From Candidatus Latescibacterota bacterium (GTDB lineage Bacteria > Latescibacterota > UBA2968), in NCBI GenBank assembly GCA_965116885.1, contig OZ220741.1, positions 2,850,551-2,914,550 on the forward strand: a stretch of 64,000 nucleotides of DNA, written 5' to 3'. The translations under genes and the position numbers were made by a program. Numbering within the stretch: the stretch's first letter is position 1; each line of letters opens with the position of its first letter. Below the pieces are notes generated by a model. The model was not told the DNA's origin. It did not search any database and worked only from the letters and a program-made list of their open reading frames with translations. This document shows positions 1 to 64,000 of this stretch, piece after piece.

Positions 1-136
1 ACCGCGCACCCTGTTCCCGAAGTTTTTCATCGGGGTGATGATGGTGAAATTCTTCCCAATCTGCGATGCGCTGTGCGGGGTCTCTATCGGCCGGAAGTTC
101 TCGATGAAATTCCATGAATCCGGTCGGTTTTCCCAT
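1..136 (-). CDS. gltD: Glutamate synthase small subunit, 5' part (runs off window start)
   Basis: Manual translation from ATG at 136 gives MGKPTGFMEFHRELPADRDPAQRIADWEEFH, a typical GltD N-terminus. It follows the gltB stop and has a GGAG RBS. Confidence 0.92.
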   Translation of the reverse strand, partial: MGKPTGFMEFHRELPADRDPAQRIADWEEFHHHHPDEKLREQGAR

Positions 137-150
137 AAATACTCCTTTTT

Positions 151-3100
151 TCAGGCTTCAACTTCCACGCCGCGGCGGAATGCTTCGAGCCATGCATCTT
201 CGCCTTTCAAACCCTCTTGTTGCGCGGTTTCATAAGCAGAGAGAATGCGCTTGTAGGGCTTGGGGAAGACTTTGACGAATTTGGGCAACATGTCATCCCA
301 ATGGACGAGGATGTGTTGCGCCACGCTGCTCTCGGTGTAGTCGGCGTGTTTGGTAATCATACTTTTGAGTTCTTCAATGTCTTCGTCATTTTGGACGGGT
401 TCGAGATCGACGAGTTCGGGATTGCAGCGTATGTGGAAATCGCCGTCTTCGTCGAGCACATAAGCAATGCCGCCGGACATGCCAGCGGCAAAGTTGCGCC
501 CGGTTTTGCCCAAAATGACAGCCATCCCACCCGTCATATACTCGCAAGCGTGGTCGCCAACGCCTTCGACGACTGCGCTAACGCCCGAGTTGCGCACGCA
601 GAAGCGTTCGCCTGCCTGACCGCGGATGAAGGCTTGCCCATTGGTTGCACCGTAGAAAGATACGTTGCCGATGATGATGTTGTCTTCGGCTTTGAAGGTG
701 GATCCCTCGCGCGGATAGACAATCAGTTTGCTGCCGCACAGTCCCTTGCCAAAGTAGTCATTGGCGTCGCCTTCGAGGCGGAAGGTGATGCCCGGCGGCG
801 TAAAGGCGGCAAAAGATTGTCCGGCCGATCCCTCAAAGGTGATGTCAATGGTGTCTTCGGGCAGGCCATCGGGGCCGAACCTGCGGGTAATTTCGCTGCC
901 GAGGATGGTGCCGACCACGCGGTTGGTATTTTTGATGTCGAATTGCGCGCGCACTTTGCTGCCGTCTTTGAGGGCGGGTTCGCAAAGGTCGAGCAGGATC
1001 TGGTTGTCCACTGCGTTTTCGAGGCCGTGATCCTGGTCGATCTGGCAATAACGGCCAATGTCGGGATCGGCGTCTGGTTTTTCGAGAATGGGGGACAGGT
1101 CCAGGTATTTCGCCTTCCAGTGATCGGTTTTTGCCTGGTGGAGCAGGTCGGTGCGACCGATGAGTTCATCGATGGTGCGCACGCCGAGTTGCGCCATTAT
1201 TTCGCGCATGTCCTGTGCGATAAAACGCAGGAAATTGACGACCTGATCGGGGTCACCCATAAATTTTTTGCGCAGTTCGGGATGCTGCGTGGCCACACCT
1301 ACAGGACAGGTGTCGAGGTGGCAAACGCGCATCATGATGCAGCCCATGGCGACGAGTGCTGTGGTGGCAAATCCAAATTCTTCGGCACCGAGCAGGGCTG
1401 CAATAATCACATCGCGTCCGGTTTTGAGTTGTCCGTCGGTTTCGACTACGATGCGCGATCTCAGATTGTTGAGTACCAGGGTTTGGTGGGTTTCGGCAAC
1501 GCCGAATTCCCAGGGCAGGCCAGCGTGTTTGATGCTGGTTTGCGGCGATGCGCCGGTGCCGCCGTCAAGGCCTGAGATGAGTACCACATCGCCGTGGCCT
1601 TTGGATACGCCGGCTGCGACGATGCCTACATTGATTTCTGCGACGAGTTTGACGTTAATTCTGGCATGGTGGTTGGCATTTTTGAGATCGTGAATGAGTT
1701 GCGCCAGATCTTCGATGGAGTAAATATCGTGATGCGGCGGTGGTGAGATGAGTTCTACGCCCGGTGTGGAGTGTCGAACCGTGGCAATCCACGGATACAC
1801 CTTTTTGCCAGGCAATTCACCGCCTTCGCCCGGCTTGGCACCCTGCGCCATTTTGATCTGTAATTCTTTGGCATTGACCAGATAATTGCTGGTGACGCCA
1901 AAGCGTCCAGAAGCCACTTGTTTGATGGCGCTGTTTTTGGAATCGCCATTGGGTTCGAGGGTATAACGCGCCGGGTCTTCGCCGCCTTCGCCGGTGTTGC
2001 TTTTGCCTCCCAGACGATTCATCGCAATGGCGAGTGCTTCGTGCGCTTCTTTGGATATCGATCCATAGGACATGGCGCCAGACTTAAAGCGCCTGGTGAT
2101 TGCTTCGACGGGTTCAACTTCGTCAATGGGAATGGGTTCACTGGCGTAGTTGAAGTCCAGGAGGCCGCGCAGGGTTGCCAGGTTTTTGTCCTGTTGATCA
2201 ATGAGGGTGGCATATTCTTTATACACGTCGTAATCGTTGATGCGCGTGGCGTGCTGGAGCTTGTGAATCGTAAGGGGGTTAAAGAGGTGATATTCCCCGC
2301 CTTGTCGCCACTGGAAATGCCCGCCGACGTCGAGGGTGCTGCCATTGACTGAAATTTCGGGATATGCATCGCGATGTCGCATCAGGGCTTCTCGAGCAAT
2401 GACATCGAGGCCAATGCCGTCTATGCGGGAGTCTGTCCAGGTAAAATATTGATCAATAATGTTTTTTGAAATGCCAACGGCTTCAAAAATTTGAGCACCT
2501 CGATAAGACTTGATGGTGGAGATGCCCATTTTGGCCATGACTTTGACCACGCCTTTGGTCGCGGATTTGACATATCCTTTGACCGCATCGCGGTAGGAGA
2601 TATCGGTCAGTTGCTTTTCGGCGATCATGTCGGCCAGGCTTTCATAAGCCATATAGGGATTAATCGCCTGAGCGCCATAGCCGATGAGCAAGCAGAAGTG
2701 ATGCACTTCTCTGGGTTCACCTGTTTCGAGGGCAATCCCGACTTTGGTGCGCGTACCTTCTCGGATGAGGTGGTGATGGAGACCGCTCATGGCCAGGAGC
2801 GCGGGAATGGGGGCGTGGTCTTTATCGACACCGCGGTCTGAAAGAATGAGTATGGTATAACCGTCTTCAATGGCGTTGTCAGCTTCTGCACACAATTTAT
2901 GCATGGCTTTTTCGAGGCCGGCTTCACCATCGGCCACATTGAAGAGCATGGGAATGGTGGTGGCTTTGAGCCCCGGGCGGTCAACGCCGCGCAATTGCTC
3001 GAGTTCTTCATTGGTCAAAACGGGCGTGTCGAGATGAATTTGCCTGCAACTTTCGGGTTCGGGAATAAGCAGATTGCGCTCTGGACCAATGGTGGCGTCA

Positions 3101-4725
3101 GCCGAGGTGATGACTTCTTCTTTGAGGGGATCGAGAGGCGGATTGGTCACCTGTGCAAAGAGTTGTTTGAAGTAGTTGTAGAGCAGGTGTGGTTTGTTGG
3201 ACAATACCGCCAATGGTGCGTCGTTGCCCATTGATCCGACGGGATCGCGCCCAATTTTGGACATGGGACCAACAAAAATTTTGAGGTCTTCAAACGTGTA
3301 GCCAAAAGCCTGTTGTCGCATGAGCACTTCGGCGTGATTTGTAGGGGGTGCAATGGGTGCGACTGCGGGCAGGTCTTTGAGTGAAATGAGGTGGTCGTCG
3401 AGCCATTGCTGGTAGGGATGCTCGGAGGCCATTGACTGTTTGACTTCGTCATCGGAAATGATACGGCCCTTTTCGGTATCGACGAGAAGGATGCGACCGG
3501 GTTGCAATCGACCTTTGTAAGCGATGCGCTCGGGTTCTAATTCGCAGACACCTGCCTCGGAACTGAGGATGAGCAGGTCGTCTTTGGTGACGTAATAACG
3601 CGAAGGACGCAAGCCATTGCGGTCGAGGCAGGCACCCACGATTTCGCCATCGGTAAAGCCAATAGAGGCCGGACCGTCCCAGGGTTCCATGAGGCAGGAA
3701 TGGTATTCGTAGAAGGCGCGCCTTTCGGGGGACATGCTCTCGTGGTTTTCCCAGGGTTCGGGAATCATCATGACGGCTGCGTGCGCCATTGAGCGGCCAG
3801 ATAGAGACAGAAATTCAAAGCAGTTGTCAAAGATCGCGGAATCCGAACCGTCTTCGTAGAGGATAGGGACTATTTTTTGTACGTCATCACCCCAGAGCGC
3901 TGAAGCCAGCATAGCCTGTCGGGTTTTCATCCAGTTTTGATTACCGCGCAGGGTGTTGATTTCGCCGTTGTGGATGAGGTAGCGATAGGGGTGCGACCTT
4001 TCCCAGGAGGGAAAGGTGTTGGTGGAAAACCGGGAATGCACGAGGACAATCGCGGCTTCCATGCGGTGATCTTGCAGGTCGGGGTAAAATTCGGGCACCT
4101 GCATGGGCGTGAGCATGCCTTTGTACACAATGGTGCGCGACGACAAGCTGGGGATATAAAAATTTTCGTCGTGCCCGGCATAGCGGATCGTATTGGTGGC
4201 GCGTTTGCGAATGACGTAGAGTTTGCGTTCAAATGCCATGGCGTCGGACAAGTCGGCACTGCGACCAATGAAAATTTGCCACACAACGGGTTCGCAAGAC
4301 CTGGAAGTGAGACCCAGATAGAAGTTGTCGGTGGGCACTTTGCGCCAGCCGAGGACTTCCTGTCCTTCTTCCTGGACAATATCCTCGATGATTTGACGCG
4401 TTTTTTGACGGATGGACCGGTCCTGGTCATCGGTCATGAAAATCATGCCGACTCCGTATTGACCGGGATCTGGTATATCAATGCCCACTCCCTTGCAGGC
4501 GTGTTCAAAGAAACGATGTGGAATTTGCATCAAAATGCCAGCGCCATCACCCGTGTTGTCTTCGGCACCGCGCGCACCCCGGTGGTCGAGACAGACAAGA
4601 GATTCGAGGGCCATTTTGACGATCTGGTTGGATTTTTCGCCTTTGATATTCACGACAAATCCAATGCCACAGGCGTCGCGTTCGTATTTGGGATTGTAGA
4701 GGCCGTGCTTGCGAGGATATGCCAT
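151..4725 (-). CDS. gltB: Glutamate synthase large subunit
   Basis: 1524 aa; ERDACGIG N-terminal Cys, [42 protein letters not shown] 3Fe-4S motif, GXGXG domain. Confidence 0.98.
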
Positions 4726-4753
4726 AAAAAATGTTCCTTAATCACATGGCGCG

Positions 4754-4787
4754 AAAATGCCAGAACCGCGATCCGGCTCTGGCATTT
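4754..4787 (-). terminator. Hairpin / probable intrinsic terminator between ferredoxin and gltB
   Basis: On the minus strand aaatgccagagccg...cggttctggcatttt forms an inverted repeat with a short T tail. Confidence 0.5.
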
Positions 4788-4811
4788 GAAAACCGGTTGT
4801 TTTGTTAGACG

Positions 4812-5075
4812 CTATTCAAAGGCGACTGCATTGATTTCGATGTACTCCAACCATTCGTCCGGCGTGTCTTCTTCGGCGAAGATCGCTTCAACTGGACATT
4901 CGGGTTCACAGGCTCCGCAGTCGATGCACTCTTCGGGGTGAATATAGAGCATATTGAGACGTTCATCTTCCGGCAAATCGGTTGCGTCGGGTTCGTAGAT
5001 GCAGTCCACCGGACAAACTTCCACACAGGACCTGTCCATAACATCAATGCATGGCTCGGCGATAATATAGGCCAT
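4812..5075 (-). CDS. 7Fe (3Fe-4S/4Fe-4S) FdxA-type ferredoxin
   Basis: [26 protein letters not shown]...[12 protein letters not shown]. Confidence 0.93.
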
Positions 5076-5212
5076 TTTTATTTTCCCTTTCCTTTGCTAT
5101 TGTTCCGACTCATCCGGCGTCGGCTTTGCCAAATATACTTATTTGGTTGGCTTTGTCAAGTATTGTAAGTTAAAATTATGATAGCAGGTACACAAAAGAA
5201 GATATTTTACTT

Positions 5213-5776
5213 TTAGGATAGATTCTCGATGAGTGTTGCAACGGACCAATCGCCCTCTGCGCGAATGTCCAGGGTGAATCGTTGTCCGGTATCTTTTCTG
5301 CGTTCGGCAATCACCTCTGAACCGTTGTAAAGCTGGTGCAAAAACGCCTGGAGATCGTCCTTTATGGCGTTGTGCGTGCTTTCGGTGTTGGGGGCATTGA
5401 GGCGATCGTTGAGGATGAGCCTGAGTTCATTCCCTCGAAAAGCGACCGCTTCTTCTGCTTCAAGACGCTGGCAGATTGTGCAGGCCGCGCGAACCGCTGA
5501 GGATAATTGCTGCACAAAATTACCTCCGTTGGGTTGCTTGCGGTTGTAGAGCAGGCCGCGTTTTGCGTCCGAGTCGTCAATGCTGAGGTCGTATTCGTGA
5601 CCGATTAGCAGGGTCACAGGACCATTGGGTACGTGACTGTAATCGGCTACATCGAGTAGCACATCGGACCCATTGTGTGCTGAAATCCAGTTGTTGAAGG
5701 TTTTGAACCATGTTCCAGGCGCGATATTGTGCCCCTGGTCGAGATAAAATTTGACACTGATTTTATGGGTTGGCAT
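5213..5776 (-). CDS. Hypothetical protein immediately downstream of the nitrite/sulfite reductase
   Basis: 187 aa ORF 9 bp after the reductase stop, with AAGG RBS; protein-like sequence (DVADYSHV...GHE...GLLYNRK). Confidence 0.8.
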   Translation of the reverse strand: MPTHKISVKFYLDQGHNIAPGTWFKTFNNWISAHNGSDVLLDVADYSHVPNGPVTLLIGHEYDLSIDDSDAKRGLLYNRKQPNGGNFVQQLSSAVRAACTICQRLEAEEAVAFRGNELRLILNDRLNAPNTESTHNAIKDDLQAFLHQLYNGSEVIAERRKDTGQRFTLDIRAEGDWSVATLIENLS

Positions 5777-5785
5777 AATTACCTT

Positions 5786-8014
5786 TCACACCACATTCAT
5801 TTGACCATAACAGGCATAGGCTTCTTCGATGAAGAGTTGGGCTTCTTCGACGACCTGGTGGGCAATGTCGCGGGTGTATTCGGCGACTTCCTCTTCGTGA
5901 ACGCGGAAGAGATAATTGGCAAATTTTGCGCCGGCAAACTGATTGTAGAACAACTCGGTATCGCAAAAGCGCGTGCGAAATTCTTCGACGATGACATCGG
6001 CCTCTTCTGGTACGTCGAGAAACTGCGTTTTGACCAGTGCTTTGGCGGCGTGCAACATGGCGCCGAAAGCCGTTTTGTACGCAGCTTCGTAGTCGCCTTC
6101 CTCCAGGTAAATCTGCGATTCAAAGGATTCGGTTTCGCAGCCGGACAGTTCAAATTGCACCAGTGAAACCACTTCGCCAGCGCATTCGCCTTTGCCCATA
6201 TCGCCGAGTGTAAATTCCCGCGTGTCGCCCCAGTCTGTATAGTAGGAGGGATCTATTTCGTGCATGGGAACCTGCGTGAGGCCCTGAAGGAGGTCTTTGA
6301 CGTCTTTTTTCCCGATGCGCTGAATATAGGCCTGGAAGCTTTCGTCTTTTTCGCGGTTTTCAACATAATTACCGGTGATGCGTTCGATGACGTCCGGAAT
6401 ATTTTTTGAGGGAATAGCGCCCATGGCCAGGCCGTAAGAGGCCGCATTTTCGGTCCATTGTCCGCCGAGAACGACCTGGAAGTGCGGCACGGTATAGCCA
6501 TTGATTTTTCGGCTGTTGCCGTAAAAACCGAGATCGGCTACGTGGTGTTGCCCGCAGGAGTTAAAACATCCGCTAATTTTGATGCGGAAGTTTTTGATGG
6601 CGTCGTCGAGTTGGAGGTTCTGTTGCGCCAATTGCGTGCGCAATTCCGCAGCGAGACCGCGCGATGAGGAAATGCCCAATTTGCAGGTGTCGGTGCCCGG
6701 GCAGGCGGTGACATCCACGATGGTGCCAGCCCCGGGTTCTGCTAATTCCAGTTCACAGAGATCATTGTAGAGGGAAACGACATCGGATTCGCTGACCCAT
6801 CGAAGGATGATGTTTTGCTCGACGGTGGCGCGAATGGTGTCTTTGACGTATTTGCGCGCGATATCGGCCAGATTTCGCATCTGGTCGGATGTGATATCTC
6901 CCAGAGGCAGACATATTGTTGCGACCACATAGCCTTCTTGCCGCTGTTTGTAGATGTTGGTTTCTGCCCAGGCGTCAAATTCTTTGGGGCGCGCAACCCC
7001 ATTGAGGGGAGCAGCGATTTTAAGGGGTTCTTCTACGTAGCTGTCCAGGTTGTCGAGATAGGCTGTCCACGCGGGGTCTTCGGGCATGATTTTGCGTTCT
7101 TCTTCGACCAGGCGAATAAATTCTTCGATGCCGAGCTTGGCGACGAGGAATTTGATGCGTGCACGGGCGCGATTTGTTTTTTCGCCCAGGCGGGCAAACA
7201 CGCGGCATATTGCCTGCGCTGTGGGCAAGAGTTCTTCGGGAGGCAGAAATTCCGAGTAGAGTTTGGCCTGGTGGGGCACGGCTCCCAAGCCACCGCCGAC
7301 GTAGGTTTCGAACCCGCGTTTGCCGTCTTTGATGCGCGCGATCATGCCCATGTCGTGCATGCTGGTCAAACCGCAGGCTTCCTGGGCGCATCCGGAAAAG
7401 GCGATTTTGAATTTGCGACCAAAGTCCTGACAGTCGGGGTGTCCGAGAAGGAATTGGGCAAGGGCATGGGAATACGGCGTGACATCGAATGTTTCGGTGT
7501 GACACACGCCCGAAAGCGGACAGGCGGTGACATTGCGGATGGAGTTTCCGCAGGCTTCTCGGGTGGTAATGCCCACGGCGGCGAGGCGGCGCATGAGGTC
7601 GGGTGTGTCTTCGATGTGTATGTAGTGGATTTGAACATCCTGGCGCGTGGTGATGTGCAAAATGCCGTCAGAATATTCTTCGGCTATGTCGGCCAACACA
7701 TCCATTTGGTCGGTGGTAAGACCGCCATAAGGGATTTTGATGCGCTGCATACCCGGCGCATCCCAGACCGTGTCTGGTCCTTTGAGGAGGTCGTCGCTGG
7801 GATAGTTGAGTGGTTTGGTTACCTGGCCGTCAAAGCGCTGTCCATTGTCGTAGCGCTGGCCGTAAACACCGCGGCGAAGACGGGTTTCTGCAAAGACGCG
7901 GTCGTCAATTTGTCCCTGTTTTTTTTGTTCGATCTGCGCTTCAAACGTATCGATTTCAGCACCTATATCTTCCGGGATCAAATCGCTTAATTCTTCTTTC
8001 CAATTTGTGGCCAT
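5786..8014 (-). CDS. Ferredoxin-type nitrite/sulfite reductase (siroheme, 4Fe-4S) with C-terminal HEPN-like extension
   Basis: RGVYGQR, TTRQDVQ, RKFKIAFSGC, TACPGTDTCKLG, ISGCFNSCGQH; C-terminal helical segment AYKTAFGAMLHAAKAL. Confidence 0.92.
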   Translation of the reverse strand: MATNWKEELSDLIPEDIGAEIDTFEAQIEQKKQGQIDDRVFAETRLRRGVYGQRYDNGQRFDGQVTKPLNYPSDDLLKGPDTVWDAPGMQRIKIPYGGLTTDQMDVLADIAEEYSDGILHITTRQDVQIHYIHIEDTPDLMRRLAAVGITTREACGNSIRNVTACPLSGVCHTETFDVTPYSHALAQFLLGHPDCQDFGRKFKIAFSGCAQEACGLTSMHDMGMIARIKDGKRGFETYVGGGLGAVPHQAKLYSEFLPPEELLPTAQAICRVFARLGEKTNRARARIKFLVAKLGIEEFIRLVEEERKIMPEDPAWTAYLDNLDSYVEEPLKIAAPLNGVARPKEFDAWAETNIYKQRQEGYVVATICLPLGDITSDQMRNLADIARKYVKDTIRATVEQNIILRWVSESDVVSLYNDLCELELAEPGAGTIVDVTACPGTDTCKLGISSSRGLAAELRTQLAQQNLQLDDAIKNFRIKISGCFNSCGQHHVADLGFYGNSRKINGYTVPHFQVVLGGQWTENAASYGLAMGAIPSKNIPDVIERITGNYVENREKDESFQAYIQRIGKKDVKDLLQGLTQVPMHEIDPSYYTDWGDTREFTLGDMGKGECAGEVVSLVQFELSGCETESFESQIYLEEGDYEAAYKTAFGAMLHAAKALVKTQFLDVPEEADVIVEEFRTRFCDTELFYNQFAGAKFANYLFRVHEEEVAEYTRDIAHQVVEEAQLFIEEAYACYGQMNVV

Positions 8015-8071
8015 GATGTATCACCTGTAGTGGGAGATTTTTGGTTGAGCACGATCAAAAAGTAAGTTTGA

Positions 8072-8099
8072 AACTTAGTGTATTATGGGGATTTGTCAA
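8072..8099 (-). promoter_or_regulatory. Putative sigma70 promoter of the reductase operon
   Basis: Minus strand TTGACA, about 16 bp spacer, TAAGTT, upstream of the start at 8014. Confidence 0.4.
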
Positions 8100-8100
8100 G

Positions 8101-8201
8101 GGTAAAAGGAGAGAAGTAAGAAGTGAGAGTGAGAAGTCCACCCAACACCACCCCAGGGCGAGGACTTCATCACACTTCACACTTCCTCCTTCACACTTCC
8201 T
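8101..8201. repeat. Imperfect palindromic element built from heptamer repeats
   Basis: Left arm GTAAGAA/GTGAGA(A) units, right arm TTCACAC units, inner inverted repeat gaagtcc...ggacttc; directly after the moaA stop. Confidence 0.6.
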
Positions 8202-9212
8202 TTATCCCCCAATTTGATACATTTCGATTTTGCGAGTTGCAGGGGTGTGTTCAGAGCGGATTTCGGAGTAGCGATCCATCCTGTGGCGCCATATCTGGAT
8301 GATCTGGTCGCGGAGGTCGGTGTTGGACGCGCCTTGTCGCAGGGCATCGCGCAGGTCTGTTCCTTCTGAGGCGAAGAGACAGGTGTAGAGTTTGCCGTCG
8401 GTGGATAAGCGGGCGCGCGTGCAGTCACCGCAAAAGGGCTGCGTAACAGAGGCGATAATGCCGATTTCACCGCCTCCGTCGAGATAGCGATAGCGTTTTG
8501 CGACTTCGCCTGTGTAGTTGGGATTGAGGGGCTCGAGGGGTAAGACGGTGTGAATGCGGTCGATAATTTCTGCGGCGGGCACGACCTGATCCATATTCCA
8601 GTTGTTGCGATTGCCCACGTCCATAAACTCGATGAATCGCAGGATGTGTCCCGTGTTGTGGAAGTGTTGGGCGAGATCGATAACGAGGTGATCGTTGATG
8701 CCTTTTTGAACGACTGCGTTGATTTTTATGGCCTGAAAGCCCGCCTTTTCAGCAGCGCGGATGCCTTCTAGTACGCGCTCGGTGCCATAGGTGCGACCGC
8801 TCATGAGATTAAAGGTCTGGTCGTCAATTGCGTCGAGGCTCACGGTGAGGCGATGCAGGCCGGCGTTTTTGAGGCTCTGTGCTTTGGTGTCGAGGAGATA
8901 GCCATTGGTGGTGAGGGTGAGGTCTTGTACGCCGTTGATCTGCGACAATTTGGCGATGAGGGTTTCGAGGTCTCGGCGCAGGAGGGGTTCACCGCCAGTG
9001 ACCCGGATCTTGGTGACGCCGAGATCGACAAAAATTCTGGCGAGGCGAGTGATTTCTTCAAAGGTGAGGATTTCTGCTTTGGGAAGAAATTCATATTTCT
9101 CGCCAAAAATCTCGGCGGGCATGCAATAGGGGCAGCGGAAGTTGCATTTGTCGGTGACCGAAATACGCAGGTCGCGGATAGGGCGTTGCAATGTGTCGAG
9201 GAGATCGGACAT
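8202..9212 (-). CDS. moaA: GTP 3',8-cyclase (molybdenum cofactor biosynthesis)
   Basis: LRISVTDKCNFRCPYCM radical SAM motif, TGGEPLLR, FCGDCTRARL...YTCLF, C-terminal IGG. Confidence 0.97.
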   Translation of the reverse strand: MSDLLDTLQRPIRDLRISVTDKCNFRCPYCMPAEIFGEKYEFLPKAEILTFEEITRLARIFVDLGVTKIRVTGGEPLLRRDLETLIAKLSQINGVQDLTLTTNGYLLDTKAQSLKNAGLHRLTVSLDAIDDQTFNLMSGRTYGTERVLEGIRAAEKAGFQAIKINAVVQKGINDHLVIDLAQHFHNTGHILRFIEFMDVGNRNNWNMDQVVPAAEIIDRIHTVLPLEPLNPNYTGEVAKRYRYLDGGGEIGIIASVTQPFCGDCTRARLSTDGKLYTCLFASEGTDLRDALRQGASNTDLRDQIIQIWRHRMDRYSEIRSEHTPATRKIEMYQIGG

Positions 9213-9215
9213 GGG

Positions 9216-9240
9216 AATTAAAAATTAAAAATTAAAAATT
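9216..9240. repeat. Heptamer tandem repeat (AATTAAA) x about 3.5
   Basis: aattaaa aattaaa aattaaa aatt directly upstream of the moaA ATG. Confidence 0.8.
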
Positions 9241-9273
9241 GATCATGATTCGGCAAGGGCTAAAAATAGTCGC

Positions 9274-10290
9274 TTAGAATTTTAAGATTGTCCACACGGG
9301 CACGTGATCCGAAGCAAAGTCGCCGCGTGTGGTATAGACGATTTCGTCACCGGAAAAGCGGATGCGCGAGCGGGTTCCCTTCACGGCTTCGGCGTGGGTA
9401 AAAATGCCCGATGATTGGACGTGATTCTTCAGGTTTTGGGATACGAGAATTTGGTCGAAAAGAATCGCTTTGACTTTGACGTCTCGCACAAAATTGTGGG
9501 GTCTGTCCCGCCATTTGTTATTTTCTGCGCGCGCACCCGGAACCATAGGGTCAAAGGTATCGCTTTCGATTTTGTCGTAGAGATAGTTGTATCCATACGA
9601 GCAATAGTTCGAATCCAACAAGGCTTCGGACGTGTTGTAGAGAAATGCATCGGGCCTGTGGTCAATTCCGGCAAGTGCGTCGGGATTGCCGGATTCGAGA
9701 ATGTTGAGCGAGCGGTCGTCGGGGTTATCGTTGAAGTCGCCGAGCAATACGATGTGGTCGTATTTCACGCGGCTGGTGAGATAACGCATGGTCATAGTCG
9801 CGCTGGCTTCTCGGCGCAGGCTGGTTTTGGCGCGTCCGCCCGATCGCGATTTGGCGTGATGAACCAGAATTATCAAGCGGCGGCCATATCCTTCGACATA
9901 AGCCTGGAGGAGATCGCGCTTTCGGGGAAATGCTTGGTCGTGTACTTTTTCAGGAAAGACCATTTTGAGGTCGGTAATTTCATAAGGTTCGCGCACTGCT
10001 ATGGCGAGTTCCTGGCGTTCTTCGGGATCATCGAGCATGCCAATGGTATAGTTGTTGGGCAAAATGCGTTCGAGTGCGGATTTTGATTGGATTTCCTGAA
10101 ACCCGATGATGTCCGCATCGAGTTCGCGCACAACTGTTTGCAGGCGTTCTTGACGCGCAGCGGAAATGCCATCGTCGAGCCAATAGATGTTGTAAGTCGC
10201 AACCTTGATCTCGGCGGGCTGTGGGCCACACGCAAAAAATAGAAGCAGTATTAGGGAGGCGAGATATGTCCTCCTTACGCGTTTTTGCAT
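9274..10290 (-). CDS. Endonuclease/exonuclease/phosphatase family lipoprotein
   Basis: ATYNI, GFQEI, LGDFND, FDQILVS, SDHVPV; lipobox LLFFAC. Start placed at MQKRVRR (10290) because a terminator lies upstream. Confidence 0.88.
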   Translation of the reverse strand: MQKRVRRTYLASLILLLFFACGPQPAEIKVATYNIYWLDDGISAARQERLQTVVRELDADIIGFQEIQSKSALERILPNNYTIGMLDDPEERQELAIAVREPYEITDLKMVFPEKVHDQAFPRKRDLLQAYVEGYGRRLIILVHHAKSRSGGRAKTSLRREASATMTMRYLTSRVKYDHIVLLGDFNDNPDDRSLNILESGNPDALAGIDHRPDAFLYNTSEALLDSNYCSYGYNYLYDKIESDTFDPMVPGARAENNKWRDRPHNFVRDVKVKAILFDQILVSQNLKNHVQSSGIFTHAEAVKGTRSRIRFSGDEIVYTTRGDFASDHVPVWTILKF

Positions 10291-10348
10291 GCAAATCTCC
10301 AGATAGAGTACGGGTAGGGCTATCTGCCCAATAATATACACGATTGCG

Positions 10349-10387
10349 AAAAAAATAAAAGGGCGGCGGTTTATACCGTCGCCCTTT
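10349..10387 (-). terminator. Rho-independent terminator after smc
   Basis: Minus strand aaagggcgacggt-ataa-accgccgccctttt followed by a long T run. Confidence 0.8.
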
Positions 10388-10406
10388 GTGTTGTCTGAGG
10401 TTGGGA

Positions 10407-13400
10407 TCAATCGTCATCTGCGGGTTGTGCCACGGCCTCGGTGAACGAGTCAACACTATTGACCTGGTTTTTGCTGTCGCTGGATATTTTGACGGAAACG
10501 AGCCTGGAAACACCGGGTTCTTCCATGGTCACGCCGTGCAGGGTTTCGCCAGATTCCATTGTCCCTTTGTTGTGGGTGACAACGATGAATTGCGATTGTT
10601 TGGCAAATTTTTGGATGACTTTTACAAAACGCGCGATATTGGCATCATCGAGAGGTGCATCGACCTCATCGAGGACACAAAATGGACTGGGTTTGACCAG
10701 ATAAATTGCAAAGAGAAGGGCGATGGCCGTCAGCGCGCGTTCGCCGCCCGAAAGCAGGTTGATGCTCTGAAGGCGTTTGCCCCAGGGCCGGGCTGTGATG
10801 ATGATGGGGGCTTCGAGAGGATCTTCTTCGGGCGGCATGGTCAGGTCGGCTTCGCCGCCTTCAAAAAATTCCTGGAATGTATTCTGGAAGTTTTCTCGAA
10901 TGCGGCCAAAGGTATTGAGAAAGCGCTGGCGCGCCGTGCGGTCGATGCGCGTGATGGTGCGCTTGACGATTTCTTCGGCCTCCAGAAGGTCGTCGCGTTG
11001 ATGCGTGAGAAATTCAAGCCGTTCTTTTTGAACTTCGTACTCTTCGAGTGCCGCCAGGTTGACAGACCCCATGCGCCGCATACGCTCTTGTAGTTCGTGG
11101 GTCTTTTTTTCTGCCATATCCACATTAAATTCGGGATCCTGAAAACGCCCCTGTTCGGCAATATCGACTTCGTAATCGCGTTTGAGACGTTCGATGATCC
11201 CTTCACCGCGCTCTTTGATGTGCGCCATGGCGACTTGAATTTCGCTCAAACGCTCGCGGTGTTGTGTTGTGCGGCGATTTTTTTCGCGCAACTTTTCTTC
11301 AATGGCGCGCGCGGCCATCACGATTTCGTGTTGTCTGTGCGCTTGTGCATCGCGTTTGTGCTCAATGCGGGATTGTTGCTTGTGCAGGACTTCCAGTTCG
11401 CCCGATGCTGTTCCGATGCTTTCTTCGCGTTCGTGTTTGCGTTTTTGGCTTTCATCGGCCTCGCCGGACAATCGCTCGATTTCGCGGGCGATGGATTCAT
11501 GCTCGCGGCCCTGACGCACGGCTTCGTGTGCGAGGCTTTCGATGCGTTCTTTCAAAGAAGCGATTTCCACGCGCACAGCGGCGACGCCATCTTGAAGTAC
11601 GCGCCGCTGGTGTTCTTTTTTTCGCAAGTCTTCATCGGCACGGCGAACCACATCTTCGAGGGTCTCTCGTTTGGTGTCGAGCTTTGTTTGCGCCTCCTCT
11701 GCCTGGGAAATCAAATGCTTCAATTCGCTTTCTCGCTGTGCGAGTTGTGCAGTCTCCTGGTCGAGTTCTGTTACAGCCCGAGCCTGGCGTTTGGCTTCTG
11801 TTTCAGCGTTTTGTCGATCTCTTTGAAGGCCCGCACGGCGGTTGTGCAAATCGGCCAATGCGTTATCGCAGACTTCGATTTGCGCGAGGTGTTTGTCGAG
11901 TGTTTCGAGCGTTCGTGCCAGTTGTTTTTCGCACTTTGTGAGTGCGGTTTGGGCGGATTTTATGGCCGTTTGGAGGTCGTCAATTTGTTGCTGCCGACCA
12001 ATGAGGCCCGATTCTGAGGTTGCATCTGCACCGCCATATACCGTGCCATCTGCGGAAAAAACTTCGCCGCTGAGTGTCACAATTTCAACGCCTCTGTCAT
12101 GCATGGCACCACTGTGAACAATCGCGGTTTGTACATCGCTTACAATCAGGGTATGGCGCAACAGCGCAGACACGGCACCGTGTATATCGCGCTGTGGGTT
12201 TAACAAATCGCTTGCCAGCCCGACAATCCCCTCTCCTTTGGGTAATTCGCAAAGCGTGCCATTGGTGGAGATGATGCGTTCGAGTGGCAATAATGCAGCA
12301 GCACCATGCTCTCCTTGTCGGAGAAAATCAATGGCCCAACGCGCGTCGTCGGTATTGCTAACGATCAGACATTCCAATGCCCGCCCCAGCGCGGCTTCGA
12401 TGGCGGTGACATATTCGGGCTCAACATCGACCATGTCGGCGACAACGCCCTGTATGCGATTGGAAAAAGGCGAATCCACAGCCAGGGCGCGCACGCCTTT
12501 GGAATAGCCTTCAAAGCCTTCTCTCAGTTTTTGGAGGAGGGTGACTCGCGCCTGATCAGCTTCTATATTTGCGCGCAAGCGGTTGCGCGATTCGATCTGT
12601 TCGTCTCGTTGGGCAATGCAGCGATCTCGACCCGCGATCTGTTGTTGTCGTTCTTCGGTGTGTTGGGCGATTTGACTTTCAACTTCGGCGATTTGTTTTG
12701 CGGACTGATTAGCCGTTTCGTCAGCCTCCTGGCGGCGTGCAGCCACGCGTTCAATATCCCGGGTTAAACGCGCCTGTCGCTGGGCGATGCCTTCTTGCTC
12801 GGCCTGCATGCGCTCGAGGGCTTTGCCCTGATCGCTATTTTGGCGCAACAGGTTCATCAACTGAGATTTTTGGGCATCGACTTGTGTGCGCTGTGTATCC
12901 AAATCCTGGATTTCGGCTTCGAGTTCGGTGGTTTCGGCTTCGAGTTTTGCTTCTCCATCTTCGAGTTGCTCGGTGGCTTTTTGCCTGTCTTGCTCGGCGG
13001 CTTTTTGGCCTTTTTGAGCGCTGTCAAGACGTAACTTGAGCGATTTTTGCTGCTGCTCAGCGCGTTCTAAAAATGCCTGAATGCTGCGTATCTCTTCGCG
13101 TGCAACGAGTATTTCGCTGTCTTTGCTGTGTACGCGCTCGACGTGTTGCGATAGCTCGATATTGGCCTCGGCCAGTGCGCGATCCTGGTCGGTTAGTTCG
13201 ACGCGCATTTCTTCGAGTTGGGCCTCGAGGGTGGTCATGTCGGTTTCTGAAATTTCGATGTCTTCTTTGAGGAAGACCATTTCTTCGCGCAGCGGCCCAG
13301 ATTGGTCAGCAAGGTCGAAGTATTGGAACCGCGCCAGTTTGATTTCGAGGTCGCGCAATTCATCCGATAGTGTTTTATAGAGCCTTGCTTTGCGCTCTTG

Positions 13401-14021
13401 CCGTTGTAGCGATGCGACCTGGCGTTGGATTTCTCCGAGCCAGTCTTCCATTCGCTGCAGGTCTTGTTGCACGGCGATGAGCCGATTCCACGCAGATCGT
13501 CGTCGGATTTTATACCGCGTTACACCGGCGGCTTCTTCAAAGCTCCGGCGGCGTTCTTCGGCGTTGTCACTGATGATCTCATCCACCATGCCCTGTTCGA
13601 TAACATAGGAAGACTGTGTGCCCAGCCCGGTGTCCATCAGCAAGTTTTGAATGTCTTTCAGGCGACACGGAATTTTATTGAGCAGGTAGTCGCTTTCGCC
13701 GGATCGAAACAATCGGCGGGTAATGGTGACTTCGGAAAATTCGGTGGGCAAAACTTTTTGTGAATTATCGAGTGTGAGCGATACTTCGGCCATACCGAGG
13801 GGTTTGCGCGAGCGCGTACCGGAAAAAATTACGTCTCCCATACTGCCGCTACGCAAAGATCGGGGGCGCTGTTCGCCCAGTGCCCAGCGCAGCGCATCGA
13901 CCACATTGGACTTGCCACAACCATTTGGTCCTACAACACAGGTAATACCTTTTGGCAAGGGCATGTCGAGTTTTTGTGCAAAGGACTTAAAACCCAGTGC
14001 TTGCAAACGAGTCAGGTACAA
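10407..14021 (-). CDS. smc: Chromosome segregation protein SMC
   Basis: GFKSF, Walker A GPNGCGKSN, coiled coils and hinge, LSGGE signature, LDEVDAPLD; TTG start with AGGAGG RBS. Confidence 0.97.
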   Translation of the reverse strand: MYLTRLQALGFKSFAQKLDMPLPKGITCVVGPNGCGKSNVVDALRWALGEQRPRSLRSGSMGDVIFSGTRSRKPLGMAEVSLTLDNSQKVLPTEFSEVTITRRLFRSGESDYLLNKIPCRLKDIQNLLMDTGLGTQSSYVIEQGMVDEIISDNAEERRRSFEEAAGVTRYKIRRRSAWNRLIAVQQDLQRMEDWLGEIQRQVASLQRQERKARLYKTLSDELRDLEIKLARFQYFDLADQSGPLREEMVFLKEDIEISETDMTTLEAQLEEMRVELTDQDRALAEANIELSQHVERVHSKDSEILVAREEIRSIQAFLERAEQQQKSLKLRLDSAQKGQKAAEQDRQKATEQLEDGEAKLEAETTELEAEIQDLDTQRTQVDAQKSQLMNLLRQNSDQGKALERMQAEQEGIAQRQARLTRDIERVAARRQEADETANQSAKQIAEVESQIAQHTEERQQQIAGRDRCIAQRDEQIESRNRLRANIEADQARVTLLQKLREGFEGYSKGVRALAVDSPFSNRIQGVVADMVDVEPEYVTAIEAALGRALECLIVSNTDDARWAIDFLRQGEHGAAALLPLERIISTNGTLCELPKGEGIVGLASDLLNPQRDIHGAVSALLRHTLIVSDVQTAIVHSGAMHDRGVEIVTLSGEVFSADGTVYGGADATSESGLIGRQQQIDDLQTAIKSAQTALTKCEKQLARTLETLDKHLAQIEVCDNALADLHNRRAGLQRDRQNAETEAKRQARAVTELDQETAQLAQRESELKHLISQAEEAQTKLDTKRETLEDVVRRADEDLRKKEHQRRVLQDGVAAVRVEIASLKERIESLAHEAVRQGREHESIAREIERLSGEADESQKRKHEREESIGTASGELEVLHKQQSRIEHKRDAQAHRQHEIVMAARAIEEKLREKNRRTTQHRERLSEIQVAMAHIKERGEGIIERLKRDYEVDIAEQGRFQDPEFNVDMAEKKTHELQERMRRMGSVNLAALEEYEVQKERLEFLTHQRDDLLEAEEIVKRTITRIDRTARQRFLNTFGRIRENFQNTFQEFFEGGEADLTMPPEEDPLEAPIIITARPWGKRLQSINLLSGGERALTAIALLFAIYLVKPSPFCVLDEVDAPLDDANIARFVKVIQKFAKQSQFIVVTHNKGTMESGETLHGVTMEEPGVSRLVSVKISSDSKNQVNSVDSFTEAVAQPADDD

Positions 14022-14340
14022 TGAAAACCTCCTACTCGAATCTTTTTAAGAACATAAGGTGCGAAAAAACAAGGGAATATGGTAATAAAAGTCAGGGCAT
14101 CTGTGTATCAAAACCCGATGGGGAAAATAGGGGATACACTTTGGACTGCATTTATACACAGCAATCTGGGGAGATTTGGGGGACTACATTTTGTGGAGGG
14201 GAAGGTTGTTATCTGTCGCTATAATACTATATCTTGTGGCAGTCGTCAAGGGTAAAAAATGGTCGTTGGATCGACGCAATGTTAGGGGATGGAGTCCCTG
14301 TACCTGCCCGTTGAGATGTTAGGGTGGGGTTCTTTGGCGA

Positions 14341-14369
14341 TTGACATTATATCGGGGGCAGTCTAATTT
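14341..14369 (+). promoter_or_regulatory. Putative sigma70 promoter of the 14421-19960 gene run
   Basis: TTGACA, 17 bp spacer, TAATTT. Confidence 0.5.
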
Positions 14370-14420
14370 AGGCATGGCGTTTCGGACCTGTGCAACACTT
14401 TCACAGAATGGGAGTTTTTT

Positions 14421-15548
14421 ATGCTGAGTTTACACGGTGAAAAAATTGTTCGAATTGAAAAAGTGATTATGAAATTTAAGCGTCCCCGCCTGATCGGGCG
14501 CAATGCGCGGATTGGCGTTCACGGAGATATGGTGACGGATCCCGTGGTTCGCATCCACACAAATAGTGGTGCTGTTGGCGTTGGGTGGTCGCGGTTGAGA
14601 CAGGAAGAAGCCGAATCATTGGTGGGCAAAAGCATTGGGGATGTGTTCCAGTTGCCGGGGGGATCAAACGAAGTTGGAACGGCGATTGATTTGCCTTTGT
14701 GGGATCTGGCGGCCAAATTATCGGATCAGCCGTTGTACAAACTTTTAGGTGCTCGGGGATCTCGGGCGGTCGAGTTGTACGATGGCTCGGTTTATATCGA
14801 CGATCTGGATGCTTCGGATGAGGAGGCTGTGGAGATATTCCGGGACGAAGTGAAGACCGGGCACGATTATGGGTATAAAAATTTTAAAATTAAAATTGGT
14901 CGCGGCGCGCGCTGGATGCCCGTTACAGAGGGTACGGATCGGGATGTGCTGGTTATTCACAGTGTTCGGGAAGCCGCTGGCGCAGATGCGAAGATACTCG
15001 TCGATGCGAATAATGGCACGACGCTCAATATTGCAAAAGATATTCTCGAGCGCTGTGAAGATGTGGGGATTTACTGGTTTGAAGAACCGTTTCCAGAAGA
15101 TAGGGCTTTTAACGAGGATTTTAAGCAGTTTATCGTTGAGAAAGGATACGATACGCTCGTCGCTGATGGGGAATCGGGTCCTCCGCCACCCAGCTATTTT
15201 GATATGGTCAAAAAGGGATGGATCGATGTGGTGCAACACGATTTTCGCGCTAAGGGTCTTACGTGGTGGCGCGAGACTGCCGCGATGATCGAACCGTGGG
15301 GAGGCCAATGTGCGCCTCATTGCTGGGGCAGCTTGATCGAGCGCTATGCCCACGCGCATTTTGCCGCTTCGGTCCCCCATTTTTCTCTTCAAGAAGCCGC
15401 TCCCGCAGATATGCCGGGCATTGTGCTGGATGGCTGGACGATGCAGGACGGATGTTTGATGGTGCCAGATACGCCGGGCACGGGGTTTGACCTCGAGGCA
15501 GATGTGATTGAAGAGGGCGTGAAGTGGGAAGATGGGTTCAGGGTGTAA
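14421..15548 (+). CDS. Enolase superfamily (mandelate racemase / muconate lactonizing) protein
   Basis: DLPLWDLAAK, KIKIG, VDAN, EEPF, DGE metal ligands, terminal PGTGFD. Confidence 0.88.
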   Translation: MLSLHGEKIVRIEKVIMKFKRPRLIGRNARIGVHGDMVTDPVVRIHTNSGAVGVGWSRLRQEEAESLVGKSIGDVFQLPGGSNEVGTAIDLPLWDLAAKLSDQPLYKLLGARGSRAVELYDGSVYIDDLDASDEEAVEIFRDEVKTGHDYGYKNFKIKIGRGARWMPVTEGTDRDVLVIHSVREAAGADAKILVDANNGTTLNIAKDILERCEDVGIYWFEEPFPEDRAFNEDFKQFIVEKGYDTLVADGESGPPPPSYFDMVKKGWIDVVQHDFRAKGLTWWRETAAMIEPWGGQCAPHCWGSLIERYAHAHFAASVPHFSLQEAAPADMPGIVLDGWTMQDGCLMVPDTPGTGFDLEADVIEEGVKWEDGFRV

Positions 15549-15561
15549 TGGAGATAATAAT

Positions 15562-16599
15562 ATGGATATGACATTTCCTGGCGCAGAATGGGAGACGAGA
15601 CCGCCCGGTGATCTCGGCTTTGACGCGGAGAAGCTCGCGCGGGTGCAGAGGTGGTTGCGCGAGGTGGCGGATGACAGGTCCTTTCAGGTGGGGATTGCGC
15701 GTTATGGGTATCTCACTGCAGAGTGGCGGCAAGGTGTTGCGGCTGATTCTTCGCACTCACAGGCGTCTGCCGCTAAGTCGTATTATTCGACGCTTCTGGG
15801 TATTATAGTGGCGAAGGGCAAGCTATCTTCGCCGGATGAAAGAGTCGTCGATTACTATCCTGAGATGATGGATGTGGGCGAGCAGGAGGGTCCAAAGCCC
15901 GGGCGGTATGCGTTTGAGAAAGATCGCGATATTACCTTTCGGCATTTGATATGCAATGTGTCGGGTTATATGAAGCCGGGGGAGAAACCGGGCGAGGTTT
16001 TTCACTATCAGACTTATGGGATGAATATTCTGACCCATGCAATGGCTAAAATTTATGGGTGTTACGATGCAGATGATCCCGAGGGTTTGCCGGGATGTGG
16101 GAAGGTGATCGAAGAAAAGTTACGCGATCCCATTGGCGGGACCTGGACGCATTCGCATTCCAATTTTGATCTGTGGCCCAGTGCGCGGTTAAATATCTTC
16201 GGGTATTACACGCAGGTGCATACCACATTGCGCGATCAACTGCGGGTGGGGCATTTGTGGGGCAATTACGGCAATTGGAATGGGGTTCAGGTTGCGCCGG
16301 AAAGTTATTTGCGCGAGGCAACGGTGACGAATGATTTTATTCTGGAAAACGAACCTGAAGAGAATTGGAAATACGGTCACGGATTCTGGTGCAATGATCG
16401 CGGGATGCAGTGGGCAGATGCACCGAGGGATTCTTTTGCCGCATCGGGCGCTGGTGCGAAGCATATATGGATGTGCCCGCGATTGGGTTTGGTCATTGCG
16501 CAAAATCCAGGTCTGTGGGATCAGTTCAGGGAAGAGCAGGATAAGGTCGGGAGCCAGAATGAGGTGATTGCGCGAGTTGTGAATGCGGTAAAGGAATAG
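15562..16599 (+). CDS. Serine hydrolase, beta-lactamase (AmpC-like) family
   Basis: SAAK (SxxK), ITFRHL, PGEVFHY, YGHGFW, ASGAG. Confidence 0.85.
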   Translation: MDMTFPGAEWETRPPGDLGFDAEKLARVQRWLREVADDRSFQVGIARYGYLTAEWRQGVAADSSHSQASAAKSYYSTLLGIIVAKGKLSSPDERVVDYYPEMMDVGEQEGPKPGRYAFEKDRDITFRHLICNVSGYMKPGEKPGEVFHYQTYGMNILTHAMAKIYGCYDADDPEGLPGCGKVIEEKLRDPIGGTWTHSHSNFDLWPSARLNIFGYYTQVHTTLRDQLRVGHLWGNYGNWNGVQVAPESYLREATVTNDFILENEPEENWKYGHGFWCNDRGMQWADAPRDSFAASGAGAKHIWMCPRLGLVIAQNPGLWDQFREEQDKVGSQNEVIARVVNAVKE

Positions 16600-16612
16600 G
16601 GAGGATATATAG

Positions 16613-17935
16613 ATGGATGCAAAAACCAAAAAATTGCAGGTGGATCAGGCTGTGAAATCGCAGTCGCGGCGGGCGTTTAAGCTGTCGCGGCGTATTCACG
16701 GCTGGGCAGAGCGGCCGTTTCGGGAATACGAGTCGTCGAAGGCGTTGGCGGCGTATTTGGAGGAGAACGGATTTCAAATTGAATTTCCGTGGAAAAATAT
16801 CCCGACGGCTTTTCGCGCTATATGGGGCACGGGCAAACCCTCTATTGGCATGTTGGGGGAGTACGACGCATTGCCCAATTGCGGTGCCGAGGAGGGCACC
16901 TGGGGCCACGGCTGAGGTCATAATCTTTTGGGCGTTGCCCCGGCCGCAGGTGCGGTTGCTGCAAAGACAGTATTGGAAAATTTGAAATCATCCGGCCAGA
17001 TTATTTATTACGGCTGTCCGGCCGAAGAGACGCTGGCGGGTAAGGTGTATATGGCCCGCGATGGCGCGTTTCGAGATCTGGATGCGGTGCTGGCATGGCA
17101 TCCGGGATCGGGTACAGGTGTTAGCAATTATGGCGGTTCGTCGCTGGATTCTCTGGTGTATGAGTTTTTTGGCAAGACGTCTCACGGCGCGAGTGCTCAC
17201 AATGGGCGCAGTGCATTGGACGGGGTGATGTTGATGGATGTTGCGGCGAATTATTTGCGCGAGCACGTTCCCGAAAATGTGCGTATCCACTGCGTGATTC
17301 GGGATGGCGGGGATGCGCCCAATGTGGTGCCGGCTTATGCGAAGGTGTGGTACTATGTGCGGGGGAAGGATCGCGAACAGGTGAATAAAGTACGCAAGCG
17401 ATTGACCAAATGCGCCAAAGGTGCGGCGATGGCCACGGAAACGACTATGAAATGGCATCGTATCACGGCTGTGTACCCGCGTTTGCCAAATGATGTGATG
17501 TGCGAAACTGTGCGTCAAAATCTCGAATTATTCGGTCCGCCGCGTGCTTCTAAAAAAGATAAGGAACGCGTAAAGGAATTGGGATACAAAGGTGAATTTG
17601 ACGGGAAGATCAAAAAGGGGAAGGGTTCACAGGGGCGCGGGTCTTCGGATGAAGATAATGTGTCATGGCTGGCACCGATGGGGCGGTTTCAGATGGTGTG
17701 TTATACAAAGGGCACGCCGGGTCATCACCGCGATACGACCGCACAGGCAGTAATGCCTTTTGCCGAGCGCGCGATTTTGCAAACGGCCAAGGTGTTTGCG
17801 GGGTCGGCTCTTGATCTGATTTTGGACAACAAGGTGTTGCAAGCAGCGCGTGCGGAATTTAAGAAGGGAACAAAGGAGTTTGAGTACGATCCGCTGATTC
17901 CGAAGCGCCAGAAGGTTCCCGTGGATCCTCCATAG
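16613..17935 (+). CDS. M20 amidohydrolase (AbgB-like), 440 aa read through an in-frame TGA at 16913-16915; probable selenoprotein (U101)
   Basis: ORFs 16613-16915 and 16928-17935 are in the same frame. Joined translation reads EYDALP...WGHG*GHNLLG (family consensus GHGCGHNLLG), with intact CPAEE, WHP, GRSALD, NVVP, GSSD..VSW and PGH motifs. Confidence 0.85.
16942..16957 (+). promoter_or_regulatory. Putative bacterial SECIS hairpin
   Basis: GGCCGC-AGGT-GCGGTT stem-loop; the loop begins 32 nt after the TGA and has G at loop position 2. Confidence 0.65.
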
Positions 17936-17948
17936 AAGGAGATGAGAT

Positions 17949-18941
17949 TTGAAAACACAAAGATTAATATGCACAGATGTCCGGCGGATTGAATTAGAGG
18001 ACGTTGATTTGCCGCGTGTGCCAGACAATGGCATTTTGGTGCAGAATGATTATACTGCCGTGAGTGTGGGTACGGAAATTTACAATTATGCACACGGGGG
18101 TGAACCGTCGCGTGCGAGGACATTTCCGCGGCCAACGGGATATTGCAATACGGGTGTGGTGCTCGAGGTGGGCAAAGATGTGAAGGGGATAGAACCCGGT
18201 GATCGCATTGCTGCGCAGGGCAATCACGCCAGTCATGCCGTTTTGAGCGGGAATTTTCTCAAGACTCCCGAAGGTGTTTCGCCCAGGTCCGCGGCTTTTA
18301 TGGTTATGTGTGCGATTGCCATGCACGGGCATCGGGTTGGACGTCCGGAGTTGGGCGAGGTTGTTGCAATTACCGGTATGGGTATTGTGGGCCAGTTAGC
18401 AGCGACCTTTGCGCGGTTGGCTGGCGCGCTTCCGGTTATTGCGATTGATCTGGATGATTTTCGGTTGGGTAAGGCGAGAGATCGGGGGGCAGATGTTTGT
18501 GTCAATCCCAGTACTACAGAGGATGTCGCCGAGGTGGTGCGCGAGCATTGCGTGGGCGATGGTGTCGATCTGGTTATTGAAGCAACGGGTATTCCAGCGG
18601 TTTATCCCATGGCGCTGACTTTACCCCGGTTGGGTGGCCGTCTGGTCGCGTTGGGGTCTCCGCGCGGTACCGTAGAAGTGAGTTTTTTGCCCGAGGTTCA
18701 CTTGCGCGAGATCACAATTCTGGGCGCACATCAGCCCAAGACGCCGGATAATGACCATATTTATTATCCGTGGAGCAAGCACAGAGATCGCGAGCTAATT
18801 TTGCGTTTGATGGCTGCGGGCAAGTTGCCCATCGAAGATTTGATTACCCATGTTGTCAATCCCGTCGATTGTCAGGCTACCTACGACATGCTCGCCGATA
18901 ATCCCAGAGAAGCGTTAGGCGTGGTATTTGAGTGGAGGTGA
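17949..18941 (+). CDS. Medium-chain dehydrogenase/reductase (zinc-binding alcohol dehydrogenase family)
   Basis: AVSVGTE, GMGIVGQ Rossmann motif, GVDLVIEATG, LITH; TTG start. Confidence 0.88.
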   Translation: MKTQRLICTDVRRIELEDVDLPRVPDNGILVQNDYTAVSVGTEIYNYAHGGEPSRARTFPRPTGYCNTGVVLEVGKDVKGIEPGDRIAAQGNHASHAVLSGNFLKTPEGVSPRSAAFMVMCAIAMHGHRVGRPELGEVVAITGMGIVGQLAATFARLAGALPVIAIDLDDFRLGKARDRGADVCVNPSTTEDVAEVVREHCVGDGVDLVIEATGIPAVYPMALTLPRLGGRLVALGSPRGTVEVSFLPEVHLREITILGAHQPKTPDNDHIYYPWSKHRDRELILRLMAAGKLPIEDLITHVVNPVDCQATYDMLADNPREALGVVFEWR

Positions 18942-18991
18942 TCTCGCCTGCTAAAATAAAATCCCTGTCAGAACCATAGAGGAGATCGAAT

Positions 18992-19960
18992 ATGAGACAC
19001 CACTCTTTTGGAAATCGTGCTGCTGTAAAGGTTTTCGGATTCTATCTTCTTTTATTTTTCTCATTCTCTTTCTTTGCTAATATCGGGAAAGTTTTCGCAC
19101 AAGTCTCACAAAGCAGAGGTTTGGCTTCACAGATGTCAGAGAGAGCAACCATTAAAAATTACAAGTACGGCCCCCATGAGCGGAACGTATTTGATTTTTA
19201 TCCGGCACAATCAGACGAACCCACCCCTGTTGCTGTGTATATTCACGGCGGCGGTTTCAGAAACGGCAGCAAGGACGGGATTAATAATAAGACGTTGAAA
19301 GCTTTATTAGATGCGGGCATTTCTGTCGCGGCTTTTAACTATCGCTATGTCCAGCAGGCTCCTTTGCCTGCTGCGCACTACGATTGTCGCCGAGCGCTTC
19401 AGCTTCTGCGTTCCAAAGCCACCGCATGGAACATCGATAAAAATCGGATCGGTGCATTTGGCGGATCGGCCGGAGCACAAATTTGCATGTATCTTGCTTT
19501 TCACGAAGACATGGCCCGTCCAGACAGCGATGATCCAATCGAACGCGAATCTACCAGACTTCAGGCCGTGGCCACATCTGGCGGTCAGACCACGATGGAC
19601 GTTGCCTGGTGGAAGCAGAATATTCCCGGGTACGACGAATCCCATCGAGATTTTTATCAGACATTGGGCGCAACGACCCAGGAAGAATATCAGAATCGCG
19701 TAAGCGAGATTTCGGCACTTGATTTGGTATCAAAGGACGATCCCGCTATTTATATGAGCTATAGAATGTCACCGGAAGACCCTGTGCCAGGAGGACAGAC
19801 TGCTCGTGGTTGGAAAGTGCATCATGTGCAGTTTGGTGTTGCTTTAAAAGAAAAAATGGCAGCGCTTGGTATAGAATCTGATCTGGTTTATCCAGGTTCA
19901 AAAAACAAATATCAAAGCAATGTTTACTACTTTATCTCAATGTTAAAAAATAGAAAATAG
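18992..19960 (+). CDS. Secreted alpha/beta hydrolase (esterase, BD-FAE-like)
   Basis: N-terminal hydrophobic segment, IHGGGF, NYR, GGSAG nucleophile elbow. Confidence 0.85.
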   Translation: MRHHSFGNRAAVKVFGFYLLLFFSFSFFANIGKVFAQVSQSRGLASQMSERATIKNYKYGPHERNVFDFYPAQSDEPTPVAVYIHGGGFRNGSKDGINNKTLKALLDAGISVAAFNYRYVQQAPLPAAHYDCRRALQLLRSKATAWNIDKNRIGAFGGSAGAQICMYLAFHEDMARPDSDDPIERESTRLQAVATSGGQTTMDVAWWKQNIPGYDESHRDFYQTLGATTQEEYQNRVSEISALDLVSKDDPAIYMSYRMSPEDPVPGGQTARGWKVHHVQFGVALKEKMAALGIESDLVYPGSKNKYQSNVYYFISMLKNRK

Positions 19961-20074
19961 ACGAGTTTGAGGCACCAGTTTGGGCCTTTTTTCTTTGACA
20001 AGTCGATTTTGGGGCGCAATTATAGGGGCGTAAAAATGCAGATCTACTGTTCAAAATATTTTACGAGGTGATCA

Positions 20075-20542
20075 ATGGCTTTCAAAACTACTGATTTGTG
20101 CGATGAACACGAAACCGATCCAGCACTTCAAGTTGCCGAACCGATATTCAATGACTATGGCGGCGTTACAGTTCACGAAGACAATGTGCTGGTGCGCGAG
20201 ATACTCGAAACACCGGGCGAGGGACGGGTTCTCGTCGTTGATGGCGAGGGTTCGATGTGGTGTGCGCTTTTGGGGGATATGGTCGCTGAAATTGCCAGCG
20301 ACAATGGCTGGTCGGGGATTGTCATAAATGGCGGTGTGCGCGATGTGTCTGAACTTGCACAAATTGAAATAGGTGTCAAGGCGCGCTTTGCTGTGCCGCG
20401 TCGCAGCCGAAAAGAAGGACAGGGACGACAGGATACGCCTCTTGCATTTGCTGGCGTCACCTTTCTTCCGGGCGATTATCTCTACGCCGATGAAGACGGC
20501 ATTTTGATTGCTACGAGAGATTTATTAGACGCGCAGGCTTGA
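20075..20542 (+). CDS. rraA: RraA family protein (HMG aldolase / RNase E regulator-like), with an apparent about 10 aa internal deletion
   Basis: TDLCD, EDN, GRVLVVDG, ALLGD, NGWSGIVINGGVRD, PGDYLYADEDG. Confidence 0.85.
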   Translation: MAFKTTDLCDEHETDPALQVAEPIFNDYGGVTVHEDNVLVREILETPGEGRVLVVDGEGSMWCALLGDMVAEIASDNGWSGIVINGGVRDVSELAQIEIGVKARFAVPRRSRKEGQGRQDTPLAFAGVTFLPGDYLYADEDGILIATRDLLDAQA

Positions 20543-20576
20543 TCTGCAATACAACCTCACACTACGGAGACAAACT

Positions 20577-21944
20577 ATGCCGCAGACAGATCGACCCAAT
20601 ATCTTGTTTATTATGGACGACCAGCATCGTTTTGATTATATGGGCTGTGCAGGTGCTGATTTTGTTCGCACGCCCAATATTGACCGCCTGGCAAAGCAGG
20701 GGGTGCATTTTACCCAATGCACGACAAATTGCCCTGTTTGTGCGCCTTCGCGCATTGCTCTGGCTTCTGGGATGCAGCCCTCGCGCCTCGGTTGCGTTGG
20801 GAACAATTGCTTTTTGCCTCGCAGCCAACCGACTTATTACCAGCAATTGCGCGATTACAATTATTACGTGGGGTGTGTGGGCAAGCTCGATCTGGCCAAA
20901 CCCGACGGGTACAATGGACGCGATGGCGATAGGCCCGCTACGTATATGTGGGGTTTTACACATCCGGTTGAATGCGAGGGCAAAATGCACGCTGGACATT
21001 CCAAAACACCGCAGGGACCTTATAACCACTTTTTGGAGGAAAGAGGGTTGCTCGGTGCTTTTGTCGATGATTATACCCGTCGCTCCAGAGAGGGGTATCA
21101 CGCTTCCTGTCACGATTCGGTCTTGCCTACCGAAGCTTTTGAGGATGTGTATATCGGGCAGCGATCTGTTGAATGGATTGAGAATATTCCCGGGGATTTT
21201 CCCTGGCATTTATTTGTGAGCTTTGTGGGGCCTCACGATCCTTTTGATCCGCCAGCGGAATATGGAGAGAAGTACCGCGATGCAGAGATGCCACCCGCCA
21301 CGCCTGCAAATTTGCCGGGTAAACCCGCTTACTTAAAAGATCGCATCAAAGACATGACCCCGGAAAAAATCGCGGAGACACGGCGACAATATTGCGCGGC
21401 CATTGAAGTTATTGACGATCAGATCGGCGAGATGCTCGCGGCAGTGGAACGGCGGGGGATGGCCGATAATACGTATGTCATCTTTTCCAGCGATCACGGA
21501 GAAATGCTGGGCGATCACGGTTTGTACACCAAAAGCGTGCCTTACGAAGCATCGGTACACGTTCCGCTCATTATTGCGGGGCCTGGGATTGAAGGCGGTC
21601 GCGTCTCTGATGCTCTCGTTGAACTCATTGACATGAATCCAACGATATGTGATCTTGCTGGCGTGCCTCCGCTTTCGGATATCGATGCGCGGTCAGTTGG
21701 CGCAGTGCTTCGCGGAGAGGCAGAGGAACACCGTACGGAAACCGTGAGTGGCATACAAAATTTCAGGTGCATCCGCACGCGGGAGTACAAATTGGTGGAG
21801 AACTACAACGATGTTGCGGAACTCTACGATCTGATCGCAGATCCGACAGAAGAACACAATATTGCCGAACAGGAGCCAGAGGTACGGCGCGAATTGTCTC
21901 GCCGTCTCTCAGCGCGTTATTTAGAAGGCACATGGTATCGGTAG
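20577..21944 (+). CDS. Sulfatase (formylglycine type)
   Basis: RPNILFIMDDQHR, CAPSR, PHDPF, SDHGEMLGDH, ELYDL..DP.E; start set at 20577 from the ORF track. Confidence 0.93.
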   Translation: MPQTDRPNILFIMDDQHRFDYMGCAGADFVRTPNIDRLAKQGVHFTQCTTNCPVCAPSRIALASGMQPSRLGCVGNNCFLPRSQPTYYQQLRDYNYYVGCVGKLDLAKPDGYNGRDGDRPATYMWGFTHPVECEGKMHAGHSKTPQGPYNHFLEERGLLGAFVDDYTRRSREGYHASCHDSVLPTEAFEDVYIGQRSVEWIENIPGDFPWHLFVSFVGPHDPFDPPAEYGEKYRDAEMPPATPANLPGKPAYLKDRIKDMTPEKIAETRRQYCAAIEVIDDQIGEMLAAVERRGMADNTYVIFSSDHGEMLGDHGLYTKSVPYEASVHVPLIIAGPGIEGGRVSDALVELIDMNPTICDLAGVPPLSDIDARSVGAVLRGEAEEHRTETVSGIQNFRCIRTREYKLVENYNDVAELYDLIADPTEEHNIAEQEPEVRRELSRRLSARYLEGTWYR

Positions 21945-21953
21945 GAGGGAATC

Positions 21954-22937
21954 GTGAAATACACCAAACTTCCCGGTACGGATATCGATGTTTCTGTTAT
22001 TGCTCTGGGCTGCTGGCCTTTTTCCGGTGGTGATGTTTGGGGAGAGCAAGACGACGATGTGTCTGTCGCTACGGTGCATGCCGCGCTCGATGCAGGTATC
22101 ACTTTTTTCGATACGGCAGAAGGCTATGGCAAGTCCGAGCGCGTGCTGGGGCAGGGTCTCAAAGGTCGTCGGCAAGATGCGGTGATTGCCACCAAAGTTG
22201 GCGGCGGTCATCTTTCTTCCGATGATTTGCCCAAAGCCTGCGAGCAGAGCTTGAAAAGTCTGCAAACAGATTATATCGATTTGTACCAAATTCACTGGCC
22301 CAATCACAATATTCCCATTGCAGAAACGGCAAGCGCGCTTCAGCGTCTCCGCGATCAGGGAAAAATTCGAGCTATTGGCGTTTGCAATTTTGCCTGCGGC
22401 GATCTGCGCGACTTGCTCGCTGTTGCCGATATTGTCACCAATCAGTTGTCCTATAGCTTGCTCTGGCGCGTTATTGAACGCGAGATTCAGCCGATGTGTT
22501 TGGAGAACAATATTGGCCTGATATGCTATAGCCCACTGATGCAGGGGTTGCTTACCGGACGTTATGCCTCTGCGGATGACGTGCCAGAGGGTCTGGCGCG
22601 AACCCGCCTGTTTTCGGATGACCGCCCCATGGCCAGGCACAGTGAAGAAGGCTGTGAGGCCGAAGTGTTTGAGGCGCTGAAAAATATTCGCGCTGTTGCC
22701 GATGAAGCAGACATCGCAATGGCCGAGCTTGCCCTTGCCTGGACACTACAACAACCCGGCATTACATCGCTTCTGGTGGGCGCGAGAAATCCCGATGAAG
22801 TGCAATGGAATCTCCCTTCGGTTGATCTCGCATTGTCAGAAGATATATTGCAACGCTTATCCGAAATTACAGAGGGTGTTAAAGACAAACTCGGCAATAA
22901 TCCCGATATGTGGATGTCGGAGTCGAGGATGAGGTGA
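21954..22937 (+). CDS. Aldo/keto reductase
   Basis: FFDTAEGYG, IATK, DYIDLYQIHWP, YSPLMQGLLTG. Confidence 0.93.
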   Translation: MKYTKLPGTDIDVSVIALGCWPFSGGDVWGEQDDDVSVATVHAALDAGITFFDTAEGYGKSERVLGQGLKGRRQDAVIATKVGGGHLSSDDLPKACEQSLKSLQTDYIDLYQIHWPNHNIPIAETASALQRLRDQGKIRAIGVCNFACGDLRDLLAVADIVTNQLSYSLLWRVIEREIQPMCLENNIGLICYSPLMQGLLTGRYASADDVPEGLARTRLFSDDRPMARHSEEGCEAEVFEALKNIRAVADEADIAMAELALAWTLQQPGITSLLVGARNPDEVQWNLPSVDLALSEDILQRLSEITEGVKDKLGNNPDMWMSESRMR

Positions 22938-22945
22938 AAGGTGTC

Positions 22946-22992
22946 CGCAGATGGACGCAGATGGACGCAGATGGACGCAGATGGACGCAGAT
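22946..22992. repeat. 10-bp tandem repeat (CGCAGATGGA) x4 plus a partial copy
   Basis: Directly visible 8 bp after the AKR stop codon. Confidence 0.9.
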
Positions 22993-23120
22993 AAAAGGCG
23001 AGAGGCAAAGAAGGGCTGGGGGGTGAGCGGGCGGGATTTGATCGCTATTGGAAACACGATGCGACTTGTCTTTGTCTCATTTTTTAGATACGCTACGTTA
23101 GAAAGGATCAGGAGGCTCTC

Positions 23121-23468
23121 ATGGCTCATCTTCAGATTGACGACCCAGAAACATTTTTTCGCACCTTTGCAGATCTTTTGGCTGCTGGCGAAGACGACAA
23201 GCACATGGCTCGAAAACTGGGATGCTCGCGGGGCGAAAGCAAGCGCAGGCGGCAGGCATTTCAAAAAGGGGGCATTGTGACGGAAAAAGGCGTATCGAAA
23301 GAAAAATTGGATGCCTGGCTGTCTTCAAGTGACGGTCAGCGCGCACAGCGCCAGTGGGAAGGCCATCACAAGCGTCAACAGGCTATGGGGGCAACGGGTA
23401 CCAAACCGCAAAAGGGTTTTCGCAGACAGCCCGAAGTCAAGCGCGGTTGGATGCGGCAAAAGATTTGA
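23121..23468 (+). CDS. Small basic hypothetical protein, possible helix-turn-helix
   Basis: AGGAGG RBS, terminator downstream; DDKHMARKLGCSRGESKRRR resembles an HTH. Confidence 0.65.
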   Translation: MAHLQIDDPETFFRTFADLLAAGEDDKHMARKLGCSRGESKRRRQAFQKGGIVTEKGVSKEKLDAWLSSSDGQRAQRQWEGHHKRQQAMGATGTKPQKGFRRQPEVKRGWMRQKI

Positions 23469-23482
23469 GGTATTAGTTTGAG

Positions 23483-23520
23483 AAAAAAAAGGCCGATGGG
23501 TGATGTTCCATCGGCCTTTT
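23483..23520. terminator. Bidirectional rho-independent terminator
   Basis: A8-ggccgatgg...ccatcggcc-tttt between convergent genes. Confidence 0.85.
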
Positions 23521-23533
23521 ATATTTTTATATC

Positions 23534-24508
23534 TCACCGCTCGTCGCGTTTCATGTCCAGCCAATTGAGTTCTTCTTGGGAGAGTTTCAAATTGAGAGCC
23601 TCGATATTGGCCCTGCACTCATCGGGATGGAATACGCCGATTAGTGAAAAGAGATTCAGGGGCTGATTCAGGTTGAATGCCAGCGCGATTTGCGGCACGG
23701 TTAGTCCTTTTTCTTTTGCCAGTTCGCCCGCGCGGTCCAGGCGTTTGAAGTTTTGTTCGTAACAATAGGCTTCGACGCAGGACCCGGGTAGATTTTTCTT
23801 ATAGTCTTCATAAGTTTCGCGTGTGAATCTGCCTGAGAAAAATCCCTGTGCGAGACTCGACCAGGTAAACAGGGGCGTGTTTTGTTCTGCGTACCACGCG
23901 CGGTCCGCCTCGTTTTCAGGCCCACTGATGCTGATACAACCTCTCCAGGGTTCTTTCACCTGTTCTGCAAGGCTGTAATTGGGGCTGCTTACGGTAAATG
24001 GTTCCAGGTTGTGCTTGTATGCGTATTCATTGGCTTCTTGTATGCGCGGCACGGTCCAGTTCGATCCGCCAAATAGTCCGATTCGACCCGCTGCCTTGTG
24101 TTCGTTTAGTATCTCTACTATGGGGCCAACTTCGACATTGAGATCGTCGCGGTGCAATACGTAGATGTCGATAAAATTCGTTCGGCAACGCTCCAATGAT
24201 GTGGTCAGATCGGCTGTAATATCAGGTGGGGTGACTTTATTTTTCTTTCCAGTGTGATGTGCCCCTTTGGTTAAGATGACGGCTTCGTCGTGCAGGCCGC
24301 GCTCGTCGAGCCATTGGCCCAAAACGCGCTCACACTGCCCGCCGCCGTAAATATATGCTCCGTCAAAGCCGTTGACGCCGAGTGCCCATACGCCGTCTAA
24401 CAGGTCAAATGATTCTTGCAGATCGTCTTCGCGCAACATCATTGTACCTTGCAAAATGCGCGAAATTTTTTTGTTCATTCCTTCAATTGTGCCGTATTCC
24501 ATTGGCAT
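23534..24508 (-). CDS. Aldo/keto reductase
   Basis: FDGAYIYG, ILTKG, IDIYVLHRD, GGSNW, WSSLAQG. Confidence 0.9.
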   Translation of the reverse strand: MPMEYGTIEGMNKKISRILQGTMMLREDDLQESFDLLDGVWALGVNGFDGAYIYGGGQCERVLGQWLDERGLHDEAVILTKGAHHTGKKNKVTPPDITADLTTSLERCRTNFIDIYVLHRDDLNVEVGPIVEILNEHKAAGRIGLFGGSNWTVPRIQEANEYAYKHNLEPFTVSSPNYSLAEQVKEPWRGCISISGPENEADRAWYAEQNTPLFTWSSLAQGFFSGRFTRETYEDYKKNLPGSCVEAYCYEQNFKRLDRAGELAKEKGLTVPQIALAFNLNQPLNLFSLIGVFHPDECRANIEALNLKLSQEELNWLDMKRDER

Positions 24509-24512
24509 AATA

Positions 24513-25499
24513 TTATTCCCTTTCCATCGGATATTTCAATCCCCATTGCTCTCGAATCGCGTCCAGTGTCTGCATATTGGCAAGCGTATCGTCGTGTGAC
24601 ATGAGATCGCTTTCCAGCTTGCCTTCTCTTACGCAGCGGGCCACTTCGGCGGCTTCGCATTCGTATCCATTTCCAGCGCATTCCAGTGTCACCTCTTCCT
24701 CTTTGTCGCCAGCGGATAGGATTGCCGTGCGGGCGTCCCAAAACTTCGGTACTGTGATCATGCCATCCGTGCCCAGAATTTTCGCTTCGTGTGGTGTTTT
24801 GATTCGCACGCCACATGAGATCAATGCGAGTTGCCCTTTGTCGTAGCCAAATACGATCGCTGCCTGTTCATCTACGCCGGTCTCGCCAATATGCGCCTGG
24901 CTCGAAATGGTGGCAGGTTGTGTGTCGAAGATCATGGATGCATAGGAGATGGGGTAGATGCCTATATCGAGCAGTCCGCCGCCGCCGAGTGCGAGATCGA
25001 ATAAGCGCCCCTTGGGGTTGAGGCGGGCGCGAAATCCAAAATCGGCGTATAACATCCGCACTTCGCCAATTGCGCCGTCTGTGACCCACGTCTTTACCTG
25101 TTGGGTGATGGGCAAAAATCGGGTCCACATGGCTTCCATCAAAAACACGCCTTCGCTGCGGGCGACTTCGATAACTTCTCTGGCTTCGTGCTGGTTGATT
25201 GTAAATGGTTTTTCGCACAATACGGGCTTGGCCGCTTTCAGGCATAAGATGCTGTTCTCTTTGTGAAAGGGATGGGGCGTTGCCACATAAACCGCATCGA
25301 CTTCTGGATCTTCGGCGAGTGCTTCATAAGAGGCGTGGCGGTTGGGTACATCATACGTATCGGCAAAGGCGTCGGCGCGCTCCTGACTGCGCGATCCCAC
25401 GGCGACGAGTTGTGCATCGTCGAGGGCGCGCAATCCCGTGGCGAACTTGTGTGCAATACTGCCGGGACCGATAATGCCCCAGCGGAAAATATCACCCAT
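24513..25499 (-). CDS. Gfo/Idh/MocA family oxidoreductase
   Basis: WGIIGPGSIA, YVATPH, LCEKP, MEAMW, GGGLLDIGIY. Confidence 0.93.
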   Translation of the reverse strand: MGDIFRWGIIGPGSIAHKFATGLRALDDAQLVAVGSRSQERADAFADTYDVPNRHASYEALAEDPEVDAVYVATPHPFHKENSILCLKAAKPVLCEKPFTINQHEAREVIEVARSEGVFLMEAMWTRFLPITQQVKTWVTDGAIGEVRMLYADFGFRARLNPKGRLFDLALGGGGLLDIGIYPISYASMIFDTQPATISSQAHIGETGVDEQAAIVFGYDKGQLALISCGVRIKTPHEAKILGTDGMITVPKFWDARTAILSAGDKEEEVTLECAGNGYECEAAEVARCVREGKLESDLMSHDDTLANMQTLDAIREQWGLKYPMERE

Positions 25500-25516
25500 T
25501 GTTTATCCTTTTCTTA

Positions 25517-26245
25517 TCAGGAGGTTGAAAATAGAACATACAAAATCATGCGTAAGGCGAGCAGTGTTACCAGCCACCGCAAAAGCACGCGAAAATGGTG
25601 TTCGGGCACGCGCCCGCGAATCAGAGTTCCCAGGTAAGACCCCAGAGATGCCGAGGCGATCATGCCAACGACCAATTTCCAATAGGGTGCAAAGACAAAT
25701 CCCAAAAACCCAAATGTCAAAATTTTCATCGCATGGCTTGATGCCATCTGAACCGAATGCGTGATTACCGTGCGATCGCGGGGCAGGTTTTCTCGCAGGA
25801 GAAATGGCATATTGAGCGGACCACTTACACCAAAAAACAAGGATAAAGCAGTTTGAAGAGCACCCAGCAGTGTGAATTTTGCGGGCAAATCGGGCGCGCG
25901 GGAAAATTTGGGCATCCAGGTGATGAGCAATATAAAAATACCCAAAAAGAGGGGCATGGTTTCCCATTCAATGTCGGCAATAAAACGAGAACCCAGTGCG
26001 GCGCCAATCACTGTTCCGATTGCATATTGCCCCACGAGACGCCATTCGGTATGCTTGAGGCCATAGAGCGCGCGGCTCAAATTGCTGGCAATTTGCACCA
26101 GTCCGTGAACCGGGATAATCGCCGCAGCGGGAAGAAAACCCGGCATAATCGCAATGAGGACAACGCCGCCACCAACGCCGCCAACAGCCGCGATCATCGA
26201 TGTTATACACGCCGCCCCGATTAAAAACCAGTCCGCTATTTCCAT
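25517..26245 (-). CDS. TauE/SafE family sulfite exporter
   Basis: Multi-TM protein; GGVGGG, PVHG..Q..SN.SR. Confidence 0.85.
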   Translation of the reverse strand: MEIADWFLIGAACITSMIAAVGGVGGGVVLIAIMPGFLPAAAIIPVHGLVQIASNLSRALYGLKHTEWRLVGQYAIGTVIGAALGSRFIADIEWETMPLFLGIFILLITWMPKFSRAPDLPAKFTLLGALQTALSLFFGVSGPLNMPFLLRENLPRDRTVITHSVQMASSHAMKILTFGFLGFVFAPYWKLVVGMIASASLGSYLGTLIRGRVPEHHFRVLLRWLVTLLALRMILYVLFSTS

Positions 26246-26252
26246 GCACTCA

Positions 26253-27701
26253 TCACCAGGTCATATAATGCGTCACAGGTTCGCCCTGTTTGGCAGTAAA
26301 GCGATCGTATTTCGGATGGATGAAATCTTCGGTTGCATCCATGTGGGCGTAAAAAGCTCGCGTCATCTCTTCTCTTTTTTCCGGTTGGGTGTCATATAAA
26401 TTGTTTAGTTCAAAGGGATCGTCGATTAGATTGTACAACTCGCCGTAATTTTTTGCCGGATAGTGAATATATTTCCATTCCCGCGTGCGGATGCAGCGTT
26501 TATCGACTGCTTCGGCAAAGATTATGTCTCGTATTTCCGATTGTTCGCCATTTATTAGCGGCGATAAATCCAGGCCCTGCACGCATTCGGGCGCATCAAA
26601 ACCCGATAGCCGCGCGATTGTGGGAAATAGATCTACGGTTTCGATCAGGGCGTCACAGTCGCTGCCAGCATGACCGGGTATGGCGATAAAGCAAGGTATG
26701 TGTAACATGCAGTCGAGGAGAAATGGCGCTTTGGCCGGGATACCGTGATCGCCTAAAAATTCACCGTGGTCCGATAGAAAGATCACGATGGTCTCATCCG
26801 CCACGCCTTTTTTTTCCAATGTTTCAAGGATTAGCCCTACTTGATGGTCAATTTGCGAGACCATGCCGTAATACGCCGCCTTCATTTTGCGAAATGTGTC
26901 GTCGGAAGCCCGGTCAAATCCGCGGTATTTGTGGTGTTCTGCTTTGAAATACAAACTGTATTCGGGCGGTTTTTTTGCAATGTCGTTATCCGCGCGCCGA
27001 AAGGAGGGCATCGCGTTGGGATCGTACATATTTGCAAAGCGCCCAGAAGGGACATAGGGATGGTGCGGCCCGTAGAATCCCACCCATAAGAAAAAGGGGT
27101 TGCTCGTATCCAGTCCTTCGAGGTATTCAATGCTTTTCATTCCCACATAGGCATCGATGTGGCAATCTTCGGGGAGACCGGATGGCACGGCGCCGAGGTT
27201 TTTGCGAAAATTGGGCAGGGCGTATCCCGTTTTATACTCGTATCCCTGGTCGCGAACATATTGTTCAAATGGATTGGGATCGGTGACTGTATAATTTCCA
27301 TCTGCGCGCTCTTTCCATCCCCGCCGTATTCCCACGGCGTCCATGTGATCGAGTATCTGTCGAAAACGCTGCTGCCCAATGCCGTGTTTGCCCACGCTGG
27401 CGGTTGTATAGCCCTGGTTTTTGAACGCTTCTACCATTGTAATTTCATTTTCGTTGAGCTTTGATCCATTCCATTTTACGCCGTGATTTTTGGGATAACG
27501 CCCGGTCATGAATGTCGCACGCGACGGAGAACACACGGGATTTTGCACAAAGCATTTTGAAAATCGCATGCTCCTTTCAGATAGGGCGTCAATCGCAGGC
27601 GTTTGTATGACGCGGTCCCCCGTGTATCCCAGCGTATCGTATCGCAAATGGTCTGTTGTTATAAATACAATATTGGGTCGTTTCATCATTGCATACCTCA
27701 T
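26253..27701 (-). CDS. Sulfatase
   Basis: RPNIVFITTDH, CSPSR, PHHPY, SDHGEFLGDH. Confidence 0.93.
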   Translation of the reverse strand: MRYAMMKRPNIVFITTDHLRYDTLGYTGDRVIQTPAIDALSERSMRFSKCFVQNPVCSPSRATFMTGRYPKNHGVKWNGSKLNENEITMVEAFKNQGYTTASVGKHGIGQQRFRQILDHMDAVGIRRGWKERADGNYTVTDPNPFEQYVRDQGYEYKTGYALPNFRKNLGAVPSGLPEDCHIDAYVGMKSIEYLEGLDTSNPFFLWVGFYGPHHPYVPSGRFANMYDPNAMPSFRRADNDIAKKPPEYSLYFKAEHHKYRGFDRASDDTFRKMKAAYYGMVSQIDHQVGLILETLEKKGVADETIVIFLSDHGEFLGDHGIPAKAPFLLDCMLHIPCFIAIPGHAGSDCDALIETVDLFPTIARLSGFDAPECVQGLDLSPLINGEQSEIRDIIFAEAVDKRCIRTREWKYIHYPAKNYGELYNLIDDPFELNNLYDTQPEKREEMTRAFYAHMDATEDFIHPKYDRFTAKQGEPVTHYMTW

Positions 27702-28438
27702 AGCAAATCGTTACTTAAAATTGTTGGGCACCAGAATTTTTCAATAAACGAGATTACCAATTGCGTGCCCGCTTCATGGCTCACATAAGGCGGCTTTGCG
27801 GGGTTGTACATCGCATCGGTCAAATCTCGAATTAGCGCGACCTGGATGCCCCAGCGCGTCATTTGTTTGATTGCAAACGTGCGATGCAACACGCACATGT
27901 TGGTATGTACACCCATGATGAGCATTTTGCCGATTTCCCGATGCTGCATATAGCTGTAGATTTCGTGTCCCTGATCGGAAATAATATCCCGTTCCTGGTC
28001 AATATCTATCCCCGCGTGTTGCCGCGTCCAGACTTGCGTATTGATTTTATTGGGATCTTCACCTGTGTCTGACCCGCCATCCGAATCGTCGATTGGCAGC
28101 GGGGGATCAGCGTGATCCAAATTTTCGGGGGGTTCAATGGATGGGACATCCAATACCCGTCTCCGCGCAAGCGTATTGGCATAAACATCGAGTGTGCCCG
28201 AGGGTGCGTGAATAATGGTCACACCTTGCTTTCTCGCGCTTTGCACTACGGCGTGCATGCGGGGAATCATTGCTTCTAATCGCTCAACTGCACCGCGACA
28301 CCAGTGGTTGTTCCATACATCGCATAATAACAGGACTGTTTGTTCGGGAGGCCAATAGACGCGTTCTGTGATTGTTTCCCAAACCGTGTGTTCACTGTCA
28401 TCCCACAATAAGGACTGCCTCTGCATGGTTAGATTCAT
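27698..28438 (-). CDS. Isochorismatase / cysteine hydrolase family protein
   Basis: LLCDVW, HAPS, GVHTNMCV, RDLTDA; GGAGG RBS before ATG 28438. Confidence 0.85.
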   Translation of the reverse strand: MNLTMQRQSLLWDDSEHTVWETITERVYWPPEQTVLLLCDVWNNHWCRGAVERLEAMIPRMHAVVQSARKQGVTIIHAPSGTLDVYANTLARRRVLDVPSIEPPENLDHADPPLPIDDSDGGSDTGEDPNKINTQVWTRQHAGIDIDQERDIISDQGHEIYSYMQHREIGKMLIMGVHTNMCVLHRTFAIKQMTRWGIQVALIRDLTDAMYNPAKPPYVSHEAGTQLVISFIEKFWCPTILSNDLL

Positions 28439-28458
28439 CGCGTCCTCCATATTAAAGA

Positions 28459-29280
28459 TCAGGTTTCCCACACCAACCGAGGCCCCTCGTCCATCCCGCA
28501 TACCACCCCCAATTGTCTCTCGCGCTGATAGCCCAGACAATGAGAAATATACGTCACACCCTCGATTTCTCGATACCGATTGCGATGCTGATGACCGTAT
28601 ATGTGAATCGATGAACCGCGTTTTCGCAATAGGCGATCTAAGGCTATTGTGCCAGCCACCCGACTGAAATTGAAATTCGACGCGTTCGTCAATGGGCGCG
28701 GACGGGGAGCGGAATGGGACCTGCCAAAGAGCAACTCCCGTCTGGGCAAAAAGTGGCTAAAGGTAATGACTGGCCCATCGCCCTGAACAGGCGCGGTATT
28801 TTGGGCCAGCATATAGTGTGCAATGGGTCGCTCGTTCTCGGGCCAGCGAATCAGACGGTTGTCCGCCCACATGTGCAACGCTGCGTCTTCTCCTTCCTGG
28901 GGCACGTACAAACTGTCGGCACTTTCTTCGGGTTTTTCATACCACGACAAAAGCGGTACAATTTGTACACCCGGCAATTGCGCCCACGAGGTTTCTATGT
29001 CCAACACGTTGCACAAAGCCATAAGCGCGTGGAATTTCTCCAACGAGTCGCATCGCTCATTGGGCCTCACCCACAAATCGTGATTGCCCGGTACAAAAAA
29101 AACGCGTGCAAATTTTTGCTTCAGTCCGCACAGGGTATCGCGCATCGGGTCGGCGCGGTCAGTTATATCTCCGGCCACAATTACCACATCATCGGTGAAA
29201 TCGCAATTGGAAAGCCGCTGCACCCACCGATGGTTTTCCTTATAATCGATGTGCAAATCAGAAATGGCAAAAACGCGCAT
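28459..29280 (-). CDS. Calcineurin-like metallophosphoesterase
   Basis: SDLH, AGDI, PGNHD, FSHF, YGHQH. Confidence 0.9.
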   Translation of the reverse strand: MRVFAISDLHIDYKENHRWVQRLSNCDFTDDVVIVAGDITDRADPMRDTLCGLKQKFARVFFVPGNHDLWVRPNERCDSLEKFHALMALCNVLDIETSWAQLPGVQIVPLLSWYEKPEESADSLYVPQEGEDAALHMWADNRLIRWPENERPIAHYMLAQNTAPVQGDGPVITFSHFLPRRELLFGRSHSAPRPRPLTNASNFNFSRVAGTIALDRLLRKRGSSIHIYGHQHRNRYREIEGVTYISHCLGYQRERQLGVVCGMDEGPRLVWET

Positions 29281-29327
29281 GGGTTATCCAGTTGAAATAG
29301 CCATAAAAATCACAAAAGAAATCGCGC

Positions 29328-30122
29328 TCAATACCTCACATCGACCAGCCACGCGCTTTTGGGATTTTTTTCCCAGTGTTGGCGCAACACCTGTTCGTTT
29401 GGGCAGAATTCACCGCGATAGGCGACCCCACCATGAGAGATATTAAAGCTCATGGCGACTCCATCTTCGCCCGCATCAACCCAGTGGGGCGTCAATAACT
29501 GGTTCCACAGCAAATCGCCGGGTTGCATGTCATAGGTCAAGATATCTGCAGGATCTATTTGGGGAATATCAATGCGCGTAACACCCGTTCGATCTTCCAC
29601 GAGTTTCTGAGCAGGTTCGCGTTTTTCCGGTTCCAAAAACCCGTGAAAGTGTTTTTCCCCATAAACTTGCCACGCGAGTACATGCGAGGAATCTGCGTGA
29701 TAGGTCGAGCTGCATCCTTTTCCAGAGATAAATATAATGGGGTAACATCTTTGCCACGTAAATCCAAGTTGGGAAAGGAATGTGCGCCAGGGGATCATCA
29801 CACATTCTTGAAAGTGTTCGAGAAATTGTCCCGCGCCATAAAAATTTTGCAGATGAAAATGCGCCAGACTAATCGGCATTTCGACGGCTTTTTCTATGGG
29901 CGCAGCCTTAAATTTTTCGACCAGATTATTTTGCTCTGCATCGCTTAAGCTGTCATCTAAAAATTGAATGCGCGCCTCGGAATCGCGCCGCAAAATATCT
30001 ATTACTTCATCTACGGGAACGAGTGGCATTTCAAATTTGAACAACTCGGAATCGATGAGAAAATTGTGCTCGCCATTCCAAAGTTGGCGAAAATCGTCCG
30101 CTGTCCTGGCAATCAGGTGCAT
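29328..30122 (-). CDS. JmjC / cupin-like 2OG-Fe(II) oxygenase
   Basis: YHAD..VLAWQVYGEK, QPGDLL, TPHWV. Confidence 0.75.
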   Translation of the reverse strand: MHLIARTADDFRQLWNGEHNFLIDSELFKFEMPLVPVDEVIDILRRDSEARIQFLDDSLSDAEQNNLVEKFKAAPIEKAVEMPISLAHFHLQNFYGAGQFLEHFQECVMIPWRTFLSQLGFTWQRCYPIIFISGKGCSSTYHADSSHVLAWQVYGEKHFHGFLEPEKREPAQKLVEDRTGVTRIDIPQIDPADILTYDMQPGDLLWNQLLTPHWVDAGEDGVAMSFNISHGGVAYRGEFCPNEQVLRQHWEKNPKSAWLVDVRY

Positions 30123-30238
30123 TGTTTGCTCCAGTGGTTAGTGGTTAGTCGTTCGTCCACCCCAGTTTTCTTACCTCTCTAACATACATCATCCCCCAAA
30201 GAGATTCAAGCGATCAAGATAGGGCGGAATGAAGTTAC

Positions 30239-30267
30239 TTGACAGTAAATTTTCTTGCATTCATTAT
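30239..30267 (+). promoter_or_regulatory. Putative sigma70 promoter
   Basis: TTGACA, 17 bp spacer, CATTAT; AGGAGG RBS follows. Confidence 0.5.
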
Positions 30268-30299
30268 GTACTATCAATTCCCACACATAGGAGGCTAAG

Positions 30300-31523
30300 A
30301 TGAAAATCACCGATATTGAAGTTATTCCCATTGCAATGCCTTTGGCAAAACGCTACGACAACCACCACGGGCGCACGCGCATGTATGACATCGATCAGCA
30401 TGTGGTGGTCAAAATCCATACGGATAACGGGCTGATTGGCTATGGCGATTACGAAGACAGTTCCGCGATTGCTTCTGAGGAAATCGCGCCGTTAATTGGG
30501 CGCAATCCTTTTGACTTTTTGCACAATAATTTTCATATGGCTCTTGGCATGGCACTCTACGATGTGATGGGCAAGTACCTCGAAGTGCCTGCCTATAAGC
30601 TCCTGGGGCAAAAGGTGAGAGATGCGGTGCCTGCGGCGGCGTGGACGCGGCCCTGTTCGCCCGAGGTGTTTGCGGAAGAAATCCAGCGCGCTGTCGATCA
30701 GGGGTATCGCATTTTTAAAATGCATTCCGACGCGCGATATGATGTTATTGAACAAACGCGAGCCGCTGCCGAGGTCGCGCCAGAGGGCTTTAAGCTCCAC
30801 TGGGATTTTAACCACAACCGCACGATGGGTGTCGTGCTTCCCATTGTTGCCGAGCTCGAGCGCAATTATCCGGTGGTCGGTTTTATCGAAGACCCGCTGC
30901 CCTGGGCCGATATTGATGGCTGGCGCACACTGAGACAAAAAACGCAATTGCCGCTTATCATGCACAATCCTCAACTCGGCGGCATGCAGGAAGTCTTACA
31001 CGGGACTGCCGATATTTATATGATTGGCGGTCGTATTGGCGATACTATGCGGAAGGGATTTGCTTACGGTCAGGCCAATATCCAGACGCTTCTTCAGCAA
31101 TCGGGTAATGCCCTGATGAAGGCTTTTACGTTGCATCAGGCGGCGGTCTTGCCCACGGCAACCGCGCATATTATCACTCTGGACGATCAATACGAAGACG
31201 ATATTACCACGTCGCAACTGCTACCGACCGAAGGTTTTTGCCGCGTGCCCGAAGGTGCGGGACTCGGTGTTGAGGTCGATGAGGAAAAACTCAAGCAGGC
31301 CGCCCAACGCGCACATATTCCCAAACTCGATGTCATTGGTGTGCTCCATCTGCCTTACGGACGCAAGTATTATACCCGTGGCGAACCCAATGTTCAAAAT
31401 CTTACTGGCTTTGAAGAAGGCGCGTTGCGGGGTATCCATTGCGAACGTCTCGTCAGAGGTGAATCTCCCGACTTTGAGCGCGTTCACAAACGGCTCGAAG
31501 AGGAGGGGCCATTTGTTGAGTAA
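30300..31523 (+). CDS. Enolase superfamily (mandelate racemase / muconate lactonizing) protein
   Basis: MKITDIE, MALYDVMGK...P.Y.LLG, FKMH, WDFN, IEDP, PEGAGLGVEVD. Confidence 0.88.
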   Translation: MKITDIEVIPIAMPLAKRYDNHHGRTRMYDIDQHVVVKIHTDNGLIGYGDYEDSSAIASEEIAPLIGRNPFDFLHNNFHMALGMALYDVMGKYLEVPAYKLLGQKVRDAVPAAAWTRPCSPEVFAEEIQRAVDQGYRIFKMHSDARYDVIEQTRAAAEVAPEGFKLHWDFNHNRTMGVVLPIVAELERNYPVVGFIEDPLPWADIDGWRTLRQKTQLPLIMHNPQLGGMQEVLHGTADIYMIGGRIGDTMRKGFAYGQANIQTLLQQSGNALMKAFTLHQAAVLPTATAHIITLDDQYEDDITTSQLLPTEGFCRVPEGAGLGVEVDEEKLKQAAQRAHIPKLDVIGVLHLPYGRKYYTRGEPNVQNLTGFEEGALRGIHCERLVRGESPDFERVHKRLEEEGPFVE

Positions 31524-31529
31524 AGAATA

Positions 31530-31561
31530 AACAGGACATCTCTGTAGAGAAATGTCCTGTT
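31530..31561. terminator. Hairpin terminator between convergent genes
   Basis: aacaggacat...atgtcctgtt inverted repeat. Confidence 0.7.
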
Positions 31562-31586
31562 GTGTTGCGGGCTGTATTATGCAATT

Positions 31587-33032
31587 TTAAAAGAATCGAT
31601 CTGCATCGCGAGGCGGTGTGGTGGCGAAAGATACGAGGATGAGGATGAGTGCGGAAACAGGGACGATAATACCGGCGGGGATTAAGCCGGTTCCGCCAAT
31701 ACTGTACGCGCCTTCTGCGTTAAGGGAATCTGCATAAAAAAATAGCCATAGACCAATTACACTCAGGATTGCTGCGGTTGCGCCTTGCTTTGTGCTGCGT
31801 TTCCAGTACAGTGCGCCGACGAATACGGGTACCAATCCCGCAAAGCCCGTGAGTGACCAGGCGCCGAGTTCAAAAATTGACCGCGTTGTAAACAGCGATG
31901 CGACAAAGGCCAGGACGAGGAATGCCGCGACAAATAGACGCCCGAACAAAATCTGCTGTTTTTCGGACAACTGGTTGTCAAAACCGTAAAATCGCACAAT
32001 ATCTTCGGTAAACATCGCGCCCAGAGCAAGGGTTTGAGAGTCGAGCGAAGACATAATTGCAGCAAAAACACCTGCCGCCAGGCATCCTGCCAGCACGCCA
32101 CCCGTATGTGCCAGAATTAATTCAATCAGAATGGGACCGTTCAGTGGTGCCGTAAAATCAATGCGACCGACCATTCCCAGGGTGACGCTGGGCACCCACA
32201 CGGCGGCGATACACAGGGGATAGAATACTATGGGCGTTTGAAATGACCGCGCGGTTCGGGCGGAGAGCCAATGGCCGTAAATATGGGGAAATGCCGCGAC
32301 ACTGATGGGTAGCAGGAGATAGGAGAGCATTTTGAATACGGTATAAGACCCGCTGCCAAAAATCACAAATTCGGGGTGCGTAGCGCGTAGCGTTGCCATA
32401 GCCTCGCCGATCCCGCCGTAGTGATCCATGATGACGAGATAGGCAATGATGCCGACGAGAATAAATACCGTTGTTTGAAAGGTGTTTGCCCAGGCAGTAC
32501 TTCGCATCCCGCCATAGGTTACGTACAGAAATGTTACGCCACATACGAGCAAACTGCCAGCCCAACCAGGCCACTCACCGCGCGTGATTGCCGCGAGTGC
32601 ATCGCCCCCGCCTTTGACCCCTATCAGGATGTAGGGTAGCATCAACAACACCACGACGACAAATAAGAGCGTTCCCAATGCTGGCGAGGTATAGCGGTCT
32701 CGGATCATCTGGATTTGGGTGACATAGGAAAACCGTTTGCCCAACCACCAGCTTTTTGTGCCGAGATAATAAAAGAGAAATGGAATCAGAATGGATGAAC
32801 TCGCGCCCATCAGACCGAAGACGACAATCCCCAGACGATAGGCTTCTCCAGATGCGCCCAGCATTGTAAATGCAGTGAGATTGGTGCCCAGCAGTGTCAT
32901 CAGCAGGACTACAGGACCAATGCTTCGGCTTGCGACAAAGTAATCTTCTGCGGTATTGCGAAACAGCCGATGCCCCAGGGTGCCGACCACTATAACCAGG
33001 CCCAGATAAATTGCGACAACCGCAATAATCAT
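31587..33032 (-). CDS. Sodium:solute symporter family transporter
   Basis: EDYFVASR, YVTYGGMRS, AAIMSSLDS; about 13 TM segments; start at MIIAVV overlapping the upstream stop. Confidence 0.92.
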   Translation of the reverse strand: MIIAVVAIYLGLVIVVGTLGHRLFRNTAEDYFVASRSIGPVVLLMTLLGTNLTAFTMLGASGEAYRLGIVVFGLMGASSSILIPFLFYYLGTKSWWLGKRFSYVTQIQMIRDRYTSPALGTLLFVVVVLLMLPYILIGVKGGGDALAAITRGEWPGWAGSLLVCGVTFLYVTYGGMRSTAWANTFQTTVFILVGIIAYLVIMDHYGGIGEAMATLRATHPEFVIFGSGSYTVFKMLSYLLLPISVAAFPHIYGHWLSARTARSFQTPIVFYPLCIAAVWVPSVTLGMVGRIDFTAPLNGPILIELILAHTGGVLAGCLAAGVFAAIMSSLDSQTLALGAMFTEDIVRFYGFDNQLSEKQQILFGRLFVAAFLVLAFVASLFTTRSIFELGAWSLTGFAGLVPVFVGALYWKRSTKQGATAAILSVIGLWLFFYADSLNAEGAYSIGGTGLIPAGIIVPVSALILILVSFATTPPRDADRFF

Positions 33033-33244
33033 TCCGCATCCTCCGCATCTAAATGATGAGGCCATGCCAGGCGCACTATTACGAGCATAGAGAGTGTGGT
33101 CAGGACGCACAGGCCGATGTGGTAAAGCAAATTGATTGGCAATCCCAGGATTAGTGCGTCGTTGTCCCACATCCAGACATTAAAAAATAAAATCAGCAGA
33201 ACGAGCAAAATACTCAAGGGCCAGATTTTTGTCTGTTGTGACAT
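33029..33244 (-). CDS. Small two-TM membrane protein (DUF3311-like symporter partner)
   Basis: 71 aa with W.W....ILGLP motif; translationally coupled to the symporter. Confidence 0.8.
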   Translation of the reverse strand: MSQQTKIWPLSILLVLLILFFNVWMWDNDALILGLPINLLYHIGLCVLTTLSMLVIVRLAWPHHLDAEDAE

Positions 33245-33272
33245 GGATTTCTCCTTTTTGTTTTGCTCGAGA

Positions 33273-34244
33273 TTACGGCTTTTGCGCGCCTTTGGCTTCG
33301 AGGTACACTGAGTACAAACACATGCCGCCGGTCATGAAGAGGCGGTTTTTCTTTTGTCCGCCAAAGCAGAGGTTGGAACACACTTCGGGCAGGTGAATTT
33401 TGCCAATGAGGTCGCCATTGGGCGCGAAAATTTTGACGCCGTTATCTTCGGGGTTGCCCCAGCCCGAACTGCTCCACAGGTTGCCGTCAATGTCGCAGCG
33501 AATGCCATCGGCAAATCCGGGGGCCATGTCGGCAAAGATGCGACTGTTTTTGAGGTGTCCATTTTCCACATCAAAAGCGCGAATATGTGCGGGACCTCCC
33601 AGTCCATGAGAGGACCCGGTATCGGTGATGTAGAGAATTTTTTCGTCGGGTGAGAAACACAGTCCGTTGGGGCGCACAAAATCGTTGGCAACAACTGTAG
33701 CATTTCCCGTGGTGGGATCGAGGCGATAGACGCTGATGGGCAGTTCATAGTCGGCAATGTGGCCTTCGTAGTCGAGCATGATGCCGTATCCCGGATCGGT
33801 GAACCATATACTGCCATCGGAATGCGAGGTGACGTCATTGGGGGCGTTGAGTGGTTTGCCCTCAAAGCTGTCGATGAGTACGGTGATGGTTCCGTCGTAT
33901 TCGGTGCGCGTGACGCGCCGGGTGCCGTGTTCACAGGTAATCAGACGGCCTGCTTGGTCGCGGGTGTGGCCATTGCAATAATTGGAAGGTTGACGATAGA
34001 CGCTGAGGCTGCCATCACTTTCGTTCCAGCGCATGATGCGATTGTTGGGGATGTCGCTGAAGAGCACACAACGCGCGTCTCCAAACCACACCGGGCCTTC
34101 GCCCCAGCGCAAGCCAGTACAGAGACGTTCGACCGCGGCGTTGCCTATGGCGTATTTTTCAAAGCGCGTGTCCAGAATTTCGATGGCGGGGTCGGGATAA
34201 GAGACAGGGCTGCCGTCCCAGGGACGGGTTTTCCAATCGGACAT
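33273..34244 (-). CDS. SMP-30 / gluconolactonase family protein
   Basis: WGEGPVW, FSDIP, NAPND, WFTDP, PNGLCFSPDE, ADGIRCD. Confidence 0.93.
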   Translation of the reverse strand: MSDWKTRPWDGSPVSYPDPAIEILDTRFEKYAIGNAAVERLCTGLRWGEGPVWFGDARCVLFSDIPNNRIMRWNESDGSLSVYRQPSNYCNGHTRDQAGRLITCEHGTRRVTRTEYDGTITVLIDSFEGKPLNAPNDVTSHSDGSIWFTDPGYGIMLDYEGHIADYELPISVYRLDPTTGNATVVANDFVRPNGLCFSPDEKILYITDTGSSHGLGGPAHIRAFDVENGHLKNSRIFADMAPGFADGIRCDIDGNLWSSSGWGNPEDNGVKIFAPNGDLIGKIHLPEVCSNLCFGGQKKNRLFMTGGMCLYSVYLEAKGAQKP

Positions 34245-34400
34245 TTTTTCTCCTTGGAAGCGGTTTGATGTCTGCGCGTACGATGGGCTTCGACGAGTGC
34301 CGTGCTCTAAAGGGTTGTGGGTATAAGAGAGGATGGGAAGAGGGAGCTAATTCAACGAAAATTCTATGGGCCTGACATTTGCCTGGGCGGAATCGTGCCT

Positions 34401-35153
34401 CTATTGTCGCTTCAGCGAAAATTCTATCGGCATAAACATCCAAACTTTGCGGCGTTCTCCCTGGTGTTTGCCTGGGCGAAATCGGTATTGCCGCGCTGCC
34501 TCTAATGCCGCTTCTTTGAAAATTTCCGGGCCGTGTACAAATTGGACGTCTTCTACGTTGCCTACCTTGTCAACCAGTACTTTGACCATGGCTTTGCCTT
34601 CGAGGCCCTTTTTTCGCGCTTCAGCGGGATATTCCGGCACGACAATTCGACTTGGATGTGGTTTGTAGTCAATCTCAGTATAGTCGAGTGGTTCGTCTAA
34701 GTCTATCCCCTTTGTCATCGCCAAATTGGGGATAAATATTTTGTCGAGGTCCAATTCCGTTGATTCAATTGTCACATCCTCAGGGACCTCTTCGCCTTCG
34801 ACGGCCAGGGGCACTTGAGGGCGTGGGGGCGGGGGCGGGCGCTTTATTTGACTTGTTTCTGGAATATCAACTGTTATAGCTTTGAATGCGGATTTCGTCA
34901 GATGTACGGTGGGATGGTATTCGGGATAGAGAAAAACAACAGCGATGAAGAGTATGAGATTCAACAGGCTCGCGCGCATCATGTTCGGCCAGTAGGGCAA
35001 CTTCAAGTCAGCAGAAGGGGTTTTTGTGCGCGTTTCTATCTGAACGTCGCAGGGCTGGGCAGATAGTCTTTTTTGAAATTCGCGCTGCGCCTGGCGCGCC
35101 TGATAAATTTGACCGCTTAGTGTATTTCCAAATCTAATCTGGACGAGGTTCAT
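34401..35153 (-). CDS. TonB family energy transducer
   Basis: Single TM, proline-rich PPPPPRP, C-terminal PEYPAEARKKGLEG...FRPG domain. Confidence 0.85.
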   Translation of the reverse strand: MNLVQIRFGNTLSGQIYQARQAQREFQKRLSAQPCDVQIETRTKTPSADLKLPYWPNMMRASLLNLILFIAVVFLYPEYHPTVHLTKSAFKAITVDIPETSQIKRPPPPPRPQVPLAVEGEEVPEDVTIESTELDLDKIFIPNLAMTKGIDLDEPLDYTEIDYKPHPSRIVVPEYPAEARKKGLEGKAMVKVLVDKVGNVEDVQFVHGPEIFKEAALEAARQYRFRPGKHQGERRKVWMFMPIEFSLKRQ

Positions 35154-35330
35154 GCGATTCCCATTTAGTGAACTGTGCTGATTATGTGGATATATTTATA
35201 ATTCTCAATAAGAACGAAAGTTCCAATTACACTGATTGTAGATGGGGGCATGGGGCAACAATCTATATGAGTCTTCGCCATTTGTCCAGATGAAATTATT
35301 GTCCGAGATGGGAGATTGCATGTAATAAAG

Positions 35331-35714
35331 CTATGTTGTTTTTGGAGATAATGTCTCAATAGTTACAGGGCCTTCCTCCTCAATATCCAGCGTCATTCGG
35401 TGTCCCATAAGCATTGACATGCCCAGTAGCGCACCAGCATCTGTTGCCAAAACAACTACTTTTCGTTTTTCCTCACCCCATAACACATCTGCTTCATAAA
35501 CGTCCATATACACTTGATGTCCATCTCCCAAGGCCGCTGGCGTGGTGCAGACAAATTGTAAATTAAGCGTATCAACCATATCAGTTGATAAAGTGAGATA
35601 GCCATTGAAGCCTGTATCAATAACGACCTCAATTTGAAGTGTTTGACCTGTAGGACCACATACTTGTAAATCTATAACTGCTTCCTTCTGGGCTGTAACG
35701 CGACCAATTGTCAT
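35331..35714 (-). CDS. Clan AA aspartic protease (AF_0612-like, retropepsin fold)
   Basis: IDTGFNGYL and LLGM motifs, 127 aa. Confidence 0.88.
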   Translation of the reverse strand: MTIGRVTAQKEAVIDLQVCGPTGQTLQIEVVIDTGFNGYLTLSTDMVDTLNLQFVCTTPAALGDGHQVYMDVYEADVLWGEEKRKVVVLATDAGALLGMSMLMGHRMTLDIEEEGPVTIETLSPKTT

Positions 35715-35716
35715 TT

Positions 35717-35980
35717 TTATTGGTCCAGACTCTGTTTTCCCAACCTATATGCAGCAGGATGACCGATACGCAACATATAGAGTGCTGCATCATTTTGTTT
35801 TGTTTTTGCACGTTGTAAAGCAGTCAATTCATCTGCATCAATTTCATATTCACCGGTTTCAATATTTAATACAAGAAATTTTCCTTTTTCGCAGTCGGCG
35901 ATTTCTGACCGGACCTTTTGATCATACAATATTTGTCCACGTCGGGAAATTTCTTCACTGGTATATTTTGGATGAAGCAT
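35717..35980 (-). CDS. Small protein paired with the aspartic protease (DUF5678-like)
   Basis: 87 aa; RGQILY...GKFLVLNIETGEYEID...RIG; 2 bp from the protease start. Confidence 0.75.
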   Translation of the reverse strand: MLHPKYTSEEISRRGQILYDQKVRSEIADCEKGKFLVLNIETGEYEIDADELTALQRAKTKQNDAALYMLRIGHPAAYRLGKQSLDQ

Positions 35981-36225
35981 GAAAACTCTCCTCGGTTAGT
36001 GGTTATATTGGTGAAACAAATACTAATTAAATTTACCAATGCGACGTCAAAATTCAAGTGGTTTGTGTCTGTTATCTTCCTTATGTCCTTTTCCCAACGC
36101 ATTGTTAACACATTCGAAAGGGAAAGGTGTATGGGGTTTCTTGATCAAACCAGTTGTGTTTTGGGGCGATGGATTGTAATATAAAGGGGATATTGGGGTT
36201 ATGACAAAACTTACTGGAGGAAGAA

Positions 36226-37227
36226 ATGAATCGTCAGATTACGCTGGCTGCACGTCCTGAAGGGTTTCCCGTGCCGGAGGATTTTAAGCTTGTTGAAACG
36301 CCTATTCCAGAGCCTGGAGAAGGCGAAGTGTTGTCGAGAACGCTGTTTATGTCGGTTGATCCCTATATGCGCGGGCGGATGAATGATCGGGCATCGTATG
36401 CGGCAAATGTGCAAATTGGCGATGTGATGGTGGGCGGTACGGTGGGTGAGGTGATCGCGTCGAATGATCCCGATTTTGAAGTTGGCGATATTGTCCAGGC
36501 GCAAATCGGGTGGCAGGCTTATGGCGTGTCTAAGGGATCGAATTTGCGCCAGGTCAATCCAGATCTCGCGCCTGTGTCAACGGCTTTGGGGGTGTTGGGC
36601 ATGCCGGGACTTACGGCGTATTTTGGATTGTTGGATGTTGGGCAGCCCAAAGAAAGCGAGACTGTGCTGGTGACGGGAGCTGCTGGTGCTGTGGGATCAA
36701 TTGTGGGACAGATTGCCAAAATCGTGGGGTGCCGCGTTGTGGGTGTGGCGGGGTCGGATCAAAAGATTGCCCATGTGGTTGGCGAGTTGGGTTTTGATGC
36801 TGCTTTCAATTACAAGGAGGTCGATGATTACAGTGCCGAATTGCAACGCCTGTGCCCTGATGGTATTGATGTATTCTTCGATAATGTAGGTGGCGCAGTT
36901 TCCGATGCGGCATTTCCCCTGATGAATGTGCTCGGTCGCATTTCCGTTTGCGGGCAAATATCGCAATACAATTTGACTGCTCCAGAACAGGGTCCGCGGA
37001 TGATGTGGCACTTTATTTCGCAAAGGTTGACGATGCGCGGTTTTCTGGTTTTTGACTTTGAAGACCAGCACGCCGAAGCTCTCAAACAGATGGCCATTTG
37101 GGTCAATGAAGGGCGGATTAAATACCGGGAAGATATCTGGGAGGGGTTGGAGAATGCGCCCGAGGCATTTATCGATATGATGCGGGGTGGTAATGTTGGG
37201 AAGCGCGTCGTAAAGGTGGCGGATTAA
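36226..37227 (+). CDS. NADP-dependent oxidoreductase (CurA / prostaglandin reductase-like)
   Basis: LAARPEG, SVDPYMRGRM, LGMPGLTAY, GAAGAVGS, FDNVGG, CGQISQYN. Confidence 0.93.
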   Translation: MNRQITLAARPEGFPVPEDFKLVETPIPEPGEGEVLSRTLFMSVDPYMRGRMNDRASYAANVQIGDVMVGGTVGEVIASNDPDFEVGDIVQAQIGWQAYGVSKGSNLRQVNPDLAPVSTALGVLGMPGLTAYFGLLDVGQPKESETVLVTGAAGAVGSIVGQIAKIVGCRVVGVAGSDQKIAHVVGELGFDAAFNYKEVDDYSAELQRLCPDGIDVFFDNVGGAVSDAAFPLMNVLGRISVCGQISQYNLTAPEQGPRMMWHFISQRLTMRGFLVFDFEDQHAEALKQMAIWVNEGRIKYREDIWEGLENAPEAFIDMMRGGNVGKRVVKVAD

Positions 37228-37228
37228 A

Positions 37229-37990
37229 ATGGGGATGACAGATTATCAGGCCGAACATTTTCATCGCAATGGATTCTTTTTTGTTCCAAATCCGTTGGAC
37301 GATGATGCTATGTTCGAGATTGACCAGCGCCAGCGCGCGGTTGAACAGGAGTGGTTAAAGGCCGAGTGGGCAGCGGGTTTTAACCGGGGGGCCTGTCAGT
37401 TTTTTATGGTGGGCGAGCCGTTGTTGCAGGCGGTGGAGCGCCCGGAATTTGTGGGTATGGCGCGGCGAATTTTGGGGTGTGAAGATGTGCATGTGGGTGC
37501 GTGCGGGTTGGGAGATGCGTCGAAGGTTGTGTCGGCAGATGGGCGTTTGCTGCAGCAAGTTCACTGGCACGCGGATGGGGGGCCCGATGTACGGCAGGTG
37601 TCGATGCGTACGGCATTGGATAGACACGACCCATCCAATGCGCCGTTGCGCGTATTGCCCGGCACGCATGTTAGATCCCGCGAGGAGGTTGAAGAGGAAT
37701 TGCGACAAATCGAAATAGCGACCGGGCAGCACGATGAGATGCCCGAGTTGTTATTTGCCTCACATCCCCGCGAAGTGGAAGTGATTCTGGATCCGCGATG
37801 GACGCTGGTATGGACGCCGAGTTGCTGGCATGCGACGGGTGTGAAGACAGCAGCTGGTCCAAGGCGTGCGATGGCGTGGAATTATTTTCCGAGCGGTGGT
37901 CGCAAGCGGGATGTTGAGGCATTGAAGTACGTGATTGAAGGTTGGGAGGATTGGTCCGATGAGCGGAAGCGGTTATGGGGGCTTGGATGA
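37229..37990 (+). CDS. Phytanoyl-CoA dioxygenase (PhyH) family protein
   Basis: FHRNGF, WHAD (HxD), LRVLPGTH, WHAT...RR. Confidence 0.85.
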   Translation: MGMTDYQAEHFHRNGFFFVPNPLDDDAMFEIDQRQRAVEQEWLKAEWAAGFNRGACQFFMVGEPLLQAVERPEFVGMARRILGCEDVHVGACGLGDASKVVSADGRLLQQVHWHADGGPDVRQVSMRTALDRHDPSNAPLRVLPGTHVRSREEVEEELRQIEIATGQHDEMPELLFASHPREVEVILDPRWTLVWTPSCWHATGVKTAAGPRRAMAWNYFPSGGRKRDVEALKYVIEGWEDWSDERKRLWGLG

Positions 37991-39118
37991 AATTACCAGC
38001 GCGCCGATGGCATATATTCCACCGCCAATGAGAAAAATCCAGTCCGACGGCAAATGTACTTGCTGCGTCATCCATCCGAGCATAGGGCCTGTTGCGGAGC
38101 CGAGGTCAGATGCTGTTACGTATCCGGCCACTGAACGCGAGCCGCGCATTCCCGCCTCGGCGTGCATGACTACGGTTGCGCCAACACCGCACAAAAAAAA
38201 CATCACCACGCACAAGATCAACAATCCCGTATTGGATGTAATTGACGCCGAGAACAGAGCCAATGTCCCGGTGCTAAAATAAATGGCTGCACTCCACCGC
38301 CGTCCCAGCCGATCGCTGATATGACCCAGAAAAGGACCACCGAGCGCGTCGGCAATCCACCGTGAAGATAGCAACAGGCCGTTTAATGTGGCTACGCCGA
38401 TGACCATCCCCAACAGGTTCAGTGATGTGCCCACGGTTTCGACGAGGACCACCCCCAGGGTGGACATTAAAATGCCCGGCCCAACGCACCCAATCACAAA
38501 ACCGCAAATCATTAATTTTGGGACCCAGCCCGCGTCCTCAACGCTTTCTTTTTTTACATTTTCATGTAAAACGGCGCGTCGCGCGATCCATCCCAGGGGT
38601 GTTCCTATCAACGAAATGATGGCGAATAAAAAGAGTGTGAGTGTAAATCCAATGATGTCGTGAGCCAGCCCGCCTAAAAAATTGCCTCCCACCGACCCGA
38701 GGCGCGATACGCCGTTGTAAAATCCCATCCTTTGACCGATCATAGATGGCGGCGTGGTATCTACCACGGTCATCAGGCCAATCTGACGTATAAATGACCA
38801 GGATAATCCCCAGAGCATGCGCGCGATAAGCAAGATGAAAAAAGAGGTGACAACGCCGTAAACAGCGGTCAATACGGCTCCGAGAATCAGGGAGCCTGTC
38901 ATCAAAGCCGTCAGGTTATAGCGCTGACACAATTTTTCGGCCAGGGTGTTCGTTATCAGGCGCACCCAGCGATTTACCGAGAGAATAATGCCGACCTGAT
39001 AAGGCATCAGTCCAATTTCGGCATAATGCGTTGGCAACACGGAGTACAGCATCTGGTCGCCCAGCAGTGAAAATGCCGTAGCCAATGCAATGAATACAAC
39101 AGCGTGTGACGATTGCAT
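37973..39118 (-). CDS. MFS transporter
   Basis: About 12 TM segments; GHISDRLGRR motif. Confidence 0.9.
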   Translation of the reverse strand: MQSSHAVVFIALATAFSLLGDQMLYSVLPTHYAEIGLMPYQVGIILSVNRWVRLITNTLAEKLCQRYNLTALMTGSLILGAVLTAVYGVVTSFFILLIARMLWGLSWSFIRQIGLMTVVDTTPPSMIGQRMGFYNGVSRLGSVGGNFLGGLAHDIIGFTLTLFLFAIISLIGTPLGWIARRAVLHENVKKESVEDAGWVPKLMICGFVIGCVGPGILMSTLGVVLVETVGTSLNLLGMVIGVATLNGLLLSSRWIADALGGPFLGHISDRLGRRWSAAIYFSTGTLALFSASITSNTGLLILCVVMFFLCGVGATVVMHAEAGMRGSRSVAGYVTASDLGSATGPMLGWMTQQVHLPSDWIFLIGGGIYAIGALVISSKPP

Positions 39119-39843
39119 TATGGATGATGTTCGACATTTTCTCCGCGATGCTCGCCGTCGATAAATGCCTGCGTAAATGCCGTTACCTGTGTAATCGCAT
39201 CTTCCACGAGTGCTGCACCGGCTTCTGCGGTGGCTTCCAGCGGTTCCTTATCTACTTGATCCTGCATTGCATCGTGGCGCACGTTTTCGGGCCACAGTGC
39301 CAGCGCGAATGCCGTTTCAAATTCCTGTGCGTGTCCAGGATATCGTTTTGTTTTTAAATTTTGCTCGGCAACGTCCTTTGACATGAGATCCCAGTAAGAA
39401 GTCCATTGCAGATTTACGTCGGGACGGTCGATCTTGAAAAACAACCGCCATTGACCAAATATGCCCCGCAAGGGAGCCACATTGCCGCCGTGACCATTTA
39501 GCACAATGACATTTTTTACGCCATGGCGCACCAGGCTTTCAATTGCATCGAATAACACGGCCAACCACGACCCGGGTTTGGCTGTTACGGTTCCTTTGTG
39601 TACCATGTGGTGTTCGGAGATGCCCACGGCCATCGGTACATTGACAATTACCTGGGGATATAATCGTTTGGCGGCTTCCACCGCGACATGGGCTGACGAG
39701 GCGGTGTCGTGTTCCATTGCCAGGTGCTCTAAATGCTGCTCGTTGCTTCCCACCGGAATAATTGCCGTTTGAAACTCTCCGCGCTCCAGTGCTTCCCGAA
39801 ATTCGCGTCGCGTCAATTTTGCCAGCAGAACTTGCTCGCTCAT
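39118..39843 (-). CDS. Creatininase family protein
   Basis: PVGSNEQH..HL....D, GISEHH, NGHGGN, GHA..FET. Confidence 0.9.
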   Translation of the reverse strand: MSEQVLLAKLTRREFREALERGEFQTAIIPVGSNEQHLEHLAMEHDTASSAHVAVEAAKRLYPQVIVNVPMAVGISEHHMVHKGTVTAKPGSWLAVLFDAIESLVRHGVKNVIVLNGHGGNVAPLRGIFGQWRLFFKIDRPDVNLQWTSYWDLMSKDVAEQNLKTKRYPGHAQEFETAFALALWPENVRHDAMQDQVDKEPLEATAEAGAALVEDAITQVTAFTQAFIDGEHRGENVEHHP

Positions 39844-40565
39844 TGCGTTTCTCCTTGTGTTGTTTGTGAGTAATACTCCGCGGTCTGGTCAGATGGTGCC
39901 ACCGCGCCATTTTGTGTCTGGATTAAGCCCCGCATCGCCCTGTACATGACATAAATCGAAATGGCTGCCCAAACAAATGCAATTGGATATGCCAATATCT
40001 CTATGCCGAAATATCGCGCCAAAATCCCCGCATCGGTGCGTTCTGTCTGCATCCACAAATCAGTGCGAAAATCGTATAAACTGTACAAGCACAGGACAAT
40101 ACCCGTCCAGGTTGCCAATACATGGGATAAGCGACCAAATCGAATCGTTACGACAATCAGTACGAGACCACAGATCACGCCAAACCAGAAATCGAGCGTC
40201 CCAAATGGTGTGTATAGTACTGCCATTCCTATTTGCAAGATACCGATCAATCCGAGCAATATCCTTTGCGTGCCCAGCCATCGGCCCGTGTAAATCAGCA
40301 ATGCACCGAGAAAGGCCGATCCCACATATCCCGCTGAACTGATGAGTGGAAATATGCCCCCTCGGCTGATCACATGCCCCGACTCATTCCACCGCACGCG
40401 CAGTTCCTCTACTTCACCACCTGTTGCAATCGCCATACTCGCATGGCCCATTTCGTGTATCCACACCACAAATACGCGAAATGGTTTTATGACCGGCGTG
40501 TCCCACAATGCCAGTGCGATAACTGCCAATAACAGATGCAGCCAGAATGTTCTTATTATGATCAT
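39840..40565 (-). CDS. Peptidase M50B-like membrane metalloprotease
   Basis: IHEMGHA (HExxH), SAGY, TDA; multi-TM. Confidence 0.85.
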   Translation of the reverse strand: MIIIRTFWLHLLLAVIALALWDTPVIKPFRVFVVWIHEMGHASMAIATGGEVEELRVRWNESGHVISRGGIFPLISSAGYVGSAFLGALLIYTGRWLGTQRILLGLIGILQIGMAVLYTPFGTLDFWFGVICGLVLIVVTIRFGRLSHVLATWTGIVLCLYSLYDFRTDLWMQTERTDAGILARYFGIEILAYPIAFVWAAISIYVMYRAMRGLIQTQNGAVAPSDQTAEYYSQTTQGETQ

Positions 40566-40578
40566 TCCCAATACAAAC

Positions 40579-41553
40579 CTATCGTCCAGATTCCAGATTT
40601 ACGGAAACGGCGTCTAAATTTTCTCGCAATGCGGCATCCAGAACCCATCCCACGCCCCCGATATTGTCCTCTAAATGCGCGATGGTGTCGCCACCTGTAA
40701 TTGCCACGGTTACTTCGGGATGAGACAGGACCCAGGATAGGGCGACTTGTCCCGGCGTTTTGCCCAGTTCATCTGCTATATCAAACAAGGTTGTCAGCAC
40801 TTTTCCCTCTGTGCCTGCCATCATGGTTTCGTATTGATCCATTCGGCGTTTTGCCCATAGTGAACCTTCAGGCGGAGGCGCGTCGGGTTTGTAAAATCCG
40901 CTCAATAGTCCCACGGCTAATGGGCTGTAAACCATTATCCCCAGACCCTCACTTCGCACAAAGGGAAAAATTTCCCGCTCCAATGCGCGATGAAGCAAAT
41001 TGTATGGATTTTGCATGCACATATAAGGCGCCAGGTTCAATGCGTGTTGAATCCAGAGTGCTTTGCACGCTTGCCAGGCCGAATGATTGCAACACCCGAT
41101 ATAGCGCACTTTGCCCTGATGCACCAGGTCGTCCAATGCGCGTGCGGTTTCTTCAATCGGTGTCGATTCATCGAAGTTATGTACGAGATACACGTCGATG
41201 TGATCTGTGCCCAACCGGTTCAGGGAACGCTCCACCTCCCGCATGATGTGATAGCGGGATAGACCCTGATCATTTGGTCCTGTGCCGATGCGGCTAAATA
41301 CTTTGGAGGTGATTACCACATCGTCCCGTTTGCCCTTCAGAGCTTTGCCCAACACGACTTCCGAACGTCCGATATGCGAGCGATCATCACCGGGACCATA
41401 GGTGTTGGCGCAGTCGATCAGGTTGATGCCCAGGTCTATCGCCCGCTCAATGACTCTCTGTCCTTCTGCTTCGTCTGCCTGTCCGCGAAATCCCAGGCCC
41501 AGTGCCAGCCGACTTACTTTTACTCCCGCAGAACCAAAGTTGACATATTCCAT
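40579..41553 (-). CDS. Aldo/keto reductase
   Basis: IDCANTYG, ITSK, TDHIDVY, GKVRYIG, YSPLA. Confidence 0.93.
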   Translation of the reverse strand: MEYVNFGSAGVKVSRLALGLGFRGQADEAEGQRVIERAIDLGINLIDCANTYGPGDDRSHIGRSEVVLGKALKGKRDDVVITSKVFSRIGTGPNDQGLSRYHIMREVERSLNRLGTDHIDVYLVHNFDESTPIEETARALDDLVHQGKVRYIGCCNHSAWQACKALWIQHALNLAPYMCMQNPYNLLHRALEREIFPFVRSEGLGIMVYSPLAVGLLSGFYKPDAPPPEGSLWAKRRMDQYETMMAGTEGKVLTTLFDIADELGKTPGQVALSWVLSHPEVTVAITGGDTIAHLEDNIGGVGWVLDAALRENLDAVSVNLESGR

Positions 41554-41575
41554 AAAATCTGCTCCTATTAATTAT

Positions 41576-42832
41576 TCATATTTTTTTCAATAAGCCTGGG
41601 GCGAGTTTATCTCTTGTTTTGTCTGCCCAGGCTTGCAGGTGGGTTTTTAAATTTGCAACGGTTCCAGAGCTTGCCATTTCACGCCAGCGATTTTGACGTT
41701 CACCCGGGTCGCTGGGCAAGTGATACAGTTCGGGTTTTCGCACGGTTGACAAAATTAGTTTCCAATCGCCTGAAACCACACACCGCTCTTCTCCTTTATC
41801 GAGTTCGGGCTGATTGGGGCCTTCGCCTTTTTTATCGATAAATGGCGTATTTACTATGACGAGTGCCTCGCGTCCTGTTTTGCCGCCCTGTCGGATTGAA
41901 TCGCTGAGGTCTATACCATCGAGGCCCTCGGAGACTGCATATCCCAGGAGGCCGAGGATCGTCGGTATCAAATCGACCGAACTGATGAGGGATTCGTCGA
42001 TTTCGCCACTGGAAATCGCTGAAGGAAATCGCATGAGCAGGGGGATGCGCGCGACAGTATCATAACAGAGGCGTTTGCTGTGGTCATTCCACCGGTGGTC
42101 AAAGAGGTGACCGTGTTCGGAGGTAAAGACGACGAGGGTATTTTCTGCTATTCCACTGTCATCGAGTGTTTTCAACAGGTCGCCAACCGCATCGTCAATC
42201 GCTGTACACATCGCGTAGTATTTGCGCCGTTTTTCGTCCTCGGGGTAGAGTTTTTGATAAAGTGTTTCGTATTTTTCGGGGACAGAATAAGGCGGATGGG
42301 GTGGATAATAGGATACATAAGCACAGAATGGACGTGTGTCATCTTTGCGAATAAAGTCAATGGCGTCTTGTGCCAGCACACCCGTTTGATACACTTTTTT
42401 GCCGTCGATTGTGTAGTAATGTCCTTGCCCACGGCCATCGCGGGGATATGTGGGCATTGTCTCCCAGGCGTCTCTCGATGGATCTCCCAGATGCCATTTG
42501 CCAAAGTAGGCACACCGATATCCCACAGCTTTGAGGAAATCGGGAAAAAGCGGTATTTCTGGATCTATATCCCATGTGTTTTCGAGCACGCCGTGATTGT
42601 GCGGATAAAGGCCCGAGAAAATTGTGCCGCGATTTGGCGCGCAGACGGGTTGTGCGGCATAAGCTCTGTCGAATCGCATTCCGTCTGATGCCAAACGATC
42701 CAGATTGGGTGTTATGATTCCTTTTTTGCCATAACATCCCACGCCATCTCGGCGCTGTTGGTCCGTTAAGATGAACAGTAGATTGGGAGGCTCTGCGGTA
42801 GCTCTGCTCATCTGTGATACATTTTGTGCCAT
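41576..42832 (-). CDS. Sulfatase
   Basis: PNLLFILTDQQR, CAPNR, GKWHLG, PHPPY, SEHG. Confidence 0.92.
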   Translation of the reverse strand: MAQNVSQMSRATAEPPNLLFILTDQQRRDGVGCYGKKGIITPNLDRLASDGMRFDRAYAAQPVCAPNRGTIFSGLYPHNHGVLENTWDIDPEIPLFPDFLKAVGYRCAYFGKWHLGDPSRDAWETMPTYPRDGRGQGHYYTIDGKKVYQTGVLAQDAIDFIRKDDTRPFCAYVSYYPPHPPYSVPEKYETLYQKLYPEDEKRRKYYAMCTAIDDAVGDLLKTLDDSGIAENTLVVFTSEHGHLFDHRWNDHSKRLCYDTVARIPLLMRFPSAISSGEIDESLISSVDLIPTILGLLGYAVSEGLDGIDLSDSIRQGGKTGREALVIVNTPFIDKKGEGPNQPELDKGEERCVVSGDWKLILSTVRKPELYHLPSDPGERQNRWREMASSGTVANLKTHLQAWADKTRDKLAPGLLKKI

Positions 42833-42833
42833 A

Positions 42834-43847
42834 TCAACTCCCATTACATTTCACCAGTCGTTTGCCAATATTATCACCTCGCAGCATGCCGATAAATGCA
42901 CGGGGTGCGTTTTCCAATCCCTCGACAATATCTTCCCGGTAATTGAGCCGGCCTTCCTTTAGCCAGATCGACATTTGCTGCAATCCCTCAGCGTGTTGAT
43001 CTGCGAAATCGCCCACCAGGAATCCCTGCATGTGCAACCGCTTGCCAATAAAACCTCCCATCATCCGAGGTCCCATTTCCGGTTCGATGAGATTGTATTG
43101 TGAGATTTGTCCGCAAACGGAAATTCGGCCCCACATGTTCATGAGGGAAAAAACTGCATCGGTAATGGTGCCGCCCACGTTGTCAAAATACACATCGACG
43201 CCATTGGGACATAAGCGTTGCAATTCGGTGCGGTAATCCGCTGTGGTTTTGTAATTGAATGCGCCATCAAAACCCAGGCCGTCAATGGCATAGTTCACTT
43301 TTTCATCGCTGCCGGCTATGCCAATGGCGCGGCATCCTTTAATTTTTGCAATTTGCCCGACCAGCGATCCCACGGCACCGGCTGCTGCCGAGACCACGAC
43401 GGTCTCGCCGGCTTTGGGTTTGCCGACTTCTAACAAGCCAAAATAGGCTGTCAATCCCGGCATGCCGAGAATGCCGAGTGCGGTTGAAATGGGTCCCAGT
43501 GAAGGATCTATTTTTCGGAGGCCCTGTGCTGAAGAAACCGCGTAAGCCTGCCATCCGTGATCTGCCCAAACAATATCTCCGGGTTGAAACTCAGAATGGT
43601 TGGATTTAATTACTTCGCTTACACTCCGCCCAATCATAACCGCACCAATTTCTACATTTGGCGCATAGGATTTTCGATCATTGATGCGCCCGCGCATGTA
43701 GGGATCAACGGAAAGGTACTGCGTTTTCAAGAGCAGTTCCCCTTCGCCGGGTGCGGGAATGGGCGATTCTCCAATTGAGAAATCGGATGTTTTGGGATAT
43801 CCGACTGGACGCGCTGCCAATCGAATTTGAATATTTTTCTCTGCCAT
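42834..43847 (-). CDS. NADP-dependent oxidoreductase (CurA / prostaglandin reductase-like), paralog of 36226-37227
   Basis: LAARPVG, SVDPYMRGR, LGMPGLTAY, AAAGAVGS; start at MAEKN with GGAG RBS. Confidence 0.93.
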   Translation of the reverse strand: MAEKNIQIRLAARPVGYPKTSDFSIGESPIPAPGEGELLLKTQYLSVDPYMRGRINDRKSYAPNVEIGAVMIGRSVSEVIKSNHSEFQPGDIVWADHGWQAYAVSSAQGLRKIDPSLGPISTALGILGMPGLTAYFGLLEVGKPKAGETVVVSAAAGAVGSLVGQIAKIKGCRAIGIAGSDEKVNYAIDGLGFDGAFNYKTTADYRTELQRLCPNGVDVYFDNVGGTITDAVFSLMNMWGRISVCGQISQYNLIEPEMGPRMMGGFIGKRLHMQGFLVGDFADQHAEGLQQMSIWLKEGRLNYREDIVEGLENAPRAFIGMLRGDNIGKRLVKCNGS

Positions 43848-43885
43848 AAATATAATGCTCCTGATTTTTCGGTGGTTTGGATATT

Positions 43886-44914
43886 TCATTCTGCATAAAC
43901 TGCTTCTCGTATGCCTTTCAAATATCCGACGGCAAATAGTCGCGCGATGCCTTGTTCGTCGCCAAATTGCTCGTCTCCCATTTTGGGATAGTGGTCTGGC
44001 CGGCACACGCCGTCAAATCCGATGTCTCGATATGCGCGCAAACATTTGACGAGGTCTGTTTTGCCATCGTCGTGAAATGTTTCTTCAAATTTATCGGGTT
44101 GACCGACAACATCGCGGATGTGTAAGAAATGGATTTTTTTCTGTTCGCCAAAGTGCCGGATGACCGAGGGCAAATCGTCTGTCATCAGTGTAAAATTGCC
44201 CTGGCAAAGCCCAATACCATTCATTGGACTCGGTACGAGGTCAACGAGTTTTTGGTAGTTTTCAACGCTGCTCATAATGCGCGCAATGCCTCGGATAGGC
44301 GATAGCGGTGGGTCGTCGGGATGCAGGGCCAGTTTGACGTTGGCTTCTTCGGCTACGGGTACAATGCGCTCGAGAAAATACTTCAGGTTGGCCCACTGTT
44401 GTTCTTCTGTCACTGTTTCCATAGAGATCTCTTGCTGGGCTATTGGTATGCCGTCGATATTGTGTATTGGACGCTCGGTGGGATCGCCTTGCGATGCCAG
44501 GGCATTGAGATCAAATCCGCTTACATGCGCGCCGCCCCGCGAGGAGATGGATCGGGATGTTCGCATGACTCCCAGTATGGGCATCCACGCATAACACCAC
44601 ACGGGGATTCCGAGTTTGCCCATGTTCCGGAGCAGTTCACAGACTACTTCAATTTCCTCGTCTCGTCCGGGCAAGCCCAGTTTGATCTTTTCCATGGGGG
44701 GCCGCGATTCGATGACCTCAAGAGGTATTCCGGCTGCTTCGTAAGCGGCTTTTGCTTGTGCCAGCGATGTGTAACTCCAGGGCTGTTCTTCTGGCTCTGC
44801 GTCTGGTTTTGGGCGCAGTGTTATGCCTCCAACTGCGCCTTCGACTCCACATTGTTTCATGAGTGTCCACCTTTGACTGGCTTGAGGCGGTGCCAGGATA
44901 GCAATTCTCAGCAT
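43886..44914 (-). CDS. uxuA: Mannonate dehydratase family protein
   Basis: VIES, NLKYFLE..VPVAEE, LHPDDPP, CQGN, HIRDV, ETFHDDG, RPDH. Confidence 0.85.
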   Translation of the reverse strand: MLRIAILAPPQASQRWTLMKQCGVEGAVGGITLRPKPDAEPEEQPWSYTSLAQAKAAYEAAGIPLEVIESRPPMEKIKLGLPGRDEEIEVVCELLRNMGKLGIPVWCYAWMPILGVMRTSRSISSRGGAHVSGFDLNALASQGDPTERPIHNIDGIPIAQQEISMETVTEEQQWANLKYFLERIVPVAEEANVKLALHPDDPPLSPIRGIARIMSSVENYQKLVDLVPSPMNGIGLCQGNFTLMTDDLPSVIRHFGEQKKIHFLHIRDVVGQPDKFEETFHDDGKTDLVKCLRAYRDIGFDGVCRPDHYPKMGDEQFGDEQGIARLFAVGYLKGIREAVYAE

Positions 44915-45096
44915 GACTATTTCCTTTCGCTGTTGGTGTTTTTGACATTTTTATCGCTGCCCAATATATGCAGACCGGATGCGACATGCCATAAAAAATC
45001 CATCGCCAGGAGCGCGGTCTAAATGGCTTTTGAGAAGCTGTACTCTTGCATATATTACAAAAACACTCACTACCTGGCATACAAGGAGGCTCTGCT

Positions 45097-46203
45097 ATGA
45101 CCTGTTGGAAAATTCTCGCTGTCACCCTGCTGTTCATATCACCTCTATTTGCTCAGGAGCAAGCTGAAAACCGCTTCCAGAGCGCGGCGGAGCGTTTTTT
45201 TGCGCGCAATGACAAAAATAAAGACGGCAAATTGTCGCGGGAGGAATTTCCCGAACGACAGCGCCGTCTGTTTGAGCGAATTGACACAGATAAAGATGGC
45301 TTTGTCACACTCGAAGAAGATATTTTTTATCGCAACAATAGACGGAGGAATACCGTGAATATTCCAGAAGGTGTAACTGTCCACCGAGATCTGATCTACG
45401 GACGGGTTGGGGAGAGAGAGCTTCCCCTCGATCTCTATCTTCCGCTCGATACATCATCTCCTGTGCCCGTGGTGATATGGGTTCACGGGGGCGGTTGGCG
45501 TGGGGGGGCTAAAGGCAATGGCGGGCGGGCGCTCAATATGACCACACGCGGATTTGCCGTTGTTGATGTGGAATATCGACTCAGTGGCGAAGCCCTCTTT
45601 CCTGCGCAAATAGAAGACTGCAAAACAGCCGTGCGCTGGGTGAGAGCAAATGCAAAAAAATACAATCTCGATTCCGACCGCATCGGCGCGTGGGGATCGT
45701 CTGCTGGGGGGCATCTCGTGGCGATGATGGGTTTGACGCACGATGAAAATGTATTTGAGACGGATGATCACAGCCAATATTCGAGTCAGGTGCAGGCGAT
45801 ATGCAACTGGTTTGGTCCTACAGATTTTTTGCGTATGAATGATTTTGAAGGCCGAATTGATCACGATGCAGCCGATTCTCCCGAGTCCAGACTAATTGGT
45901 GGTCCTATCCAGGAAAACAAGGAGAAAGTCGCCGCGGCCAATCCCATTACTTATGTCAGCAAAAACGATCCGCCCATGCTGATTATGCACGGGGAAAAAG
46001 ATCGGGCAGTTCCCTATAATCAGAGCGAGTTGCTCTATGCTGCGATGAAAAAAGCAGGTTTGGATGTCGCGCTCTACAAGGTTGTCAATGCCGACCACGG
46101 CTTTCGCAATGCCACGCAAGATAACCAGGCATCGCTGGTTGAAATGTCTGTTCAGTTTTTAGAAAAGCATCTCAAACCCCAAACGGATGCCGCATCGCCA
46201 TAA
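45097..46203 (+). CDS. Secreted EF-hand plus alpha/beta hydrolase (esterase)
   Basis: Signal peptide; EF-hands [12 protein letters not shown] and [12 protein letters not shown]; HGGGW, GSSAG, HGEKD, HGF. Confidence 0.9.
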
Positions 46204-46222
46204 GGGTATAATGTGAATGAAT

Positions 46223-46260
46223 AAGCCCTGGAGAATTCAATCTCCAGGGCTTTTGTTTTT
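46223..46260. terminator. Rho-independent terminator
   Basis: aagccctggaga-attcaa-tctccagggctt followed by a T run. Confidence 0.85.
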
Positions 46261-46290
46261 TAAAGTGACAGACATTCAGACCGTAGTCAG

Positions 46291-46896
46291 TTAACGAAAT
46301 TCCAAACTCGCTACAATTTGCTCATATTCGGTTAGTGGATAGCCTGCATCCCGGCTGCCATTGCCGATCATGTAATACCCCACCTGATTGTGGATGGCTA
46401 TGGCTACCAGAAATCGGGTGCCCGGATAATCTCGATTGGATCTTTCCAGTTGAGAATAGCGAAATTCCCACTGAATCGCCTCGCCTACATTGAGCCGGAT
46501 GCGCTGTTTTTCGCCGATAACGCGATATTGATCAAATGCGAGCATTAGATATTGTTCTTCAAATTCCTGAACGATCTGATCCACAGTCATTGTGGCGAAG
46601 CGATTTGGTAGTGCTTGTGGATACAGGTGCATTTGCGGACGAAAGTCACCTGTAATCTCAGGACTGAGAATGCGTACAGTTACGGGTGATAAACCATTGA
46701 TATCTCTTTGTGATGTCAGGGTTGATACATCGATACCCCACTGGTCGCTGGGACGGCTGACTCGAAATCCCCATGAGTTGTTGGTATAAACAAGCCCATC
46801 TAAACTGGGTTCAGGCTCTGTGGGGATTGGTTTACACCCAGAAGTTACCAACAGGCTACACAGCGCGAAAGCGCACAATATTCGGGCGCATATCAT
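46291..46896 (-). CDS. Hypothetical lipoprotein
   Basis: Lipobox VTSGC; GAGGAG RBS; 42 bp after the multiheme gene. Confidence 0.75.
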   Translation of the reverse strand: MICARILCAFALCSLLVTSGCKPIPTEPEPSLDGLVYTNNSWGFRVSRPSDQWGIDVSTLTSQRDINGLSPVTVRILSPEITGDFRPQMHLYPQALPNRFATMTVDQIVQEFEEQYLMLAFDQYRVIGEKQRIRLNVGEAIQWEFRYSQLERSNRDYPGTRFLVAIAIHNQVGYYMIGNGSRDAGYPLTEYEQIVASLEFR

Positions 46897-46938
46897 ATCA
46901 ATCTCCTCACTGATTAATCGCGAAAATGGACAAGTACT

Positions 46939-49842
46939 TTATTTGACGCCAGATGGCCTGGTAGTGTTCCTGTCGCGTTGGAGCAATTCCGGATGCAGGC
47001 GATAAAATATCGCTTCTATCTGCTTCAGACCCTCGGCCTGCACCACAAAACGCCCGTCAATTACCACAGTCGGCGATCTCGTCGGTATCACGCCGAGTGC
47101 CCGAGCAGTGGCGTGTATTTCTGCACTGTTGTCTTTTTTGCTGACGTCAATGCCCGTCTGTTTTAAGCAGTTTTCCACAGAAGATGTGTCGGAAGTAGCT
47201 TTTTGTTTGTGGCATAACAGGACGTCAATTATCCGCTCTGGAGCGGTCTGTTGTGCCTGCCGAAATAGCGCGTTTTGTTTGTCATTGCCTACAAAATGCA
47301 GGCGTAAGCGCTCGGGTGCTTGAACTTTTTTGATCCATTGCAAGAGTCGTTCTGCTATTTGTAGTGCTGGAGACACACGAACATCCATAAACAGGTCCAT
47401 ACCATCTATATTCTGGCCTTGAAAAACTCGTGCTATTGGTGTCAATAGCACGGTTGGCACAAAATGATCGTCAACGCGCTGCATCAGGTGTGCAAACCGA
47501 TTAAAATGGGCTGTTTTCTCAAACTCATTGTTCAGTACATAAGCTGGCACCCGATCCAGGCTATAATGTGCAATCAGGTTCTGTCCCATCTCGCTGTTCA
47601 CATCTACGGTTTCGAACTCAGCACCGGGAAAGAGTGATAGTGTGGATCGAATAAACGAATAGGTATCACATACTTCACAGGTCGCGTCGTTGAGAATGGT
47701 CGTTTGAAAAGAGATGGGATCGCGCACTTCGCATTGCGCGTGGGGCGTTCCGCCATTTAAGCACAGGCCAATTTTGCCCGGATGTACACAATCCCGATCG
47801 CTTATGCACTCGGGAACATCGGCGCAAAAGGGCAAATTTTTATTATTGCGACAGATGAACTGCGCCACCTCCTGAGAAGACGTTTTGACATCGCGCCCAT
47901 TTACGCGCAATGTGGGCGATGCGTTGATCCCAAGCAGATTGGCTCTGCGAATATTTTCGGCAAATAATGTTTCACCCGCATCGCTTTCGGACAACTCGGC
48001 GATTTTGTCTGCGTCCATGTTTACCTGTGTTGCACAAACGCGCCAATCGGTTGCAATGCCCGATTTATTGCGACACAAAATGTAATCCCAGAACCGATCG
48101 GGATAGAGCGACATCACAACGGTTTGCCGAATGCCTTCGGCTATTTCTCTGTCGCCGTGCAAACTGCGAAAGCGGCCCGATCCCGTCGAGGTGGTCGCCT
48201 GACATCCGGGCTGTGTTGTTCGTGTCGTGCGTGCGACGGGGGGTGGCGATGCGACATCCTTTGCGCTCGCTTCATCTGCGATAAAATACAGATGAAAGTC
48301 GATTTGATCCTTCACTTTGCGAAACAGAGGGGCAAGGGTTTGTTCTGCATGTATGCCATAGGGACAATCTGCCATCACAAATAGCTCGACGAGGGGGCGA
48401 CCATCTCGCCCGATTTCCGTTTTCTCTGTGTCCGATTTGGTTATTGCGTGCGAAGAACCGTGCCCCTTGTGATTCACTTCTGCCAGCATATCGGCAAATC
48501 GGGTGTCAAAGTCGGGCGTCTGGTTTGCATCGTGACAGCGCTGGCACAAATCGGGAGATGGCGTGCGGCGAATATTGCGGACTTCGGGACGCCGCGCGTG
48601 TTGTTCTCCCGGTCCGTGGCACACTTCGCATTGCACATTTGTAAGTCGTTTGACATCTTTGCCAATTCGGAATCCCGTGGGATATCCAAATCCCGTGGTA
48701 TGACAGGTTACACAGTCGGGCTGATAGTGTTTTTGTTTTTGCAATAATCGATTAAATGCATTCGCATGATGCGATTGTTCCCAGTCTGATACCTCGGCAG
48801 CGTGGCATCCTTTACATGTTTCTACCCCGACATATCTATTGGTGCCCTGACGCACCTGATCTTCCAGTGCAAATCCCGCAAATCTCGGTCGCGCTGTCTG
48901 CTGCAGCGCGGAATTTTTTTGAACCAGATTGTAGAATTCATCCACGAGTCGTTTCACGGTGCGGTCTTCGCCAATGGATTCTGAGAGCAATACGGAGGTG
49001 ATTTGTTCTGCTTTCACCTGTCTATTTTCTACGGTCAATATCGCCTGTCCTATTGCTTTGCCCTGGGGTTGGGTGCCCAGCAATAGGGTATTGCCGATCC
49101 GATGGGTTGTCTCGGTTGATCGTGCGCTGATCATCACATCTATATCGGTGATATTTTGTATGAGGTCGCGTTCTGCTTCTCGATCCAAATCGCTCAATAC
49201 AACTATGAGATCGGTCTTTTGACGCACAGATGCGACCGCTTCCTGGATGCCATCGAGTTTAACATCTATGCCATCGGGCATATTTATATGCGAGGCCCCC
49301 ATTGCCATACTGTGTACTTCAATCTCCCGTTCACTCGCCACACCTATGACACCTACGCGCACATCGCCCGCGTCCAGAATTCGCACGGGTGCGCCCATTT
49401 GTACGTCGTTTATCTTCAAGTTTGCACTTAGAAAGGGGACGCCACCCGAATCGCGCATGGTTTCAAAGAACGCTTGTCCAAATCGCAATTCTCCCAAACC
49501 GATATTGGCAGCGTCGTAATGGATGGCTTTCATGGCTTTCAAATGTATTTTGCAACGCAACTGGTCCAATACGGTATCGCCTGCAAATAAACCACCAGCA
49601 TCTAATAACAGGGCATTGGGATACGATCGCTTTAAGTCATTTACCATTGTTGCGCGCCGCGCAATGCCGCCGAGCTGATTGTCCGCACAACCACACACTT
49701 CCAGGAAGCTCTGAGTGTCTCCCGTGTAAAGCAATACCACCTCTGCCGCTCTACTTTGCCCGATGAGACAAAAGACAGCTAATAGGAGACACAAAACGAG
49801 GGGAGATCTTTCACAATCCCATCTGTGTATATTTGTGTTCAT
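46939..49842 (-). CDS. Secreted multidomain protein: UshA-like CxC domain, tetraheme cytochrome c (c554-like), thioredoxin/GILT-like domains
   Basis: Signal peptide; LEVCGC..QLGGIARRA...LDAG...PFLSAN; CKGCH, CVTCH, CEVCH, CQRCH; LFVMADCPYG, SLHG..E, SPT. Start uncertain (placed after the lepB terminator). Confidence 0.85.
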   Translation of the reverse strand: MNTNIHRWDCERSPLVLCLLLAVFCLIGQSRAAEVVLLYTGDTQSFLEVCGCADNQLGGIARRATMVNDLKRSYPNALLLDAGGLFAGDTVLDQLRCKIHLKAMKAIHYDAANIGLGELRFGQAFFETMRDSGGVPFLSANLKINDVQMGAPVRILDAGDVRVGVIGVASEREIEVHSMAMGASHINMPDGIDVKLDGIQEAVASVRQKTDLIVVLSDLDREAERDLIQNITDIDVMISARSTETTHRIGNTLLLGTQPQGKAIGQAILTVENRQVKAEQITSVLLSESIGEDRTVKRLVDEFYNLVQKNSALQQTARPRFAGFALEDQVRQGTNRYVGVETCKGCHAAEVSDWEQSHHANAFNRLLQKQKHYQPDCVTCHTTGFGYPTGFRIGKDVKRLTNVQCEVCHGPGEQHARRPEVRNIRRTPSPDLCQRCHDANQTPDFDTRFADMLAEVNHKGHGSSHAITKSDTEKTEIGRDGRPLVELFVMADCPYGIHAEQTLAPLFRKVKDQIDFHLYFIADEASAKDVASPPPVARTTRTTQPGCQATTSTGSGRFRSLHGDREIAEGIRQTVVMSLYPDRFWDYILCRNKSGIATDWRVCATQVNMDADKIAELSESDAGETLFAENIRRANLLGINASPTLRVNGRDVKTSSQEVAQFICRNNKNLPFCADVPECISDRDCVHPGKIGLCLNGGTPHAQCEVRDPISFQTTILNDATCEVCDTYSFIRSTLSLFPGAEFETVDVNSEMGQNLIAHYSLDRVPAYVLNNEFEKTAHFNRFAHLMQRVDDHFVPTVLLTPIARVFQGQNIDGMDLFMDVRVSPALQIAERLLQWIKKVQAPERLRLHFVGNDKQNALFRQAQQTAPERIIDVLLCHKQKATSDTSSVENCLKQTGIDVSKKDNSAEIHATARALGVIPTRSPTVVIDGRFVVQAEGLKQIEAIFYRLHPELLQRDRNTTRPSGVK

Positions 49843-49870
49843 CTGTGGTTGCTTTCTGAATTTTGCCTGC

Positions 49871-49900
49871 AAAAAAAGGCCCGATATTTCATCGGGCCTT
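49871..49900 (-). terminator. Rho-independent terminator after lepB
   Basis: Minus strand aaggcccgat-gaaat-atcgggcc followed by T7. Confidence 0.85.
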
Positions 49901-49921
49901 ACAAATACCATTTTTATACGG

Positions 49922-50587
49922 TTACTCCACCAGGCCCAGCCTGTCCCAACGGATTTTTTGAAAAATATTCCACAGAGGCTTTTGGCTATCCCAGGAATAA
50001 TAGATAAATAATGGGTGTGCTTTTACTTTTTCCATGGGTACCATCCCCCAAAACCGGCTGTCGTAACTGCTGTCGCGATTGTCTCCCATCACAAAAATGT
50101 GTCCCGGTGGCACTGTGTGAGGTCCGTAGTTGTCGCGTGGGCTGTGTTGTTTGTGTTCTACTCTGGGGTCTTCGTGTTTAACGCCTTCTGGGTTCTCAAA
50201 TCGCTTTCCATCTACATATACAATTTTGTTTTTGATTTCCACTGTCTGTCCTTCAACCGCAATACACCGCTTGATAAAATCGCGCGACTCATCCCGGGGG
50301 AATTCAAAAATCACCAGATCCCCCGGTTGAGGGGTTGAAAATCCCGGTACGCGAAATGAGGGCAATTTGGTATTCAGTATGGGCACGCGGTCGGGTATTT
50401 GCGTGCCGAAGGTCAGTTTATCGCCCAGTACGTAATCGCCTTCTAATAGCGTGTCTTCCATCGATCCCGAGGGTATGTGATACGCTTGTACCAGCGTTCC
50501 CCGGATCAAAATGGCTAAAAATATGGCGATTCCAAATTCTCGCAAGTTACTCCGTTTTCGCTTCTTTTTATTTTTTCTCTTTAGCAT
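49922..50587 (-). CDS. lepB: Signal peptidase I
   Basis: IPSGSMEDTL, FIKRCIA, MGDNRDSSYDSRFWG. Confidence 0.96.
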   Translation of the reverse strand: MLKRKNKKKRKRSNLREFGIAIFLAILIRGTLVQAYHIPSGSMEDTLLEGDYVLGDKLTFGTQIPDRVPILNTKLPSFRVPGFSTPQPGDLVIFEFPRDESRDFIKRCIAVEGQTVEIKNKIVYVDGKRFENPEGVKHEDPRVEHKQHSPRDNYGPHTVPPGHIFVMGDNRDSSYDSRFWGMVPMEKVKAHPLFIYYSWDSQKPLWNIFQKIRWDRLGLVE

Positions 50588-50658
50588 AGTCCTTCCATTG
50601 TGGTGAGTTGTCGGTTATACTGTGTCGTGCCCTGCAGGGCGGTAACTGGTCTGGTCTT

Positions 50659-51636
50659 TCAACGATTTTGTGAAAAATAAGTTCGCTCGGGTTGGCCTGT
50701 TTCAGCAGATTTGTTTGCTGCGAGTGAAATATCGAGGCTGCGCAAACCGTCTTCAAAGTCGGACAAGATTCCCGATCCATCTCCCGAACGAATTGCAGCC
50801 ATAAATACTTCGTCAATATCTTCCGATTCTGGTATTTCGCCGACTTCGGCCGCACCGCCTGGAAATACAGTTACACCATTTCCATCGACGGTCGCTCGCA
50901 TATCGCGCATGATTATATCGATGCCATTTGAGCCACCGCCATTGCGGAGAACGCAGGTGGAACTCAGGGTGCCCACAGCACCATTTTCAAATTGGAGCGA
51001 TAGAGCATATACATCGGGGATATCGAGATTTTCGACATCGTTCAATGCGCGGGTGGCGTAATACGCGTGTACTTCTGCGACATCGCCTACGAGGTAACGC
51101 AATAAATCGATCTGATGCGTGGTCTGTTCGACAATCTGCCCACCCGACTGTGCCATGACGCGCCACCAGGGGGTGCCCGGCAAACCGCCCCAGCGGTAGG
51201 CCAGGGCCATGGCGACGGGTTTGTCTTTCAAAAATTCACGCCCCTGTTTTGCCCAGCCCGTATATCGCTGTTGATAGCCGACGGATGTCAGTACACCTGA
51301 TTTTTGAACGGCTTCCAGAATTTCCAATCCCTTTTCCATTGACGGCACTACGGGTTTTTCCAATAACATGTGTACGCCCTGTTGCGCCGCCAAAATCTCT
51401 GCATCATAATGTGCAAATGTCGGCACAACGACATACATCGCGGTCAAATTTTCACTGTCCAACATCACGCGATAGTCGGTATAAGCCGTGCCACCAAATT
51501 CTGAAGTCGCGCTTTGTGCGGTTTCTTCTTTTATGTCGCAAATTGCAACGATCTCGACATCTTCTATATTGGCTAACGCGCGCATATGCGACCGCGCACG
51601 TCCTCCAGCACCCACAAAACCCACATTAATGCTCAT
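50659..51636 (-). CDS. Gfo/Idh/MocA family oxidoreductase
   Basis: VGFVGAGG, LEKP, VGYQQR, SGGQIVEQTTHQID. Confidence 0.92.
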   Translation of the reverse strand: MSINVGFVGAGGRARSHMRALANIEDVEIVAICDIKEETAQSATSEFGGTAYTDYRVMLDSENLTAMYVVVPTFAHYDAEILAAQQGVHMLLEKPVVPSMEKGLEILEAVQKSGVLTSVGYQQRYTGWAKQGREFLKDKPVAMALAYRWGGLPGTPWWRVMAQSGGQIVEQTTHQIDLLRYLVGDVAEVHAYYATRALNDVENLDIPDVYALSLQFENGAVGTLSSTCVLRNGGGSNGIDIIMRDMRATVDGNGVTVFPGGAAEVGEIPESEDIDEVFMAAIRSGDGSGILSDFEDGLRSLDISLAANKSAETGQPERTYFSQNR

Positions 51637-51808
51637 TTATAGCCTCCATTCAAAAGGTGAGAGGTAAAAGGTAAGACTTAAGAGATCCCCCCAACCACAC
51701 GCCAATAGGAACACCTCACACCTTGTATTCTCTCGTTCAAAAATAGACTGCATGACGGAACGTGTCAAGAGGCACGTCCATTATTAAGCTGTGTTGTGAC
51801 AAATTGTA

Positions 51809-53554
51809 TTATTTTTTTACCACTGGACCGGTAGGCGCTTCCTTGCTATACAATGTACTGCCTCGCTCGTAAGACGCGACGACTGAACCGTCGGCAATTT
51901 CCAATCTGGGTACGTTTTTTTCGAACACATCGCGGTCGGGGCCGCGCATGACGGCCATTTGTTCGTCGGTCATGCCCGAGACGAGATCGCCCCACCGTTT
52001 TTCTGGATGGGTCAATTCTCCGCCGCTCCGATTGAAGTTGCGCGATGAGTATTTGTGCAAAATCCCCCGTCGCGAGATGTCGCTTTTCCACGCCAATGTG
52101 CCGTGTGTGGTGCCGCCATCCATGAAGAAGAGCACGTCGCCCGCTTTCATCTCTACGTGTTTGACCAATCCCATGTGGTCATCGCAGGAGCGCACGCCCG
52201 GGGGGAGTGAATAATACGCTTTGTGCGATCCCGGCACACACGCAAACCCACCGTCGGCTTCGGTTACATCGCGCAACTGCCAGGTTACGGTTACGGCTTC
52301 GCAATAGCTGCGCCCATTTTGATAGATATATCCCCGCCCTGGATTGAGCGGTTCATTGGAGTCGTGCAGGGAATGGCCCGATGTGCCTTTGACAGCGCAA
52401 AATGCCGTTCCTCCGCCCGTGCGACCACCGCTGGCACCCATCCAGTTTAGCCGATGTTCAACGGCCGGATGGGCGAGCATTCTTCGAAATGGGTCGCAAT
52501 GGGGACTGGGCAACTGCGTCAGTCCACCCAACAGGGGCCTGCCCGTGCCCGCGAGGCTTTTTGACCCGCGTGCGAGTTCTTCGCCAACGACGATTCGATC
52601 CTCAAATTTGTCAATGGCGGCATTGGCCTGTGCCAGCCATTCTTCATCCATGATTCCGCGCAGCACCAGGTACCCGTTTAAGTCCCAAAAGTAAAATTCT
52701 TTTTGGTCAATGCCCGAGTTTGGGTTTTTCATCAGGAAAGACGGGTGGAAAATTTCGCGAGATTCGTCCAATGCAATTGTTTCGCCATCTGTTTTCAAAG
52801 TCGGCGGTGGCGTTGTATTGCGATATCCGGGGCGATACAGCGATGCGCTCTGTTCAGGTGTTAGTTCTGCCATCAAGTCGGATATGGGCATCTTTTCCGA
52901 TTCGGGAGAAGATCCTGCAGAACGGATCACACCACGGCCTACATATTCGTAGGATAGCAAGCGTTGCAGTCCCTCGCCATGCCAAGAACGCATGCCCTGT
53001 ACGACGCTCAGACCGACGATGAGTAAATCGCCCGCTTTTAGTTCGGGTTGAAAAAGATAATCCGAGTCATCTACACCGGTCAATATATCCTCTGGTGTTT
53101 CCACATTTGATTTGTGGGTACACGGTACGAATACAAACCCTCCGTCTCCGGCTTTGACATCAGAGAGTGCCCAGATTACGCGCACGCCTTCACAAAATCT
53201 TCGATCGTTCTGGTGATAATATGCCAGCGCTGGATCTCGCGGTTCATTGCCACCTGCCAGTGGGGCAGAGGTGTCACAGGTTTCGTCGCACAGAATTTCG
53301 GGGGCGCGGTCGAGTCTGAAACCATGTCCCACAATTTGGTTCAGATACCACACGAGTTGGGGTTGGATCAACAAATCGCGGAATGGTCCGCGCAAATCGC
53401 CTTCCCAGCCGAGCATGCCCTCGAGCGATCCGGCCCGATCTATCGCGTCGTTTAACCGCGCGATTTCGGGACGGGTCAGGACTCCCGGTATATGCAAATA
53501 GCCTGTTAAATCAAAGGCGTAATTCTCTTCGTTTGTCATGGTTTCCCGGTCCAT
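51809..53554 (-). CDS. Two-domain PhyH-family 2OG-Fe(II) oxygenase, copy A
   Basis: Two repeats of F/W-DL.GYL...GGF..VP..HK...AGD; C domain has HDS, THGT and RR. Confidence 0.88.
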   Translation of the reverse strand: MDRETMTNEENYAFDLTGYLHIPGVLTRPEIARLNDAIDRAGSLEGMLGWEGDLRGPFRDLLIQPQLVWYLNQIVGHGFRLDRAPEILCDETCDTSAPLAGGNEPRDPALAYYHQNDRRFCEGVRVIWALSDVKAGDGGFVFVPCTHKSNVETPEDILTGVDDSDYLFQPELKAGDLLIVGLSVVQGMRSWHGEGLQRLLSYEYVGRGVIRSAGSSPESEKMPISDLMAELTPEQSASLYRPGYRNTTPPPTLKTDGETIALDESREIFHPSFLMKNPNSGIDQKEFYFWDLNGYLVLRGIMDEEWLAQANAAIDKFEDRIVVGEELARGSKSLAGTGRPLLGGLTQLPSPHCDPFRRMLAHPAVEHRLNWMGASGGRTGGGTAFCAVKGTSGHSLHDSNEPLNPGRGYIYQNGRSYCEAVTVTWQLRDVTEADGGFACVPGSHKAYYSLPPGVRSCDDHMGLVKHVEMKAGDVLFFMDGGTTHGTLAWKSDISRRGILHKYSSRNFNRSGGELTHPEKRWGDLVSGMTDEQMAVMRGPDRDVFEKNVPRLEIADGSVVASYERGSTLYSKEAPTGPVVKK

Positions 53555-53746
53555 GTTATCCTCCTTGACCGTGGTGTACCCGTTTGCCTACTGGCACTCA
53601 GGCATGATTGTGGCGGTTTATTCATGAAAAGCTCAAATTGCTGGAAAAAACAAGGAGAAAATGAAACCCTTCTCGACCGATTGCTCGGCGCATTTAAAAA
53701 AAACTGCCCATTTAAATGGACAGTTTGTGAGCTGTGACGCTTTGCA

Positions 53747-55492
53747 CTATTTTTTTGCCACTGGACCTTTGGGTGCGTCCTTGCTGTACAATGCACCGCC
53801 TCGCTCGTAAGACGCGACGACTGAACCATCGGCAATTTCCAATCTGGGCACGTTCTTGCTAAACACATCGCGGTCGGGGCCGCGCATGACGGCCATTTGT
53901 TCATCGGTCATGCCCGAGACGAGATCACCCCACCGTTTTTCTGGATGGGCCAATTCTCCTCCGCTGCGATTGAAGTTGCGCGATGAGTATTTGTGCAAAA
54001 TCCCCCGTCGCGAGATGTCGCTTTTCCACGCGAATGTGCCATGTGAGGTGCTGCCATCCATGAAGAAGAGCACATCGCCCGCTTTCACCTCTATGTGTTT
54101 TACCAATCCCATGTGGTCATCGCAGGAGCGCACACCTGGGGGGGTAGGATAATACGATTTGTGCGATCCCGGCACGCAGGCAAACCCACCGTCGGCTTCG
54201 GTTACGTCGCGCAACTGCCAGGTTACGGTTACGGCTTCGCAATAACTGCGTCCATTTTGATAAATATATCCCCGGGTTGGATTGAGCGGCTCATTGGAGC
54301 CATGCTGGGAATGTCCCGATGTGCCTTTGACCGAGCAAAATGCCGTTCCTCCGCCCGTGCGACCCCCACTGGCGCCCATCCAGTTGAGCCGATGTTCAAC
54401 GATTGGGTTGGCAAGCATTCGTCGGAAAGGATCGCAATAGGGGCTGGGCAACTGAGTCAGTCCACCCAATAGGGGCCTGCCCGTGCCTGCAAGGGTTTTT
54501 GATCCTTGTGCGAGCTCGTCGCCAACGACGATTTGGTCCTCAAATTTGTCAATGGCGGCATTGGCCTGTGCCAGCCATTCTTCGTCCATGACCCCGCGCA
54601 GCACCAGATACCCGTTTAAGTCCCAAAAGTAAAATTCTTTTTGGTCAATGCCCGAGTTTGGGTTTTTCATCAGGAAAGACGGGTGGAAAATTTCGCGAGA
54701 TTCTTCTAATGTGATTGTCTCGCCATCTGTTTTCAACGTTGGCGGTGGCGTGGTATCGCGATATCCAGGTCTGTACAGCGATGCACGTTGCTCTGGACTC
54801 ATTCCCGCCATCGAGTCGGATACTGGCATTTTATCCGATTCAGGGCCAGGTCCCGCAGAACGGATCACACCGCGGCCTACATATTCGTAGGATAGCAAGC
54901 GTTGCAGTCCCTCGCCTTGCCACGGACGCAGGCCCTGTACGACGCTCAGGCCGACGATGAGCAGATCGCCCGCTTTTAGTTCGGGTTGAAAAAGATAATC
55001 CGAGTCATCCTCGCCGGTCAATATATCCTCTGGCGTTTCTACATTTGATTTGTGGGTACACGGTACGAATACAAATCCGCCGTCGCCAGCTTTTACGTCC
55101 GAGAGTGCCCAGATTACGCGCACGCCTTCGCAAAATCTTCGATCGTTCTGATGATAATATGCCAGCGCTGGATCTCGTGGCTCATTGCCACCTGCCAGTG
55201 GGGCAGAGGTGTCACAGGTTTCGTCACATAGAATTTCGGGTGCGCGGTCGAGTCTGAATCCATGCCCTACAATTTGGTTCAGATACCACACGAGTTGGGG
55301 TTGGATCAACAAATCGCGGAATGGTTCGCGCAAATCGCCTTCCCAGCCGAGCATGCCCTCGAGTGACCCTGTCCGATCTATCGCGTCGTTTAACCGCGCG
55401 ATTTCGGGACGGGTCAGGACTCCCGGTATATGCAAATAACCCGTTAGATCAAAGGCGTAATTTTCTTCGTTTGTCATGGTTTCCCGGTCCAT
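53747..55492 (-). CDS. Two-domain PhyH-family 2OG-Fe(II) oxygenase, copy B (tandem paralog)
   Basis: Same 581 aa length and near-identical sequence to copy A; C domain has HGS and SHGT. Confidence 0.88.
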   Translation of the reverse strand: MDRETMTNEENYAFDLTGYLHIPGVLTRPEIARLNDAIDRTGSLEGMLGWEGDLREPFRDLLIQPQLVWYLNQIVGHGFRLDRAPEILCDETCDTSAPLAGGNEPRDPALAYYHQNDRRFCEGVRVIWALSDVKAGDGGFVFVPCTHKSNVETPEDILTGEDDSDYLFQPELKAGDLLIVGLSVVQGLRPWQGEGLQRLLSYEYVGRGVIRSAGPGPESDKMPVSDSMAGMSPEQRASLYRPGYRDTTPPPTLKTDGETITLEESREIFHPSFLMKNPNSGIDQKEFYFWDLNGYLVLRGVMDEEWLAQANAAIDKFEDQIVVGDELAQGSKTLAGTGRPLLGGLTQLPSPYCDPFRRMLANPIVEHRLNWMGASGGRTGGGTAFCSVKGTSGHSQHGSNEPLNPTRGYIYQNGRSYCEAVTVTWQLRDVTEADGGFACVPGSHKSYYPTPPGVRSCDDHMGLVKHIEVKAGDVLFFMDGSTSHGTFAWKSDISRRGILHKYSSRNFNRSGGELAHPEKRWGDLVSGMTDEQMAVMRGPDRDVFSKNVPRLEIADGSVVASYERGGALYSKDAPKGPVAKK

Positions 55493-55728
55493 GTCAGTCT
55501 CCTTGACTGTGATGTACCTGCTTGCCTGCTGATATGCAGGCGTGGATGTGGTGGTTTATTCATGAAATGTTCAAACCGATTCAAAAAACAAGTATAAAAT
55601 GTAGTCCCTATTGACCGATTGCTTGACGCATTTGATTTGGCTCTGTAAATTGCGCCTGTTCTTTCTCTAATGCTTGCTTTATTCGGATTACTGAAATTTT
55701 TCTGCTGTGAGTAATGAAAGGCATTATA

Positions 55729-57156
55729 ATGGCAGAGTTTCGTCCCAATATTGTGCTTGTGATGTGCGACCAGATGCGCTGGGATGCGGCTGGTTTTGCG
55801 GGTAGTTCTGTTGTTCACACGCCCCATCTGGATCGTCTATCCGATGGGGGCGTGTGTTTTGAAAATGCCTATTGCGCTTCTCCTGTTTGTTCGCCCGCTC
55901 GGGCGAGTTGGTTGACCGGGTGCTATCCCCACGCCCATCTGCAATTGCGAAATTACGGGCCACAACGGGGAAAAGACTGGGGGTGTTATCTGCCGCAGGA
56001 CCGCGTTACGATGGGGGATGTTTTGAAACACGCGGGATATTGCTGTGGCATGGTTGGTCCGTGGCATCTGGGCGATGACCATGCGCCACAGCACGGATTT
56101 GAGGATTTTTGGCAGACCTATCGATATCTGGACGACGAATATACAGATCCCCTTTTCGATTATTTTGAACGCGAGGGAGTACCCAATCTCTACAGCGATA
56201 AGGAAGCTGTCACCCAATACGGAAATATTCTGGCATTTGCGACACTTATAGACCCGCGACAGCAGCGTACGACCTGGACGGTTGACCGCGCGATTGATTT
56301 TTTGCGCCAGCAAGAAGATGATCCGTTTTTTCTGTTTGTGAGTGTTAAGGACCCGCATCCCCTCATCGTTATCCCACCAGAATTGCTCGAACACTATCCG
56401 GTAGATCAAATGCCCCTGCCGGATTCTCTGCGAGACCCACTTGAGGGTAAACCGCATTTTCAAACCCGCACAAAATTTCGTATGCCCAATACGGTGACAG
56501 ATCGGCAATTCCGCGAGATGATTGCGTACTATTACGCCCTGATTACCCATATTGACGCGGAGGTCGGGCGTCTGGTCGGCGTTCTCGAAGAACAGAATAT
56601 GCGCGATAATACGCTCGTGGTTTTTATGAGCGACCACGGCGAGTTGCTCGGCGACCACGGTTGCACAGAAAAGTGCCTGATGTACGAGGCCTCGGTCAGA
56701 GTCCCTTGTCTGCTTTCCTGGCCGAGTACTCTTCCAGCGGGTTTGCGCGTGACGACTCCGCTTGCCGGTGTTGATTTAATGCCGACTTTGCTCGATCTGG
56801 CAAACGAGGCGCCGCCCGAGAAAATTGATGGCCGCTCTGTTGCGGATGCGATTCTGAATGGTCGGCAACCCAGACCTCAGCCCATTTTTGCCGAGATCGC
56901 CAGCCAGGAGGCCGTTTATTGGGGGTCAACTGAAAGAGAGCAGTTTGCCGCGCATGTGATGAATCTCGATGGTCGCTGGAAGTATATTCGCAATCGTTTT
57001 GATATCGATGAATTGTACGATTTGGAAACAGATCCGGGCGAAATGCAAAATCTCGCGCAGCTTTCTGAATATCAACCGCGCATTACAGCTATGCGCCAGC
57101 AAATCGCCGAGATGATTTGCCATACAGGTCCCGGTCCCTACGACTGGTGTTTGTAA
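55729..57156 (+). CDS. Sulfatase
   Basis: RPNIVLVMCDQMR, CSPAR, WHLG, DPHP, SDHGELLGDH, ELYDLETDPGE. Confidence 0.93.
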   Translation: MAEFRPNIVLVMCDQMRWDAAGFAGSSVVHTPHLDRLSDGGVCFENAYCASPVCSPARASWLTGCYPHAHLQLRNYGPQRGKDWGCYLPQDRVTMGDVLKHAGYCCGMVGPWHLGDDHAPQHGFEDFWQTYRYLDDEYTDPLFDYFEREGVPNLYSDKEAVTQYGNILAFATLIDPRQQRTTWTVDRAIDFLRQQEDDPFFLFVSVKDPHPLIVIPPELLEHYPVDQMPLPDSLRDPLEGKPHFQTRTKFRMPNTVTDRQFREMIAYYYALITHIDAEVGRLVGVLEEQNMRDNTLVVFMSDHGELLGDHGCTEKCLMYEASVRVPCLLSWPSTLPAGLRVTTPLAGVDLMPTLLDLANEAPPEKIDGRSVADAILNGRQPRPQPIFAEIASQEAVYWGSTEREQFAAHVMNLDGRWKYIRNRFDIDELYDLETDPGEMQNLAQLSEYQPRITAMRQQIAEMICHTGPGPYDWCL

Positions 57157-57185
57157 GTGTAGATAGCGCGCGAAAAGGAGGACTG

Positions 57186-58157
57186 ATGAGAACAGGTTTT
57201 ACTGAGAACGGTGCCATTCCATTTGAGGCGTTTGCGGGTTTTGAGCGGCTTGAGAATGTCAATCCCATTCTTGCCTGCGAGCCGCCAGAGTGGGCCGCTG
57301 CAGCCCATGCGTTTGTGATGGATGATACGGTGCACTATTTGTGGGGGAGGAGAAAAGAGGGCAATTATTGGGTTTTGATGCATAGCACAGCTCCGGTGAA
57401 CGATCCCGCAAAGATCGCACACGATCCGCGCAATCCCGTGCTTTTGCCTTCGAGAGAGGGATTTGACGATTATACAATCGAATATCCTTTTCCGTTTTGG
57501 AATCCCGCCGACAGCAGGTTCTATGTTTATTATTTGGGGCGACGACAAAAGCCGCCGAAGCAGACGGGTTTATTGGTGGGCGACGGAGATTTTGGCAATT
57601 GGACGCGCGTTTGTCAGGCGCCTGTGATTGCCTCAGATACCGCGCACGAGCGACAGGGTTCGTCGCATCCCTCGGTTGTGGTTGTAGATGATACCATACA
57701 CATCATTTATACGGGGGAGTCGGCAGAGCCGCCGACCTTGTGTCACGCGACCGCGCCGACGAGCAATCCCGCGGCTGTTACCAAAGATTCCGCAAATCCC
57801 ATTTTTAAGGGTAGCGGAGAAGTGTGGGATAGTTGTGGTGTTCGGGAGGCTGAGATTTTTAAGGGTCCACAGTATTTCCATCTCTTTTACGGGGGGTCCG
57901 ATGGCGAGGCCTGGCGGATTGGGCATGTGCGAACGCGCGATTTTCGCACTTTTGAACCCAATCCGCACAATCCAATTTTTTCGCCCTCGCCAGATCCCGA
58001 TGCATGGGACTGCGACGGGATACTAACGCCTCAGGTGATTGAAATTGACAACCGCTATTACATGGTCTATGCGGGTATGCGGGGACGTGAGTGGCAGACG
58101 GGACTCGCGGTGGCAGGCGAATCAACGAATCAGCGAATCAACGAAAGAAGCTGGTGA
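57186..58157 (+). CDS. Five-bladed beta-propeller glycosidase-like protein (GH43/32/130-type)
   Basis: Repeated NP(I/V)L/F...W/F-D...P blade motifs; AAGGAGG RBS. Confidence 0.75.
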   Translation: MRTGFTENGAIPFEAFAGFERLENVNPILACEPPEWAAAAHAFVMDDTVHYLWGRRKEGNYWVLMHSTAPVNDPAKIAHDPRNPVLLPSREGFDDYTIEYPFPFWNPADSRFYVYYLGRRQKPPKQTGLLVGDGDFGNWTRVCQAPVIASDTAHERQGSSHPSVVVVDDTIHIIYTGESAEPPTLCHATAPTSNPAAVTKDSANPIFKGSGEVWDSCGVREAEIFKGPQYFHLFYGGSDGEAWRIGHVRTRDFRTFEPNPHNPIFSPSPDPDAWDCDGILTPQVIEIDNRYYMVYAGMRGREWQTGLAVAGESTNQRINERSW

Positions 58158-58200
58158 TGATCTTGGGGGCAGGGCGGAGGTCGTCTATTCGTCTATTCGT
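58121..58200. repeat. 8-mer repeat arms at a convergent gene junction
   Basis: CGAATCA(A/G) x about 3 then GTCTATTC x2, roughly inverted. Confidence 0.55.
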
Positions 58201-59301
58201 TCAGTCTTTCAGAACGCGGTTGGGTGTGTACTGGTTTGTGTAGTGACGCATGTTTCCCACGGCGTTGTTCTGTTTGATGGCGTCGGTCGGGTTTGTATGG
58301 AGAAACCAGTTGTTGTAGATTTCAGCGCTTTCCTGGGGAATTCCCCGGATGACTACGGCGGGTACACTTGTGGCGCGAAAGGTGTTGTGGTGGATTAACA
58401 TGAGATCGCCAGCGATGTGCGTATCGTCACCGCGATCCCGTCCGCCGTGCATGTCAAAGCTGTGGCTGTTGGCGTTTTCCAGAATCAGGTTGTAGCGGGC
58501 TTCATAGCTGGTGCCGGGCCTTCCGGTGCCTGCAATGTGGTGGCGACACCAGTCGAACAAATTGGCTTCGATAAGGGCGTTGGACTGGTCCAGCACCACG
58601 CCGTAGCCCAGGCCGTAGCGCTGGTTGTGGTGAAAATAGTTGTGATGGATGTGGTTGTCCGTTGAGCCAGCCCGCAGGAAGATCGCGCCGTGACTCCAGC
58701 CCCAGAGTTCGCAGTTATCGACTTCGAGGTTGGGGTATTCGGTCTGGATGGCGCGGGAGTTGGGGATGCTGTAGTAGCGCCCTTCTGCATGGAGTTGTCT
58801 CATCTGCTCGGTGCGTCTGAGGGTGTCCGGTCCCTGGAAGCGAAGGCCGGTGATGCGGATGTTGGGACCGGTGGCGATAAAGAGGGGTATGGTTTCGAGT
58901 TGTTTGGAGTAGAGCAGGGCGCCCTGGGAGCCGGGTTTGCCCCGGCCGCTGGCGAGCGTGACGCCTCCGCGTATGGCGATGTTCTGGTGTCCGGTCAGGT
59001 CGATTCTGATGGTATCTACTATATAGACTATCTGGTTGGGACCGGCGAACTGGAGAGCGTCGAACAGTTCCATGCGGTTTGTGACCAGGAATTCAGATGG
59101 GTCAATTAGGCGGTTATAGCCCTCGCCACCGCCAATGGGATTGCCGGTGGGGTTGATGTCGGCACCGAATTTGTCATCTGAAAGCAGGGGTTTTTCCTGC
59201 TGTCCGTTGCCATCTGATGTATCGGGAGTGAGTGGCTTTTCTTTGTCAGAACAGGCAAACAGAAGGAGCAAGGCGGTGAGATATCTAAGTGTTCCTGACA
59301 T
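58201..59301 (-). CDS. Lipoprotein with right-handed parallel beta-helix (pectate-lyase-like) repeats
   Basis: Lipobox LLFAC; IRITGLRF, VDNCEL, IHHNYFH, IEANLF, IHHNTF, IYNNWF repeats. Confidence 0.82.
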   Translation of the reverse strand: MSGTLRYLTALLLLFACSDKEKPLTPDTSDGNGQQEKPLLSDDKFGADINPTGNPIGGGEGYNRLIDPSEFLVTNRMELFDALQFAGPNQIVYIVDTIRIDLTGHQNIAIRGGVTLASGRGKPGSQGALLYSKQLETIPLFIATGPNIRITGLRFQGPDTLRRTEQMRQLHAEGRYYSIPNSRAIQTEYPNLEVDNCELWGWSHGAIFLRAGSTDNHIHHNYFHHNQRYGLGYGVVLDQSNALIEANLFDWCRHHIAGTGRPGTSYEARYNLILENANSHSFDMHGGRDRGDDTHIAGDLMLIHHNTFRATSVPAVVIRGIPQESAEIYNNWFLHTNPTDAIKQNNAVGNMRHYTNQYTPNRVLKD

Positions 59302-59370
59302 GTCTATCTCCTCCTCCTAACCCCTCACGATACTGAGAGAAATTTTGAGCTTAAGGTATTGTAATAAAAT

Positions 59371-59631
59371 TTATTGCAGAGGTGCTAATTTGCTCAATGA
59401 TTCATGATTTCGCGCTCGTTGCCACAGGTTTCTCAAGTCGTTCTGATGTAATGATGCCCACTCAATTGTCAAACCCAATGCTCGTGAAGGAAGATTCCCT
59501 GCGATTACAGCTAATGTCTCAATATTGATTAGGGCCTCATATTCTGCATATTCCGCATGGAAATGTGGAGGTGGATGATCGTTCACATGCATTCTGATAA
59601 TGATTCCATAAAATCGACATATCTCAGGCAT
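59371..59631 (-). CDS. DUF4160 family protein (putative toxin)
   Basis: MPEICRFYGIIIRM..DHPPPHFHAEY...EWA.LH..L...W. Confidence 0.9.
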   Translation of the reverse strand: MPEICRFYGIIIRMHVNDHPPPHFHAEYAEYEALINIETLAVIAGNLPSRALGLTIEWASLHQNDLRNLWQRARNHESLSKLAPLQ

Positions 59632-59911
59632 TTACATTTTCCATCTTTAACACAGAAAAAATATCCTCTGGCGCCTTTTCCGTAATTTCCAAATAGAGCG
59701 AATCTGCACACAGATCTATTTCATCTGTCCAGATAATGACTCTACCATTTTCAACTTGAAAATTCCGAAACACGCTTGCATTTTTCCATGCCGAAAATAT
59801 ACCTTGCCCAACGAGATGTGACAGATCTACTTCGCCCTCAACGCCATCTGAATATTGAATCCAAATTTTATAATCAGCACACGCTTTTGCAGATATGATT
59901 TTAATCATCAA
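59624..59911 (-). CDS. DUF2442 family protein (putative antitoxin)
   Basis: YKIWIQYSDG.EGEVDL...W..EIDLCADSLY. Confidence 0.85.
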   Translation of the reverse strand: MMIKIISAKACADYKIWIQYSDGVEGEVDLSHLVGQGIFSAWKNASVFRNFQVENGRVIIWTDEIDLCADSLYLEITEKAPEDIFSVLKMENVNA

Positions 59912-60043
59912 TAAATCTCCTATACCAGACTGTGATCCGTTTCAAAATGATTGATCAATCAAAAACTACGGCAATTCAGCCGATTGATCAAGTCGAATAG
60001 AAGTCCTATCAACACGGGACCACTCAAGAGAAAGGAGTTCGCA

Positions 60044-61012
60044 ATGCGCGATATTGTGGTCTTTAGCGGGAACGCACATCCTCAATTGGCAGAGCATATA
60101 TGCCAGTATCTGAGCGTGTCCCTTAGTCAGAGCACGATCAACCGCTTCAGTAACGATTGCATTCAGGTGCAGTTGAACGCCAATTGTCGGGAGGCCGATG
60201 TTTTCCTGATTCAGCCTCTTGTGCCACCTGTCCAGGACCATCTCATGGAACTCCTGCAGATGCTGGACGCGGCACGCGGGGCATCGGCTGCCCGTACGAC
60301 GGCCGTTATTCCGTATTACAGTTACGCGCGTTCAGATAAAAAGGATGCGCCTCGCATTTCTATTGCAGGGAGACTGGTGGCAGATTTGATTGATACGGCA
60401 GGTGCTAATCGGGTGCTCACGATGACTCTCCACGCGCCGCAGGTACATGGTTTTTTTCGCATTCCCGTCGATCATCTCAATGCCCTCCATGTGTTGGCGA
60501 GATATTTTCGGGGCAAAGATCTGGCGGATACGGTCGTTGTTTCGCCCGATCTTGGAGGCGCAAAGGAGGCAACGCATTTTGCCCGTCTGCTCAAGTTGCC
60601 CGTAGCTGCCGGAATCAAACGCCGCATCAGTGATGAAAAAGTCGTGATTGATTCAATTGTCGGCGATGTAGAGGGGAAGAAGGTGATTGTTCTGGACGAG
60701 GAGATAGCCACGGGGGGAACACTTGTGGAGCTTGTTGATCGCCTTCGAGAGCGAGGTGTTGATCACATCACGGTATCCTGCACACATGGACTTTTTACGG
60801 GACAGGCCCTGCCGCGTTTGGGTTCAATTGCAGAGGTGAAGGAATTGGTGACGACAGATACAGTTCCACTTTCTTCGCAGAGCCAATGTCCTCCCAATCT
60901 GACTACTCTATCCGTGGCACCTCTCCTGGGTGAAGCGATCCGCAGGATACACCACGGAGAGTCGGTCAGCAGTCTGTTCACGGCTCCAGATTGGATCGTG
61001 GATACGGGATAG
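60044..61012 (+). CDS. prs: Ribose-phosphate pyrophosphokinase
   Basis: FSGNAHP, PYYSYARSDKK, LHAPQVHGFF, VSPDLG, DEEIATGGT, CTHG, ESVSSLF; AAGGAG RBS. Confidence 0.93.
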   Translation: MRDIVVFSGNAHPQLAEHICQYLSVSLSQSTINRFSNDCIQVQLNANCREADVFLIQPLVPPVQDHLMELLQMLDAARGASAARTTAVIPYYSYARSDKKDAPRISIAGRLVADLIDTAGANRVLTMTLHAPQVHGFFRIPVDHLNALHVLARYFRGKDLADTVVVSPDLGGAKEATHFARLLKLPVAAGIKRRISDEKVVIDSIVGDVEGKKVIVLDEEIATGGTLVELVDRLRERGVDHITVSCTHGLFTGQALPRLGSIAEVKELVTTDTVPLSSQSQCPPNLTTLSVAPLLGEAIRRIHHGESVSSLFTAPDWIVDTG

Positions 61013-61032
61013 ATAGGACGGGGATTTAGCAA

Positions 61033-61332
61033 TTAAGCCACTGGAGCGGTATCAGTTAATGGCTCAATTCGAAGATCGCCGATCTTTTGCTGCGCGTGCC
61101 AGAGGTCGTATTGCAGTTGCAAATTCATCCAGAAAACGGGTGTTGTCCGAAATGCTTTGCTCAACCGAATTGCCATTTCTGGACTCACTCCGGCTTTGCC
61201 ATTGACGAGCTCAGAAACGGTCTTTCGCGCCACGCCGAGTGTCTGCGCTACTTCTGTCACGGTCAGGTTTAGCGGTACTAAACACAGTTCTTTTAAAATT
61301 TCACCTGGATGAGCCGGATTGTACATTTCCAT
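61033..61332 (-). CDS. higA: HigA family addiction module antitoxin
   Basis: [34 protein letters not shown]. Confidence 0.93.
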
Positions 61333-61340
61333 AAAAATAT

Positions 61341-61367
61341 TCCTTTATGCCGGAAATTTTCGATCAT
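61341..61367 (-). pseudogene. higB: N-terminal remnant (9 codons) of a HigB toxin
   Basis: ATG ATC GAA AAT TTC CGG CAT AAA GGA = MIENFRHKG, like the HigB killer-protein start MIxxFRHKG; nothing HigB-like follows. Confidence 0.7.
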
Positions 61368-61371
61368 CAGA

Positions 61372-61400
61372 AATGTAACCTGTAACGTGTCGGGTGTCAA
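61372..61400 (-). promoter_or_regulatory. higBA promoter, nearly leaderless
   Basis: TTGACA, 17 bp spacer, TACATT, with ATG 4 nt later; GTTACA direct repeats overlap it. Confidence 0.65.
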
Positions 61401-61559
61401 GTCATGTATGCGCGATGAATGATTTACAATGCAATTTTCGTGCCACTTGCAAAAAGCCTAAAATTTCGGCATTTTTAACTCCTGTGCAAAGATAGACTGA
61501 ACATGTCGTTCAACTTCCCACTCTACATTTTGTAAATCTTGTTCTCGGATAGATTAATC

Positions 61560-62243
61560 ATGAAAAAGAAAGCTGTTGTCTTGCTCAGTGGTGGTTTGGA
61601 TTCTACTACAACTTTGGCTATTGCTACAAATCAGGGTTATGCCTGTTACGCGATCACATTTCGCTACGGGCAACGGCACGAAATTGAATTCGAGTGTGCG
61701 AAAAAAATTGCCGCTCATTTTGGTGTGCGAGATCACGTTATTGCCACTATTGATTCGCGTGCTTTTGGTGGTTCGGCATTAACCGATGATATCGATGTGC
61801 CCAAAAATCGAGACGAGAGCGAAATGTCCGATGGTATCCCAGTCACTTATGTCCCTGCTCGCAATACGATTTTTCTTTCTTACGCGCTTGCAATGGCCGA
61901 ATCTCTCGATAGCCGCGATATTTTTATTGGGGTCAATGCAATTGATTACAGCGGTTATCCCGATTGCCGTCCCGAATATATCGCCGCTTTTCAGACCATG
62001 GCGAATTTTGCCACCAAAGCCGGTGTTGAAGGGGATGCGTTCACCATTCACACGCCGCTTATTGATCTGACCAAGGTCGAGATTATCAAATGCGGGTTAG
62101 AACTCGGCGTTGATTACGCTATGACCTGTACATGTTACGATCCCGATACAGAAGGTCGCGCGTGTGGGCAGTGCGACGCCTGCTTGTTGCGCTTGCAGGG
62201 GTTTGCACAGAATGGTATGAAAGATCCGGTGGCCTATCGGTAA
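61560..62243 (+). CDS. queC: 7-cyano-7-deazaguanine synthase
   Basis: [35 protein letters not shown]...CG.CDAC.LR. Confidence 0.97.
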
Positions 62244-62342
62244 GAGGTGGTTTTTCATTGCCGCAATGTACGCTTGCTAAATTTATGCGGATTTACGATC
62301 TTACAAAGTAGTTATCTCATTCACATTCAAAGAATTGTGTTT

Positions 62343-63680
62343 ATGCCCGCTCTCTCACTCGACCAACTCATCGCCGATTATTGCGATCAAAACGCACACT
62401 CTCAACGCCTTTTCAAACGCGCACAAGAAGTTTTGCCCGGTGGTAATACGCGCACCGGTGTTTTTGTCAATCCCTTTCCGATTTACGCGGACCAGGGTGA
62501 GGGTGTTTATATCGATGATGTCGATGGCAACCGCCGTCTCGACTTTGTCAATAACGCCACCGCCCTCATCCTCGGTCACGCCCATCCCGCTGTGAGCGAT
62601 GCCCTGCGCGAACGTATCAATAGTGGCACGGCCTTTTTTGGTCCTACCCAACTCGAAATCGAGTGGGCAGAACTCCTGCGCGAACGCGTCCCTTCCCTCG
62701 AACATCTGCGCTTTTGCAGTTCGGGTACCGAGTCTGTGGGCAATGCCTTGCGCGTTGCTCGCGCTTTTACTGGGCGTCAAAAAATTGCCAAATTTGAAGG
62801 TGCGTATCACGGTATTGACGATCCGGCTCTCATAAGCTATGTGCCACCTGTTACTCCCGATCTCGGTCCCGAAGACGCGCCTCATTCGGTGCTTTCTTCT
62901 GCCGGTCTTGCACCCGCGACGGCTGAAAATGTCGTTGTTTTGCCCTTTAATAACGCACGCGCTTGTGAACATCTCATTCGCCAACACGCCGAAGAACTCG
63001 CGTGCGTCATTATTGATCCGCTTTCTACGGCTGCTGGTATGGCCCTGCCGGATCCCGAGTTTCTCACGCTTTTGCGCGATGTGACGCGGGAACTCGATAT
63101 TCTTCTCATTTTCGACGAAATTGTCAGTTTTCGCATGACGTCAGGCGGCACACAGGCGGCGTACAATATCACGCCCGATTTGACCTGTCTGGCGAAGGTC
63201 ATTGCTGGCGGTACCCCGGCTGGTGCTTTTGGTGGGCGCAAAGATGTAATGGCGCTGTACGATCCCACTTCTGGATCACCTGCTATCCCACAATCTGGTA
63301 CGTATAATGGCAATCCGCTCGTGGCTATCGCTGGTCTTATGACTCTTAAAACCATGACCTCCGATGCATATCGCCACATTGATTCCCTCACAGAGTACAT
63401 TGCCGCTGGTCTCAAAGACGCTTTTAAGAGTGCCAGTATTCCTGCGACTATTGTCACTGCTGGTTCGCTTTTTCGCATCTACTTTCTCGACTATACCCCT
63501 GCCAACTATCGCCAGGCTGCACGAGACAGCAGCGAAAAACACCGCTGGCTCTATTTCTATCTTTTAAACCACGGTATTGTCATCCGCCAGGGCGGCTGCG
63601 TTTCTCTTCCTATGACGAGCAAACACGCCGATGATTTGATCAACTGCGTGCGTGAGGGATTGCGCGTTTGGCCCTATTAA
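62343..63680 (+). CDS. Class III aminotransferase, glutamate-1-semialdehyde aminomutase-like
   Basis: LPGG, DVDGN, LGHAHP, SGTE, KFEGAYHG, LIFDEIV, AKVIAGG, SGTYNGNP. Confidence 0.9.
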   Translation: MPALSLDQLIADYCDQNAHSQRLFKRAQEVLPGGNTRTGVFVNPFPIYADQGEGVYIDDVDGNRRLDFVNNATALILGHAHPAVSDALRERINSGTAFFGPTQLEIEWAELLRERVPSLEHLRFCSSGTESVGNALRVARAFTGRQKIAKFEGAYHGIDDPALISYVPPVTPDLGPEDAPHSVLSSAGLAPATAENVVVLPFNNARACEHLIRQHAEELACVIIDPLSTAAGMALPDPEFLTLLRDVTRELDILLIFDEIVSFRMTSGGTQAAYNITPDLTCLAKVIAGGTPAGAFGGRKDVMALYDPTSGSPAIPQSGTYNGNPLVAIAGLMTLKTMTSDAYRHIDSLTEYIAAGLKDAFKSASIPATIVTAGSLFRIYFLDYTPANYRQAARDSSEKHRWLYFYLLNHGIVIRQGGCVSLPMTSKHADDLINCVREGLRVWPY

Positions 63681-63691
63681 TCCCAAAATAA

Positions 63692-64000
63692 ATGTCTGTA
63701 TCTATACCAGATGGCCTCGTTATCCTCACCTTTGATGACGGCGTCAAATCACAAAGGACCTTCGCTGTACCCATCTTGCGCGAATGCGGGTTCAATGCCA
63801 CTTTCTATATCACAGAGGGCTTGAACTTTCTCACGGATAAGACGCGCTATCTCACCTGGGAAGAAGTGCGCAAATTACACGATCTGGGCTTTGAAATTGG
63901 GAATCATACGCGGCAACACAAAAGCGTTGCCAACCAATCGCGGGAGGAACTTTTATCCGATATCCGGTACATCGATCGGCAATGCAACCGCTACGGTATC
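63692..64000 (+). CDS. Polysaccharide deacetylase family protein, 5' part (runs off window end)
   Basis: Manual translation MSVSIPDGLVILTFDDG...GFNATFYI...LTWEEV..LHDLGFEIGNHTRQH. Confidence 0.88.
   Translation, partial: MSVSIPDGLVILTFDDGVKSQRTFAVPILRECGFNATFYITEGLNFLTDKTRYLTWEEVRKLHDLGFEIGNHTRQHKSVANQSREELLSDIRYIDRQCNRYGI

What the first reader, a model, noticed from the sequence alone, without database searches (positions are those of the whole stretch)
16613..17935. Probable selenocysteine-containing M20 amidohydrolase, with Sec at the metal-ligand cysteine
Seen: the two ORF-track pieces are one reading frame broken by a single TGA (16913-16915) in WGHG*GHNLLG. All other motifs on both sides (EYDAL, PAEE, WHP, GSSD..VSW, PGH) are intact and there is no frameshift. 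Established: AbgB/M20D amidohydrolases have GHGCGHN or HACGH, where this Cys ligates the dimetal centre; Sec is encoded by UGA and usually aligns with Cys in homologs. TGA ends gltB and smc in this window, so it is not globally reassigned. Inference: a 440 aa selenoenzyme using selenolate as a metal ligand in a hydrolase. That is unusual because most known selenoproteins are redox enzymes. Automated annotation would call it a pseudogene. I cannot verify whether the family has already been reported.
Basis: partly seen in the sequence, partly recalled or inferred. Interest (0 to 1): 0.92.

Follow-up and report, generated by a model that had tools for sequence, protein, structure and literature searches.

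The report
Selenocysteine-containing M20D amidohydrolase in Latescibacterota
The gene is not broken: its single in-frame TGA almost certainly encodes selenocysteine at the metal-binding cysteine position of a metal-dependent amide-cleaving enzyme, a use of selenium not found in a 2026 catalogue of bacterial selenoproteins.

Summary
One reading frame (16613-17935, +, 440 codons) carries a single TGA at 16913-16915 in GHG*GHN.

- The same codon is TGA in 55 of 62 orthologue-bearing genomes among 168 Latescibacterota genomes. The nearest TGA-free orthologue has TGC (Cys).
- 47 distinct TGA genes are otherwise intact, with dN/dS of about 0.1 on both sides of the TGA.
- The lowest synonymous variation of the whole gene lies 6-15 codons after the TGA. 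It covers two adjacent hairpins, and one of them meets the published bacterial SECIS criteria. Cys orthologues show no such constraint.
- The genome has selA, selB, a Sec-containing selD and tRNA-Sec, plus other known selenoprotein genes. TGA is also its commonest stop codon.
- The protein scores above the TIGR01891 cut-off. Its model (pLDDT 94.8) matches HmrA and human PM20D2. Sec aligns with the Cys of their HACGH motif, the position described as bridging two zinc ions in an M20D enzyme.

A 2026 catalogue of 119 prokaryotic selenoprotein families lists no M20 peptidase or amidohydrolase.

Not shown: selenium in the protein, the selenium-metal bond, and the substrate.

The parts
16600..16604 (+). 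Shine-Dalgarno-like GGAGG, 8 nt before the start codon
   Evidence: Read directly.
16613..17935 (+). Complete coding sequence of the 440-residue M20D-type amidohydrolase (TGA read as Sec; stop is TAG 17933-17935)
   Evidence: TIGR01891 scores 194.5 bits against a cut-off of 153.75. PF07687 M20_dimer covers residues 183-271. The AlphaFold model has pLDDT 94.8. Foldseek gives TM 0.82/0.91 to HmrA 3RAM.
16913..16915 (+). UGA codon 101, read as selenocysteine. It aligns with the Cys of the GH[GA]CGH motif.
   Evidence: TGA at this codon in 47 distinct genes and in 55 of 62 phylum genomes with an orthologue. TGC or TGT in all other homologues. Aligns with Cys of HmrA, PM20D2, ILL2 and 4EWT.
16916..16927 (+). 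Codons 102-105 (G-H-N-L), between the TGA and the TTG that gene callers take as a restart. They include His103 of the C/U-x-H motif.
   Evidence: Synonymous variation with conserved residues: codon entropies 1.55, 0.99, 1.00 and 1.72 bits, H103 and L105 invariant, G102 and N104 at least 90%. So these codons are translated in this frame. The TTG is CTG in many orthologues.
16930..16940 (+). Hairpin H1: GGGC-GUU-GCCC. The loop starts 18 nt after the UGA.
   Evidence: All 4 pairs are invariant in 42 distinct sequences. RNAalifold predicts it. Alone it folds at -5.4 kcal/mol. The loop is ACA in L081 and GUA in several sequences.
16941..16958 (+). Hairpin H2, the candidate SelB-binding SECIS core: CGGCCGC-AGGU-GCGGUUG. 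7 bp stem, 4-nt loop starting 32 nt after the UGA.
   Evidence: -10.1 kcal/mol alone. 99.7% of cells paired; one pair occurs as G-C 32, G-U 6, A-U 3, other 1; another as C-G 26, U-G 16. Meets the published bSECIS model limits. The apical part resembles the selD hairpin of the same genome, AGC-GGU-GCU.
16931..16960 (+). Codons 107-116: the 10-codon window with the lowest synonymous variation in the whole gene
   Evidence: 0.315 bits against a gene mean of 1.144 in 47 Sec genes. The same window gives 1.43 bits in 24 Cys orthologues, whose mean is 1.166.
17024..17029 (+). Glu138-Glu139 (PAEE), taken as general base plus metal ligand of M20 enzymes
   Evidence: Invariant in 50 homologues. Aligned with PAEE of HmrA and PM20D2. 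The roles are inferred from recalled family knowledge.
17099..17101 (+). His163 (WHP), putative metal ligand
   Evidence: Invariant and aligned with HP of HmrA and PM20D2. Role inferred.
17723..17725 (+). His371 (PGHH), putative metal ligand
   Evidence: Invariant and aligned with GH of HmrA and PM20D2 in the second matched stretch. Role inferred.

Best explanation
The gene at 16613-17935 encodes one functional 440-residue M20D-family metal-dependent amidohydrolase or dipeptidase. Its codon 101, UGA, is decoded as selenocysteine by the organism's SelA/SelB/SelD/tRNA-Sec system. Decoding is directed by a twin-hairpin element 15-43 nt downstream (16930-16958). Hairpin H2, a 7-bp stem with loop AGGU, is the likely SelB-binding part. 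Sec takes the place of the Cys of the GH(G/A)CGH motif. In M20D enzymes that Cys ligates, and is described as bridging, the two catalytic metal ions, so the enzyme would use a selenolate instead of a thiolate at a hydrolytic, non-redox dimetal centre. Shown here: conservation of the UGA, Cys in homologues, purifying selection on both sides, an overlapping constrained RNA element, presence of the Sec machinery, and the family and fold. Inferred: actual Sec insertion, Se-metal ligation, and the benefit (for example resistance of the ligand to irreversible oxidation, or altered metal preference). The substrate is unknown; an N-acyl amino acid or a dipeptide is most likely by family.
For: (1) Recurrence. 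Among 61 relatives, 52 have an orthologue at E<=1e-30, and 49 of those carry exactly one TGA inside it, at 100% down to 70% identity. Over the phylum (168 genomes), 62 have a match at E<=1e-100 and 55 carry one TGA: families f1 31 (including the window's genome), f2 18, f3 6. The TGA sits at the same codon in all 38 loci inspected.
(2) Cys in homologues. The 68% orthologue has TGC. Of 80 named genome loci, 30 have TGA, 38 TGC and 12 TGT (one locus's first motif hit was spurious).
(3) Integrity. 47 distinct TGA genes of 438-441 codons have no other stop. dN/dS is 0.108 for codons 1-100 and 0.081 for codons 117-440, from the 280 of 1081 pairs with usable dS.
(4) RNA element. The lowest synonymous-codon entropy of the whole gene is at codons 107-116 (0.315 against a mean of 1.144), while Cys orthologues give 1.43 there. 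RNAalifold finds two adjacent hairpins. 99.8% of 462 cells are paired and there is one compensatory pair. H2 has a 4-nt loop with G in second position, a 7-bp stem, 32-nt spacing and -10.1 kcal/mol, all within the bSECIS model quoted in PMC13188914 section 5.
(5) Machinery. selA 580.5 bits, adjacent selB 384.7 bits, selD 369.1 bits with its own TGA, and tRNA-Sec 70.1 bits with anticodon TCA. selA was found in 57 of 61 relatives, and in neither genome of the genus that holds the Cys orthologue.
(6) Other selenoprotein genes in the same genome have a hairpin 18-21 nt after their TGA: MoeB (515.8 bits against cut-off 449), UGSC family (157.8 against 125) and two UxxC thioredoxin-fold proteins.
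(7) TGA is a normal stop: it ends 729 of 1832 long open frames.
(8) Family and site. TIGR01891 is above its cut-off. The model has pLDDT 94.8. Best folds are HmrA, PM20D2 and CsAga. Sec aligns with Cys of the HACGH motif. [quoted passage not shown]
(9) One Cys-to-Sec change explains the genome set: the 47 Sec rows form one clade with SH-aLRT 99, nested among Cys forms.
Against: No direct evidence that selenium is in the protein. Covariation in the hairpins is slight because the stems are almost invariant: 1 of 11 pairs shows a compensatory change, and 11 of 500 shuffles reach the observed score. The fold energy of the window's own 81-nt stretch is not unusual (z = 0.44). H2's loop lies 32 nt after the UGA, whereas five other selenoprotein genes of this genome have theirs at 18-21 nt. 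H1 sits at 18 nt but has only 4 bp, -5.4 kcal/mol, and loses its loop G in L081, so which hairpin binds SelB is unresolved. No Rfam family matches. One genome with the TGA form (G012, 91% complete, 430 contigs) gave no selA match. Full-length proteins with Cys at 71-82% identity (P0002, P0003, P0004, P0014, P0015) fall inside the Sec clade in a FastTree of 148 rows, so Sec is dispensable in close relatives. The metal-ligand role of the Cys in the nearest structures (HmrA, PM20D2) comes from recall plus one review sentence on CsAga; the HmrA paper is not held.
Confidence: 0.88

Rival explanations
1. Simple nonsense mutation, pseudogene or assembly error: the TGA ends translation and the downstream part is decaying or mis-assembled.
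For: Table 11 splits the frame. Public gene calls hold many 320-336-aa C-terminal fragments, for example P0010 with 217 member sequences.
Against: The same TGA is present in 47 distinct, otherwise intact genes and in 55 genomes of three families. dN/dS downstream is 0.081. Contigs of other runs span the site (X3 record 11, X9 record 17, X17 record 10), and no difference at 16913-16915 appears among the 40 rows shown, with 92 rows not shown.
Confidence: 0.01
2. The UGA is read through, but not as Sec: near-cognate or suppressor decoding gives Trp, Cys, Arg or Gly, and the downstream structure merely stimulates read-through.
For: Nothing run here tells the inserted residue. The hairpins show little covariation and H2's spacing is atypical for this genome.
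Against: The site is Cys in every TGA-free homologue, the usual Sec/Cys pattern. A full Sec machinery and other known selenoprotein genes are present. The one Cys orthologue among relatives lies in a genus where selA was not found in either of 2 genomes. H2 carries a GGU-type loop like selD's hairpin. TGA is the commonest stop, so no general suppression.
Confidence: 0.05
3. Split enzyme: two polypeptides, a 100-aa N-terminal piece ending at TGA and a 335-aa piece restarting at TTG 16928, that assemble.
For: Gene callers predict the 335-aa ORF.
Against: Codons 102-105 between the TGA and the TTG keep their residues under synonymous change, and they include invariant His103 of the C-x-H motif. 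These codons would be untranslated in a split gene. The TTG is CTG in many orthologues, and no ribosome-binding site precedes it. The Cys101 position would be lost altogether.
Confidence: 0.02
4. Sec is inserted but plays no metal-ligand role. It could be a redox switch that inactivates the enzyme on oxidation, or the subfamily could use another ligand set.
For: The ligand role was not measured here and the model has no metals.
Against: Sec aligns with the Cys of the conserved HxCGH motif in five solved M20D-type structures. The partner residues H103, E138-E139, H163 and H371 are invariant in 50 homologues. The review describes the Cys as bridging the two zincs in CsAga.
Confidence: 0.08

Closest known systems
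HmrA of Staphylococcus aureus (PDB 3RAM), MEROPS M20D
   Same: Best sequence and fold match: phmmer 3.8e-41, profile 9.5e-62, Foldseek TM 0.82/0.91 and rmsd 2.2 A. Same two-domain build with an M20 dimerisation domain. The GHxCGHN, PAEE and HP motifs align.
   Different: HmrA has Cys (GHACGHN) where this protein has UGA/Sec. Identity is only about 26%. This protein has an extra insert of about 7 residues (NCGAEEGTW) before the motif and a longer C-terminal part.
Human PM20D2, cytosolic beta-alanyl-lysine dipeptidase (PDB 7YH4, 8XZC, 8ZEL)
   Same: Second-best match in sequence (7e-37) and fold (TM 0.79-0.80/0.86-0.87). The Cys of GHACGHN aligns with Sec.
   Different: Eukaryotic, with Cys rather than Sec. 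26-28% identity. Its substrate cannot be transferred at this distance.
CsAga, N-alpha-acyl-glutamine aminoacylase of Corynebacterium (PDB 6SLF), M20D
   Same: Same fold (Foldseek 1.9e-23) and a profile match at 1.9e-10. It is the M20D enzyme for which the review states that a cysteine bridges the two zinc ions.
   Different: About 20% identity and Cys rather than Sec. Its residue-level alignment to this protein was not printed in my calls.
Known selenoproteins with Sec as a metal ligand: formate dehydrogenase (Mo/W) and [NiFeSe] hydrogenases (Ni)
   Same: Sec replaces a Cys that binds a catalytic metal (PMC13188914 section 7).
   Different: Those are redox enzymes, where selenium is discussed in terms of oxidation states. 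Here the metal centre activates water for amide hydrolysis, and no redox step is expected.
AbgB, p-aminobenzoyl-glutamate hydrolase subunit B (the name JGI gives to homologues)
   Same: Same broad M20D/TIGR01891 superfamily. JGI labels several homologues 'aminobenzoyl-glutamate utilization protein B'.
   Different: Only the general TIGR01891 model is above its cut-off. The Klebsiella AbgB-type structure 3IO1 is a distant match: TM 0.59/0.65, profile 3.7e-08. No abgA or abgT-like neighbour was seen.

Membership tests
Bacterial selenoprotein (SelB/SECIS-dependent UGA decoding) | In-frame UGA conserved at the same codon among orthologues | tested here: met
   49 of 52 orthologue-bearing relatives; 55 of 62 in the phylum set; same codon in 38 of 38 loci inspected.
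Bacterial selenoprotein (SelB/SECIS-dependent UGA decoding) | Cys (or Sec) at the aligned position in homologues | tested here: met
   TGC or TGT in all 50 TGA-free loci and at 56 of 80 motif sites. 98 of 120 database hits (P0002-P0121) match the motif pattern and show C there; the other 22 are C-terminal fragments or did not match my pattern.
Bacterial selenoprotein (SelB/SECIS-dependent UGA decoding) | bSECIS stem-loop after the UGA: loop 3-9 nt with G in its first two positions, stem 4-16 bp, 16-37 nt spacing, MFE <= -7.5 kcal/mol (model quoted in PMC13188914) | tested here: met
   H2 has loop AGGU, a 7-bp stem, 32-nt spacing and -10.1 kcal/mol. Codon-level constraint is specific to Sec genes. 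Covariation is weak. SelB binding was not tested.
Bacterial selenoprotein (SelB/SECIS-dependent UGA decoding) | selA, selB, selD and tRNA-Sec in the genome | tested here: met
   all above the curated cut-offs; anticodon TCA.
Bacterial selenoprotein (SelB/SECIS-dependent UGA decoding) | Purifying selection downstream of the UGA | tested here: met
   dN/dS 0.081 for codons 117-440.
Bacterial selenoprotein (SelB/SECIS-dependent UGA decoding) | Selenium physically present in the polypeptide | not testable with these tools
   Needs 75Se labelling or mass spectrometry.
M20D / TIGR01891 amidohydrolase (aminoacylase, dipeptidase) | Score above the curated family cut-off | tested here: met
   TIGR01891 scores 194.5 bits against 153.75. 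Pfam reports only M20_dimer for this sequence, though PF01546 is precomputed for many homologues.
M20D / TIGR01891 amidohydrolase (aminoacylase, dipeptidase) | Two-domain M20 fold (catalytic plus dimerisation/lid domain) | tested here: met
   Model pLDDT 94.8, pTM 0.92. Foldseek top hits are HmrA, PM20D2, CsAga, 4EWT, YxeP and ILL2.
M20D / TIGR01891 amidohydrolase (aminoacylase, dipeptidase) | Metal-ligand set Cys-x-His, Glu-Glu, His, His (list recalled from memory; the Cys bridge is taken from PMC11511702) | tested here: inconclusive
   C/U101, H103, E138, E139, H163 and H371 are invariant in 50 homologues and align with the motifs of solved M20D structures. No metal-bound model or coordinates were available to measure geometry.
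M20D / TIGR01891 amidohydrolase (aminoacylase, dipeptidase) | Metal-dependent amide hydrolysis | not testable with these tools
   Needs an enzyme assay.
AbgB (p-aminobenzoyl-glutamate hydrolase subunit B) | Specific family match and abgA/abgT partners nearby | tested here: not met
   No specific model is above its cut-off. The neighbours are an enolase-superfamily protein, a beta-lactamase-fold protein, a Zn-dehydrogenase and an esterase.

The most novel reading that the evidence does not exclude
This would be the first selenoprotein family among metallopeptidases and amidohydrolases (MEROPS M20D). A genetically encoded selenolate would replace the thiolate that bridges a dinuclear metal centre doing plain hydrolysis, with no redox chemistry. 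The family arose once from a Cys ancestor in a marine and sponge-associated class of Latescibacterota. It has been kept for a long time (orthologues down to 70% identity) and has reverted to Cys in some lineages. Selenium would then be used to tune a Lewis-acid metal site, through its oxidation resistance or its metal preference, rather than to carry out redox catalysis.
Probability: 0.55. Interest if true: 0.78.

Novelty: new variant of a known kind. Interest (0 to 1): 0.7.

Why it matters
Nearly all known selenoproteins are redox enzymes, thiol-oxidoreductase-like proteins or metal-detoxification proteins. A Sec that serves as a ligand of a hydrolytic dimetal centre would widen what selenium is known to do in enzymes. 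It comes with natural Sec/Cys pairs at 70-82% identity that could be compared directly for activity, metal preference and oxidation tolerance.

It also matters for annotation. Public gene calls split this gene into fragments (clusters of 320-336 aa, one with 217 members, one named 'peptidase dimerization domain-containing protein'). A well-conserved enzyme of an uncultured, sponge-associated phylum is therefore counted as truncated.

The 2026 catalogue of 119 prokaryotic selenoprotein families (PMC13188914, Table 1, read) contains no peptidase, amidohydrolase or M20 entry, so the family would add to that list. The twin-hairpin element, with its loop 32 nt from the UGA, is also a useful test case for SECIS prediction.

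Tried and rejected
Single-sequence fold of 16905-16985: energy not different from shuffles (z = 0.44), so it is uninformative alone.

Rfam: no family at gathering score in the window, and only chance-level hits at E<=10 around the site.

Structure prediction without an alignment failed (pLDDT 32.7). I repeated it with 50 homologues.

My recollection that Sapep (S. aureus) has a Cys metal ligand was wrong. Its ligands are His, Asp and Glu (PMC2937973, passages seen), so I dropped it. PMC12017989 (OngB) and PMC13081988 turned out to concern other hydrolase superfamilies (passages) and say nothing about M20D. PMC5658510 (passages) mentions selenoproteins and M20 separately and is not relevant.

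Gene neighbourhood as a clue to the substrate: the enolase-superfamily and beta-lactamase-fold genes upstream are kept only within the genus. The Zn-dehydrogenase downstream persists somewhat further (down to 52-80% identity in a few loci). Nothing is shared with the Cys orthologues of other phyla. NCBIfam gives the neighbours no match above cut-off except RraA. I therefore name no substrate.

My hairpin-plus-ORF scan of the genome returned 70 candidates, most of them evidently chance. I used only those with a family match. selD was missed by that scan because its upstream open stretch is under 40 codons, and I found it separately.

Read laying: all four runs are contigs, so they cannot show expression level, strand or transcript ends. 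X16 has no contig over 16862-16997, and I draw nothing from that gap.

Rows dropped: L062, L063 (38% hits), L133 and L138 gave no gene with my motif and length filter and are left out. The tree used 76 of 95 distinct genes (the closer clade plus 5 outgroup rows). The SECIS-encoded residues were not removed from the tree columns. The tree is FastTree only. Whether the 'C' in P0002-P0004, P0014 and P0015 is a true Cys was checked only indirectly: P0018 matches the TGC locus L165 at 99.8%.

Literature searches for prior reports found none. The main texts of deep-Sep (PMC12013277) and BSepDB (PMC13326102) contain none of the words amidohydrolase, peptidase, M20, hydrolase, aminoacylase or dipeptidase at word starts. 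The review PMC13188914 contains none of peptidase, acylase, hydrolase, amidase, AbgB or TIGR01891 anywhere. Supplementary tables of these papers are closed and could list such a candidate. Subscription journals are not covered.
Full report
OBSERVATION. The window holds one reading frame from ATG 16613 to TAG 17933-17935. A GGAGG lies 8 nt upstream. The frame is interrupted once, by TGA at 16913-16915, in W-G-H-G-*-G-H-N-L-L-G. Table 11 splits it into a 100-aa and a 335-aa ORF. Read through, the 440-residue product scores 194.5 bits on NCBIfam TIGR01891 'amidohydrolase' (cut-off 153.75) and carries an M20 dimerisation domain.

IS THE TGA AN ACCIDENT? No.
- Among 61 related genomes, 52 have an orthologue at E<=1e-30, and 49 of those carry exactly one TGA inside it. 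Identity runs from 100% down to 70% across two GTDB families.
- Over the 168 genomes held for the phylum, 62 have a match at E<=1e-100. Of these, 55 carry one TGA (three families of one class) and 7 carry none: one at 68% identity and six at 43-47%.
- In all 38 TGA-bearing loci I inspected, the TGA is at the same codon. The 68% orthologue has TGC there.
- Named genome records gave 30 TGA, 38 TGC and 12 TGT among 80 loci. Metagenome contigs gave 24 TGA, 54 TGC and 2 TGT among 80 motif sites. Titles of the near-identical records place the organism in Candidatus Latescibacterota.
- After removing duplicates, 47 distinct TGA genes remain. Each has 438-441 codons and no other stop.
- Nei-Gojobori dN/dS is 0.108 for codons 1-100 and 0.081 for codons 117-440, from the 280 of 1081 pairs with usable dS.
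- Codons 102-105, which lie between the TGA and the TTG that gene callers use as a restart, keep G-H-N-L while their third positions vary. The TTG itself is CTG in many orthologues.

Together these results exclude a pseudogene, an assembly error and a split gene.

IS TGA REASSIGNED? No. TGA ends 729 of 1832 stop-to-stop frames of at least 400 codons in this genome, more than TAA (677) or TAG (426). It also ends smc in the window.

SEC MACHINERY. The 5.56-Mb genome has:
- selA (580.5 bits) next to selB (384.7 bits);
- selD (369.1 bits) with its own in-frame TGA;
- directly beside selD, a tRNA-Sec (Rfam 70.1 bits; ARAGORN tRNA-SeC, anticodon TCA).

selA was found in 57 of 61 relatives. The four genomes without it are G012 (TGA form, 91% complete, 430 contigs), G050 (80% complete, no orthologue found), and G055 and G059, the two genomes of the genus that holds the only Cys orthologue among relatives.

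The genome also encodes other selenoprotein candidates of known families, each with a hairpin 18-21 nt after its TGA:
- MoeB (NF006444, 515.8 bits against 449);
- a UGSC-family (seleno)protein (NF041046, 157.8 against 125);
- two secreted thioredoxin-fold UxxC proteins with choice-of-anchor-D repeats.

RNA ELEMENT AFTER THE UGA. In the 47 Sec genes, the mean synonymous-codon entropy is 1.144 bits. The lowest 10-codon window of the entire gene is codons 107-116, at 0.315 bits. In 24 Cys orthologues the same window has 1.43 bits against a mean of 1.166. So the constraint acts on the nucleotides and is tied to the TGA.

RNAalifold, both in my script and in the tool, folds this stretch into two abutting hairpins:
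- H1: GGGC-GUU-GCCC, at 16930-16940.
- H2: CGGCCGC-AGGU-GCGGUUG, at 16941-16958.

On 42 distinct sequences, 99.8% of 462 cells pair. The stems are nearly invariant. One pair shows G-C 32, G-U 6, A-U 3, other 1, and another shows C-G 26, U-G 16. Covariation support is therefore thin, and the argument rests mainly on the synonymous-site trough.

H2 alone folds at -10.1 kcal/mol and H1 at -5.4. H2 has a 4-nt loop with G second, a 7-bp stem and 32 nt between UGA and loop. That satisfies the bacterial SECIS model quoted in the 2026 review: loop 3-9 nt, stem 4-16 bp, G in the first two loop positions, spacing 16-37 nt, MFE <= -7.5. Its apex (CGC-AGGU-GCG) resembles that of this genome's selD hairpin (AGC-GGU-GCU, loop 20 nt after UGA).

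An open point remains. The other selenoprotein genes here place their loop at 18-21 nt, which is where H1's loop lies. But H1 is short, and its loop G is lost in L081. I take H2 as the SelB-binding part and H1 as an accessory or spacer helix. This is inference.

WHAT THE PROTEIN IS. With an alignment of 50 homologues, the AlphaFold model reaches pLDDT 94.8 and pTM 0.92. The single-sequence attempt failed.

Foldseek's best matches:
- HmrA of S. aureus (3RAM; TM 0.82/0.91, rmsd 2.2 A);
- human PM20D2 beta-alanyl-lysine dipeptidase (7YH4, 8ZEL);
- the Corynebacterium N-acyl-glutamine aminoacylase CsAga (6SLF);
- 4EWT, YxeP and ILL2.

All of these are M20D-type enzymes. Sequence and profile alignments put Sec101 on the Cys of GHACGHN/HACGH in HmrA, PM20D2, ILL2 and 4EWT. 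C/U101, H103, E138, E139, H163 and H371 are invariant among 50 homologues.

[quoted passage not shown] That the same holds for HmrA and PM20D2 is my recollection, and the HmrA paper is not held. So Sec most likely supplies the ligand that bridges or binds the catalytic metals. This is an inference from alignment, not a measurement.

The substrate is unknown. The neighbours are an enolase-superfamily protein, a beta-lactamase-fold protein, a Zn-dehydrogenase and an esterase. They are conserved only among close relatives and have no specific family assignment.

EVOLUTION. In an IQ-TREE of 76 genome-derived rows, the 47 Sec rows form one clade (SH-aLRT 99). It is nested among Cys forms from another Latescibacterota lineage, from Chthoniobacterales and from Planctomycetota. 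One Cys-to-Sec change suffices.

Adding database proteins (FastTree, 148 rows) places five full-length Cys proteins (P0002, P0003, P0004, P0014, P0015; 71-82% identical to the query) inside the Sec clade. The minimum then rises to 4 changes, at least 3 of them forced by well-supported branches. This suggests reversions to Cys. That the database 'C' means a true Cys was verified only for P0018, which matches the TGC locus L165 at 99.8%.

OTHER SAMPLES. Runs labelled sponge or coral metagenome or metatranscriptome hold the stretch. Contigs spanning the TGA were laid from one DNA-type run (X3 record 11, 28 differences over 1479 nt) and from two RNA libraries (X9 record 17; X17 record 10). No difference at 16913-16915 appears among the 40 difference rows shown, and 92 more rows were not shown. 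Contigs show presence only, not expression.

PRIOR KNOWLEDGE. [quoted passage not shown] Its Table 1 lists 119 families and subfamilies. None is a peptidase, amidohydrolase, aminoacylase or M20 protein, and the text contains none of these words. It does list Sec as a metal ligand in FdhA and [NiFeSe] hydrogenases. It also lists hydrolase-related entries, such as UshA-like proteins and a glutamine-amidotransferase-like protein, so Sec outside classical redox folds is not unheard of.

The main texts of deep-Sep and BSepDB lack the relevant words. Four full-text searches found no report. Public gene calls treat the gene as a 320-336-aa fragment.

VERDICT. This is a genuine, conserved, selected UGA that is very probably decoded as selenocysteine (0.88). 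It sits at the metal-binding Cys position of an M20D amidohydrolase in marine and sponge-associated Latescibacterota. It is a new variant of two known things, selenoproteins and M20D hydrolases, and it was not found in the catalogue or the searches available to me. Selenium incorporation, the Se-metal bond, the benefit of Sec over Cys, and the substrate all remain to be shown.

Noticed in passing
G000:C1:607506-608627 (outside the window; loci L014, L017, L231): selD is itself a selenoprotein gene (in-frame TGA in ..SCGG*ASKLD..). A 7-bp hairpin with loop GGU follows 20 nt after the UGA, and the tRNA-Sec gene (anticodon TCA) lies about 100 nt downstream on the same strand.
   Followed up: partly
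G000:C1:546344-547522 (+), 1502450-1502959 (-), 462856-465183 (-), 225744-227054 (+) (loci L227-L230): Further in-frame-TGA genes of known selenoprotein families: a rhodanese-MoeB fusion (..APS*DEAGVLG..), a UGSC-family protein, and two secreted thioredoxin-fold UxxC proteins followed by choice-of-anchor-D repeats and a dockerin-like tail. The lineage appears rich in selenoproteins.
   Followed up: partly
G000:C1 near 544258, 2081071, 2547246, 2603556: The same GC-rich palindrome (GTGTAGGGGCGGTGCCCCTGTGC or close to it) turned up at four or more places in my hairpin scan. It looks like a dispersed REP-like repeat.
   Followed up: no
L169 (metagenome contig, TGC form, 68% identity): A Cys orthologue just outside the Sec clade still has H1 (GGGC-GUG-GCCC) and a weakened H2-like hairpin. 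Other Cys forms with the same peptide (L165) do not. This is either a relic of lost Sec or a pre-existing hairpin that eased the gain of Sec.
   Followed up: no
L089-L091, L094 (named genome records) versus G029 and related handles: Some MAG records titled Gemmatimonadetes or Planctomycetota carry the Sec form and sit inside the Latescibacterota clade. The record titles therefore look like taxonomic mislabels.
   Followed up: no
window 14421-18941: Four tightly packed same-strand genes (overlap, or 13-nt gaps): an enolase-superfamily protein (weak acid-sugar dehydratase hits), a beta-lactamase-fold protein with no NCBIfam match, the Sec amidohydrolase, and a Zn-dependent dehydrogenase. This order is kept only within the genus.
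   Followed up: partly
G000:C1:3176934-3177872 (-) and 2490890-2491837 (-) (loci L026, L027): Two distant M20-type paralogues (28% and 26% identity) with no internal stop. Only this one copy uses TGA.
   Followed up: no
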